NCBI GenBank assembly: GCA_963924565.1
Contig: OZ004610.1
Location: 11,160,001-11,224,000, forward strand
Length of the DNA: 64,000 nucleotides
Direction of reading: 5' to 3'
Source: Ascidiella aspersa
Taxonomy: Eukaryota
Numbering within the stretch: the stretch's first letter is position 1; every line of letters starts with the position of its first letter. The notes under the pieces were generated by a model, which was given only the letters and a program-made list of their open reading frames with translations, ran no database searches and was not told the origin of the DNA. A program made the translations under genes and the position numbers. This document shows positions 1 through 64,000 of this stretch, one piece after another.

Positions 1-1423
1 ACTGAGTCACAATTTCTAAATTGTTTCTTTTGCGGAAGACACAAAGCGTACGACGCCGCCACGATTAAAATCCGTGATATACGTGCCATGTCTGCGATTT
101 TGATGACTTTTTAAGATGGCTGAAGGAGATAAACAACAAATATTTACGGGACTTGTTGATCGCACATATTATAACGCTACAAAGAAAAGATGGTGGTTTT
201 TTATAGTTGGCGGCAAAACACAACTACGGTGAAAGAATGCCGATTTGGTAACTGTTAGTTACCAGTTCGTGTCAACTTATCATTTCCGTCAACTATGGTT
301 GAAATCGTATATCATCGCTTTATTGACCGAACAAAACAGCAAATCATTTCTTGAATGTTGTGTTTGAAAATTGTCGTAACGGAAAACACTTTATACATTT
401 CGCAGCGAAAATAATTCAAAGCTGTGTAGATTTCATCTTGACGCTCAAATAAGGCGTCGTCAAATAACAAGCTTGTTGCGACACCACGTCGGAATCACAG
501 CGCGATAGCCATCTCGTCAATTAGCGTTTCCCCGTTCAAGGCCTCACAAAAAACAAGCGAAAGAAAATCAAGAAACCGAATTACAAGAAGGCAGCAGTAA
601 TCCCGACCATAATTTCTAAAACCTCTTGAATAAATCTCGCTCGTCGAGAGTGAACCGACTTAACCCAAATGCGACGTCTATTTTAAGACTATTCTGTCGA
701 ACTTCAATCGTTCGCCTGCAGGGTATAAGGGCAAAGAACTTCACTTCAGCTTTTGTTCTGACAGCAAAGTCGTTGAAGTTCATAGCCCAAGAGGTTATAT
801 ATAAACTCGTTAGTTAGTTAGTTAAACGTTACAGGCACGCACACATATATCTTTAATGTTTAAGGTGTTATTCAAAACTTAAATATTTGTCACAGTTCAG
901 TCTCACACGACAAGTATAGAACAGGTGTACAAAAAATGTACGGTGTCCATTTTGTTTAATGCGTTAGATAGGACATGCGAACACGTGGGTTGGGTTAACT
1001 CATATTGATATTCAAAAACGTTTAAACCGGCATCAACTCGCATAATATGTATAGCTGATAAGTATTTAAAAACAAACACAAATATATAAGTATTAGTTAA
1101 AATTTAAAAAAAATGACGCGTCTTGAATTTCTTTTCCACGTCTATAATATAGTAAGACATATAACGTAACCGGGGTTTGGATGACTGCCGACATTCTTGT
1201 GTTAATCTTAGAGATAATTTAGGCATAACTCTGATATTATAATGCCAATTAAGATGTAAATAGACTGAGTTGTTTTGTTATAGCGACGTAAATCCCTCAG
1301 GTTAGCAATATTAAAACACAGGCAATATAGGAATCAAGAGTTGTGGAACTTAAAGAAGAAAAAAAGGTGAACGCATACGTTTAAAGTTGTTCTATACAGG
1401 ATGAGGTCGACATCGATGTAATC

Positions 1424-1696
1424 TAGAAATGTCTGAAACGTACCATTTTTATTCGATACCAATAATCGATATTGTGAACAAAAATACCGGTATAGATCCC
1501 TCTATAGTTGTTAAACTTATATTTGTTGATGAATTTACCTTTAAATCTGGAAAACCTATCTTTAGCTATAGCATACCATGGCTATAATTCGCTATCGGAT
1601 TGGCACCGACAAATTCCTAGCATTAGACCAATACCGTTACAGGTACTTATACCGCTATAGGCATCGGGCTCCAACCGATATGATCGGACATTATGT
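1424..1696. mobile_element. Degenerate non-autonomous DNA transposon with (CG)ATAC(CG)-type subterminal repeats
   Basis: Clustered CGATAC/ATACCG/CGGTAT/ATCGG motifs lie between imperfect ends tagaaatgtctga and atcggacattatg. No clear TSD. Confidence 0.3.
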
Positions 1697-1880
1697 CAGG
1701 TCAGGACTGAAAGCGCCACAATGTAGCAGATGTCGAGCTCTTGAATCACAGCGCAGGGTAACTTAAAGGCTTTGCCAAATTTAAAAAAAATGTTAATTCG
1801 ATGAACGCTTGAAACTTTTCGAAAGAACCCAGTGTGCTGTGCGATTTATTTTATTACCTCAAACTTATGAGTAAGTGCAA

Positions 1881-2066
1881 TCAGCTTCTCAACTTACCGA
1901 CGCCGTCCTCAATGTTGATGCTTGACTGCAGGAAAAGAAAAGCGCAGTAAGCGGAAAACGTGAGAAAGATTCCGGAGGCGAAGACGATGAAGCCCACCAC
2001 GGTTGTGCGCTTCTGTGCCTTGGTCTTCTCATCCAAGGCGTAGCGATCCTGCCTGTCGTAGTCCAT
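1881..2066 (-). CDS. Candidate 61-aa single-pass membrane microprotein
   Basis: The ATG-to-TGA ORF MDYDRQDRYALDEKTKAQKR-TTVVGFIVFASGIFLTFSAYCAFLFL-QSSINIEDGVGKLRS has a charged N-terminus and one ~23-aa hydrophobic stretch. Its codons are GC3-rich against AT-rich flanks, and a TAG acceptor-like site lies ~25 nt upstream. No homology recognised. Confidence 0.4.
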   Translation of the reverse strand: MDYDRQDRYALDEKTKAQKRTTVVGFIVFASGIFLTFSAYCAFLFLQSSINIEDGVGKLRS

Positions 2067-2531
2067 GTCCGGTTATGTGCAATGGCTTACTATAGGCCGT
2101 TAGATGTTTTCGTTCGATGTGACTTGATGCTTGTACCGAGCGCTGTCGCTCTAAAGACGCATGAAACTAAATGTACCAATTTTATAAGAGGTTGTTAATT
2201 TTAGCAGTTCAACACCTGGTGAAATAATAAATCATATTGAATTTCGAATTTTTTGTCAAATGAGGTGTTTATTTTTGTATGTGACGTCGATTAATACCAA
2301 AGCGTGGGTGGAATCTTTTATTCTTCTATTCGTTTTGGGTAAACCGATAAAACTGGCGAATAACGGGTTATAATAGTTGCGTAAATTATTTTACAATTAT
2401 TACTTCTTTTGTGATTCGAATCACCTGCTTTCAGCTTACTAAGGGTCTTGATCGAAGTGGAAATATCGCAACGAGACGCCAATCTTCGGTCACTTTTAGG
2501 AATTCAATTTTCACGTTTTAAACCTATAAGT

Positions 2532-3049
2532 CAGTGGTTCTCAACCTTTTTGTACCCGTGGCCCCTTTTTGATGCTTTCAAATGGTCGCGGACCCCCACA
2601 TTTTTCTGGTGGAATATCTGCGTTTATAATTCTTTTTAATAATTCAGTAGTGTACCTTATGTTGAATAGATTAACAGACAACACCAAATTACTTTATAAC
2701 ACGTTTATTTTAATGTGATTTCTGCTGCTGCATCTCCAAGGCAGTCTTTAAATGCGTGGTTGTGTTTTCGATAATGCTAGAATAGATAATCACATGTCAT
2801 CTTTCCCAAATCCAGTACATGGAAACTGTAATAATCCTGCCTTTCATTTAACAATCTATTTGTGTTACATTACAATGGAAGTGTTACGTCACACTCAATA
2901 CGATTTGTTACGTCACAATGCAATTTACAACACTTTACAGTGTGATTTTATCACTTACCAAAATTGTGATTTAGCATGTTTCCCAGCGTTAATTATTTTA
3001 CTAAAGGTATATTTAGGAGTTTTTGCGGACCCCCGGTTGAGAACCACTG
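2532..3049. mobile_element. hAT (Charlie-like) MITE
   Basis: Perfect 15-bp TIR CAGTGGTTCTCAACC / GGTTGAGAACCACTG. 8-bp TSD ctataagt / ctgtaagt (7/8). Confidence 0.85.
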
Positions 3050-5765
3050 CTGTAAGTGTTTTGCATCTATGTTGGCCATAAGGCTTTTGTTGAAATGACT
3101 TTTGGAATAATAAATACTGGAATACTAGCGCAATTATGAAGCGAACATATGAGACGCGAAATTCGTCACGCAAAAGGTAAAACTGTTTTATTGTTGTATC
3201 GCAGAAGGTGAACCCAGTGACTTTGCATAAACGAGATAAAAACATTATTTACTTCGCTTTCCATTGGTCATGATTGACAATCGGAATTAATATGGACTTA
3301 ACATTGTAATATAGCGAAAAGACGTGTCACATCGCTTTATTGTAAATATTTTATAGCGACAAACACATGTTTGATGTCGTATTCATTTATTCACCGAATT
3401 GCTTTTACGTAACCCCTGTCTTCTTTGTCAAAGATAAGCGAGAGATAGTTGCGTAACATGTTGGCAAACGCACAAGCCATTATGGTTATATAATCACAAA
3501 AAAAATTGAGGTTACATAACCGAAATAAGAAAAAGATAACACTATTCGTCTTTTGACGATGCAAAAAAGTCGGGCTTGTTTGTTATGATTAGATAATTAA
3601 AAGATTCGAAATTCCGAGAATACTTCGTGATGGTTGATCAAGGTAAGCCTGTACAGTTTTGTAGCTCCTATAGCCACCGCCGATTTAACGAAATATGAGT
3701 CGTTGTGCTAAAATTAGGTTTTTAGCAATTGTTTGTATTTACAGACGATGTTTCTTTATTTATGCTATTTTACGAATCAAAGCGTGTTTAAAAGTTTTAA
3801 CTGTTGCCATGACACTAAAAGACAAGAGGAAGACACAAAAACTCAAAACAGAAGTAAATTCTCGAGTAACTAAATGTTATAATGTTGTTGTTTTTGAGTA
3901 GAGCGAAATTTTAGTCTGTGGTGAATCAATCCTATTGCAATCTTTTGACATTTACAAATGATGCCTTCGTTTGAACGCCATTTTCTGCATAACAATTCTA
4001 AACAACGCAAAAATCTGTGATTACCAAATGTTGAAGTCGATTCATTGAATTTACACCGAAAGAACAATATCTTTGTTCGATTTTAACTATTGGGGAAAGA
4101 TACACTTTCCATTTTTGCGTCAATAGCGTCTTGGGCGAGAAAGCAAGAACAATTTCGGTGACTATCAACATAGTTTTCCGCGGTAGGAAGTTTATTTTGT
4201 TACTTTTTCTTTTTACAGAAATTATGGTATATTGCTAAGCACCATTTTTTTTTTCACATAATAGCATTTATGATCTTATTATTAAAAACTGGTAGTTCGC
4301 TTTAGTAGTATATTAAAGTAATAAACTAGATATTTAAACTATAATGCTGTTTACCTTGAGACATTGTTTTTTAGTTGAATCTGCATTATATTTGTGATCT
4401 CATATTTTTTTCAATTTATTTTGCCCGTTTGTTTTACGACACTTACTTTGTCAAACACAAGTTCCAATAGGTGGTATAACATACTTAAACATATTTACCA
4501 AGGTAAGCAAGCAAGAAAAACAGGGGGAACTTTCGTTTCCAGCGTGTTGTAAAGAGGTTAAATGGCCGACAACGACAGTTGTGTGCCAGAAACCTTGTGA
4601 AGCAAACAACATAAGTTGCTATGCAAGTCAAATAATCGCTGCTTTGTTCAACAGTGAAAAGCACAACACAAGAAATCTCCTGCGTCCGATTATTTAAAGC
4701 AAATGTACGACAAAAAAAATCAGCTCTTTGAGACTTTTCAGGAACTTACAAGCAAATCTCGCAGCGCGATATTCTAAAACAAGACTCATGACCTTGTGGC
4801 AAAACGAAGCGACTGCCTGCTCCGTATTTTCGGCCTTAATTACGCCGTACTGTTGCTGTGACGCCAGTAAAACATCAACAAAGCGCGCCAGAGGTGTTTA
4901 GCGATGCTGCTTGCGGCTTTCGGCGAAGAAATCTAACATAGTGGCCTTGCTATGCACTCAGGTCGGTTAGCTGGGCGCCATGATAGGTCAGTGTAAAACC
5001 ACGTAGCATATGTCCACCTTTGCTTGCCTGGTCGGCTGTTTAAGTTTACGTTAAAGGGCGATGGCCGCACCTATGACGCAATGTATTTTTCTTGTAAAAA
5101 GGATACGGACCCACGTTCAAATATGATGATTTTTAATATTATTACAGAGGTGGCGATCAGAGCTATATACCAACTATCTTTTCGACTTTAAATAATGTCT
5201 AAAAACAAAGTTTAATTCCATGTTGCCTGAGTGTATGTACATGCCTAATTTAAATCAGGTGTCAAAAAGTGTTTTAAAATGTCAAACAATTTTTTTCATT
5301 AATTTACACATTTATAAAAATGATATTTATGAATCAAAAAAACAAAAAAAAACACAGTAAAACTTGAGGATATTTTTAATTGTAAAATATTTTGTTTGTT
5401 GGGGAAATAAGCCCAATACACCCTACACTTGCAACCCGAGCGAATATCGGCAGTTTGCATATTTCGTCCGAGTTAAGTAAAGTAAGTTGACAAAAATACA
5501 AACGATTAGTTAAAACAATAGTGCTATTCAAATCTTGAGTATTAAAAATCTTAAACTTTCTAAAATCTGAAAAAATACTTTGTTATGTTCATTGTATTAA
5601 ACTGTTCTTCGTAAAAATGATCTTGCTTTGCAAATAGTCTGAGCTGTGGCGCTATAGGAAAGTACTGAACGAGTTAATGAATTGTATACCAGCCGCTGCA
5701 CATCCTAGATCAGGTATCTATAAAACACCTCCAACAATAATGCTCATCTATAGGACTTTTTCCAT

Positions 5766-6430
5766 CTAGATAGATAGATAGATAGATATGTGATTTATTT
5801 GGAACATCAAAAACAAAAAAATGAAAGTGGTCGAAATCAAAACGTTTAGCAATATTTGACATTCCCAGGAGTCAGCGAAAGACCGTAAGGTTCTAGAAAA
5901 TAAACTAACTCATAATTACTTGGATGTAAATCAGTTCACGGCACTCGAAATAGAAAACCGCTCAACTGCACTTGACATTGGCGAAAATGCGGACCTGTTA
6001 ACACGGATGACCATCAGCTGGACTGCCCTGCCCGAACGCCATCGCATACCTGCGGTAACGCACGTACGCTTTGCTCACGACATCGGAGGACGCGCAAAGA
6101 AAACAAACCGCCCGAAATCTGGAGCTGCATCGCTAACTGGCAATTTCCTTTATTGCTCCAGTCCGAAGACTGGCAATAAGCAAGGGCAGCGCAACACTTT
6201 TATCTGGCGGCAGCCCTCGATAGGTAACTGCAGGTCGTTCTGGTAAATTGCTGGCGACTTTCGCCATCCCATATAGCCTACAGGTAAAACTGGATGTTAT
6301 CTACGGGCCACTCAGGCAGTTGAGCCACATATGACGACAAACATTCGTAAGCAATTTATATAAATCACGCCTGGAATTGCTCAAATGACGTCCCGACTGA
6401 CGCGAATTTTTTGGCCTGCCGTTTGTTCTC
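5766..6430 (-). mobile_element. Possible 3' remnant of a non-LTR retrotransposon with a (TCTA)n tail
   Basis: A (TAGA)n microsatellite at ~5767-5788 is followed by tttattt, which reads AAATAAA on the - strand. A GC-richer, coding-like but stop-interrupted stretch follows. No domain recognised. Confidence 0.3.
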
Positions 6431-9400
6431 TGCGCAACATACAGACACTTAGAGCATCCCACTACCTTTTAACTCCTAGAAAGATTTTAACTTAAACACT
6501 TCCCTCGGTTAAGACGTTTCCTGAGACACTGAAATGTGAGAGAAAAACTACTGATTTAAGTCAGATTATTCTTTTGAATTTAAGTCAGATTTAAGTCCAA
6601 TTATTCTTTTGAAAAAAATAAAGATAAAAGTACGTAACAATAAAAAATAATAACAAAGTTAACATAAAATTGGTAACATAAGAAAATTTTAAGAGTTGGT
6701 AGAAAAATCCAATTAACAAATTTTGCTTGAGAACATGTTATTCTGTTAGTTGCTCCCTCAGTTAAACATGTTTGTTTATAAGCGTTCAGTAGGCTACCGT
6801 ATTTTTTTCGATGGAATACAATTTTACGACAATTAGAGAGAGTACATTTAAAACACCTCAAGCTAAACTTTTAGCGAACATCTTGCGAAATATATTTGCT
6901 TCGAATACAAAAATAAGCATCCCAATAACAGCAAATATTGCGCCGACTTTTCCTCTCTGCGTGCCTCCGACATCAACCAAGAGTGACGGCGACAAAAATA
7001 GCAATTTGTGTGCGAAGAGTGCGCAACACCAAATAACCGTCTAACCCTGCAAATTTCGAGCTGCCTCGAATAGCCTCCATGTAACGAATCTACGCTTTAC
7101 CTAAAATATCGAAATAAACAAAATTCCGGTACGAGCGCTACGGTACTACAGAAGCTCGAGAAATGTTCGTGCAGAAATTATTCGGATTTGCCCGACTGCT
7201 GGTGACCGGCCGTTGTTTTTCCTTCGTGCTCGACTTTTTCGCCCAGGGGCCTTCGACATTTTCGCGATAAGTTAGAGCGACAAAAGTTCCCGCAGATATG
7301 TACCGTCGATAAGGCGTGCGGAGCCCAATACATGGCCGAGGCCACTTGAAAACGACATAAACATGAAAAGAGAAAAACATATTGCGATATTTTGCCCGAC
7401 GGATGATATTCTTGCGGAGTGTTTTTGAAACGTTTTGTGGGACCGACACAGTCTCACGGTCTCGAAAATAAAGCCTTTACTTTTGTAATTACATTAGAGA
7501 ATATAGTACTTATATGAACAGTTGCGTCGCTTAGAGTTTCTTATTGTTCACCAAAGCCAAACCTTTGTCTTGCAATAACTCGGTACTTTTAATGATTTGC
7601 GATATTCTTGGCATTGGAAGCACGTGTAATATGTTAACTTATACAATTCGAGCTTCCCATGGCTGAATCGTATCAATCGCAAAAGCCGCGATTCCGCCTT
7701 TCTGCCTCAAAATGTTTTGCACTATATTCTAGTGATCTTGTGAATCAAACGGGATTTTTAACTGGTTGGGCTGAACGGCTCTCTTATCTCTGCAATTTGT
7801 ACGCGACAATAAATAGAAATTTGTTACAACTTCCGCGGTTGTGTTTTCTGGCCGAACTGCACGGCCAGTCTTAAGATACAGCTAATTAAGAGCATTTCAT
7901 TTTATATGCCACCCCACACCTTAAACAAAAATTGTTCTCGCGTACTGAAGAGGCACGGACATAAACAATATTAAAGTCCAAAAGGTCAGGCAGGTTGTTA
8001 CTACAATTAAGGACGGATGAGAGGATTAAATAAAAAAATAGCTTGAAACTAATATTGGAATATGTATAGCAAAGTTGTTATGTGAAGCACATTCTACATT
8101 TGTTCTAGAATCTAGATGAAAAGTGTAAACAATGTTTTTTATGAACAGGGAAAATTTTACACGACCACGACGTTTCAAAAAGCCTTGAGAGCGTGCCGTT
8201 AATATCGCTATGACCGGATTAACCGCCAGCCAGTGTTGTACTCCTGAACGAATTTGGCGTGTTGAGAAACGCGTTTCAATTTGCAGTTTTTGGGAAAATT
8301 TCCAGGAAATCGCACCACAAAAAGCTCCTGGAAAGAGGTAATTCCGATAAGGCTGCAGAAACGACCTGCTGTCGGTTTAAGGTCAAGAAAAGGTGTTTCC
8401 GTAACAAGCTGTTTGTCAAATATTTTACATAGAATCTAATCGGTTACCTTTTTACTTATCTGTAAACCAAATAAGCCTACCTTTTTATTCCGCAGTGACA
8501 GCTATAGTGGTGTGATTAAATTATTGTTGTTTTGAAATTCGGTTTACACCTCTGATCTATAACACTCGTTCGCATATCCTGGCATATCTAAATGAGGTTG
8601 CTTACTTAAAAAGTATAGTTTCATTGTTTTTCTAAAATACGTACGCTTTTAGCAATGAAAATAATTTTCGAATCATTACCAAAGTCACGCCTGTTATATC
8701 ATTTTCTCCAGCTGTAGTACAATAAAATTATAGTTGTCAAATAAAGCACAGGACTCATGCCTGGCCTTCCGATGTAACTCGCCTTTCGCACCTGTCACAA
8801 CATTGAAACAATCTCAATATCAAAAGCGCATGCAATTATAACCACAAATATTAACACATTTTCGTTTAAATTTCGTTACACTACTTGCGTTTACATCCAT
8901 AGGTTGAAATCACCAGGGTCACTAAATCGTTGTCACACTTAGCTTTAAAATATACTGGTTTACTGTTTTAGTAGGTTATGTTTACTAAAATCTGCATGAT
9001 TTATCTATAGTCGCTGATTTTTCACGTTTTATAATTATTATGTTACATTTGAATGCTTTTTTGTTCGTGCTATACTTTTTACTTACTAGCATGTAAAAGA
9101 GTTCTCCCAAAATATTTTAATCTGCAGACATTTCGGTTGGGCTAATCATGGAAACTGCGCGTATTCCCAAGTCTGCGCAGGTTTCATTTGGCGTATATTT
9201 ATTCCAATTATTCGAATGCTACAGGCTAGATGAGCTTGGTTGCATCGGCAATTTACTAGTTACTAGAAAAATAAAGAGCAAAATGTACACCAAAACTATA
9301 ACTGATTGACAGTTCACGGAATAATAAAGTATTGTTTCCAATATTGAATAAGTCGAAATTTTACTAAAGAAAAATAATTGACTGACCAGTTGGTAATGGC

Positions 9401-11406
9401 CTAAGCCCTAAATTGATATCTTAAATAATCCCAGCCAAGATATTTTTGTTGGCCAGAAAAGTACTAAATAGTCGTACAATCAGCCATACACCCTTTCACG
9501 ATAAATCATACTGCAAAAAAATGTTAGCAATAAGATATGTTATTTAACACAATGCTCATTGCGTGTTAACCTAAAGCGGCATCGGGGCGTTACACGATTA
9601 AGGTAACAAACAACTAAAAAAAATTCTCCTAATAGCAACTGTGAGAAAATAAACACAAAACAATCATTTAATTGGGAAAGCATGTTTTTTTTCTATTACC
9701 GCCCTTAGCAGATGAAAAATTGACACATTACATTGCCCTTTTTTACAACCTAACAGATTATATTCATAGGAATGACTCGTAATAAATATGTTGGCCGCTG
9801 TATAACGCAATGGGTAATATGTTGGACGCTGTATAATGCAAAGGCTTAGGCACCGAAGTTTGATAGGGATTTTAAAAGGCTACTTTTCCAAAGAACAACC
9901 CGTGAAACCGTATGACAAAAACGCTTTAATTTGTTCTGCTGGTTCGTGGCATTGCAGCAAGGGAAGTTTCAATGGTTTAATGGCATAATTTTATATATAC
10001 AGCAAAAATCAAACCTCAAAATCACGTTTTGTCTAAATAAAATGATCAGTAATATGCCAATATGATCGCAATAGTTTAAGTCACATTTTAAAAGCGACGC
10101 TCAAAACAAAAAAATGGAATATTTTAAAAAACAAGGTACATGCACAACACGTCAAACAGTTGACTAAAATCTTTAAAATTTTTCAGGGCAAAGAAGTCAG
10201 GATAGAACTTAAGGCACAAAACTAGTTCGAAATATAGCTGCCTCATAAAAGAAAAGTAAAATGCGCTTTTATCCACCTGGCACAATAACGCATTCTAAAA
10301 ATATTACGCCAAAACTATACTATATACAAACAAAGCAACATTAAAGAGTTTGCATAAGGATAGGCACGGAAAGAGTTCGAATAAAAGGCACTGAAACTTT
10401 GCGTGAAATAAGCGAGTAAAAGAAATAGGATTTAAAAGCGGTACCAATATAGAATATAAAAGCGCCAACGCATGCAGTAAAGCGAACTGCATCGGAAAAC
10501 CAATTGCTTAAAAAGTAAAAAGAGAGTAAGAATGGGGTACCTGTAACTTGTCGAAAATCAATAATCCAATTTCGCAGATAAAACAACATTGTAAAAATAC
10601 GTGAAAATTGATACCTATTCAATGAATAATATAAGAAACCTTGCAAGTAATTGAGTAATAAAACAAAAGCGCGCGAAATATGAAAAGCGTATCGTAAGAA
10701 GACAGTGGACAAGAAATAAAATATAACTGCGTTACCGCAAAACAACACTTGATTTAAACTTGGAAATATGCTAATAATCTTTTTTTGCGATTCAACTGAT
10801 TAAAACGTAGAATTATTATATTTAGATATGAACAACATCAATGAGCAAATTAAATTCGGTATTTATGCCGTGCTATACAAAATAAGGCAAAATATCTCGC
10901 AAAGCTAATATAATAGATACATGACTTATGCAGCAAAAGCACCAAAAGCAAAAAGATAAAGAACCAAAAAAACCTGCGGAGTACCAGCGCGATTTCCTGT
11001 ATGGAAATAAAAAGTGCGTAGAGCGCGATCGTCGATTTGTAACGACGATTGACATGGACATGCGAGCAACAAAAAAAATATATTTTTTCAACAATGCAAT
11101 AATTAACTGATAAGTTGCTACTAAATGGGCAAATTTTTCTTTATGGCTTAACTTTTTGTACTATGGACATAACTTAGAACATGATTACTGCGCAACCTAA
11201 AAGATCGATCAAAAGAAAGCCAGGCCAATGCGGAATGCAAGGCTGAGTTTTTTATCTATCACTGTCCAAAACTTTTCACAAGAAAAAGTCGAAGAATTTT
11301 TACTCATTGTTAAAAACAAAAGGGGAAACGCTGCCTCGGGAAATTTCGACCCAAGTCTTTAACCCGCCGATTCAACTCGGCAATAAATCAAAAGATGATT
11401 TTTTTC

Positions 11407-22005
<10,599 letters not shown>

Positions 22006-22188
22006 TTTTTACAGCCTAGAGTGTTTTAATTGGTACAATGCAGAAGAGCAAACATGGCTCATCTATTCTGCCACTGTCACCCTATAGTAAATGGCAATAT
22101 AACAGTGAGAACTTAAATAAAAAATATCATAAGAATTTAAACAACCTCAAAAACAAAGGTAAATTATTGAAAAAGTAGAGGAGAAATG

Positions 22189-22390
22189 GGCGCTGGTCTA
22201 GAATCCTACCACAACAAACATTATTTGGGTAAGTGCGCGGGTTAGCGTTTGGGTTAGGGTGGGTCAAGTATTAGTATTTAATAAAGAATATTATAATACT
22301 TCACCCACCCACACCCAAACGCTAACTCGCACCCTAACTCAAATTTTGTGTCTTGATTTCATAACTGTGGTAGGATTCTAGACCAGCGCC
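22189..22390. mobile_element. Merlin-like MITE, copy 1 (GG termini, 8-bp TSD, telomere-like internal arms)
   Basis: TIR GGCGCTGGTCTAGAATCCTACCACA / TGTGGTAGGATTCTAGACCAGCGCC; TSD gagaaatg / gagaattg; internal gggttagggt / accctaac arms. Confidence 0.8.
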
Positions 22391-22611
22391 GAGAATTGTG
22401 TACAAACAACAAAGAAATAGGGATTAAATGTTTGATTAAGTTTAGCAACTTGATTTAAAGTTTAGTAACTTTACAATACGTATAAAGCACATCATTTTAC
22501 GTTGGAATTTCGATTTGTTTTGGTAAAGGCTTAAAGCATGTTAAATCTGAAGATATTTAACTTGTATTATCCAGTCTACTAGAATAGAAATTGAATTTCT
22601 AACTTCTCTAG

Positions 22612-22857
22612 CATAGGCGTAGCTCTAAGCCAGGTCACGGAGGGGCCATGGCTCTCCAAAATTTTATATTGTACTCGTAAAGTAAATAATTTACCCATGT
22701 GAGGGAGCGGCTTCCGTGTCAAGTAATTTAATTATTATAGTTGGCTATCAGCATATGCTATCTTTTTATGTATCCATAGGCGGTGTACCAACCTAAATAC
22801 TATTGCTAGTTTGTTAAATAATGTTTTTCCAAAGCTTTGCAACTGGCTACGCCACTG
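22612..22857. mobile_element. Degenerate GGCGTAGC-type MITE
   Basis: Imperfect TIRs cataggcgtagct ... ggctacgccactg, with a ggggccatggct internal motif. Confidence 0.4.
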
Positions 22858-23432
22858 TTATTTATCCGATCATATCTGTTTAACGGCGACAAAATATACC
22901 ATGGATATTAGATATAAGTGCTTAACGCAATGTAAACTTAAAAATGATATGTCATTGGTGTTAATAAGAATACATTTCTTGGCAAATTAAAAAAACAATA
23001 AAACGCATATGGTTTTTAAGAAATTAGATTAAAAATCCGAGTAAAGTGAACACTAAACTACTTGGAAATAAAACATTCTGCTGAGCGACCAATGTATCAT
23101 TGGAGCAACTGTCATGAGATAAAAATTCTTCTAAAAATAGAACCTATGAAAATTTTTAGTGAGCTCCCGCTAAAGTAAAGTATGTGGTAAATCTATGCTA
23201 GTGCTTCACTGCAAATTGTTATAAATTAACATTTAGAATCTAAGAAACTATATAAATTTAACAATGAAAGTTTGGTAGAAGTTTAAGATCTAAACGACTT
23301 TCATTCCGCTCATGCAGTTTAAACAAACGCTTCGCACGCTAAATCGAGACTCGCTTTGCTGGTTTGCGAAAGGCTAAATAGAAATATACCACACTAAATT
23401 TCGCTTTTACTTATTTTAAAAACGATTTTGCC

Positions 23433-26400
23433 ATGGCTGTGGATGTTGAGCAACTTTACAAAAGTTTCGGGGTTCTTGCAGATGCTAAGGAAAATGCGAA
23501 CAAGGTAATATTAGTTGTTATATTTTAATATTAACGTCGTGTAAGTAAATTGGTTGATTACAAGGTAATACGTCTGTATTATGCAGCATCCCGAGGCCTA
23601 TCAAACTATTATGAATGGAACGAGTGGAAACACGTCAACTAAACGTTTGGCAGCTCAATTTATTTCGCGTTTCTTCAAGCACTTTCCAGATCATGCAGAG
23701 GCAGCCATAAATGCATTGCTGGACTTGTGTGAAGATGAAGATGTTGAGGTACACTAATTGAAATGTTTAGTTTTATCTGACTGTGTGTTTTAAAAGCCAG
23801 CAGTGGTTCAAAATTATGCTGGTTAAATATGGTTATAATTAGCATTGTTCATGGATGGTATATGTACCAAACCTCGAAGTTTGCACTACAGTCTATATAT
23901 GTACTTTAAAAATTATAAAACAATTTACGGCGCTTGTCTAGAATCCTACCACACTGAACATTATTTGGGTTAGGGTGCCGGTCAGTGTTTGGGTGAGTCC
24001 AGTAATAGTGTTAAACAATATTACTTGACCTACCCACACCCAAACACTAACCGACACCCTAACCCACATATTATGCATTGCTTAATAATTATTTTAACGT
24101 TGTGGTAGGATTCTAGACCAGCGCCCAATTTACTGCTAAAGCAATATACAGTACTTCATCAAAAAATAGTGTGGTAATCCCTTAGAGGAAATGTAACTCC
24201 TTATTGCTCTATCAAATAGCCTTTGAACACTTTGATATTACATAATTTTATTTTCAAGATTATTTTGGCATAGCTGTATGGAAAGCCAAAGCCACAAAAA
24301 TACAACTTTATGGATTTCAATGAGAAGTTTTCATTAGGTAAACATGCACTCTAACGGTATAACGTTGATTCACATATCAAATTTTTAAACGAAATAGAAA
24401 CATTGCATTTCATTTAGCAACTTATGATTGAAATACTGGCGATTTTCTTCTCTACTTTCTATTTTACAAAGCTACTTTGTGATTGTAATGACTACTATGC
24501 AATCCACTTTGTAATTCACATATCTTATTTGTGATTACCTAAACAAATTTTATTTACAACTTTCAGACATGTTATAGTAAAATAGCTTTTGAAACCACAA
24601 CTAATAAGACAACAAATTTAACTTTACAACGTACAGCAGGTGATTTTAACGCCTAGTTGACGAATTTAATGGAAACTTTTAAATGGAATGGCTACTTTGC
24701 AAATCAAACAGCAACATGACAAATGACAAAGCATGTTTAGGATTTTAACAACATGTAGAATGAAATGTCTAGTTAACAATTGTATTGGCAATACTTAGAA
24801 CGGAATGGCTACTTTGCGAATTCAACAGCATTGTATGGATCTTAGCAACATTTTGAATGTAACATCCAACTAACGATATTAGTTGCAACATTTGCATGAT
24901 AATATCACAATTGTAATGGCAACATTTGAAATGTAATATCTTACGTTGTAAATAAATAGAGCAGTGGTTCTTAAACTAGGGGGCGCAAAAAATTAACAAA
25001 ATCTGTATGAATTATGACTAAACTTTAAGGTGAAGTGATATTTGAACGAACAACATGGAGTTATCACACATTAGTTGTTTTTCTGTTATTTAGAACATTC
25101 CTGTTGATTTTAAGGTTAGTATTTTCATTTTGTGAGGAGATGATTCCACAAAAAACTTTATGCTAACGCATTAATCACGTGATTAAGTTACCCGCTCTGA
25201 TCGGCCATTTAGGAATACATGGTGTGTGCTGCACGCACGCATGCGATTAAAAATGATATTTGTTAATACCAAAACTTGTTTAATTTTTTGTAGTGTTTAA
25301 TAAATAGCTCAAATATTCACAGAGTAATTGAGAAGTGCTTATACTGCTCATTGTTTAAAAATACTGTTCATTGTTACGTCACACACTACCAAATTTATTG
25401 CTATCTAATCATTTTGTTTTTCGCTTTTTTGCGAAGAGTTTTTGCATATTGCGTTCTGTTTTATTATGCTCAGTTAGAAACTTTTACCTAGCATGTTTTT
25501 TTATGTTTGTACTGTAAGTTAAATGTTGGCAAAACAAACTAGCCTAAACAACAAGATTTTATATTTTTCTTTTGAGTGAATATGGAGTTGCAGGTAAACA
25601 TCATTTGCCTACCGCTAAACCTACTGTGGAAACTCTTAGAGTTGAAGTCTAATTTTAGCTACACACAAAATTTTTATCTGGCCAAGCTGCTGTTTAGTAG
25701 CCGAATTGCTATAAAACATGATCTCTTTTAAAAATTCGAGCTGAGTTTGTTAAGATCTTCAATTTACTTCTAAGAGAAAATTTAAATCCACAAGTGAAAT
25801 ACAATCAGAATATCCAAATATCCATGCTTCAGAAATGGTAGAATTTGAATGGGAAGCAGAATGTTTAGTTTACAACCCAGCCACATATATCTCAGTTTCA
25901 TACAAAGGTAGCGCGAATTTAAAATCGCACATCAGTTCTGATAACTTTGTAAAATTATGTAAATGAAAAGCGCGAAATCTATGTCTAACCCGTTTTGTTG
26001 AAATCAGATCAGCCATAGTGCGCGTCACATCGCACCATCGAAAATAAAAATTTGGGCAACTTAAACTATATACAAAGGCATTTTTTCATATAAAAAATAA
26101 GTCATGTTTTGACATAACTTTCAACATGGTTTCCGGGTTTTTTTTAAGGTCCCTGATCTGGAGTTGGCCACTGCAACCGCGGTAAATTAGTCAGAAATTC
26201 CGCGTTTCAAAATATGGCAACCCTAGGTTAGGCTAGGTTAAAAACAGTTACATCCTAAGCATTGATGCAACTTACCTGGAAATAAATTGCTGCTGTGCTG
26301 CTGTTTTTTTATTTTGAAACAAGGTGTGGCGCGAGTTTGGTTAAAATTGTAAAAGGGGGTCGTGTCTCAAAAAGTTAAGAACCACTGAAATAGAGCATGT

Positions 26401-29400
26401 AAAACATCTAGTTTACGGATTTCCGACCCGCGGACCCAAAGTAGAGAAGTAAATCGCCAAGTATTTGAATCGTAAGTTGCTAACTGAAATGCAATGTTGC
26501 TATTTCATTTAAAAATTTGATATGTGAATCAACATTATACCGTTAGAATGCACAGTTACCTAATAAAAACTTATCATTAAATTCCATAAAGTGGTATTTT
26601 TGCGGCTTTGGCTTTCCATATCCATGATATTGGATTGGTATCGAAATAAAATTTTCAGTAAAGGACATCCCTTATTTGAATATTACTTTACTGCAGATTC
26701 GCAAAGCTGCCATAAAGCAAATTCCAAACCTGTGCAAAGCTGACAAACAGAACTTGTCAAGGCTTGCCGATGTGCTAGTGCAGCTTCTTGCTTCCGAAGA
26801 CTCTGGTGAAGTAAGCATGGTCAACATATCTCTCAATGGATTGTTTGCTATAGATGCAAAAGGTAAGTCTTTTTTTGCAAAATGTTGGTACACTTCATAG
26901 GTTAATATACATTATGTGGTCTGTAACTCTTTAGTATTTATTTTTGTTTTAAACCAAAGCACAATAAACGCTGAAATATCTGATGTTAAAAAATATGTTG
27001 TTCAAGTTTTGTATTGTTATGTTATATATTAGCAAGTCTATGTATATCTAAATAAACATTTATTTTTATTTTTTAAGGAACGCTTACAGGTGTCATATCT
27101 CAAATTCTCAGTGGTGATGAAGAAGTGCGTGAAAAAGCAATCCAGTATTTGTGCTCCTGTCTAAAGTCAGCCACAGAATCCCAGATGAACAAAGAAACTG
27201 AAGAATATGTCCTAGCCGAGGCCAAGAAAATAATGGAAGATGTCACAGGCGACGAATTTCAACAATTAATGCAGGTTTAGGAAATTTATATTGTTTAATA
27301 GTGTTTTTTTTATAGTGTTTTTTTTATGTTATGATGATGTAGTATGAAAAAATTCCAGTATGGTTGAAACTTTATTTTAAGATGTTGAGTTAACATCCAA
27401 AACTGCAGCTTATGGCGCATGTGGATTTTCTAAAAAATTTATGACCCTTATAAGATCAGTATGTACTTAGAATTTGTTTGCGTAATGTTTTGCCCATTTT
27501 AACTACTTAAATGCAAATTTTATTCACGCTTGGTATGAAACTCGTTATGTGAATCTTACAGGGCTTATCAACACTGCACCACTTGCAAACCATCCAGGGC
27601 AGGCAGCAGCTGGTCAACATAATAGCGGAGCAAATGAATTTAGAGCAAGATTTTCAAGTCACCAATATGGATGCTGTCAACAGGATTAGTCAGTGTGTGG
27701 GCATGGCCCTACCCCTTTGCTCGCGCAATGTCCACGCCACCAGATTTGTCAACTTTTTATGCCAGAAAATTCTTCCTTCGCTGTCTAATTCGGATACTGC
27801 AAATGTTGCTGAGAATGGGTCACAGGTATATAGCAAACAGCTTTTTCCTCTGTCAGACTTTCACCTATTTTTGTTGACTATGTTTGTCAAAAGTAACATA
27901 CTTACACAGGGCTTATAATGTCAGGCATTTGTCTGTAGTTTGCGCACAGATTTTCCTTGACTGTGTGTACCTAATTACCTTTTTATAAACATGTATGTAT
28001 AGCATATTTTCAGTGTAAAAAGTGTTACCAGCATATACAATTTAAGAAACGTTATGAAAAGTAAAGTGTATATCATAATGTAGCAAGATAATTTTTTTTC
28101 CATTTTTATAATTCTTCGGTACATAAATTATTTATGTTAGAAGTATTCCATTTGAACAGATAATTCTCAGCACCTAACACTTTTCAGTACAGTCATCTTT
28201 CATTTAGAAAAAACTGTTCTCGTTACTTTACTTTTTTGTTTCAGGCACCCAAGAAAGATCACAAACTGGAAATCTTAAAGCAGTTGTCAGAACTTTCTAC
28301 TTTTGTTGGAAATGGAAATGAAGTTTTAGAAAGCATTCAACCACTGTTTGAAACATTGCTGGTAGGAAAGATTGCAGTTATTTTGATCAGAATTCTCACC
28401 TTATGATCAACTTTTTTGTGGTCTTGAGTAAATGCATAATTGAGTTATACATTTGAAAAGCGGTTTCTTTTTTAGAAATATATGCCACTACCACCAGAAG
28501 ATATAGAAAGCAGTGGAACAACAGCAAATCCCAAACTTCAGTTTTCGTATGTCGAGTGCCTCATGTATGCATTCCACCAACTTGGAAAATACAAGGCAGA
28601 TTTTTTTACTGCTGAAGATGCTGCAGAATGTCTAAAAGATTTTAGGATTCGGTAAATATTGCTATTATATTGTATCAAATGATATGCCTTAAATAAAAGA
28701 GTCATCCATTTAAATAATAAAAATGTTTATTTTCTTGTATTTGGAATTTATTTTAAATGTTTTCTGATAAATAACTATAATATTGTCCAATTAATAAAGC
28801 ACATTTTTACTAACTCACGTCATGTTTTTTAATGTACTGGTAGACTAAACAAAAAGTATTAACTAGTCCTTACAAAAGTCGAACTGTAGACAGTTCAAAA
28901 CATTTTGTGAGTGGACACTTTTACAACACATTTAATGATTTAACCCTCTGTGCTGTGCATTTGGTTAAAATATAGAGGTTACTCAAACCTTTACACTTGC
29001 TTTTTAAACAATGTACCACACCGGAAAATATATATCTATTTTTTTGAAGGTTGCAATACTTTGCCCGTGGATTGCAAGTTTATATCAAGCAACTGAAAGC
29101 TTCTCTTGAAGGAAAGACTCCAAATGAACTGAGAACAATTCCTGAAAACCAAATCAAAATTGTAGCGCTGAAAACCTGCAACAATATCAATGTTCTTATT
29201 AAGGTAATAGGCGGGCTCAGGCCAAGTCTGTAAAAAGTGAATATGAATCATGACGAAACATTGTTAAGTGAAGGACTGTAATTTGACGACCCCTTGTTTG
29301 TCTGTTCAAACGTAATGGAAGTTAAGGGAAACAACATTTTGTTGGATACACGAAATTAACTAAAATAGGGAATATTCCAGGAAACCTACCGAAATCAAAA

Positions 29401-31263
29401 CGTGACTTCTATGCATACATAAACTCTTGTTTTGTTTTGTTTTTATTGTAGGATTTGTTTCACAACCCACCAGCATATAAAGCCACTGTACAAGTATCTT
29501 GGAAGAAACCTGCTGCAGCAGCTTCGGTTAGTCAATGTTTTTCATTTTAATAATGCGCTTTGATTAGCTGTAACTCAGTTGACTTTCGTGCGTTTATGAA
29601 ATAAATATCATCAGTCGTATATTACGTTAGTCAAAGCTAACAACAAATATTTTTATGAATATCTTTTCACACCATACTACGTTTTTTCAGGCTACGAAGA
29701 CTGAAGATGGAAAGTAAGTAGAAATGTTGAACTAAGAAAATGTACTTGTCAAGAATGATGATATAAAGAGCCGGCTGATTTGTGGCGTGGCTAAAGGCTG
29801 CTCAAAAGCAACTTTGCGAGGTTTACTCAAATTTATTCGAACTCGACCGACTAATTCGGCTGCTAAACCTTGCTAGGTTACTTTTAAAGGCCGAAGTCAT
29901 GGCTTCGATGAGCAAACCCTGGCGAAGCGAAAACTATCTGACTTGAATATTAGTAAAATGCTACGTTCCTAATGCCTATCATCGTTGAGTCTCGTGTAAA
30001 CTGACGTGGAACTTTAGGGCGAAGAAACGCAGCAGCATTGGCGGCGACGACTCCGACTTGAAAAAGAAATCCGACCGATCGATCTACAAAGCTCCTGGCG
30101 GAAAATACAGCTCCAACATTAGTCGTAAGTTGGGGACACAACCTTGCCTGGTTGCATGTCTTTGTTACAATATAATTTATGCTTTTAACTGATAAGCTTG
30201 CAAAAGGTGTACTTGGTTCACCGACAGTAGTGTTAGAAGCTTGCGAATGAGAAAACGTCAATTGTGTTTTAGTTTTAACAGGGTTTTCAGAAGCATTCGG
30301 TTTAGTCGTTTACAGCTAAATACGAAAAGTAATCAATGGCCGTTTTTACAGTCTGAAATGCATAAGCTATGATAAAAATTTGCTATTTAGATTATTAGAG
30401 AATATTTTTTTACAGGAATATATTTAAAAGTAAATCTAGTTTATAGTTTAGTCTTTAAGAATTCTTATCTAATTAGAGAAAACTAAATTGATATAATTTC
30501 GTAAAACTGGAATGCTGTAATTTAAATTCTAAATTAATTAAACAAATTGTTATATACGCCATCCAATTCGGAAAGCCCCGAATGTTTACCTAGTCTTAGA
30601 GTTAACAAGGATTATTTTATTGCATATTTGCCGTATTTGCAAATTACAATGAGCCTTTGAAGAAACCTTGCTTGCTAAACAATCTATCGTTAAGAATATA
30701 TATCTTCTAATAAGAGGTCTTTACTTGATTCCAACTCCCATACCCGATATTTTAAGAATGCCTTTCCGATCCGAAACCAATTGACACCATTACTATAATC
30801 TTGATAATCAAAATTGCTAACATTAAAAACGTGCCAAGCTAACATTAAAACGTACCCCTTTTCCAGGTTATAAGGCCGAAACTTTCTTCGTGAAAGTTTT
30901 CATTATCAATTCAAAAAAATGTTGTTGGATGTAATTTATATCTAAGTGTGCATAAAATTTAAACTAAACAATAATTTCAAAACGCGTTTAGCAGTTTTTG
31001 TTAATTTCGTACCGATTTTTTAGAATTTTGTAAACAATTTTGACCTACCGTGTAAATTTTAACCTTTTCAAGTCTAAAATTAATCGCCCTTGTCGTGCAG
31101 ACTGCGGACACATGTTGCTTACTTTTTTGATTTATTATTAACCCCTTTTTTAGAAAGCGGAAATTTCGGTAACAGCAGCAGCGGTTATGGGCGTGGTCGC
31201 GGAAGAGGCCGTGGGCGTGGGCGTGGCGTAAATAGAAGATGGAACGGCAACAAGAACTACTAG
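23433..31263 (+). CDS. API5: Apoptosis inhibitor 5, ~540 aa, 12 coding exons including a 23-nt microexon
   Basis: Exons: 23433-23504, 23587-23748, 26697-26862, 27078-27274, 27562-27825, 28245-28361, 28476-28651, 29050-29203, 29452-29526, 29691-29713, 30018-30124, 31154-31263; 1623 nt, in frame. Recognisable API5 blocks: KRLAAQFISRFFKHFP, LDLCEDED, EDVTGDEF, KLQFSYVECL, RLQYFARGLQVYI, NNINVLIKDLFH, YKAPGGKYSSN, and a C-terminal RG repeat. Confidence 0.95.
23929..24125. mobile_element. Merlin-like MITE, copy 2
   Basis: Same TIR family (GGCGCTTGTCTAGAATCCTACCACA). Perfect 8-bp TSD caatttac. Confidence 0.85.
24279..26618. mobile_element. Long-TIR DNA element (~180-bp imperfect TIRs, TA-flanked) in API5 intron 2
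   Basis: The left arm (24279-24460, tggaaagccaaagccacaaaaatac...cttctctacttt) is the reverse complement of 26438-26618 (aaagtagagaag...gcggctttggctttcca). TA lies on both sides. Confidence 0.8.
24962..26387. mobile_element. hAT (Charlie-like) element nested inside the long-TIR element
   Basis: TIR CAGTGGTTCTTAA / TTAAGAACCACTG. Perfect 8-bp TSD aaatagag. Confidence 0.85.
29749..29946 (+). ncRNA. Intronic box C/D snoRNA (~198 nt) with a SNORD49/U49-like D' guide
   Basis: The terminal stem tcaag/cttga, box C ATGATGA (29755-29761) and box D CTGA (29938-29941) give canonical K-turn geometry. D' CTGA is at 29775-29778 and C'-like TCGATGA at 29905-29911. There is a long internal hairpin (aaaagcaactttgcgaggttta / taaaccttgctaggttactttt), and the RNA ends ~71 nt before the 3' splice site. 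The D' guide AAGAGCCGG can pair with the recalled conserved 28S segment UCGGCUCUU. Confidence 0.75.
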
Positions 31264-32037
31264 AGCAAATTACACACGTTTCCACTCAACAAGTCTCTCG
31301 TCGCCTTCGCTCTGGTTGACGCTGTGTTACTTTCTCGTTCATAGTTATATGAAAAAAACCAAAGATAAAAAAGACGAAAGTTTATCCGTTTATATTGTAC
31401 GTCGTTGATGGTGCGACACTTTCACACCGCACGAAGATCCTGTAAACTGTTCCACAAAATTTTCCACTAAATTTCTTTATTCTTGCACCCTGAAGCGTTC
31501 GTAACTCTTAAAATCAGACTGGCCTGAAAAGCCTGTTTTAAACTTGTTACAAATCGATGGATCCCGACTTTACAACCTTGGTGACAATGATTTGATCGTC
31601 GTATTCTCATATGCAGCATAAATTTCCCTTCCCAGCGCATCAAAAGCTTATCTTCTTGCGACTCGAAAAACAACCCGAACAACTGTCGGACAGTACACCC
31701 CATTTCACTACATCTGGCTGCTGCGTCTATGCTGCACAATGTTGATTGTCTTTCCGTTGAAACTGGTGTCATCGGTAAGTGGTAGGGAAACTAAACTTGT
31801 CGACCATTTATTTTGCAGGACTGTAGCTGAAAACAACAAAGGAACAATAGGCGGTCATCATCGCGTAGTTCTGTCGTATATTTTGGCGTTTCCAACTTTT
31901 ATAATAAACGGTTTACTGATTTTACGTGTTTTTTTTTCAATATGAACACTACTTGTATCCGGTATAGCAAGGAAACTTGATATTATTGTAATGTAGTTAT
32001 GACAGAACCGATTAGCAAGACAAAACAAGAAAAAAAA

Positions 32038-32155
32038 TGGCGTCCATAAATAATTGGGAGTAACACACGGGTGGGACGTATGCAGAATAGGACTACTGGC
32101 GTCCATAAATAATTGGGAGTAACACACGGGTGGGACGTATGCAGAATAGGACTAC
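32038..32155. repeat. Perfect 2 x 59-bp tandem duplication upstream of UBE2M
   Basis: The unit tggcgtccataaataattgggagtaacacacgggtgggacgtatgcagaataggactac occurs at 32038-32096 and 32097-32155. Confidence 0.95.
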
Positions 32156-32267
32156 CTGTAACCTGTTCAGTTAGAGGAATAATTATGTACAAAGAAAAGT
32201 AGATTAGTTTGTGCTTCGCGTCATGTGGACTCTAATAATAAGGCTAATTTTTTTTTTTTTACATTCT

Positions 32268-32455
32268 GGCTCTGGTCTAGAATTCCACCACATTTATTCT
32301 AACATTAACGAAACGAGTTGTCGAAGTTTAAATCGCAAGGAAGGTATAAATATGAAAGAATAAATATAATAATATTATTTGACCAACCCTAACCAATGTA
32401 TTGTTAGCTATAGAAACCCCCGGACGAAAATGTGGAAGAATTCTAGACCAGCGCC
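32268..32455. mobile_element. Merlin-like MITE, copy 3 (diverged)
   Basis: TIR ggctctggtctagaattccaccaca / tgtggaagaattctagaccagcgcc; internal aaccctaacc; TSD degenerate. Confidence 0.7.
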
Positions 32456-32681
32456 AATATTTTATTTAAAAACCCGATTTGTTTAGGTGGGTTATCGATT
32501 CCTATTTCCACATCATAATAAAAATAATATGATTTGTTAAAAACAGAGATGTCAACGTTTGGTGTTATACTTCAATAAGTGTTTTATTTTAAAACTTTTA
32601 GATTTGACTAAGTCGCAAATTTAACCAATAGAAAACTTGTCAGTGAACTGAAAACTTAAAGTGTCACTGGTCAAAAATAAA

Positions 32682-33979
32682 ATGATTAAGTTGTTTTCAC
32701 TGAAGCAACAGAAAAAAGAGGAAGGAACTGCCCCAGGTGGAAAAAGAAAAGCGACGGCTGCTCAACTTAGATTAACAAAAGGTTATAATTTAAACATAGT
32801 TACTTGTGTATACCCCACTGTTGACTGCAGTGATTTAACTTAAAATCCATATATTACACATATATTACACAAAGTATTCTTTAGATCTCAATGACCTACA
32901 ACTACCGAAAACATGTGTGACACAATTTCCTGATGCTAATGACCTGCTCAATTTTAAATTAATAATTACACCTGATGAAGGCTATTATAGAGGTGGAAAA
33001 TTTACATTTTCTTTCAAGGTATGTCTTCACAAAATTCCATATTAGAGTTCCTTTTTGAAAACAATAATAATTTTATAATATGTTATATTATAAGTGAGTG
33101 TTAAAAAAGAAGCTTCTCAGCAAATTACACATTTTCACTTTTCTCATCTATAATTTGTACATGTAACAAAGCTTTCTGTTTGACAAACCTGTTTTGATAT
33201 AAGGTTGGTTTGAGCTACCCACATGAAGCACCAAAGGTTAAATGTGAGACCATGGTTTATCATCCTAACATTGACCTTGAAGGAAACGTTTGTCTAAATA
33301 TTTTAAGAGAAGACTGGAAACCGGTTCTTACGATCAACGCTGTGATCTACGGCATCCAATACTTATTCCTAGTGAGTTGGTTTTTAGATTTGTATCTAAA
33401 GTGTCATTATAATACGTTTATGGCAACTCAAGTTTATGGCTTTCGAAAAAAGTTTTATAAAGGTAGCTAGATCTTATGTTGATATATTAGATATAACGTT
33501 AAAAATAGTGTACTACCTGTTGTGAATAGTTGAGTATGCGGTACCTAAACCTTCAGCTAACCAGTCTGCGCATCTAATAGTGTATCTTGTAGTATTTTTA
33601 ACATTAAGCAGTACAATGCTATTTTTTGTTAATTAGCAACAAACAAAGTGAAACTAGATGTTGGTTGAGTAGTCATCCTGCCAACTCATGAATCAGCAGT
33701 AAAATAAAAATGTTAAATCATTTGCATCTGTATTAAATGAACTCTTGTACTTATATCGTTCACCACTTGAAGTGATAAATTGTCATAGTACTTTTGTTTT
33801 GAGTAGCAAAATTGCAAAAAATTGTTTGTTTTGTTTAGGAACCGAACCCTGAAGATCCTTTGAACAAAGAAGCGGCCGAAGTGCTGAGCACAAATAAGAG
33901 ACAATTTGAACAAAATGTAAACAGGTCAATGCGGGGTGGATATGTTGGCAGTGTGTATTTTGAAAAGTGCCTAAAATGA
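32682..33979 (+). CDS. UBE2M: NEDD8-conjugating E2 enzyme Ubc12, 180 aa, 4 exons
   Basis: Exons 32682-32781, 32885-33018, 33204-33371, 33839-33979; 543 nt. Diagnostic N-terminus [21 protein letters not shown], catalytic region [38 protein letters not shown]-terminal YFEKCLK. Confidence 0.97.
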
Positions 33980-34251
33980 TTCCATACAATAACAATGACA
34001 ACAGCACAACACATGGTTCGGCAAAATTTATTGACCTTGCTTAATGACTCAAGAATATTGGTCACATTTTGACCATTTCTGAGAATATATTTAATATTAA
34101 ATCTATAGACATTTCTTAGTATTTAGGGTTACATGTTATTTCTTTGTATGTTTTTTTGCATTAGGCAGTGTTTTTGCTGAAAGCAACGGAAATGGTTTGA
34201 AATTTTGTCTTACTTCAGCGATCTAATATTACTTAGCACGAGGTTGTAAGA

Positions 34252-34446
34252 CAACAGTTCTTAAACTTTATGGGCATGTGGTACACAAAGAAATTAAAAA
34301 ATATTACTTTTTATAAAATGTCACCAGTTTTATAACGGAAAGTGTGCATTAGGTTTCACATGTTTGTTTGTGTGCCTAAAATTTATCAAAATTACAAAGT
34401 TTTGCGGCACACTGGTGTACAGCACCACAAAGTTTGAGAATCACTG
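34252..34446. mobile_element. Degenerate hAT-like MITE in the UBE2M 3' region
   Basis: Ends caacagttcttaaacttt / aaagtttgagaatcactg; a gcggcacac subterminal motif is shared with the other copies. No clean TSD. Confidence 0.5.
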
Positions 34447-35066
34447 GTTTTAGGGAATGCATTACAGTCGCTGCTGAATACGTTTTCGCAGCCATCCAAC
34501 TCTGTGCTTAGTTGAAATATATTTCTTTATGTTACAATCTGCATTTTTTTCGTGCGTACGCATGACTGTTGCGTTAACGCTTTTTATTTTTGTTTTATTG
34601 CGTACAACTTTTGCGTTTCATGACTCGCGCGAAGTGCTTTTCGCGCAATGTTGCCCGGTCTCTAATTGAAGTTCATCTAACAATTAATCACGGTGACCTT
34701 GTAAAACTTTGCATTGCCAAAAAGTAGCGTACGCTTATAGGAGGCAGTCAAGAAAATATATTACTATTTAACCATATTGTATGTTTTGTTTCAAGTTGAA
34801 ATTAAAAACAAAACTAAAGATATTTTAAAGTTTAGTTAAAAACCTTTTCCTAGTTTTTTTGTTGTCGTGTTGCATCTGCATGACGAAACGCGAAAATTTC
34901 ATTTACTTGGGTTTATTTATTTAAAGACAAAATTATTTATTTCACCCTTGTTTCAAAGCTTATAGTTTATGTTTTTTTATAAAGGAGTTGCTCAATTGAA
35001 GTTGCTTGTACTAACAGATTGAGCAAGCATTGGCTTATGGTTGTTTCTCGACTCGTTCCCTTCTGA

Positions 35067-35141
35067 GCCTGCATAGCTCAGTTGGTAGAGCGACGGTCCC
35101 GGCTTGACTGGAGGTCGTGAGTTCGAACCTCACTGCAGGCT
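35067..35141 (+). tRNA. tRNA-like element (pseudo-tRNA or SINE head) with a non-canonical anticodon loop (nominal GGC)
   Basis: Acceptor stem GCCTGCA/TGCAGGC; D arm GCTC-AGTTGGTA-GAGC (A box); anticodon stem CGGTC/GACTG with loop CCGGCTT; T arm GTGAG-TTCGAAC-CTCAC (B box); downstream TTTGTTTTT. It lacks U33, purine 37 and the Ala G3:U70 pair. Confidence 0.65.
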
Positions 35142-35367
35142 ATTTGTTTTTCTAGTCTGCCCTGCTTACATCATTGATCGACAGATTCGGTAAAGAGTCT
35201 GCAATGGCTTTCGGTATATTGTTTCAAAGCTTTAATTATATTACCTCACTGGCATAAAAAGTATTGATCACGTTACAATAAACCCCGATTTTATTATACT
35301 CCTAAATTTTTACTGCGGAGTCGTACTTCGGACTCTTGTAAGGTTGCTTAGGCCGCACTCTGTACAT

Positions 35368-35687
35368 GAGTGTTTCTCAACCTTTTTCGGCTTGCGGCAC
35401 CCTGCAGAAATTATAAATAGTTCGCGGCACCCTTTCACGTATTTTTGCTGAGTCGTTAACTGTAGCGTTATTACATTAAACGAGATTGAAACAGCACATT
35501 ACCTGTGCAACTGGGTTGAAAAAAACTTTTTAATTTTTGTCACTTTATCGTACACAAAAAATTGTATCAAGAAGCTTACCAATTGAGCGAAAATTGGAAT
35601 CCTAAGAAATTTGAAATATATCTTGGCACCTTTGAGCGTTATAAAAGGCATCCTGGAGTGCCGCGGCACCCCGGTTGAGAACCACTG
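35368..35687. mobile_element. hAT (Charlie-like) MITE
   Basis: TIR gagtgtttctcaacc / ggttgagaaccactg; TSD ctgtacat / ctgtagat; repeated gcggcacc motifs. Confidence 0.8.
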
Positions 35688-35721
35688 CTGTAGATTTTTA
35701 GGGTGGAATGGCAGAATCTGA

Positions 35722-36306
35722 AAGGGGTGGGCAACCTTTTTCTAGGGTTGAATAACAAACTAATATGGGCCTTAGCGCGCTGTAATAAATCTTGATTTAT
35801 TATACAGCCCGAACAATTATGTTTCTAAAACTGGTAGTTTTTTTATTATTCCAGCTACTAATTAGGGGATATACTAGGATTAGGGTAAATTACTTAAAAT
35901 GTTCGACCAAAGCGCAACAAAAATTTAAATAGTTTTATTTAAAACTTGAGTCAACATCCATGGTCACAATAAAAAGGTGTAATGAAAATACTTTAAAAAT
36001 GCGATAAATTTAATCGTTAATTGATAAGTGTGCGATAGAATTTGAATAGAGGCGTAGTTAAATACACAATAAATTCCTGCAGACCGTAATAAAAAGTATA
36101 CACTTTTAGTTTGGCGAACCAGTTCATTGTTTATAGTTCTAAGCTACGCTTGTCAACTTTAGGCTAAAAAAACTTTTTCTTAAAATCAAATTTTGCAAGA
36201 AACAAAAAAAGTTATATTTATGTAACTAAATCAACCCAAAAAAATGTAAGAATCGGCTTCCTGCCCAGTTTGTTAAAGAGGTGGCGGGCCGTAGGTTGCC
36301 TATACT
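35722..36306. mobile_element. Degenerate hAT-like MITE (AGGGGTGGGCAAC family)
   Basis: Left end aggggtgggcaacctttt; right end ggcgggccgtaggttgcc (degenerate). Confidence 0.45.
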
Positions 36307-37512
36307 TCGTAGTTCTGCGTTAAAACGTGTCGCACGTTCAACATTTATATTTTATGCGGAGCACAATAACGTGTCACTCTGTAGTTAATAAACTAACATT
36401 ACTACAGGATATGCGTATTAACACGCTATGACTTTCTCTATTTTTGCTTCAAGCAGTCAAAGCGTAGGCCTACACAGAGTTAGTCATTTAGGAATAGTAA
36501 CAATCAAAACAGTAATGTCGGAGACCGTTCAACCCCAACGTAGCTGATAGGTGTTAGTTCGTGCTTGTAGGCTATTGTGTTTTAAGTCAGGCGAAGGTTA
36601 GGGATTTTCAGTCAATTAGTCAAAGTGCTGAACAAAATAGGGCATACCCATCTAAAAAACTATGTTTTGTTATCTACAATTTGGTTTTTTGTGATGAGGT
36701 GCTGTACTCGGCTACCGGTAATGATTTATTGTTTTTATGGCAGTGTTTCCTAACATTGGGTTTACAAATACCTGAGAGTTCACAAGAAGATATCCAGGGA
36801 CGGCAGTTGGATTTTAATATAGTATTACTACTTTATTTGATGTCAACATAGTGAAGAAGGTGTAGTACTTTTGTAATCAGCAGGGGCTATACTTATCAGG
36901 GAAGATGTTGGGATTATATAAAAATATTTTAGGTAGTTTCTGGGATAGTACCGTACTAAAAGAAACAGAATACAAAATAATAACTCGGAGGCAAATGGTG
37001 CAGTCAAAAAAGGTACCGGTATGAGTTATTACCATTTTTATAAGGAGCCACTATTTTTTGTTGTATAGGTTTTAGAAGTTTTTAACCAGCATAATTTTAA
37101 TATACCGTAGTTGGCTTGAGAAGTTTCGATAGCCCTACATGACATAAAGCATTGCTGGGCACCGTTCGTATAAAAAATAATATGCTCATACGGACACAAT
37201 TTTTGTCCAATAATTAGCTAAAATCGGAGTGTTATTTTGTCTTAAGTTAAATAAGACAACAGTTAAATCGAACAAATTAACTGACAAAATTATTTTCCGA
37301 TTTAAGCTAAATCGGACAAGATCTTAATCGGAATTTTTTTAATTTCAGGGATTTTGATTCAGGTTAAATCAGAAAATGATATTTCCCTTAAAAAACTTCA
37401 ACGCCGGTTTATAGGGCGTATCAAAATTAGCCCAATTTAATTTCTGCCTTTAGTTGAAACTTGTTTGTGTTTAAGCGTGTGTTCCTTGTTTAATTGAAGA
37501 TTGGTTTTATTA

Positions 37513-38103
37513 CAGGGAGTCGAACCGTTTGACTTTTCAGGTTCGGTTCGGGTTCAAGGATTTTTTTGGAATCCGGTTCAGTTCCGGTTTCGGTTTCAAA
37601 CAATTTAAAAGTTCCGGTTCAGTTCCGGATTGACCATTGTTATTTCAAAACCGGTTCATAATGTTCCGGTTCGGATACCATATAAGTTGCGTTAAATCTA
37701 AAAATGTGGGTGAATAAATGTATAGAAAATAATCTTTGAATTGTGTGTCGTTTAAGCTAAGTTACGTGACGTGTTAAAAAAACAGCAACTCATTATTGAA
37801 ATATCTAAAAACTAAAAATAAACTTTTTCTTTAATCAATATTCAAATTTTTTACATAAAATTTCGAACATGGCGTAACTTAACTCTGTAAATTACACGTT
37901 GTGACGTCATGGTGGAGTGAACCGCTTTTGTTTACAGGTTCGGGTTCGGTTAAGGTTCAAGGTCTTTTAAATCATTCGGTTCAGTTTCTGTTCGGCTCCT
38001 TAAAATCTTACAAAAAACGGTGCAGGTTTGGTTACGGTTCGGAAAAAAATGACCCAAAACCGGTTCATAAAGTTCCGGTTCGGTTCCGGTTCGACTCCAG
38101 CTG
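37513..38103. mobile_element. hAT-like non-autonomous element with CCGGTTC/GAACCG subterminal repeats
   Basis: TIR CAGGGAGTCGAACCG / CGGTTCGACTCC(AG)CTG; TSD ttttatta / ctttatta; many ccggttc copies. Confidence 0.8.
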
Positions 38104-38984
38104 CTTTATTACGCAAAATTTTAGCAATCTGACTTTTGTTTAAGCTGCTAAAAATGGCCTTCTGTTATTCGTCCTGGAGGCCCTATTATTTTTGATAAAT
38201 AGTGTTCGTATAACGTCGCACACTTCAGTTGAACTCCTTTTAACAGTAAGAAACGTTGCGATATTTTTCAATAGCCTATATTGCACTATAGGTTTTTTTG
38301 GTCTGCTTTTACTGGCTACAGGTTTGGAGTTTAGTTGCAATCAGTGTTTTTTTTATTTGCAAATTCCTCGAAAAAAGCCATATATGTTACTTATTAGTTT
38401 GGAAATAACTATATGAGGTTCACTCCCAAACGCCCCTGCCTTCTTTCCTAAGTCTTTATGGCAGCGGTGAATGTAAAATAATTTTCTAGCCGAAAGTCGA
38501 AAATTATTTTTATCGAAACGCAAGAATACTGCCAGAGATGGCGTCACAAAGTTATGTCGTAACAGGTTGTCTAAAACAAGTAACCTTGCGACACCAGAGG
38601 TTATTGTTTGATGTGGTGCACAAATATGCAAAGTTCTGATGGCTTAATTACCGGTACTTTAAATTCATTCGAGGAGAAGACGTGATGGCATTGTAAAAAT
38701 AGCATTTATTTACGGGTCACTGCTTAGCCTACCTTCAAAAATTATTTTACGGGAAAGCCGTTGCGACAACAATAAAGCATTTTACCGGGACTCTGGACAG
38801 TCCTTACTTCTACCACTGCTTGATGGTGTAGCGACGATCATCGAACTTCGACCCACTGGCGAGATGCGGCCTAGCCCTAGCTACGCTTTAATTTTTCCAG
38901 CCTGTGGCCTGTGGCATATTGTTTTGTGGTTCTTCGTTGATCCTTTTGCTACGTTTTTTTGCATTTGTAGCAACAAAAACTAAA

Positions 38985-39330
38985 AAAACGGTTTGGGGTC
39001 ATTTTTTTAACCGTTACCGAACCTAAATTGTTTTTTGTAACATTTTAAGCCGAACCGAAACTGACGCAAACATTTTAAAAGAACCTGAACCTTAACCGAA
39101 GCCGAACCTGTCAAAAAAGTGGTTCACTCCAGCATGACGTCACAACTCATGTTTCACATAGTCAAGTAATTCGATGTTCGAAATTTTATGAAGAACGTGA
39201 ATATTTTTTGAATAAAACATTGCTTTTTATTTTTTTAGATACCGGTACCTACTTTTGAGCTGCTTATTTTCAATGCGTCACGAAACTTAGATTTAATACG
39301 AGTTCCAACTTCCAATTCAATAAAATAGGC
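38985..39330 (-). mobile_element. Inverted, truncated second copy of the 37513-38103 element
   Basis: gaacctgaaccttaaccgaagccgaacctgtcaaaaaagtggttcactccagcatgacgtcacaac is a diverged reverse complement of ~37898-37962, and similarity extends to both sides. Confidence 0.7.
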
Positions 39331-39728
39331 CTATTCTACATTTAATGATCCAATATGCAAAAATCTAAAACTGACACTTTTTGTTTTTTTTACGAAAATT
39401 CTGTGAAGTTACAACCTAGGTATTAAAATTTGGTAACTTGCGGCCAAATTTAGCATAAATCGTGACGTGTTACATTACGCGGTGTTTGAAAACTTGGTGA
39501 AATCAACTCAGCGGAACCGAAACTAAATTTTGTTACGTGGGAAAACTGGAACAAGTATAGTTCAAGGTTTTATTTGCTTTTAAAAGATTACCACTGACTT
39601 AAGGACAAAACACACTGTGGAGAAGTTTAAAAGAACTTGGTTAATTATATATTTTATTTCGTTGTACAGTTGTTTAGATTTTAGTGCAATTCTGACATAT
39701 TTATTTAAGTTTAGTTTTATCAGCAAAA

Positions 39729-42700
39729 ATGGCTTCAATGAAATCCAAAGCCAATGAAAAAATGTACTCGGTTAATGAAAGGATCTTACGTGAATGCCAC
39801 GAACTTTACACTGAAGATAAAAAAGGTAAAAGCTTTAACACATTAACTTGTTAAAAAGCTATAGTTATATTAAAAAGCTACAGTTATGTCATCGTCATAT
39901 TTATTCTTTCCCTATTAATACTTATGTATTTTAGGTCTAATTTCAATTGCTGAAGATATTGACATTCATCTGCTTGCTCCAAGAAAAAAAATAACAGTAT
40001 TGTTGATCGGCAATCATTCTGCAGGAAAAAGTACATTTATTAACTGGTATGTTTTCAAATTATACTCCTAAGGTAAATAGAATTGTTTTTAAAGCTTTTT
40101 TATGTTTTGATTCCCCAATTACAGGTATATTGAAGAACATGTTCAAAGAACAGGTGTAGCGATTGAAACTCAAGGCTTCACAATAGTAACGAGTGGAAAG
40201 AAACGCGAATCGTTAACTGTAAGTCCTGTTGTTATTCATTAAACAAAAACAAGTCTATTAAAAACATAATTTTTAATGTGTTTTTCTCGTTTAGGGTAAT
40301 GCTACAATGCATTTGTACCCTCATTTACAGCCTTTGCAAGAAATAGGCGGTAAGATTTGAGTTTTATTTAGGCCTATTAACTACTTTTTACAGTATTTAG
40401 TGCAATACCTGGTTGGAAAGTAAGGCCTGTTTGCCGCTTGACCACAGTAGCCGCGCATTTTATGTAAAATCAACATAAAATGCCGCCAGCCGCGAAAAAC
40501 CGCTTAACTGAACAAAACTAACAGATTTCAGTATAGTACTCCATTTTTAGCTGAGCAAATTTTACAAATAAAATTATTGCAGCCTCGCAAACTTGTTATT
40601 ACAGCCACGCAATTTTAAGCTGCAAAATCCAAAGTTTCCAATCTGGGTGCAATAACTAAAACGGATTTCTTGTCAGTATACTACCCTTTGAAAACTTTAT
40701 TGGAAACTTGTGTTGTTTTAATACAACTATATTCCAAATACTATTCTTTTTTAATAAATTTTGTTACATTCCATTTAGGTGTCATGGATTACATTGGAAC
40801 AGAAATCACTACTTCAAAACAGAAGAAGTTTAACCTAGTGATGTTCATTGACACACCTGGTCTTGTTGATGGTGACATGAAATATCCATTTGATGTGAAC
40901 AAGGCAATACTTTGGATCGGTGAACAGATTGCCGATTTAATATTTGTTTTTTTCGATCCCATTGGGTAAGCATTTAATTGTAATTATATTAATAAATTGA
41001 ATTTTTCATGCTATTGCAACGCTTTTTACTCCCGTCATGAATATATTAAATATTTATTCCAGTGAAAGCTTTTACACTGCTTACTACCTTGCATCATACA
41101 CCATATATGCCATATACAGTTAAAAAGTTATCTTACATTTCCATTTCTACAATTAATCTAAACCAGTATTCAAAATAAGTTAACATAATTTCTTGTGTCA
41201 CTTGAAAGTTACAGTTGTACATGTATTGTGTCAAGTATTATGTAAGCTACAAATTTTCTGCTCTTGTTTAAAAGTGTACTTGCCTGTTGTATTGCAAAAA
41301 TTCTGGCTTTCAATTGAACTATACATGGCCACATGTTTCTCCAGGCAAGCTCTCTGCAAAAGGACTCTAAATATTGTTGAACATCTAAGTGAAAACAATG
41401 CTGACATCATGAAGTTTTATCTCAGCAAAGCTGATGAAGCTGGCCAGGAAAATGACAGACAAGTAAGAAAGCTCATGCTTTATATTTTGTAGCTTAACTA
41501 ATTTGCATTTAAATCTCCTTTTTTGTAGAGAGTAATGATGCAAATTGTTCAAGAGCTCTGCAAGCGCCAAAACTTAAATAGGACAGGGTTTGACATGCCC
41601 ACTATTTATGTGCCAACAATAGGGAAGAAAAGCCCATGCACAAATCAAATTGAGGAGGTAATATCAAGTTTATTTTATTAATATGTTAAAGCATTGAGTG
41701 TTACTTACATACATACAACCTTGTTACTTCAGGTATGTAAGGAAATCGAAAAAACTATCAACTCCACTATCCAGAACACCTTGAATACTCTGGAAAAGGA
41801 CTGCACAGAAATTGCCAACAAAATAGACAAAATTATTGTTGAAGATGAGTATGTATATTTTTCATTATTGTTATAGATATACATTAAAGCAAAAATGTTA
41901 CTGTTCGCAAATTTTGTTTTTATAGCGAAGCTAGTTCCTTGAATCTGAAAGCCAGAGTGAAAGGGCTTTTCTTTGGCATCGCATCGCTTGCACTGCCGCT
42001 TGCTTTTCTAAGCAACCTTCTTGTTGACAGCATTCCAGACAAAAAAATCATTGCAGTTATTGGAGAATCTGCAACCGAAACTTTAAAGCAATACACTGTA
42101 AGTCGAATTAGCAGTCGAGTTAGACGAAAATAAAAAACAAAAGTATGTTCGGTTGCCCGTTTCAGCAAACGCTATTTGAACTGGCCCGAGATCTAAAGGT
42201 TTTGAAGTCAGGCACAATAGGTTATTTGCAAACAGATCATGTAACTGTTAAAAAGGTGATTTATTACTCAAGTGTGATAAACATATCACAATTTTAAGAA
42301 AACCTGAATCGCCTGTATTTCGACCTGGTTAACTGTAAATCGGCCTGGTTAAGTAGGTCCATCCAGGGTCTACCACTACTCGGCTGCTGATCATCCTCGA
42401 TTATCACTGCCATACAAAAAAGCCTAAGGGTTAATAACGAGCCGCAAAACGGACAAGGTTTGTAGTTGATCAAGCCAGACACGATTTAATTTTTACCAAC
42501 AGAGCCCGGTGTCGTCGGTGGTGTCGATGATCCCAGATGATTATTACTGGCACTTCGTCGCGTTTCTTTTGCTGCTTGCCATCACACTGTTCGTGAGCGC
42601 GCGTATAGTTGCCTCCTCGTTGCCCACCATGTCACGCAAGCGCAAGCGATCGCTATTGGAAGACCGAAAGTTTGTCCAGACGCACGTCAAGCAACGCAAG

Positions 42701-43100
42701 GTTTGTTAATGCCGACGACTGACTAAGTAAGACGTCAATTGGCTCGTTTGCCTTCCCTGTACCGCCAGATGGTTTTCTGTCGCATTTTTCTAGCAATCGG
42801 TAAATTTATAACAGGAGCTGACGAGGGTTTACCGAAGACACGAATTGAAAAGTCCCTGTTTGTATTCATAAGTGCCTGCCTTAGCTCACAGGTTGTGCGT
42901 ATAATAATCTTGACTCTCAATTTTGCTTTAGTTGTTTTGTTTTGCCAAATTTATCGTTAAGAGGCATTAACCATAATAACGTAAAATAAATATATGATAT
43001 ACAAGGGAAAGACTATATAATTACTGTTTTTTTTTTTTTTTTTCAGGAGGTGCTTTACAAAGAATATCTTCAACAGAGTGTAGCAGCATATGATCTGTGA
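39729..43100 (+). CDS. Uncharacterised dynamin/EHD-superfamily P-loop GTPase with two C-terminal TM helices, ~443 aa, 11 exons
   Basis: Exons 39729-39825, 39935-40046, 40125-40218, 40295-40349, 40779-40965, 41345-41462, 41529-41657, 41733-41848, 41926-42097, 42503-42700, 43047-43100; 1332 nt, in frame. G1 IGNHSAGKSTFIN, G2 ..IETQ.., G3 FIDTPG, G4 SKAD, and YPFD (EHD/sarcalumenin-like). A helical region is followed by hydrophobic GLFFGIASLALPLAFLSNLLV and WHFVAFLLLLAITLFVSARIV. Confidence 0.88.
40408..40646. mobile_element. MITE with an 8-bp TSD in intron 4 of the GTPase gene
   Basis: Imperfect TIR cctggttggaaa / tttccaatctgg. Perfect TSD gtgcaata. Repeated agccgc motifs. Confidence 0.7.
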
Positions 43101-43609
43101 TCAAATACCAACCCGTACAGTTGAGACACAAAAGTTCACCTATTTCTCCTTTTTCTATCTATATATTATTATTTTTTGTTAGGTAATTTTGACTGTGTTG
43201 CATAATTCTCTGTTGAACCCAAATTTTTATCGCCTTAAAAATGATGTTTTATCATTGCGTTACACTCGCTACTGAACCAGTGTTTTGTTACCTAATGTTT
43301 TTTTCAGCCTTATGAACCTTTAGTTTGAAGCTCTTTGTTCAAATTGACATAGCAGTTAAGCCGAGTAAAATGTGATTTTGTAGATATTTAATAGTCTCAT
43401 TTCTAGCATTCGACACTGCCGTTGTAATTTATGGTTCCCAACGGATTTCGTAGTACATTTACCGAAGCAGAATTCACTTGTGTGTCATTTTTAAGCGAAA
43501 TCTAGTTAAAGCACAGAAAGACAAACTTCCGTCGTTCAAAATTCATATCATCCAACGTATCGTGTCCTTCTCGGCATTCAGTCCCCACTGGTTATTCGGA
43601 GGTTTTCCG

Positions 43610-45848
43610 CTAATTGTCGATGTTCGCCATTGTTCGCATTCTAGCTATCGCCTCTTGGGTCTGCAAATGCAGAACCACTGCAAAACCAAGTAACACAATT
43701 ATTAATACCTTCTCTTTAATGAAGGGTTAAAAAAGCTTGACGTTTCACCAATCCATATGTTTAGTATTTAAAAAAAAATATTTTGGTACCAGCCTAAGCC
43801 AACTTACCAGCATAGATAACAACCACAACGATGACCAGAAACAGTGCGGTGGCGATGGCCAGGGTGGTCTTTAACGGCAGCCCTCTTGTGGGTCCTGAAA
43901 ACAAAGTTAAATTGCAAATGATTTATCTCTGAAACTGTTTAAAGATTTATTACGTTTATTTGTTTATATTATAAAAATACCGATTGATTGGGTTTCTTCG
44001 GATTCCGTGGTCAATAAGGGAGCGCCTTGTGAGTTTTCGCCAGCTTCTATGCTGGCCAGATTGTCCGCTTTTTCTCTTACTGAACCAAAGTCGTCCAAAA
44101 ATTTAAGTGAATTTTCTAAAATTAAAACAACACTATAATTTTCAATTTCTAAAGGTTGTAAAGCATTATTCATCCGTACTAAAAATAATTTGTCCATTGT
44201 CGGGCACTATATTTCGTGATGCCGGTTTCACACCAATTGGCAGTGATGTATTGACTTAAGTGAATGACTTAATTAAGTGAGTCAGTGATTCCAAATGACT
44301 TGGCTTGACTTAAGACTTTTGGGCAAAATGACTGTCCGTAAAATTACATGGGTCGAAAAGAAATGTTTTCATACGGCATTTTTTTGTAAAATAAGCTTAT
44401 TTATCTCCAGTTTTGCACATAACACAATTTGCATGCTACATTTCGAGTTTTGTGTTATTTTTATTAGAGTTAGTGGTCATAATCGGACAATTTTACCAAT
44501 TTCAATAGTTTAACATTTACGTTTTTACAAGGAATTGACTTGCTTTAACTATGACTTGACTTGGGTTAAAGTTGTTTCAAAAGTGACTTGAATATGACTT
44601 AGTCATTTCAAAATGATTTATTTACAACACTGCCAAAAATGTGTGATTATAAGGTCCTAAGACGATTTATTAGGGGATATCAGCAAGAACGTAATGGGTC
44701 AAAATTTATTGATTTTAAATATATAGTAAGTAGGCTACCAATTTTAAAACCATCGATCAAATATGTTTATGCGTATTATGCTTCTTTCTAATCACTTTTT
44801 CGTCTTCAAAAAGATGTTTTCTTGTACACGCACCTGTTTGACGTTCTTTGTGCAGAGTAATTACTACTTCTTCGTTTTCAGGATATTTTGGCTTTTCTTG
44901 TTCGGGTTTACCTTTTCTGGACGAGTGAAAGGATTTCAGTTCATCGGCCATAAAGTGTGTGATTAAATTCAAACTATCGTCTTTACACAGTTTCCGCTTT
45001 AAAGAGAAACTACGTGCTTCACTTTCTCGCCCTGTCGCCGTTATAACCGGTTCCTTTTCGCGGAGAGTTTGCAATTCGTTGTTTTTTATCGCTTGTAACA
45101 TTTCCTTGGTCGTCACTAGTTTGTCTGCAACTGCTGCGAAAACGTTTTTCTTACCGCTGCTGGCAGGTTTTTCTAACAGATTTTTCGGGTTTGATATTTC
45201 ATTTTTAAAACTGCTAATCGTACCCGAACTTTCAATTGTTTTGCGATTTTGAGGGTGTGCTTCATGATGGAAAACTGGTGGATTTTTTGTGCAAGTCAAC
45301 TCATTTTTGTTTTCGACCTTATTTCCACAAGTGCCCTTGCATTCTTGACAAAGGTCGTCGTCTTTTGAAGGTTGGTTTGTTAGCGTATTACCCTTTTTAA
45401 GTAAAACCTTTTTCGTGTTTTTTAAGCTCTTGGATGATCGTGCTTTAATTGGGAATTGACGCCTCTTTGAGTTCCTTGTGTTGCTGTAGACATGAATAAT
45501 GCTGTTATTGGCACAATATGACTTCCCTCTGCTGGGTTCGGGTGTGACAAATTCAACGGGTTGTATCTGTTGGAGCTCTCTGAAACTGCAAATGTCAGAG
45601 GTCTGAAAGTGTTTTCGTAGTTGAGTTCTATACTTTTCGACCAACATTTCAGATTCAGAATTGGAATCAGATTTTTCGTGCTGGGTTTCTTTAGATTTCG
45701 TCTTCCGTAAAGTATTCAATAAATTAGCATTAGCATCATGCATCGATTTTCTAACATCTTGAACAGTTGGCGGGAGAGCTTTAAAACCCCGATTTTTCTT
45801 TTTTTCCAAGACAGGTTCTTCTTTGTTACTTTTATACAGTAATTTCAT
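43610..45848 (-). CDS. Orphan tail-anchored/type II membrane protein, ~434 aa (Lys/Ser/Glu-rich N-terminal region, C-terminal TM)
   Basis: Exons (-) 45848-44834, 44115-43981, 43894-43808, 43677-43610; 1305 nt, in frame, all phase-1 GT-AG. The TM TLAIATALFLVIVVVVIYAVVL is followed by a ~19-aa tail. Unspliced read-through gives the 363-aa ORF 44757-45848. An AG acceptor 2 nt before the ATG means upstream coding exons cannot be excluded. Confidence 0.7.
44241..44632. mobile_element. Degenerate DNA-transposon MITE with GACTT repeats
   Basis: Ends cagtgatgta / tacaacactg; many gactt(g) units near both ends. Confidence 0.5.
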
Positions 45849-46575
45849 TTCTACGATGAAAAGCGTTAATCAAGTAAACTAATAGAGACAAACTCTGGCG
45901 CTAAAATCACCACAGGCTTAACTTTTCTTATCGAAATACATCTAACAGTAACACTTGCAAAAGGAAACATGGCCCTTTATTGCCTCATAATAATTACGTT
46001 TGCTGAGTAATATTACGTCAGCAAATCTTCGCGTGTCTCATTTCGTCACACTCAGTCACATTTAAAGGGTCTCGTTTAATTTAACAAGAAGTTAGCCTTG
46101 TATGAAGTATGTATATGAAATGCACGAAACAAACTTTTCCATAATTGTCGTCTTACTAAGTTGCATTGTGTTGAGCCTGCATGTATCAAACTTTTATTAA
46201 CGTGAAAAGTTTTTCCGAATTTTTTTTTATCTATATACAATTACATTTTTAAAGGGAAGAGGCTATATTGTGAACCCCTACACCAAAGTAGTTCAAATCT
46301 GCAAACAATCGCAAACAGGTACAAGCGTAAAAAAGCAATCCAGTTAAATAGTTTATAGGCACCTCGTGATGCTATTTGCCCAGCAAAAATCGATTTCAGA
46401 AAAAAAAATCATTGAAATTATACAAAACTCTTAAATTAAATCTAATACTACCAACACGTAAACTCTAACCCCATCACATACCCAGATCACTGCTAAATTA
46501 CTTATTGGTGCAAGCATAAAAAAGCCATCCGGATTCTTTTTAAATCAACAGTCAAAATAATACCTTAAAAAAATG

Positions 46576-46803
46576 GGCGCTCTTTTACTTATGTACGTGA
46601 AAAGTTATGCAAAACACAAAACAAAATAATACCGCATACCACAACGCATATTCTTTGGGTTAGGGTGCGGGTTAGCGTGAGGGTGGGTCAAGTGTTATAA
46701 TTATATTATTTTTAAAATATTTATGCATTCCATGCAATTTCAACTTTGACAACTCATTTCGTTAGTGTTCAAAATGAATGTGGTAGGATTCTAGACCAGC
46801 GCC
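46576..46803. mobile_element. Merlin-like MITE, copy 4 (left arm decayed); a partial copy 5 starts at ~46855
   Basis: The right TIR tgtggtaggattctagaccagcgcc is intact; internal tttgggttagggtgcgggttagcg; flanks aaaaaatg / attaaatg. ggcactggtatagaatcttacc occurs at 46855. Confidence 0.65.
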
Positions 46804-47337
46804 ATTAAATGGTTTAAAAGGATATCATTGGTAATACTTAATAAGGCTACACTGGGCACTGGTATAGAATCTTACCTTTTTTTTAAGTAACAAAACAAGT
46901 TGTCAAAAATTTAGAACCAATAAATATGGGGTAATATAATAATAAATAATATTACTTGATCCACGCTAGCGGCCTAACCCAATTTTATTCCATGCCAAAG
47001 ATCTTCTGCGGAAGGGCAGTTTCCCATGTATAATCAATAATGGGTGATTGTGTACGCAAGTGTCCAAGCAGATAACTACTACAAAAGCATACTGATTTAT
47101 AGGTTAGCAAAAATCCATTTCAACTATCTGATTTATGATTGGTGTATCCACATTACAATCTAAACTGCTGATATCGCAAACATACTTATTGCTGACCAAA
47201 TTACAAGGTTTAGGCACTACAATATCACATACAATTGCAAGACCAGGTAAACGGATTAATATAATAAAATATGGACTTATACTTAATAAACTTTATTTGC
47301 TCTTTTATTCAATTTTATTTTTTGTTATTCAGGCAAA

Positions 47338-48135
47338 ATGATGGCCACAATAGCATCTAACAACAAGGAGATTTCATCTACAAAGGAAACAAAGTTCTTC
47401 AAACTGAGTGCAGATCATGACAATTCCAACACAATAGAGCAGCTGGTTGCTATCCTTCACCGGGGTGGCATTGTTGGCTTGCCAACTGACACAGTTTATG
47501 GAGTTGCTTGCTTAGCACAATGTACAGAAGCCGTTGAGAAGTTGTACAGTCTGAAAGCGAGAAACACCCTGAAACCAGTTGCCATTTGTGTTGGTGAATC
47601 CTTTGACATATTCCAGTGGACCAGATTTCCTCAGGGTTTGTACACTTCAGTTATCAATAAGTTGGGCGAAGATGAAACACGACCAAGATCTCCAAGCGTT
47701 GTGCAACAACTCCTGAATGACCTCTTGCCCGGCCCAGTGACAATTGTAACTGAAAGAGGACCAGGGTTAAACACAAATCTCAATCCAAAGACATCCTTGG
47801 TTGGAGTCAGAGTGCCAGACTATGAGTTTGTTAAGAGCTTGACCAACCGTTTAAGAGAGCCACTTGCTCTCACGTCTGCCAACATCAGTGGAGAAGAGAC
47901 GTCACTTTGCACAGAAGACTTTCGTTCTCTTTGGCCCATGCTTGACGCGGTTGTTGATGGCGGAGAGGTTGGAAAGAAATATGTGGACAAGCAACTAAAA
48001 TATGCCAGAGAAGGCTCAACTGTTGTCAGGATAATGGAAGATGGCGCTTCCTTCAAAGTTTTAAGGGCTGGATGTGCTTATGAGGATACTGTGAACACAT
48101 TGCAGATGAAGTGGGGTCTCAAGCTCATGGTGTAA
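47338..48135 (+). CDS. YRDC: Threonylcarbamoyl-AMP synthase (YrdC/Sua5/TsaC), 265 aa, single coding exon
   Basis: Motifs GGIVGLPTDTVYG, KAR..KP, LLPGPVT, VGVRVPD, PLALTSANISG, VVDGG, GSTVV, LRAG. Confidence 0.93.
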   Translation: MMATIASNNKEISSTKETKFFKLSADHDNSNTIEQLVAILHRGGIVGLPTDTVYGVACLAQCTEAVEKLYSLKARNTLKPVAICVGESFDIFQWTRFPQGLYTSVINKLGEDETRPRSPSVVQQLLNDLLPGPVTIVTERGPGLNTNLNPKTSLVGVRVPDYEFVKSLTNRLREPLALTSANISGEETSLCTEDFRSLWPMLDAVVDGGEVGKKYVDKQLKYAREGSTVVRIMEDGASFKVLRAGCAYEDTVNTLQMKWGLKLMV

Positions 48136-49755
48136 TCTAAGACAAATCCAATGACATTTATTTGAGATTTTGGACATTTTTGAGTAGTGCACTTTTCATA
48201 TTGCTGAAACTCTTTATTTCACATGTTGTCCCAACATGTGGCTACATTTTAACACAGTTTTAGTTTCATCTTTAATCAAAATCTTGATTTTACTGTTTTT
48301 TATGTTCTTGAACGTGCAAAGTGCCATTGGGCAATTGTACATATGTTCTTCAATAATTGTTTACTACTTTCCAGTGTTTTTGTTGACTCTGTGTAGTGTC
48401 ACTGGTAGACCACGTATAACCGTCACAAAGCCGCAGAATCGTAGCTTTAGTTTGGAGCAGCTCAAGTATTTTGACTCAAATTAGAGACAGGCTTGTCATG
48501 AAAAAATATTTTCTGATTTTGTTCTGCCTTGGCTCACTTGTTATTATTTTCAAACTTAATTTCCCTTTTAAAAATGTACACTACCATTAGAAAGACGACG
48601 TTTTCATTTTTCTGCCGTCCATTCCGCTGTAATATATTTTCTTTATGTTTGTAGTTGAGTGTGTTGTAGTTTTACCTTGTGTTTTTTTATCAGTTGACAT
48701 AAGTTACTTACAAAGTATTTTGGATATCATTTTTGTGCAAACAACAAAAAACAGTCTTTCATGCTCAATGTATTTATTGGGTAAGCGACAAAACGTACAG
48801 TAAGAATTAATACATACAATATTTGGATACTCCTTGCATGTCTTTTGTATTGTTCTTACCTAAACAGTAAATAATAAATCCGCTAGAGGGCCTTAACGAG
48901 CTGTTTTATGTAAAACAACTCGAAACAATCTGACCTAAATTGTTACTAATGAGTATAGCATAAATTTTAGTTAACTTAATTTTTCTGTGCCATTGTGACC
49001 GATTGGTGAAAGCATAACATAGTTTTCCGCGTTAAACGAGTATTTTGTTATTGGATTCCTGAAGCTTTGGTCGTATCGTTGCTGACTGCGTCGCATATAT
49101 GCTCTTTATCCCGAGTTGTATTATCGCCACTTAGATTTATGGCGTGGTGCACATTCTCAATGCGAGAAATTAAACTGTGCACAGCAAGGAAGGCATCGCT
49201 CTTTACTATATCGCCTTGCCAGGATTGCGCAAACATCATACATCATCACTCCTTGTTGCCCTTGGCGAAACGTTTTGCAAACGATCAAGCGTTTAAAGTG
49301 GCCCGATCAAAAATGTCAAAGTAAACTCTGCCCGTCACGAGCAGAATTTCCTGAATTGCGACAAGGATTTGTGTTCGGCGAGTTCCTGCGGCCTTCTAAT
49401 AGAATTTAGTTGCACGATTTCCTGTAAGTAGCCCGTAGACAGGAGCAGCGGGTGCTGCGAAGTCGTCGCTTCCAGGAATACAACTCCACGTCGCACGCCC
49501 TTACATTAATTAGCCCTGTGTGACATCACGCAATACTTACTTAGGTTTTAACGCGGCGCAATGACGTAGAACGTGTCGCGTTATAACATTTTGGTAGGTT
49601 TCAGCTAATCGATGTATATTAAAGTAAATTAATACAAGAAAATTTGACGTATTAGAGGTTAAGTTCGTTTTTTCCGATTTGTTTTAGAATAAAGGGAAAC
49701 TGCTGTCGTTAAATGTCGAAATGTTTTAGGTAAGAGTCCATGGTCGACATTAGAC

Positions 49756-50053
49756 CAGTGGTTCTGAACCGTTTTCAACTTGCCCTTTATGCTTTCTTGA
49801 AATAATGGCGGACCCCATTAATGTTTAAAACAGCGAAAGTGCGTAGAATAATTACTCTAATATTCAAATTTGGTACTACTTAGGCTACTGTTCACAAGCT
49901 TTGAAAAGATTTAATCAAAAAAATTGATAAGGAAAAATATTATCGCGAACAATATAATTTATAATCTATATAATATAGGGGATGTTGCTGGGACCCTTAC
50001 AAAGCTTTTCACGAAGCCTTAGAGTACTGCGGACCCAAGTTTGAAAACCACTG
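49756..50053. mobile_element. hAT-like MITE (degenerate)
   Basis: TIR cagtggttctgaacc / gtttgaaaaccactg; gcggaccc subterminal motifs; weak TSD. Confidence 0.65.
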
Positions 50054-50602
50054 TGTTCGACTTTATAGAAATATATTTTGATTGTGGTATATATGGTTTA
50101 AAAATGCCGGTGAACTGTGTGTTTGATTAAATATTTGACAAAAAATCTGAAATCAAATGCGCGGCACCCTCATTTGTTTTGCTCTGGAAATCAAGAAGTC
50201 GTTGGATTTTAACAACTTAAGTTACCCAATTAGCCCCTTCTCTTTCGGTGTTAAAACTGTTTTAACGGTTTCTAACACAGGCTCTCGTATTAATAATTAA
50301 TGAGCGCCGTCATACTTTCGGATGCTCAAAAACCTCGTCCGTAAGCGAGGTCATACTTAGACCACTATTTGTCATGCTGTTACGAGTATAGGCAAGGCGC
50401 AAAGCTGGCTGCGAAAACTTGAAGAAACTTTTTCGTAAACAAACCATCGATCATAAATTTTATTTAGAGGCCATTTGAAAAACTACAGAAAGAGCGCACG
50501 ACAACGCTTAGCACAGTATTGCAAGAATCCATGGGAAACATCACGCTCGGTGCTTTAGTTAGGTGCACAACTCAACCGTGAAAAGGTACTCTTAGGAGAA
50601 AA

Positions 50603-50712
50603 AAACGTCGCATTGTAGTAAGACTGTTTGGCGACAGGGTGATCAAATAGAACGCTTACTGAAAACAAATCCATTGTTGTCAAGTGCGTTTCGTTGACTC
50701 AGCAGTTACCCG
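50603..50712 (+). repeat. ~110-bp dispersed direct repeat, copy 1 (copy 2 at 54306-54420)
   Basis: gtcgcattgtagtaagactgttt.gcgacaggg..atcaaatag..cgcttactgaaaacaaatccattgttgtcaagtgcgtttcgttg..actca.cagttacccg occurs upstream of the receptor gene and again in its intron 2. Confidence 0.9.
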
Positions 50713-51631
50713 GTATTCGTCAAAAATGAAAAAGTGTACCTTGAATTGTTTTAAACTGTTTTTCTTTCATGTTTTATTTATATAGATACGAAAATACCAG
50801 TTAAAGCAAGCAACGCAAAGCACCAGATAACAACGCATTTGTGATACGTAGCAAAGGCTGATTGTCGTATGGCGACGCCTCCCTGTTAAATTGGCTGGCT
50901 TAATGAGCAACAACGGTAGGGCTCTATAAGCAATGGCAACCTCAGAATGCAATTGCGTGCGATTCGGTGTCGATTTATCGGGAAAAACAGAGGCAGAGCA
51001 TTAGCATTTGAGCGGAAGTGAGTTGCAGTTTCTATTTACTGATGCCTTGCGCAGTTGTAGACTCCGAAATCCCGCTAAACGCGTAGCAGCCTTATTATTT
51101 TCAGAAAAGTGCTCTAACCTGACAGACGCGTGTTACGCTTTACTGCAGTCCAAGTCTTAAGGTCAGTAATAAGAACTAGTGACCTCAGAAGTCTTGACTT
51201 GTTAAATTATTTAAATCAGTTGTTCTTACGAAAGGAGTTAAACCTTTGCGGTAAACCCCACCTAAATAATATATACTTAAGTGAATGACAACTACAGCAT
51301 ATAGACCTGTAATTTTTATTTATTAAAACTATGATTTAAACCCCTTACTCTGCAGTCCCACTATTACTATGGCCATTTGAAATTCAAACTTTCGGTTTAA
51401 CATATTATAAAGAAAAGTAAAAATAAAATATTGACAACAAGTTATTGGGATTAAACGAGAGAGAAAAAGTCAACATTTTCCCAAGTAGCGTTATCTTTTA
51501 TTTTGTATGTGGTGATCGGTTCGTGTACTGTGGAGTCAATCGGATTTGAAAAATCAACTCGGTCACAACACCATTTTGTTAAACTTGTATGTTGATCCAG
51601 AGCTTTTAACCAGGGCCAATATTGATTTCAG

Positions 51632-54600
51632 ATGCTAGGGCTAACTTCAGCTTACACGTGCTTCGCCTGTGCGCTTGTACTTTTATCGACCTTCCCCGGC
51701 GCACAAAGCACACCTCTCGACGTCGACGACCAAGGTGGGTGTTTTTTCGGCATTTTCAGAGGAGCGATCTGCGGTTTCGCTATCGTTCCGATCAAAACTG
51801 GGTCCGTTGTTGCTGACACGAATGGGTGATTCATAATTTGGGGCACGTCGCACGCGCGTTCAAGCGCAACCGACGTGGCGTGGGTGGGTAAAATTTAAAG
51901 CCGACCAATGAATCGGAATCATTTTTGACAAAAAATTATTATTCCGTGATTGAATCCTCAAATCAGCTCCGGCTAGTTTAATGTTCCTTACTCAATACGT
52001 AAAAGAAAACCTTAAAAAGTAACTTCACAGTGTAACGCTGTTTTTAATAGTATTGTCACTTATATCTGAATACTTACGTTTCTTAGTTTAATCAATATAT
52101 TAATTCTGCAACATTCTTGTTACACGTAAATTTGCTGATTTGCCAATTTTTGTCAGTCTATAAAATCAAACGCATTCGAGAAGCATTTCTTTTCCCCCGA
52201 AAACATTATGTATGGTGGCATACTAGACAAACCTGAATGTAAAATATTTGGATTTTGATTGAAAACGCGGCGACATGGATGTGACAGCGAGAGAAAACGT
52301 GACTTTTTTGTTTGTCTCGTCTTTTAGTCTATTAACGTTTTGCAACCACAACAAAAGGTAATGTTTTGTGATTAATCACGAGGTGGTACAACAATGTAAT
52401 TGGAGGATTTAAGCTTGATCAAACGTATCTTGTATATTTTTTAATCACAGCATTCGACTCGTGTATAAATTACATTTTATAACCTTTAATTTTTTTACTC
52501 GCTGATAATGTGGCGACATTTAACTAACCGGCTATTCAATACTTTGCGGATCATTTGCTCCCTAAACGATTTTACCCTTTGTTATTTTAACGTTTTATCT
52601 ATAAAATTTGTTTCACGGCATTCCACTATAGAACAGGGGTTCTTAAACTTTTTTACCGCGGACCCCTTAAATTTTCTTTGATCTCGCGTGGACCACTGCA
52701 GGCAAAAAAATTAACAAATGGCGTCATAAATTGACGTCATAGTATGAATAGACTTCATAAATTTGCTGATTTTGGTCCAAAAATATTAAAGTGAAATGAA
52801 GTATAAAAACATTCAGTTCAAAACCGTTTTATTTTTGATTGAATTATTTTCTTTAATAATCTGATTACTTATTCAATATACACTAATATTTTAATTATAC
52901 TTTCATGGACCCCCTAAAACTAGTTCACGGACCCCAAGGGTCCATAGACCCCAGTTTAAGAACTCCTGCTATAGAAGGTGTTGCCAACTTATGTTTGATT
53001 GCGATCCACTTACATATTTTTTAAAGACTCTCGATCGACTGGTTCGGTAAAAAAGTCACAAGAACACCTATTAAACATTTTGAGCGTTAATTGCATTTAA
53101 AATTTCCAAGCCAGTGATGGAGGTTAATTTGTTAGGTGAAATAACGCTTTGTTAGGCTTGTCCAAACAACAATTGGTCATTTTAATGTTCCGCTTGGGTG
53201 CGACAGCTACTTTATTGACGTAAAACATACCAACGCGTTCGAACGGGTGAAATGTGGCGATCGACCGGTCGATCGCCATCGACGTGTTGGCTACCCCTGC
53301 ACTATGATATTAATTTTCGTTGAGTTGCCCCTAAACTTTGCCACGAAACATTATATCAGACCCTTTTTTTCGAAGTTAAGTTTATATAACTTGTCAGAAC
53401 ATTATCGCTCGATGAAGCAGATTTTTTTTTAATAAAGGGTCAGTGGCGAATATTTTAAGGGCTATGATTTTTAATCTAAACAAAATATGGTATTCACCTG
53501 AATTGTATTAATTCTTAGGTATTTAGTCTTGTTTATACAATCAACTTTTGTTACTTTTGCGTAACTCCTATAATTTTGTTTCGTCGACAGCACATAAAAC
53601 CAGCAACGGAGCGTGCGTGACAAATTTCCGGGTGGCCAATGCGCGTTTGACCTTGTCGTGGGATCCACCGAAAGAATCTTCTTCAGAAACTGTGGACGGC
53701 TCGAAATTGCCTGCAAGCTACACCGTGCTTTACAAACTCGATTCGCCGCAGTAAGAAATTACGAATATTTTATATTGATTTTGATAAACATATTCGTTGT
53801 TTCCCTTAAACACAACATTATACAAGGAAAATTCACCAAGGTAATTCGAAAATTTTATGCCATTATTTCCGTTTAATTATTGGTTATTTGAAATTTAGCC
53901 TTTCAAGAAAAGCGTTAAACCTCTTGGTACGCGCAGTGTAAGAAAGGCGAAATAAGGAAACGCTGCGATACCAGGGTATATTAAGGTTTCTGGCATGATT
54001 TCTCACACGTTTATGACACCTTCTTTATACAAATAATTATTCGGAAATCACGCGGTTTCATAATATTTACCTGCGTGAGGCAGGGAAGATCAGCCATTTA
54101 AAACCGCCACGAATAGTTGTGCTTGCGAAAAGGGCTCATAAACAAACTTAACCAGCCTATGAACATATGTGTAACCAAAAGGTACAAGAAAACAATTAAA
54201 AACATACTGCACATCACGGTTACTGAATTATATATTATTTATGCTTCTTATCAGGAAAACAGTTTGTTTTCTGGTCGGAATACTCGCCTTTTCGTATAAG
54301 TCGATAAAAAATGTCGCATTGTAGTAAGACTGTTTCGCGACAGGGTTATCAAATAGAGCGCTTACTGAAAACAAATCCATTGTTGTCAAGTGCGTTTCGT
54401 TGTAACTCAACAGTTACCCGTATTGTTTCTGGTCGGCATACTCGCCTTTTTGTAAAATTCGTCCTTAACATATAGTTTAACATTTTTTAAAGTTATATAA
54501 ATCGCTGTTGCACCGTATTGCCCTTTTAAGTTCCTGGCTGAAGAGGGAAGCCGGACGCACAGTTAAAGTAATTAGGGAAGTGGATGTTTTTTATTTTACG

Positions 54601-57600
54601 ATCAACCCGCCACATCATTGCTACTAAACTGTTAGTTGTTTGCGTTTAAATAACACGCGTTGCTGCATCCTCGGGTAGATGTAAAGGCACAGAATTTTTC
54701 TATCTAAACTGTAGATTGTGCTTGGCTTTAACTTTAACGAAAAAACATGTAGCGTTCCTTAACTTTTGTTTCGTTTGAGATCAATATGTGTGGTCCAACA
54801 TTCGGTGATATATGTTACCATAAGAAGTTAAAAACTTCAAGTTAAAAATCACGAAAAAAGGTTTTACACCTTTGTTTTAAGGTTATATCCATCGCCTAAG
54901 TAGGTCCTGTAAAAGTAAACTTTTAGGGTGCGATTTTCAATTAACAAAGGCCTTGACCAAATAGGTTACGTCAAAGTTTCTTGTTGTTTCAATTTTACCA
55001 GGGCGATGAACCCATTTCGTATCTAATCTCACTGGCGGCAACAAATGATTACAGAAAACATTATTCCCTGACAAGTTACAATCCAACATCTTGTTCTAAA
55101 AAAAACGCAGCAATTGAAAACAAACTAAAAACTAAACTACCTTTGGTGTAAAAATGTCATTATTATTTATATCGCTTGATGCGTCGCAAGTCCACTAAAC
55201 TCTTCCAATAGCGTCTCCCGAAAAACCATGTGATCGGCAGCAGGGATTCGCTTAAAATCAGTTTTTTTTTGCAGAGCAGCGGCAGATGAATGGTACCCGG
55301 TGGAAGGCTGCGAGCGATCCACCTCCACAACATGCAACTTCCAAGCGTGGAAGATTGGACTGTGGCACACCTTCTTTCTCACAGTACAAACAACCTACGG
55401 CGGCGAAATTCTGCAATGCCCCGAGGTCCAACTACGCGTCCGTCCCATGGAGTACCGTGAGTTGCATACACACTTCTATCCCTATATGGTTGTGCTTTGA
55501 GAGATGTTTGCGACTTTACAGCTGTTTCGCTCCAGGTTTTCCTCGCTGGTCGCGGCCAGTGCAAAAGTGTATGCGATAATTCCAAGCTTGTGTGAGAAAG
55601 GACTCGTTTTTACATAGACCATGGTAGTAGATTTTTAAAGATTTTAGATTAAGATTTCAAATTAATTTGGGAACCATGGTATAAATGTGCGAAAATTTGG
55701 AATAAGAAATACATTGTTAGTTTCAAGTTAAGTGGTATAGTAAGCTGGTCATTTGTCGGTTGACGGTATTTTTCGTGTCCAATATTCTAAATAAAATTCC
55801 AGCAGACAGTAAAAAATGCCACCCAATTCCTTATTTGTATTGTGTCATATGTCTCAAGCTTCAAGTCGAAGCTTTATGGTATAAGAAAGAATAGCTAAGT
55901 AGTGTGTACCAGAGTCACGCAAAACAAACTGAAAAGTTTTTCGCCAGACTGTACGAGTTTCGCCTTCACCCTGTGCTCCCACCCTTAACAAACGACCGTG
56001 TGTTTACCCAGCCTGACCTCGTGTAGCATGTACGCTCGTCTGGCGGGGCCGGATACGCCGTAACAATTGCTGACAAGGTGTTATTCGTGCGCCTTTCTAC
56101 AGGGCTGCTTCCTACGCCGCAGTTCAACGTAACGTCGACGGCCAACAAGCTGTTCATCTACCCGCGGGCGGCCGACGAGACGGGCAATGGCAAATCCTAC
56201 ACGCGCACGCTCAAACAAATGTTGGAATTGAATTACCAGGTATTTCGCGCCGCGCACCACTATCGTGTTTTACAAGCGCCGCGTATCCGGCGCGCAGTCA
56301 GGATTTCGCTTTTCCAACCCGTCGCAACAGTCGTCATCGCAGGCTTTTTGCAGGCGTTAGGCGCTGCACATATGTACAGCTGCCAGACCGAGACGGCGCT
56401 GATTGCTCGCGGGTCCCGTTGCCGGCCTCCATTTGACTGGCGCTGGCGCGGCACATATGTCACGGTTTGTGTTACAGACAGGTGGTTCCTGACTGGCAGC
56501 GGTATCGCGACTAAAGCAGGATCTTTTGGCGCTCCGACCGCTGTCAGGCTTCCACGAAGGGCGGCGGATCAGCGGAGTCGACCCGAAAAGTTGCGCAACT
56601 CCGTACTTTGGGGTTCTTTCCTGCCTTCCTGACTCCCCACCCCCATGCTCGAACATGTCGGCTCGAGTTTTCTGTTGTCCGACGGCGTCGCCACAAACGC
56701 GCTCTGTCGAAGCCCACGATGCCACGTTTTGGATAAAAGCGATGAATTAATACAACACGCGTTTAGTTAGGTGATTTACCGTCGCGCGAGGTGACAATGC
56801 CATGACATTTTTTTCGGGTTACGCGTCCATGATTAATCAATAAAATGCGAGTTGTGTAAAACGGTGAATCGCACATTCAGTGACAGCATGGCATTTCTGA
56901 TTGTGTGTCGCTGCCGAAAATTGAACCATATTTACGGAAACACCACACAATGGCAAGCGCTCGGCGTCATTTCGCTATATGATTATATTTGTCTGTGTGT
57001 TTTTATCAAAAACTAAGATTATGCCTAAAAGAAAAAAACAATCTAAAAAACGCAGGCTATGTGTCGTTTTGTTGAAAATGACATGTTTCTACACCTTATG
57101 CAAAATTTGAAAGTGCTATACTTATTGTAATGTTTTTTATAATTTACTAACAGATTGATCCCCTGTCATACCTTATTTAGAAATAAACAGGATAAATAAA
57201 GCAAGGCATTTTTAAATGTACCAAATTTAAAGTCCAAAATTTGCACGTAAGCTAATCTTAATAATAAAAAAACAGCTCCTCTGGTAATTTTACCAACGTT
57301 TCGGCAACCTATGAAAGTCGCCTTCGTCAGGGTGTGAATGATACCGAACGCTCGTACAATGTATGGAATTTTTTAATTCAACAAAGTCTCATTACTGCTA
57401 CCAGGTTCAGTTTAACGCCACCGTTGAGAAACAGCACATCGAGAGCAAGGTGTTCGAGATACCGGCGGAGCGGTGCGGCGTCGTGGCAGCTGCAGAATCA
57501 ACCTGCTGTGTGCGACTGCGCATCGTCGAACCTAACTGGCAGGAGGTCACCTCCGATCCGTTTAGCGAGAGCAACTGGACAGCTTGGCAGTGCATTACCA

Positions 57601-60572
57601 TTAAGTCGATCGGTCCAGACAGGTGATACGCTTTCCGTTTTGTGTCTTTTATTTTGAAATAAATATTTTTACTATTATTTTTCCAACGTGGTGTCTCCTG
57701 AGGATTCGAGATTGATTTTGTACTCCTGTAATACGGCGACTTCGGGAAAAATTATTGATATGTGTGCCATAAATGGTTCAGATCGCAGATAACACATATA
57801 TCGAAATCTTTTAGGTAATACGGATTACAATAAGAGCTTAGGATTTTATTAGGGCAAAATAAGACGAAGCCAATAGTACACTATATACAATAATTTAACG
57901 TTCGTTGAAAACAAGTTTTACTTTGTCGATCGCTGTTTTGCTGACGAGTGTTTTTCAACAAGCACGAAAACAAGTTATAACCTCTACTATGAGTCAGATG
58001 TTTTAAACTGTGTCGGCCCATGTTTGGAAATGCATCCTAGAGATGTTGAGATGAACATTTAACCGCCAACAAAGTGCAAGCAAACAGTATGTCTTATCTA
58101 ATCGGATAATGAAATCAAATATAGTTGCTTCAAAAGTAAATATATCAATCTATAAAAAGATGTATTTTCGTGTGAATCAAAACATATGTTACTGAAGGAG
58201 ATACCAGCCGATCTCTTTAGATTATAAAATAAAAATAGTTTACGTCATGGTAAATCGCGGCAACTTGTGAACTGTTATGTAAATTTATTTCGCCCCCTAT
58301 TCTTAGAGTTGCATAAACTTGGTATTTTTTTCTTGCAGAAAACTTGTCACGGTGGCTGCTTTGGCTAGCGCCGTCAGCATTTGCGTTTTTCTGGTGAGCG
58401 GCTATGCGGCCTATCGACTTTACAACCTGTACCAGCACATGTACAAGGATCTGCCAAAATTACCGGAAACTTTGGTTAGTAATCGTTTAGTATTTTAAGG
58501 GTATACGGCATAATGCTATGTCAGGTATTTCAAATTATTTAGCTGCCAACTGGTCAATGCGTTTCGACATCATTACTGCGCGTACGGTTTGCAAGTTATT
58601 TAAATCTTGCTTTATTTTTGGTAATGCTAAATTATGGGTTAAAATATGTTTAGCCTATCTATAAATATCCGTTTTTACAAAAAATAAGACGTAGTTTAAT
58701 AAACGCTAAAACGAATTAGTTGATTTTAGTTTCCCACTGACCATTTGATTGTGCAGCACCAGCACCCGTAAAAGATAAACAAAGCGTTAGTTTGATTTAT
58801 ATTTACGGAGGTTTGCTAATCCAATACAAGCGAATTTCGCGAGAGTCCAATACATTCCGTTATATTTTTGGATGAAGTACAGGTGTCATCTCAAACCATA
58901 TAGGTGATTTGTGATTTTGATGATTAGTAGCGCTTAAATATTAGTGTTTTGCTAAATGCAAAAATTGTACAACTTCTGTGGCGAAAAATTTACTCGCTCG
59001 CCTACAACACGATTTTACAATATCCTGTGTCTTATGTATTGTATTACACCTTGGTGCTTCGAAAAAATGTAATGTAGCACTCATGGCAATTGAAAAGCAC
59101 CTGGCCAAAGCGACACGGGAAGCTCTCACGCTGAGCATTTATTTTGATGCAACTAAACGTTGAAAAGAATTGCGACCTTTGGCGCTAAGGTTCTACAGCA
59201 TTTTGCCCCAAAGTGTTATAGCGACAAACTTGAGTCTGTGTGCCACCGATTGACAAATCCTAATTGGTCACGGTACGCTACGGTCTTTAGACGAGGCGGT
59301 TTCGGATCAGTCGAAAAACAGAGGAACCGTGCGTGAGCAAATCGCACAAACGCGCGATTTGCACGCCAGTTAGCACTACAATTTCGTTTGTTTTTGTCAC
59401 GCTGTTTTCTTTTTGCGTAGAAACGTAGCAAAACAAGTACAACAGTTTGGATTTGTGCGTATAACGAATGCGCTGAGAACGAAGAAACATGGCATACTTT
59501 TTTTCCTTTTTTGAGTACCTAAATTACCCACTTGCTTAGCCGTGGCGTCAATCTGACGCCATTTGTAGCAATCTGAGAAGTTTCTGTCTAAATTTTAGCT
59601 ATAACTTTCAGCAGTTGAGGCCCTTTTTGTAGCAATCCTTGAGAAAAGCAACGTTGTCATTGAGTTGTAACGTTGCCATTTAGTTGCAACGTTGCCATTT
59701 ACTCAAGGCGCACGCCGCACGTATATAAGTGGCTAAGGTGTGACTTGCTTTTGATTTTCCCTAAACTTGACCTTATCGTCGGACAGGAAGAAACAATGCG
59801 CGACGACCGCACCATCCTATGTCAACAGCGCGATCAGTACTCAGACATCAACGTGAAAGAGAAGTACGACGTGGTGCCGCTGAGCTTTGCGCAACGCGGC
59901 GTCGAGCCTCGGACCCGACAGGAGTCGAACTCTACAACAGAAACGACGCTGGGAAGCGAAATCGCTGACGAAGATTCGCCTGCTGCGTGTGGCGCCGTGG
60001 AGGTGCACTGCGATCCCGAGATCGAGGGCGAGCCAGGATCGCACGACGAGAGTCCTATATACGTTACGATGGCCGCAGCCTTTGCTCAGTTGATGGCTAA
60101 GCGAAGAACAAGGCCGGATAGTTATGGTGGTGACGTGGACGCGGAGTCTGGGATTCTGGTCGACGGCGATCAAAGGCGGTCCTTTGAATCGGACGAGCAC
60201 GGCCCCTTTGCACACGAGGAGTGGCGCGAGCAGCCCGACTCGGGACTTTCACTGTGGCACAGCCGCTCGTCATCGTCCAACAACACCCTTACCGTCGAGA
60301 TTTGCGACGCGTCGCGGCTGAGCGTGCGCTGGTCGCCCAGCAACTCGGCGTCCGACGACGCTAGCTACACTACCAGCTTTGACCAATTCGACTCTGACTC
60401 GCGCCAACGCCTGTGCTCGGACTTAACCGAGGGTGGTGCCGGAGCGCTACCTACCAAGGACGACTGCGCTAGTTGCCGGGAAAAGTGCTTCCAAATCGGC
60501 GACAGCGTCTCGTATATTGCTTCGGACTTGATGGCGTCGAGCGCCACGTTGAAAGGTCCCGTTTTTACATGA
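51632..60572 (+). CDS. Class II cytokine receptor-like protein (interferon/IL-10 receptor family architecture), ~573 aa, 7 exons
   Basis: Exons: 51632-51734 (signal peptide, AQS|TP); 53591-53750 and 55275-55456 (FnIII D1: LTLSWDPP..YTVLY..W.PVEGCERSTSTTCNF..P); 56103-56239 and 57405-57622 (FnIII D2: LPTPQFNV..CVRLR..SNWTAWQC); 58339-58474 (TM LVTVAALASAVSICVFLVSGYAAY plus Box1-like PKLPETL); 59787-60572 (acidic Ser-rich tail with YSDI, YDVV, YVTM, YGGD, YTTS, YIAS). 1722 nt, in frame; intron phases 1-2-1-0-2-0. Confidence 0.82.
52634..52968. mobile_element. hAT (Charlie-like) MITE
   Basis: TIR CAGGGGTTCTTAAACT / AGTTTAAGAACTCCTG. Perfect TSD ctatagaa. Confidence 0.88.
52975..53299. mobile_element. 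Older hAT-like MITE (GATC-repeat type) whose left end was the target of the 52634 element
   Basis: Ends aaggtgttgccaac / gttggctacccctg; flanks cactatag / cactatga; cgatc motifs. Confidence 0.6.
57292..57333 (-). ncRNA. Minimal type I hammerhead ribozyme motif (Penelope-like element type), antisense in receptor intron 4
   Basis: The minus strand reads ACC-CTGACGA-A-GGCGAC-tttcatag-GTTGCC-GAAAC-GTT-GGT: intact core, 6-bp stem II, palindromic ACGT stem III, GUU cleavage triplet, 3-bp stem I. Confidence 0.6.
57938..57980 (+). ncRNA. Hammerhead-ribozyme-like motif, sense, in receptor intron 5
   Basis: TTG-CTGACGA-GTGTTT-ttcaac-AAGCAC-GAAA-acaagt-TA-TAA: the core and 6-bp stem II are intact, but stems I and III are very short and weak. 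Confidence 0.4.
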
Positions 60573-61120
60573 GCGCCTATATTTTAAAGAGCGTTTTCCT
60601 TGCGGTTGTGGACCGTTTTGTTCCCTCTCGGGTTTCACTGTACTTAAATACCATTATCTTGCCTATTGTAAAAAAACGGCTAAACAAGTTTATCATTCAT
60701 GTCTGAATTAAAACTGAACAGATTTAAACATTTTCAAACAAGATGTCAAACAAGGTGTTCTCGACTATTTGCCGAGGGTTGCTTTTATTGAGATTGCCCA
60801 ACATTGTGAATGTATAAAGTTCAGAACTGTGCTTTTTTGTCGTTGAACTGCCTGATTTAACGCCTATGCGAACACCGAAGTGCAATAAATTACTGATGCG
60901 GATTACGCAAATCGGTTTAAAAATTCTTGTGAACCGGGTGCATTTAATTATGCATTGACATTATTACGTCTCCAGACAGGCCTCTAAAGTCTTTAATCAA
61001 CCTTTTATGTCTGAACTTCATAAAAGACCCCATCCGTATTACAAGCTTGAAAGAACCTAAAGTAGCATTTGGTACAAGCCTTTTATAGGACCTGTTGCAA
61101 ACCTTGCACATTTAGCAGAG

Positions 61121-63782
61121 ATGGCAAACCCTACAGAACTTGGTATTGAATATTCCGTTGCCCTGGTAGCCAGTTCAGCATTTAGCTTGATAATTGCTGT
61201 AGCGGTATATCTGGTCGGTGTTAGTAAAAGACGTAGAAGAGATGTCGACGGAACTAGAAGACCGTCCTTGCGGATAAACGCAGAAGAATATGAAGGTATA
61301 CGCATAATAAGCAATATTCATTTGCCTTGTTACAAGTACAGATTTTTTTCATGTGGACGCACGCAAATAGCTAAGAGAAACACAATGGAAACAAATAATA
61401 ACCACGTCCTAAACGATGCACACTATATTTTCCTGACGTGCAAAAATACCATTTCCAGACGTAAAAATGTCAATAACGTCCGCCGAAAGTTAAATATACT
61501 TTTTATTACAAACTAAAAAATGCAGTATGACGCTTTTAGTGCAACGCCCCACTAGAATGAAGGGCATGACAAGTTAAAAATCTAAAACTAAAATAAATAA
61601 TCCGAAATTAACCCACATGAGAAATGTTAATTTGACGTATTTTAGTGAATGTCTCAGTGATATATCAGCGGGAAGAAGTAATAAGTGAGGAAAACACCTC
61701 GGCAGCAATTTTAGGAGCGTCACACGTCTTTACGTCTTATAAAAGAGCCATCGATGGTCTGTTAACAGCAAGTAAGTTCATAAATACCAATACTGCGTGT
61801 AAAATACTACATAAATTGTAAAATATTAGATTGTTTTCAAAGTATAACGAGTTATGGTATTTTCCAGCGTTAGTGGCGCACGGAATTTTACAGTTACGTG
61901 ACCTGGAGAGCCAACAGGATGGTGAAGAACTTCCAGAGCCTATTTTCGAAACTGCTTGCTACCTAAACGTAAGCACGACGTCGTTTGAACAACGGCAATG
62001 TCCTACTAAATTTGATCACGCGCTGATCAGCAGAATTAAAATGGCGTCATAACCTAATTACTTTGAATGCAGTAAAACGCGCTTTGGACGCCAGTGACTC
62101 ATTACATAATGTTTTCTACTGACATACAAACATAGTCTCATACAATAACGGGCGAGTTTGTAATGATCAAACCGAAACATTTTAAGCAAATTGCACGCGC
62201 TATATTTGAAAATGCGTCAGAATGCTGCCTGTCGCCCTCGGTCCTATAACTCGTCAGCTTCATCCGGCCGTAGCGTGTACTTGTGTGCGAATGCGTGTAC
62301 GTTTTAATCAGCGTATAATAGTCTAACGCATTTCCGCCCTTTACGATTTGCAGACCCTCGCAAACTTGCTTTTCAACATGTCCAACCTTTACCCTGCCTT
62401 CTGCGAAGCTACCTTGTGCTTGGTTACCTTCGAACTTTTGAGGTACAGGTAAAGCTTTTTGTCGACACTCGTAGAAACACTTCGCATCATTTGTTCATTA
62501 TATTATTTGTGTTTTCATCTTAAGCAAAAAGGCATACATATTTTTTTAATTTTATGTTTTTTATACAAGGATGGATAACAAATCGAGACAAAAATTTTGT
62601 CTGGTCTCTGCACTCGTTTCGTCTGTCAGCTTGGTCGTCGCGTACATTGTATCAATAAAAGCAGGCAGGTATGTCATGGATGCACAAATTGGTCGTGGTC
62701 ATCCTCATATCCTATAACAGTGTTTCTATTTGTTTTTTTGCAATGACCCTAATACTTTTGAATGCTCCGAATGAGCAAAAAGTTAACGTTTCGTATCTCT
62801 CATTCTAATTTTGCTGCTTTACAGGAATCTTTACAAGTCCATAGGGACTGGCCTCGGTTTAACATTGATGAGATTCCGGTTTTTGGGTTTAAAAACATTA
62901 GTGTGCCAATTTGACGAGCTAGATCGTTTGGAAACTCGATTTGAACAACATTATTTAAAAATAAAGATTTTTGGAAAACAAAATCAGATTTAATTTTTTA
63001 TCTGCATTATTTACGGTCATAAAGTCAATATTGCAAAACGTTTTGTTCCCGACGTTTTTTTCGACATTCCTATTTATCTTAGTGATGTATTAAACTGTTC
63101 GAAAAAAAAATCGAAAAGAAAATTCTCTGCCCACCTGCTATGGTCTCGCGGCACACCGATTGCGGAGCACTGGCTTAAAATGAGCAAAATCACAAATAAA
63201 GTAATTCTAATTTAATTTATATGAGCCATTTTTCAGATTGCTTTCGCAATCGACTCAACCCAATTATGGTTAGCGACTCATGGCTTAAGAAACACTGTCC
63301 TATAAGCTCGGTTATGATTGTATTATTCATTAATTGTTGTATATAAAGTTAGATTCGTCTCGTACATAATATTTGTATGTTACGATGATCAAAGGGTCAC
63401 ACTGTGCCTAAAAACCTCAATGGTTTGTTTACTTGATAAATAACAATATGTCAGTATATCAATATATAAGTATGTGAGACAATGATAAAGGTTTATGTAA
63501 GTATTCAGGCTCAATTAAATTTAAAAACAGAACTGCTTTTATTTTTCTAAAAACATCGTATTTGGAAGATATCGACACTTTTTCCAGCACTTTTCCGGCG
63601 ATCCATCTGGCATTGCTTTCTTCCTACGCCGGCCTGCTGCTAACCCCTCTTCTTCGAATCACGCTCTACCTACGTCACAGAAATAAAGTGCTCAACGCCG
63701 CGGTCCAATTCAGCGGGTCCACGCGGAGGTTGAACAACACCAAGATACGACTGCTGGCCGTCACTGCTGCCGATTATTTCTG
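61121..63782 (+). CDS. Highly divergent multi-pass 7TM / class A GPCR-like protein (3' end uncertain)
   Basis: Frame-compatible GT-AG exons 61121-61295, 61646-61771, 61868-61968, 62354-62448, 62570-62668 and 63588-63782 encode six hydrophobic segments: YSVALVASSAFSLIIAVAVYLVGV; AIDGLLTATLVAHGILQL; ACYLNTLANLLFNMSNLYPAFCEATLCLV, then TFELLRYR; FCLVSALVSSVSLVVAYIVSI; IHLALLSSYAGLLLTPLLRITLYL; IRLLAVTAADYFW. An NQFVY (NPxxY-like) motif lies at ~63890-63904 in another frame. Confidence 0.62.
62718..63297. mobile_element. hAT-like MITE in intron 5 of the 7TM gene
   Basis: TIR CAGTGTTTCT / AGAAACACTG. Perfect TSD tcctataa. An internal fragment of a second family end (gcggcacac..gagcactg) lies at ~63150-63172. 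Confidence 0.8.
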
Positions 63783-64000
63783 GTATTTGATTTATGATAT
63801 TTGTAGTTTTGGGGGTATTTTCAAATTAATTTTTGGTATAATTTAACTGCATCGGATACGCATAAATGCCAGAATATTTATACCTCCTTAATCAGTTTGT
63901 GTACAAGAGAAAAATGCACGTATGCAAGACAGTCAATGCTTGAAAAGTCAATAAAACTTGATTTTAAAAGCAGTATTATAACAACAAAAACTCTCAATAT

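What the first reader, a model, noticed from the sequence alone, without database searches (positions are those of the whole stretch)
51632..60572. Complete interferon/IL-10-type (class II) cytokine receptor gene in an apparently invertebrate genome
Seen: seven exons splice in frame to a signal peptide, two FnIII domains (D1 W..C-x7-C pair, D2 S-x-W-x-x-W-x-C), a TM helix, a PxxL-containing Box1-like PKLPETL, and a ~260-aa acidic tail with six Tyr motifs including YVTM (YxxM). The ORF track shows only scattered fragments of it. Established: class II receptor genes split each FnIII over two exons with intron phases 1-2-1-0-1-0, and bind JAK through PxxL. Here five of the six phases match, with the pre-TM intron in phase 2. 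Recognisable interferon and IL-10 ligands are considered vertebrate innovations. Inference: this is a long-tailed R1-type chain of a pre-vertebrate JAK-STAT cytokine system whose ligand is unknown.
Basis: partly seen in the sequence, partly recalled or inferred. Interest (0 to 1): 0.88.

Follow-up and report, generated by a model that had tools for sequence, protein, structure and literature searches.

The report
Sea-squirt interferon-type (class II) cytokine receptor gene
This is an apparently intact seven-exon gene in a sea squirt for a membrane receptor of the interferon/IL-10 receptor family; such receptors were already noted in sea squirts and lancelets, so it is a new member of a known kind whose signalling partner molecule is still unknown.

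Summary
At 51632-60572 (+), seven exons with GT-AG introns splice in frame into a 573-aa type I membrane protein. It has a signal peptide, two FnIII-like domains each split over two exons, a TM helix, a juxtamembrane PKLPETL, and a 261-aa acidic last exon with six tyrosines. Intron phases are 1-2-1-0-2-0.

Class II membership is shown for domain 1 only. Exon 3 alone matches human IFNAR1 (PDB, E=8.9e-6). A profile of exon 3 with two paralogous exons from the same genome gives its ten best PDB matches to class II receptors (IFNAR1 6.6e-10, IL-10RB, IFNGR1, IL-20RA). Domain 2 rests on motifs, gene structure and similarity to the paralogues; exon-level searches had no power.

The host is an ascidian: the neighbouring YRDC gene is 71% identical to Phallusia, 69% to Ciona and at most 48% to vertebrates. 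The genome has three such receptor genes (C4, C1, C7), one JAK and at least two STAT loci.

A class II receptor in Ciona and amphioxus is already in the literature, and 2026 preprints report IFN ligands and CRFB receptors in lancelet and lamprey.

RNA support, the joined-protein Pfam scan and fold, and orthologues could not be tested.

The parts
51632..51734 (+). Exon 1: ATG and signal peptide (34 codons plus 1 base). The following intron is in phase 1.
   Evidence: Hydrophobic core FACALVLLSTF (KD 2.35), an AQS cleavage-type site, donor AAG|gtgggt.
53591..53750 (+). Exon 2: first half of FnIII domain 1 (..RLTLSWDPP..YTVLYK..). The following intron is in phase 2.
   Evidence: The PDB search gives only generic FnIII A/B-strand matches to titin. 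It aligns to the D1a exons of the paralogues through L..W..Y.
55275..55456 (+). Exon 3: second half of domain 1, carrying the class II signature W-x5-C-x7-C (WYPVEGCERSTSTTCNF). The following intron is in phase 1.
   Evidence: phmmer against PDB hits human IFNAR1 SD1 at E=8.9e-6. Pfam Tissue_fac 13.1 bits, E=0.087, profile positions 63-102 of 107; the paralogue profile hits IFNAR1, IL-10RB, IFNGR1 and IL-20RA.
56103..56239 (+). Exon 4: interdomain linker LLPTPQF and first half of FnIII domain 2, ending ..LELNYQ. The following intron is in phase 0.
   Evidence: It is 39% identical to the equivalent exon of the C1 paralogue, which has the same exon end ..LSYQ|gt. The shuffle z-score is 9.5, with 0 of 1000 shuffles reaching the observed score. 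No Pfam or PDB hit.
57405..57622 (+). Exon 5: second half of domain 2, with the Cys pair and the C-V-x-[LM]-R...S-x-W-x(3-4)-C motif shared by the paralogues (CVRLRIVE...SESNWTAWQC here). The following intron is in phase 2, where the family norm is 1.
   Evidence: Shuffle z-scores are 3.3 against C7 and 3.5 against C1, with 9 and 8 of 1000 shuffles reaching the observed score. No Pfam or PDB hit.
58339..58474 (+). Exon 6: transmembrane helix plus the juxtamembrane Box1-like segment YRLYNLYQHMYKDLPKLPETL. The following intron is in phase 0.
   Evidence: KD 2.44 over 19 residues. The C7 paralogue has YKARNVYRFYFRRDLKLPEKL at the same exon end. The shuffle z-score is 4.9, with 0 of 1000 reaching the observed score.
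59787..60572 (+). Exon 7: 261-aa acidic, Ser/Thr-rich cytoplasmic tail with six tyrosines, then the TGA stop.
   Evidence: No homologue among 1.84 billion representatives apart from one marginal hit in seven short stretches. No Pfam hit.

Best explanation
[quoted passage not shown] The protein is a type I membrane protein with an ectodomain of two FnIII domains, D1 from exons 2-3 and D2 from exons 4-5. Behind the membrane helix it has a PxxL (PETL) motif at Box1 distance, followed by a long, probably disordered acidic tail with six tyrosines. The most likely mechanism is inferred, not shown. A secreted helical cytokine, not yet recognised in tunicates, would bring this long chain together with a second chain, possibly one of the two paralogues on C1 or C7. 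The single ascidian JAK, pre-bound to the PxxL segment, would phosphorylate tail tyrosines, and these would recruit a STAT or other SH2 proteins. The gene model, the topology, the class II nature of D1, the paralogue family and the presence of JAK and STAT genes are shown. The class II nature of D2, JAK binding, STAT docking, expression and the ligand are inferred.
For: Gene model: seven open exons, GT-AG introns throughout, phases 1-2-1-0-2-0, and a clear exon/intron GC contrast. The canonical CRFB phase pattern 1-2-1-0-1 is quoted in bioRxiv 10.64898/2026.05.30.728932, and the C7 paralogue has 1-2-1-0-1-0. Domain 1: exon 3 alone hits human IFNAR1 SD1 at E=8.9e-6, with weaker stretches on IFNAR1 domain 3. 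The D1b profile of the three ascidian paralogues gives its ten best PDB matches to class II receptors: IFNAR1 6.6e-10, IL-10RB 0.0022, IFNGR1 0.017, IL-20RA 0.19; the only unrelated match is a mannosidase at E 0.35. Paralogue exons score 26.4-28.5 bits for Pfam Tissue_fac on half a domain (cut-off 27) and 27.6 bits in the genome scan. Exon-by-exon similarity to the paralogues exceeds shuffles: D2a z 9.5, D1b z 4.9, TM/Box1 z 4.9, D2b z 3.3-3.5. PMC5394478 states that the P and L of PxxLxF are conserved in all class II receptors. Here PETL lies about 17 residues after the TM and is conserved as PEKL in the C7 paralogue. The host genome has one JAK locus and at least two STAT loci. The host is an ascidian.
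Against: No RNA evidence could be obtained. No orthologue was found in any other species, so purifying selection is not shown. D2 has no Pfam or PDB match at exon level. Pfam Tissue_fac on exon 3 scores only 13.1 bits against a cut-off of 27. The Phe of PxxLxF is replaced by Glu. No YxxQ-type STAT3 motif is present. The pre-TM intron phase differs from the family norm. No IL-10 or interferon Pfam match exists in the genome, although that search has no power.
Confidence: 0.75

Rival explanations
1. It is a class II-fold receptor that does not signal through JAK-STAT. It could be a tissue-factor-like cofactor, an adhesion molecule or a decoy, and its long acidic tail would serve another purpose such as endocytosis or PI3K recruitment through YVTM.
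For: The tail has no detectable homologue. The PxxLxF Phe is missing. YVTM fits a p85 SH2 consensus (YxxM, from my own knowledge) rather than a known STAT site. The N-terminal part of the tail is not significantly similar between paralogues.
Against: The PxxL segment is conserved at the same exon end in the C7 paralogue (z 4.9). Tissue factor has a very short tail (my own knowledge), whereas this one is about 280 aa. JAK and STAT genes are present.
Confidence: 0.15
2. It is a silent or decaying gene copy: a gene model that looks intact but is not expressed.
For: The gene is the most divergent of the three paralogues against Pfam (13 bits against 26-28). The pre-TM intron phase is unusual.
Against: A 573-codon frame is kept open across seven exons with all twelve splice dinucleotides canonical. 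Exon GC is raised over intron GC. The structural Cys and Trp residues are conserved.
Confidence: 0.07
3. It is a class I (gp130/Domeless-type) or other FnIII receptor that was mistaken for class II.
For: Exon 2 matches only generic FnIII domains of titin. D2 has no family-specific hit. SESNWTAW lies where class I receptors carry WSXWS.
Against: Exon 3 and the paralogue profile give their significant PDB matches only to class II receptors. The class I Cys pattern CX(9-10)CXW quoted in PMC1963337 is absent. The W motif is followed directly by the D2 Cys in all three paralogues. Five of six intron phases fit the class II pattern.
Confidence: 0.03

Closest known systems
Ciona intestinalis 'apparent class II cytokine receptor' (GI 198428337; Krause & Pestka 2005, as cited in PMC3210801 and PMC2248247)
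   Same: It is a tunicate class II-type receptor with no known ligand, from the same animal group. The host's YRDC is 69% identical to Ciona's.
   Different: I could not fetch the Ciona protein, so orthology is untested. The literature cited speaks of one apparent receptor in Ciona, whereas this genome has three detectable paralogues.
Human IFNAR1, subdomains SD1 and SD3 (PDB 3s98, 3se3, 8y31; mouse 3wcy)
   Same: This is the best sequence match of exon 3. WYPVEGCERSTSTTCNF aligns with WIKLSGCQNITSTKCNF, including the C-x7-C disulfide pair.
   Different: IFNAR1 has four FnIII domains and this protein has two. Only about 36 residues align, and no orthology is implied.
Vertebrate long 'R1' chains IL10RA and IFNLR1, which bind JAK1 through Box1 PxxLxF (PMC5394478)
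   Same: Two FnIII domains, a long intracellular tail, and a PxxL motif about 15-17 residues after the TM.
   Different: The Phe of the motif is Glu here. No Box2 could be shown. There is no sequence similarity in the tail, and JAK binding is untested.
Amphioxus BjCRFB1/BjCRFB2 and lamprey CRFB7/CRFB14 (bioRxiv 10.64898/2026.08.17.745176 and 10.64898/2026.05.30.728932)
   Same: They are class II receptors from a non-vertebrate chordate or a jawless vertebrate, with a signal peptide, FnIII domains and a TM. The lamprey genes show the 1-2-1-0-1 phase array.
   Different: Those receptors have reported IFN ligands and functional assays. BjCRFB1 and BjCRFB2 have four and three FnIII domains. The first preprint found no IFN-like fold in the tunicate Styela clava.

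Membership tests
Class II cytokine receptor (CRF2/CRFB) | Type I membrane topology: signal peptide, ectodomain, single TM helix, cytoplasmic tail | tested here: met
   The signal-peptide core scores KD 2.35 and the 19-residue TM scores KD 2.44. N-glycosylation sequons (NVT, NAT, NWT) occur in exons 4 and 5.
Class II cytokine receptor (CRF2/CRFB) | D1 of Tissue_fac type with a conserved Trp and a C-x7-C disulfide pair | tested here: met
   Exon 3 against PDB hits IFNAR1 at E=8.9e-6. The three-paralogue profile gives its ten best PDB matches to class II receptors, best 6.6e-10.
Class II cytokine receptor (CRF2/CRFB) | Pfam PF01108 Tissue_fac above the gathering score (27 bits) | tested here: inconclusive
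   Only half-domains could be scanned, because exons were searched singly. Exon 3 scores 13.1 bits, E=0.087, and exon 2 gives no hit. Paralogue half-domains reach 26.4 and 28.5 bits.
Class II cytokine receptor (CRF2/CRFB) | D2 of Interfer-bind type (PF09294) with its own Cys pair | tested here: inconclusive
   No Pfam or PDB hit for exons 4 or 5 or their profiles. The paralogues give none either, so the test has no power. The Cys pair and the S-x-W...C motif are present and shared with the paralogues.
Class II cytokine receptor (CRF2/CRFB) | Each FnIII domain split over two exons, intron phases 1-2-1-0-1(-0) | tested here: met
   Five of six phases match, and the pre-TM intron is in phase 2. 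The C7 paralogue has 1-2-1-0-1-0. The reference pattern is quoted.
Class II cytokine receptor (CRF2/CRFB) | Box1 PxxL(xF) in the juxtamembrane region | tested here: met
   PETL is present, with P and L conserved, and appears as PEKL in the C7 paralogue. The favoured Phe is Glu. The criterion comes from PMC5394478.
Class II cytokine receptor (CRF2/CRFB) | Binds a class II helical cytokine and activates JAK-STAT | not testable with these tools
   JAK and STAT loci exist in the genome. Scans with the IL10 and Interferon Pfam models found nothing, but those scans have no power.
Class I cytokine receptor | CX(9-10)CXW Cys pattern in D1 and WSXWS in D2 (PMC1963337) | tested here: not met
   Read from the exon translations. 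D1 has C-x7-C after the Trp. D2 has SESNWTAWQC and no WSXWS.
Tissue factor (F3) | Class II fold with a very short cytoplasmic tail | tested here: not met
   The cytoplasmic part is about 280 aa: the end of exon 6 plus the 261 aa of exon 7. The short tail of tissue factor is from my own knowledge.

The most novel reading that the evidence does not exclude
Tunicates may have kept a working class II cytokine system with at least three receptor chains. Two of them are long-tailed and share a KLPExL Box1-like motif. The ligand would be so diverged that the 2026 structure screen of Styela clava missed it. In that case this gene would be the ligand-binding long chain of an orphan interferon/IL-10-like pathway in the sister group of vertebrates.
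Probability: 0.35. Interest if true: 0.6.

Novelty: new member of a known kind. Interest (0 to 1): 0.4.

Why it matters
Tunicates are the closest living relatives of vertebrates. In 2026, interferon-like ligands and CRFB receptors were reported for lancelet and lamprey, but the same study found no such ligand in a tunicate. An intact, long-tailed class II receptor with a conserved JAK-type docking motif is therefore a useful lead, especially as one of three paralogues in a genome that also has JAK and STAT. It suggests the pathway was not lost in tunicates, and it offers concrete bait, the ectodomain, for finding the missing ligand. It does not overturn anything, because class II receptors in Ciona have been mentioned since 2005.

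Tried and rejected
- **Tail searches.**
  - The exon 7 tail against 1.84 billion representatives gave one marginal hit in seven short stretches.
  - The C7 paralogue tail gave nothing in the search for homologous proteins.
  - Exon 3 gave no shared words in the search for homologous proteins.
  - Full-length tunicate relatives could not be reached, because the length filter excludes them for exon-sized queries.
- **Domain 2.** D2 exons and D2 profiles against Pfam and PDB gave nothing. The ESM Atlas search on exon 5 returned only low-score, unrelated clusters.
- **Box1 exon.** Exon 6 against PDB gave nothing.
- **Box2 idea.** I considered a shared Box2 (window KEKYDVVPLSF against C7 SEYEIGVSLPF). 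I rejected it as evidence because the tail N-termini are no more alike than shuffles (z -0.4).
- **PF09294 hits.** The hits on C8 (L003-L006, L008, L010) and C5 (L011) are ordinary fn3 domains, not class II receptors. The hit on C2 (L007) is ambiguous and is listed under things noticed.
- **Repeats and RNA families.** The GC-rich block in intron 4 is not a repeat, being single-copy. The locus has no Rfam family.
- **Joined-exon step.** Every search was done exon by exon, by reference.

Full report
**Observation**

I read 51400-54000, 55100-55620 and 55600-60800 directly and recomputed the model by script.
- Seven + strand exons join in one frame: 51632-51734, 53591-53750, 55275-55456, 56103-56239, 57405-57622, 58339-58474 and 59787-60572.
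- All six introns are GT...AG with pyrimidine-rich acceptors.
- Intron phases are 1, 2, 1, 0, 2, 0. The CDS is 1722 nt, giving 573 aa.
- Exon GC is 0.49-0.59 and intron GC is 0.33-0.46.
  - a signal peptide;
  - W-x5-C-x7-C in exon 3;
  - SESNWTAWQC in exon 5;
  - a 19-residue TM core with mean hydropathy 2.44;
  - PKLPETL at the end of exon 6;
  - a 261-aa last exon with 49 acidic and 24 basic residues and six tyrosines, YVTM among them.

**Host**

Earlier scan notes called this genome "probably ascidian", and I tested that.
- The single-exon YRDC gene at 47338-48135 of the window is 71% identical to Phallusia mammillata, 69% to Ciona intestinalis, 66% to Clavelina lepadiformis and 56% to Styela clava.
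- It is at most 48% identical to any vertebrate.
- The host is therefore an ascidian, nearer to the Phallusia/Ciona side than to Styela, and is none of the species in the protein collection.

**What the gene is**

Every test was done exon by exon and by reference, which limits power because each FnIII domain is split over two exons.

Domain 1 gave clear results.
- Pfam on single exons gave only Tissue_fac on exon 3, at 13.1 bits and E=0.087, against profile positions 63-102 of 107.
- A PDB sequence search was clearer. Exon 3 alone hits human IFNAR1 subdomain 1 at E=8.9e-6, aligning WYPVEGCERSTSTTCNF with WIKLSGCQNITSTKCNF. Weaker stretches fall on the equivalent part of IFNAR1 domain 3.
- Exon 2 matches only generic FnIII A/B strands of titin.

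Domain 2 gave nothing at exon level.
- Exons 4, 5 and 6 have no PDB or Pfam match.

**Paralogues**

Scanning the host genome with PF01108 found two other loci, at C7:10.318 Mb and C1:16.248 Mb. I fetched them and modelled their exons.
- Both are class II-type receptor genes.
- The C7 gene has the canonical phases 1-2-1-0-1-0, a Box1-like ..DLKLPEKL at the end of its TM exon, and a tail of about 450 aa.
- In the C1 gene, the D2a exon ends ..LSYQ|gt, exactly like the window's ..LNYQ|gt.
- Half-domain exons of these paralogues reach 26.4 and 28.5 bits for Tissue_fac.

Exon-by-exon local alignments of the window gene to the paralogues exceed 1000 residue shuffles.

| Exon pair | z-score | Shuffles reaching the observed score |
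|---|---|---|
| D2a, window vs C1 | 9.5 | 0 of 1000 |
| D1b, window vs C7 | 4.9 | 0 of 1000 |
| D1b, window vs C1 | 3.7 | 3 of 1000 |
| TM/Box1, window vs C7 | 4.9 | 0 of 1000 |
| D2b, window vs C7 | 3.3 | 9 of 1000 |
| D2b, window vs C1 | 3.5 | 8 of 1000 |

- A profile of the three D1b exons (A1) gives its ten best PDB matches to class II cytokine receptors: IFNAR1 at 6.6e-10, IL-10RB at 0.0022, IFNGR1 at 0.017 and IL-20RA at 0.19. The only unrelated match is a mannosidase at E 0.35.
- The same profile finds just these three loci in the host genome.
- The window exons have no closer copies elsewhere in the genome.
- The PF09294 hits on C8 (L003-L006, L008, L010) and C5 (L011) are ordinary fn3 domains.

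Domain 1 is therefore class II on direct evidence. Domain 2 is class II by position, gene structure, its Cys pair, the C-V-x-[LM]-R...S-x-W-x(3-4)-C motif shared by the three paralogues and similarity to the paralogues, but not by any family model. The paralogues' own D2 exons also fail, so that test has no power.

**Mechanism**

- PMC5394478 states that class II receptors bind the JAK1 FERM F2 lobe through Box1 PxxLxF. It says P and L are conserved in all class II receptors and that Phe is merely favoured.
- Here PETL sits about 17 residues after the TM. It is kept as PEKL in the C7 paralogue at the identical exon end. The Phe position is Glu.
- The host genome has one JAK locus, at C4:504977 with Jak1_Phl at 45.8 bits. 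It has STAT_bind hits above the cut-off at two loci, C5:16.32 Mb and C6:13.89 Mb, and a third, weaker hit at C6:14.01 Mb.
- The most likely mechanism is ligand-driven pairing of this long chain with a second chain, then JAK trans-activation and phosphorylation of tail tyrosines. All of that is inference.
- I considered a shared Box2 and dropped it, because the tail N-termini are not significantly alike.
- Pfam IL10 and Interferon scans of the genome were blank, but the tool itself warns that this shows nothing.

**Comparison with what is known**

- PMC2248247 mentions distant homologues of type I IFN receptors among Ciona haemocyte ESTs.
- bioRxiv 10.64898/2026.05.30.728932 reports IFN homologues and CRFB receptors in lamprey and lancelet, with the 1-2-1-0-1 phase array. 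It found no IFN-like fold in Styela clava.
- bioRxiv 10.64898/2026.08.17.745176 describes amphioxus BjCRFB1 and BjCRFB2.

A tunicate class II receptor is thus a known kind, and this gene is a new member of it. The modest additions here are:
- three paralogues in one ascidian;
- a Box1-like KLPExL shared by the two long-tailed chains;
- a phase-2 pre-TM intron in this gene.

I could not read Krause & Pestka 2005 itself.

**Not tested**

- Pfam, AlphaFold and Foldseek on the joined protein: left out by rule.

**Verdict**

This is a real-looking, intact ascidian class II cytokine receptor gene. Novelty is modest and I score interest at about 0.4.

Noticed in passing
window 56240-56750 (inside intron 4): A GC-rich block of about 500 bp (GC 0.57-0.61) sits in an intron whose remainder has GC 0.28-0.47. 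The exon 4 reading frame stays open through it for 131 more codons, to 56632. It is single-copy in the genome and has no Rfam match. It is unexplained; it could be an internal regulatory island or an alternative exon extension.
   Followed up: partly
window 57621-57663: The exon 5 donor reads AG|GTGA. If intron 5 were retained, the frame would end at once (..D R stop) just before the TM exon. An AATAAA lies at 57658-57663. This fits the separate first-stage note s1-791092 on a possible soluble isoform. No RNA evidence was available.
   Followed up: partly
G000:C7:10312700-10318420 (L016, L001), minus strand: A paralogous class II receptor gene with canonical phases 1-2-1-0-1-0, the Box1-like motif DLKLPEKL and a cytoplasmic tail of about 450 aa. 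Its D1a exon scores 26.4 bits for Tissue_fac as the trimmed exon (27.6 in the genome scan; cut-off 27).
   Followed up: partly
G000:C1:16246500-16249000 (L017, L002), minus strand: A third class II receptor paralogue. Its D1b exon scores 28.5 bits for Tissue_fac. Its D2a exon is 39% identical to window exon 4. Its D2b and TM appear to lie in one exon, and its tail is shorter, under 200 aa. The gene model is only partly worked out.
   Followed up: partly
L016 9694-9855 (minus strand; C7 paralogue, intron between D1a and D1b): An open frame here encodes a hydrophobic stretch followed by ..KKLPKLRNIL, which recalls the TM/Box1 exon. The similarity is not significant (tblastn E about 0.5). It may be chance or a decayed duplicated exon.
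   Followed up: no
G000:C4:504977-505204: The only JAK-type (Jak1_Phl) match in the genome lies in a 1034-aa open frame, which suggests a JAK gene with very large exons. It is on the same chromosome as this receptor, about 10.7 Mb away.
   Followed up: no
window 17408-18726 (minus strand) and 47338-48135 (+): Neighbouring genes: exons of a Src-family-like tyrosine kinase (..[19 protein letters not shown]..) and a single-exon YRDC/threonylcarbamoyl-AMP synthase gene. I used the YRDC gene to place the host among ascidians.
   Followed up: partly
G000:C2:15164387-15166122 (L007): Two exon-sized matches score better for Interfer-bind than for generic fn3 (24.0 against 19.8 bits). This may be another cytokine-receptor-like gene of class I or class II.
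   Followed up: no
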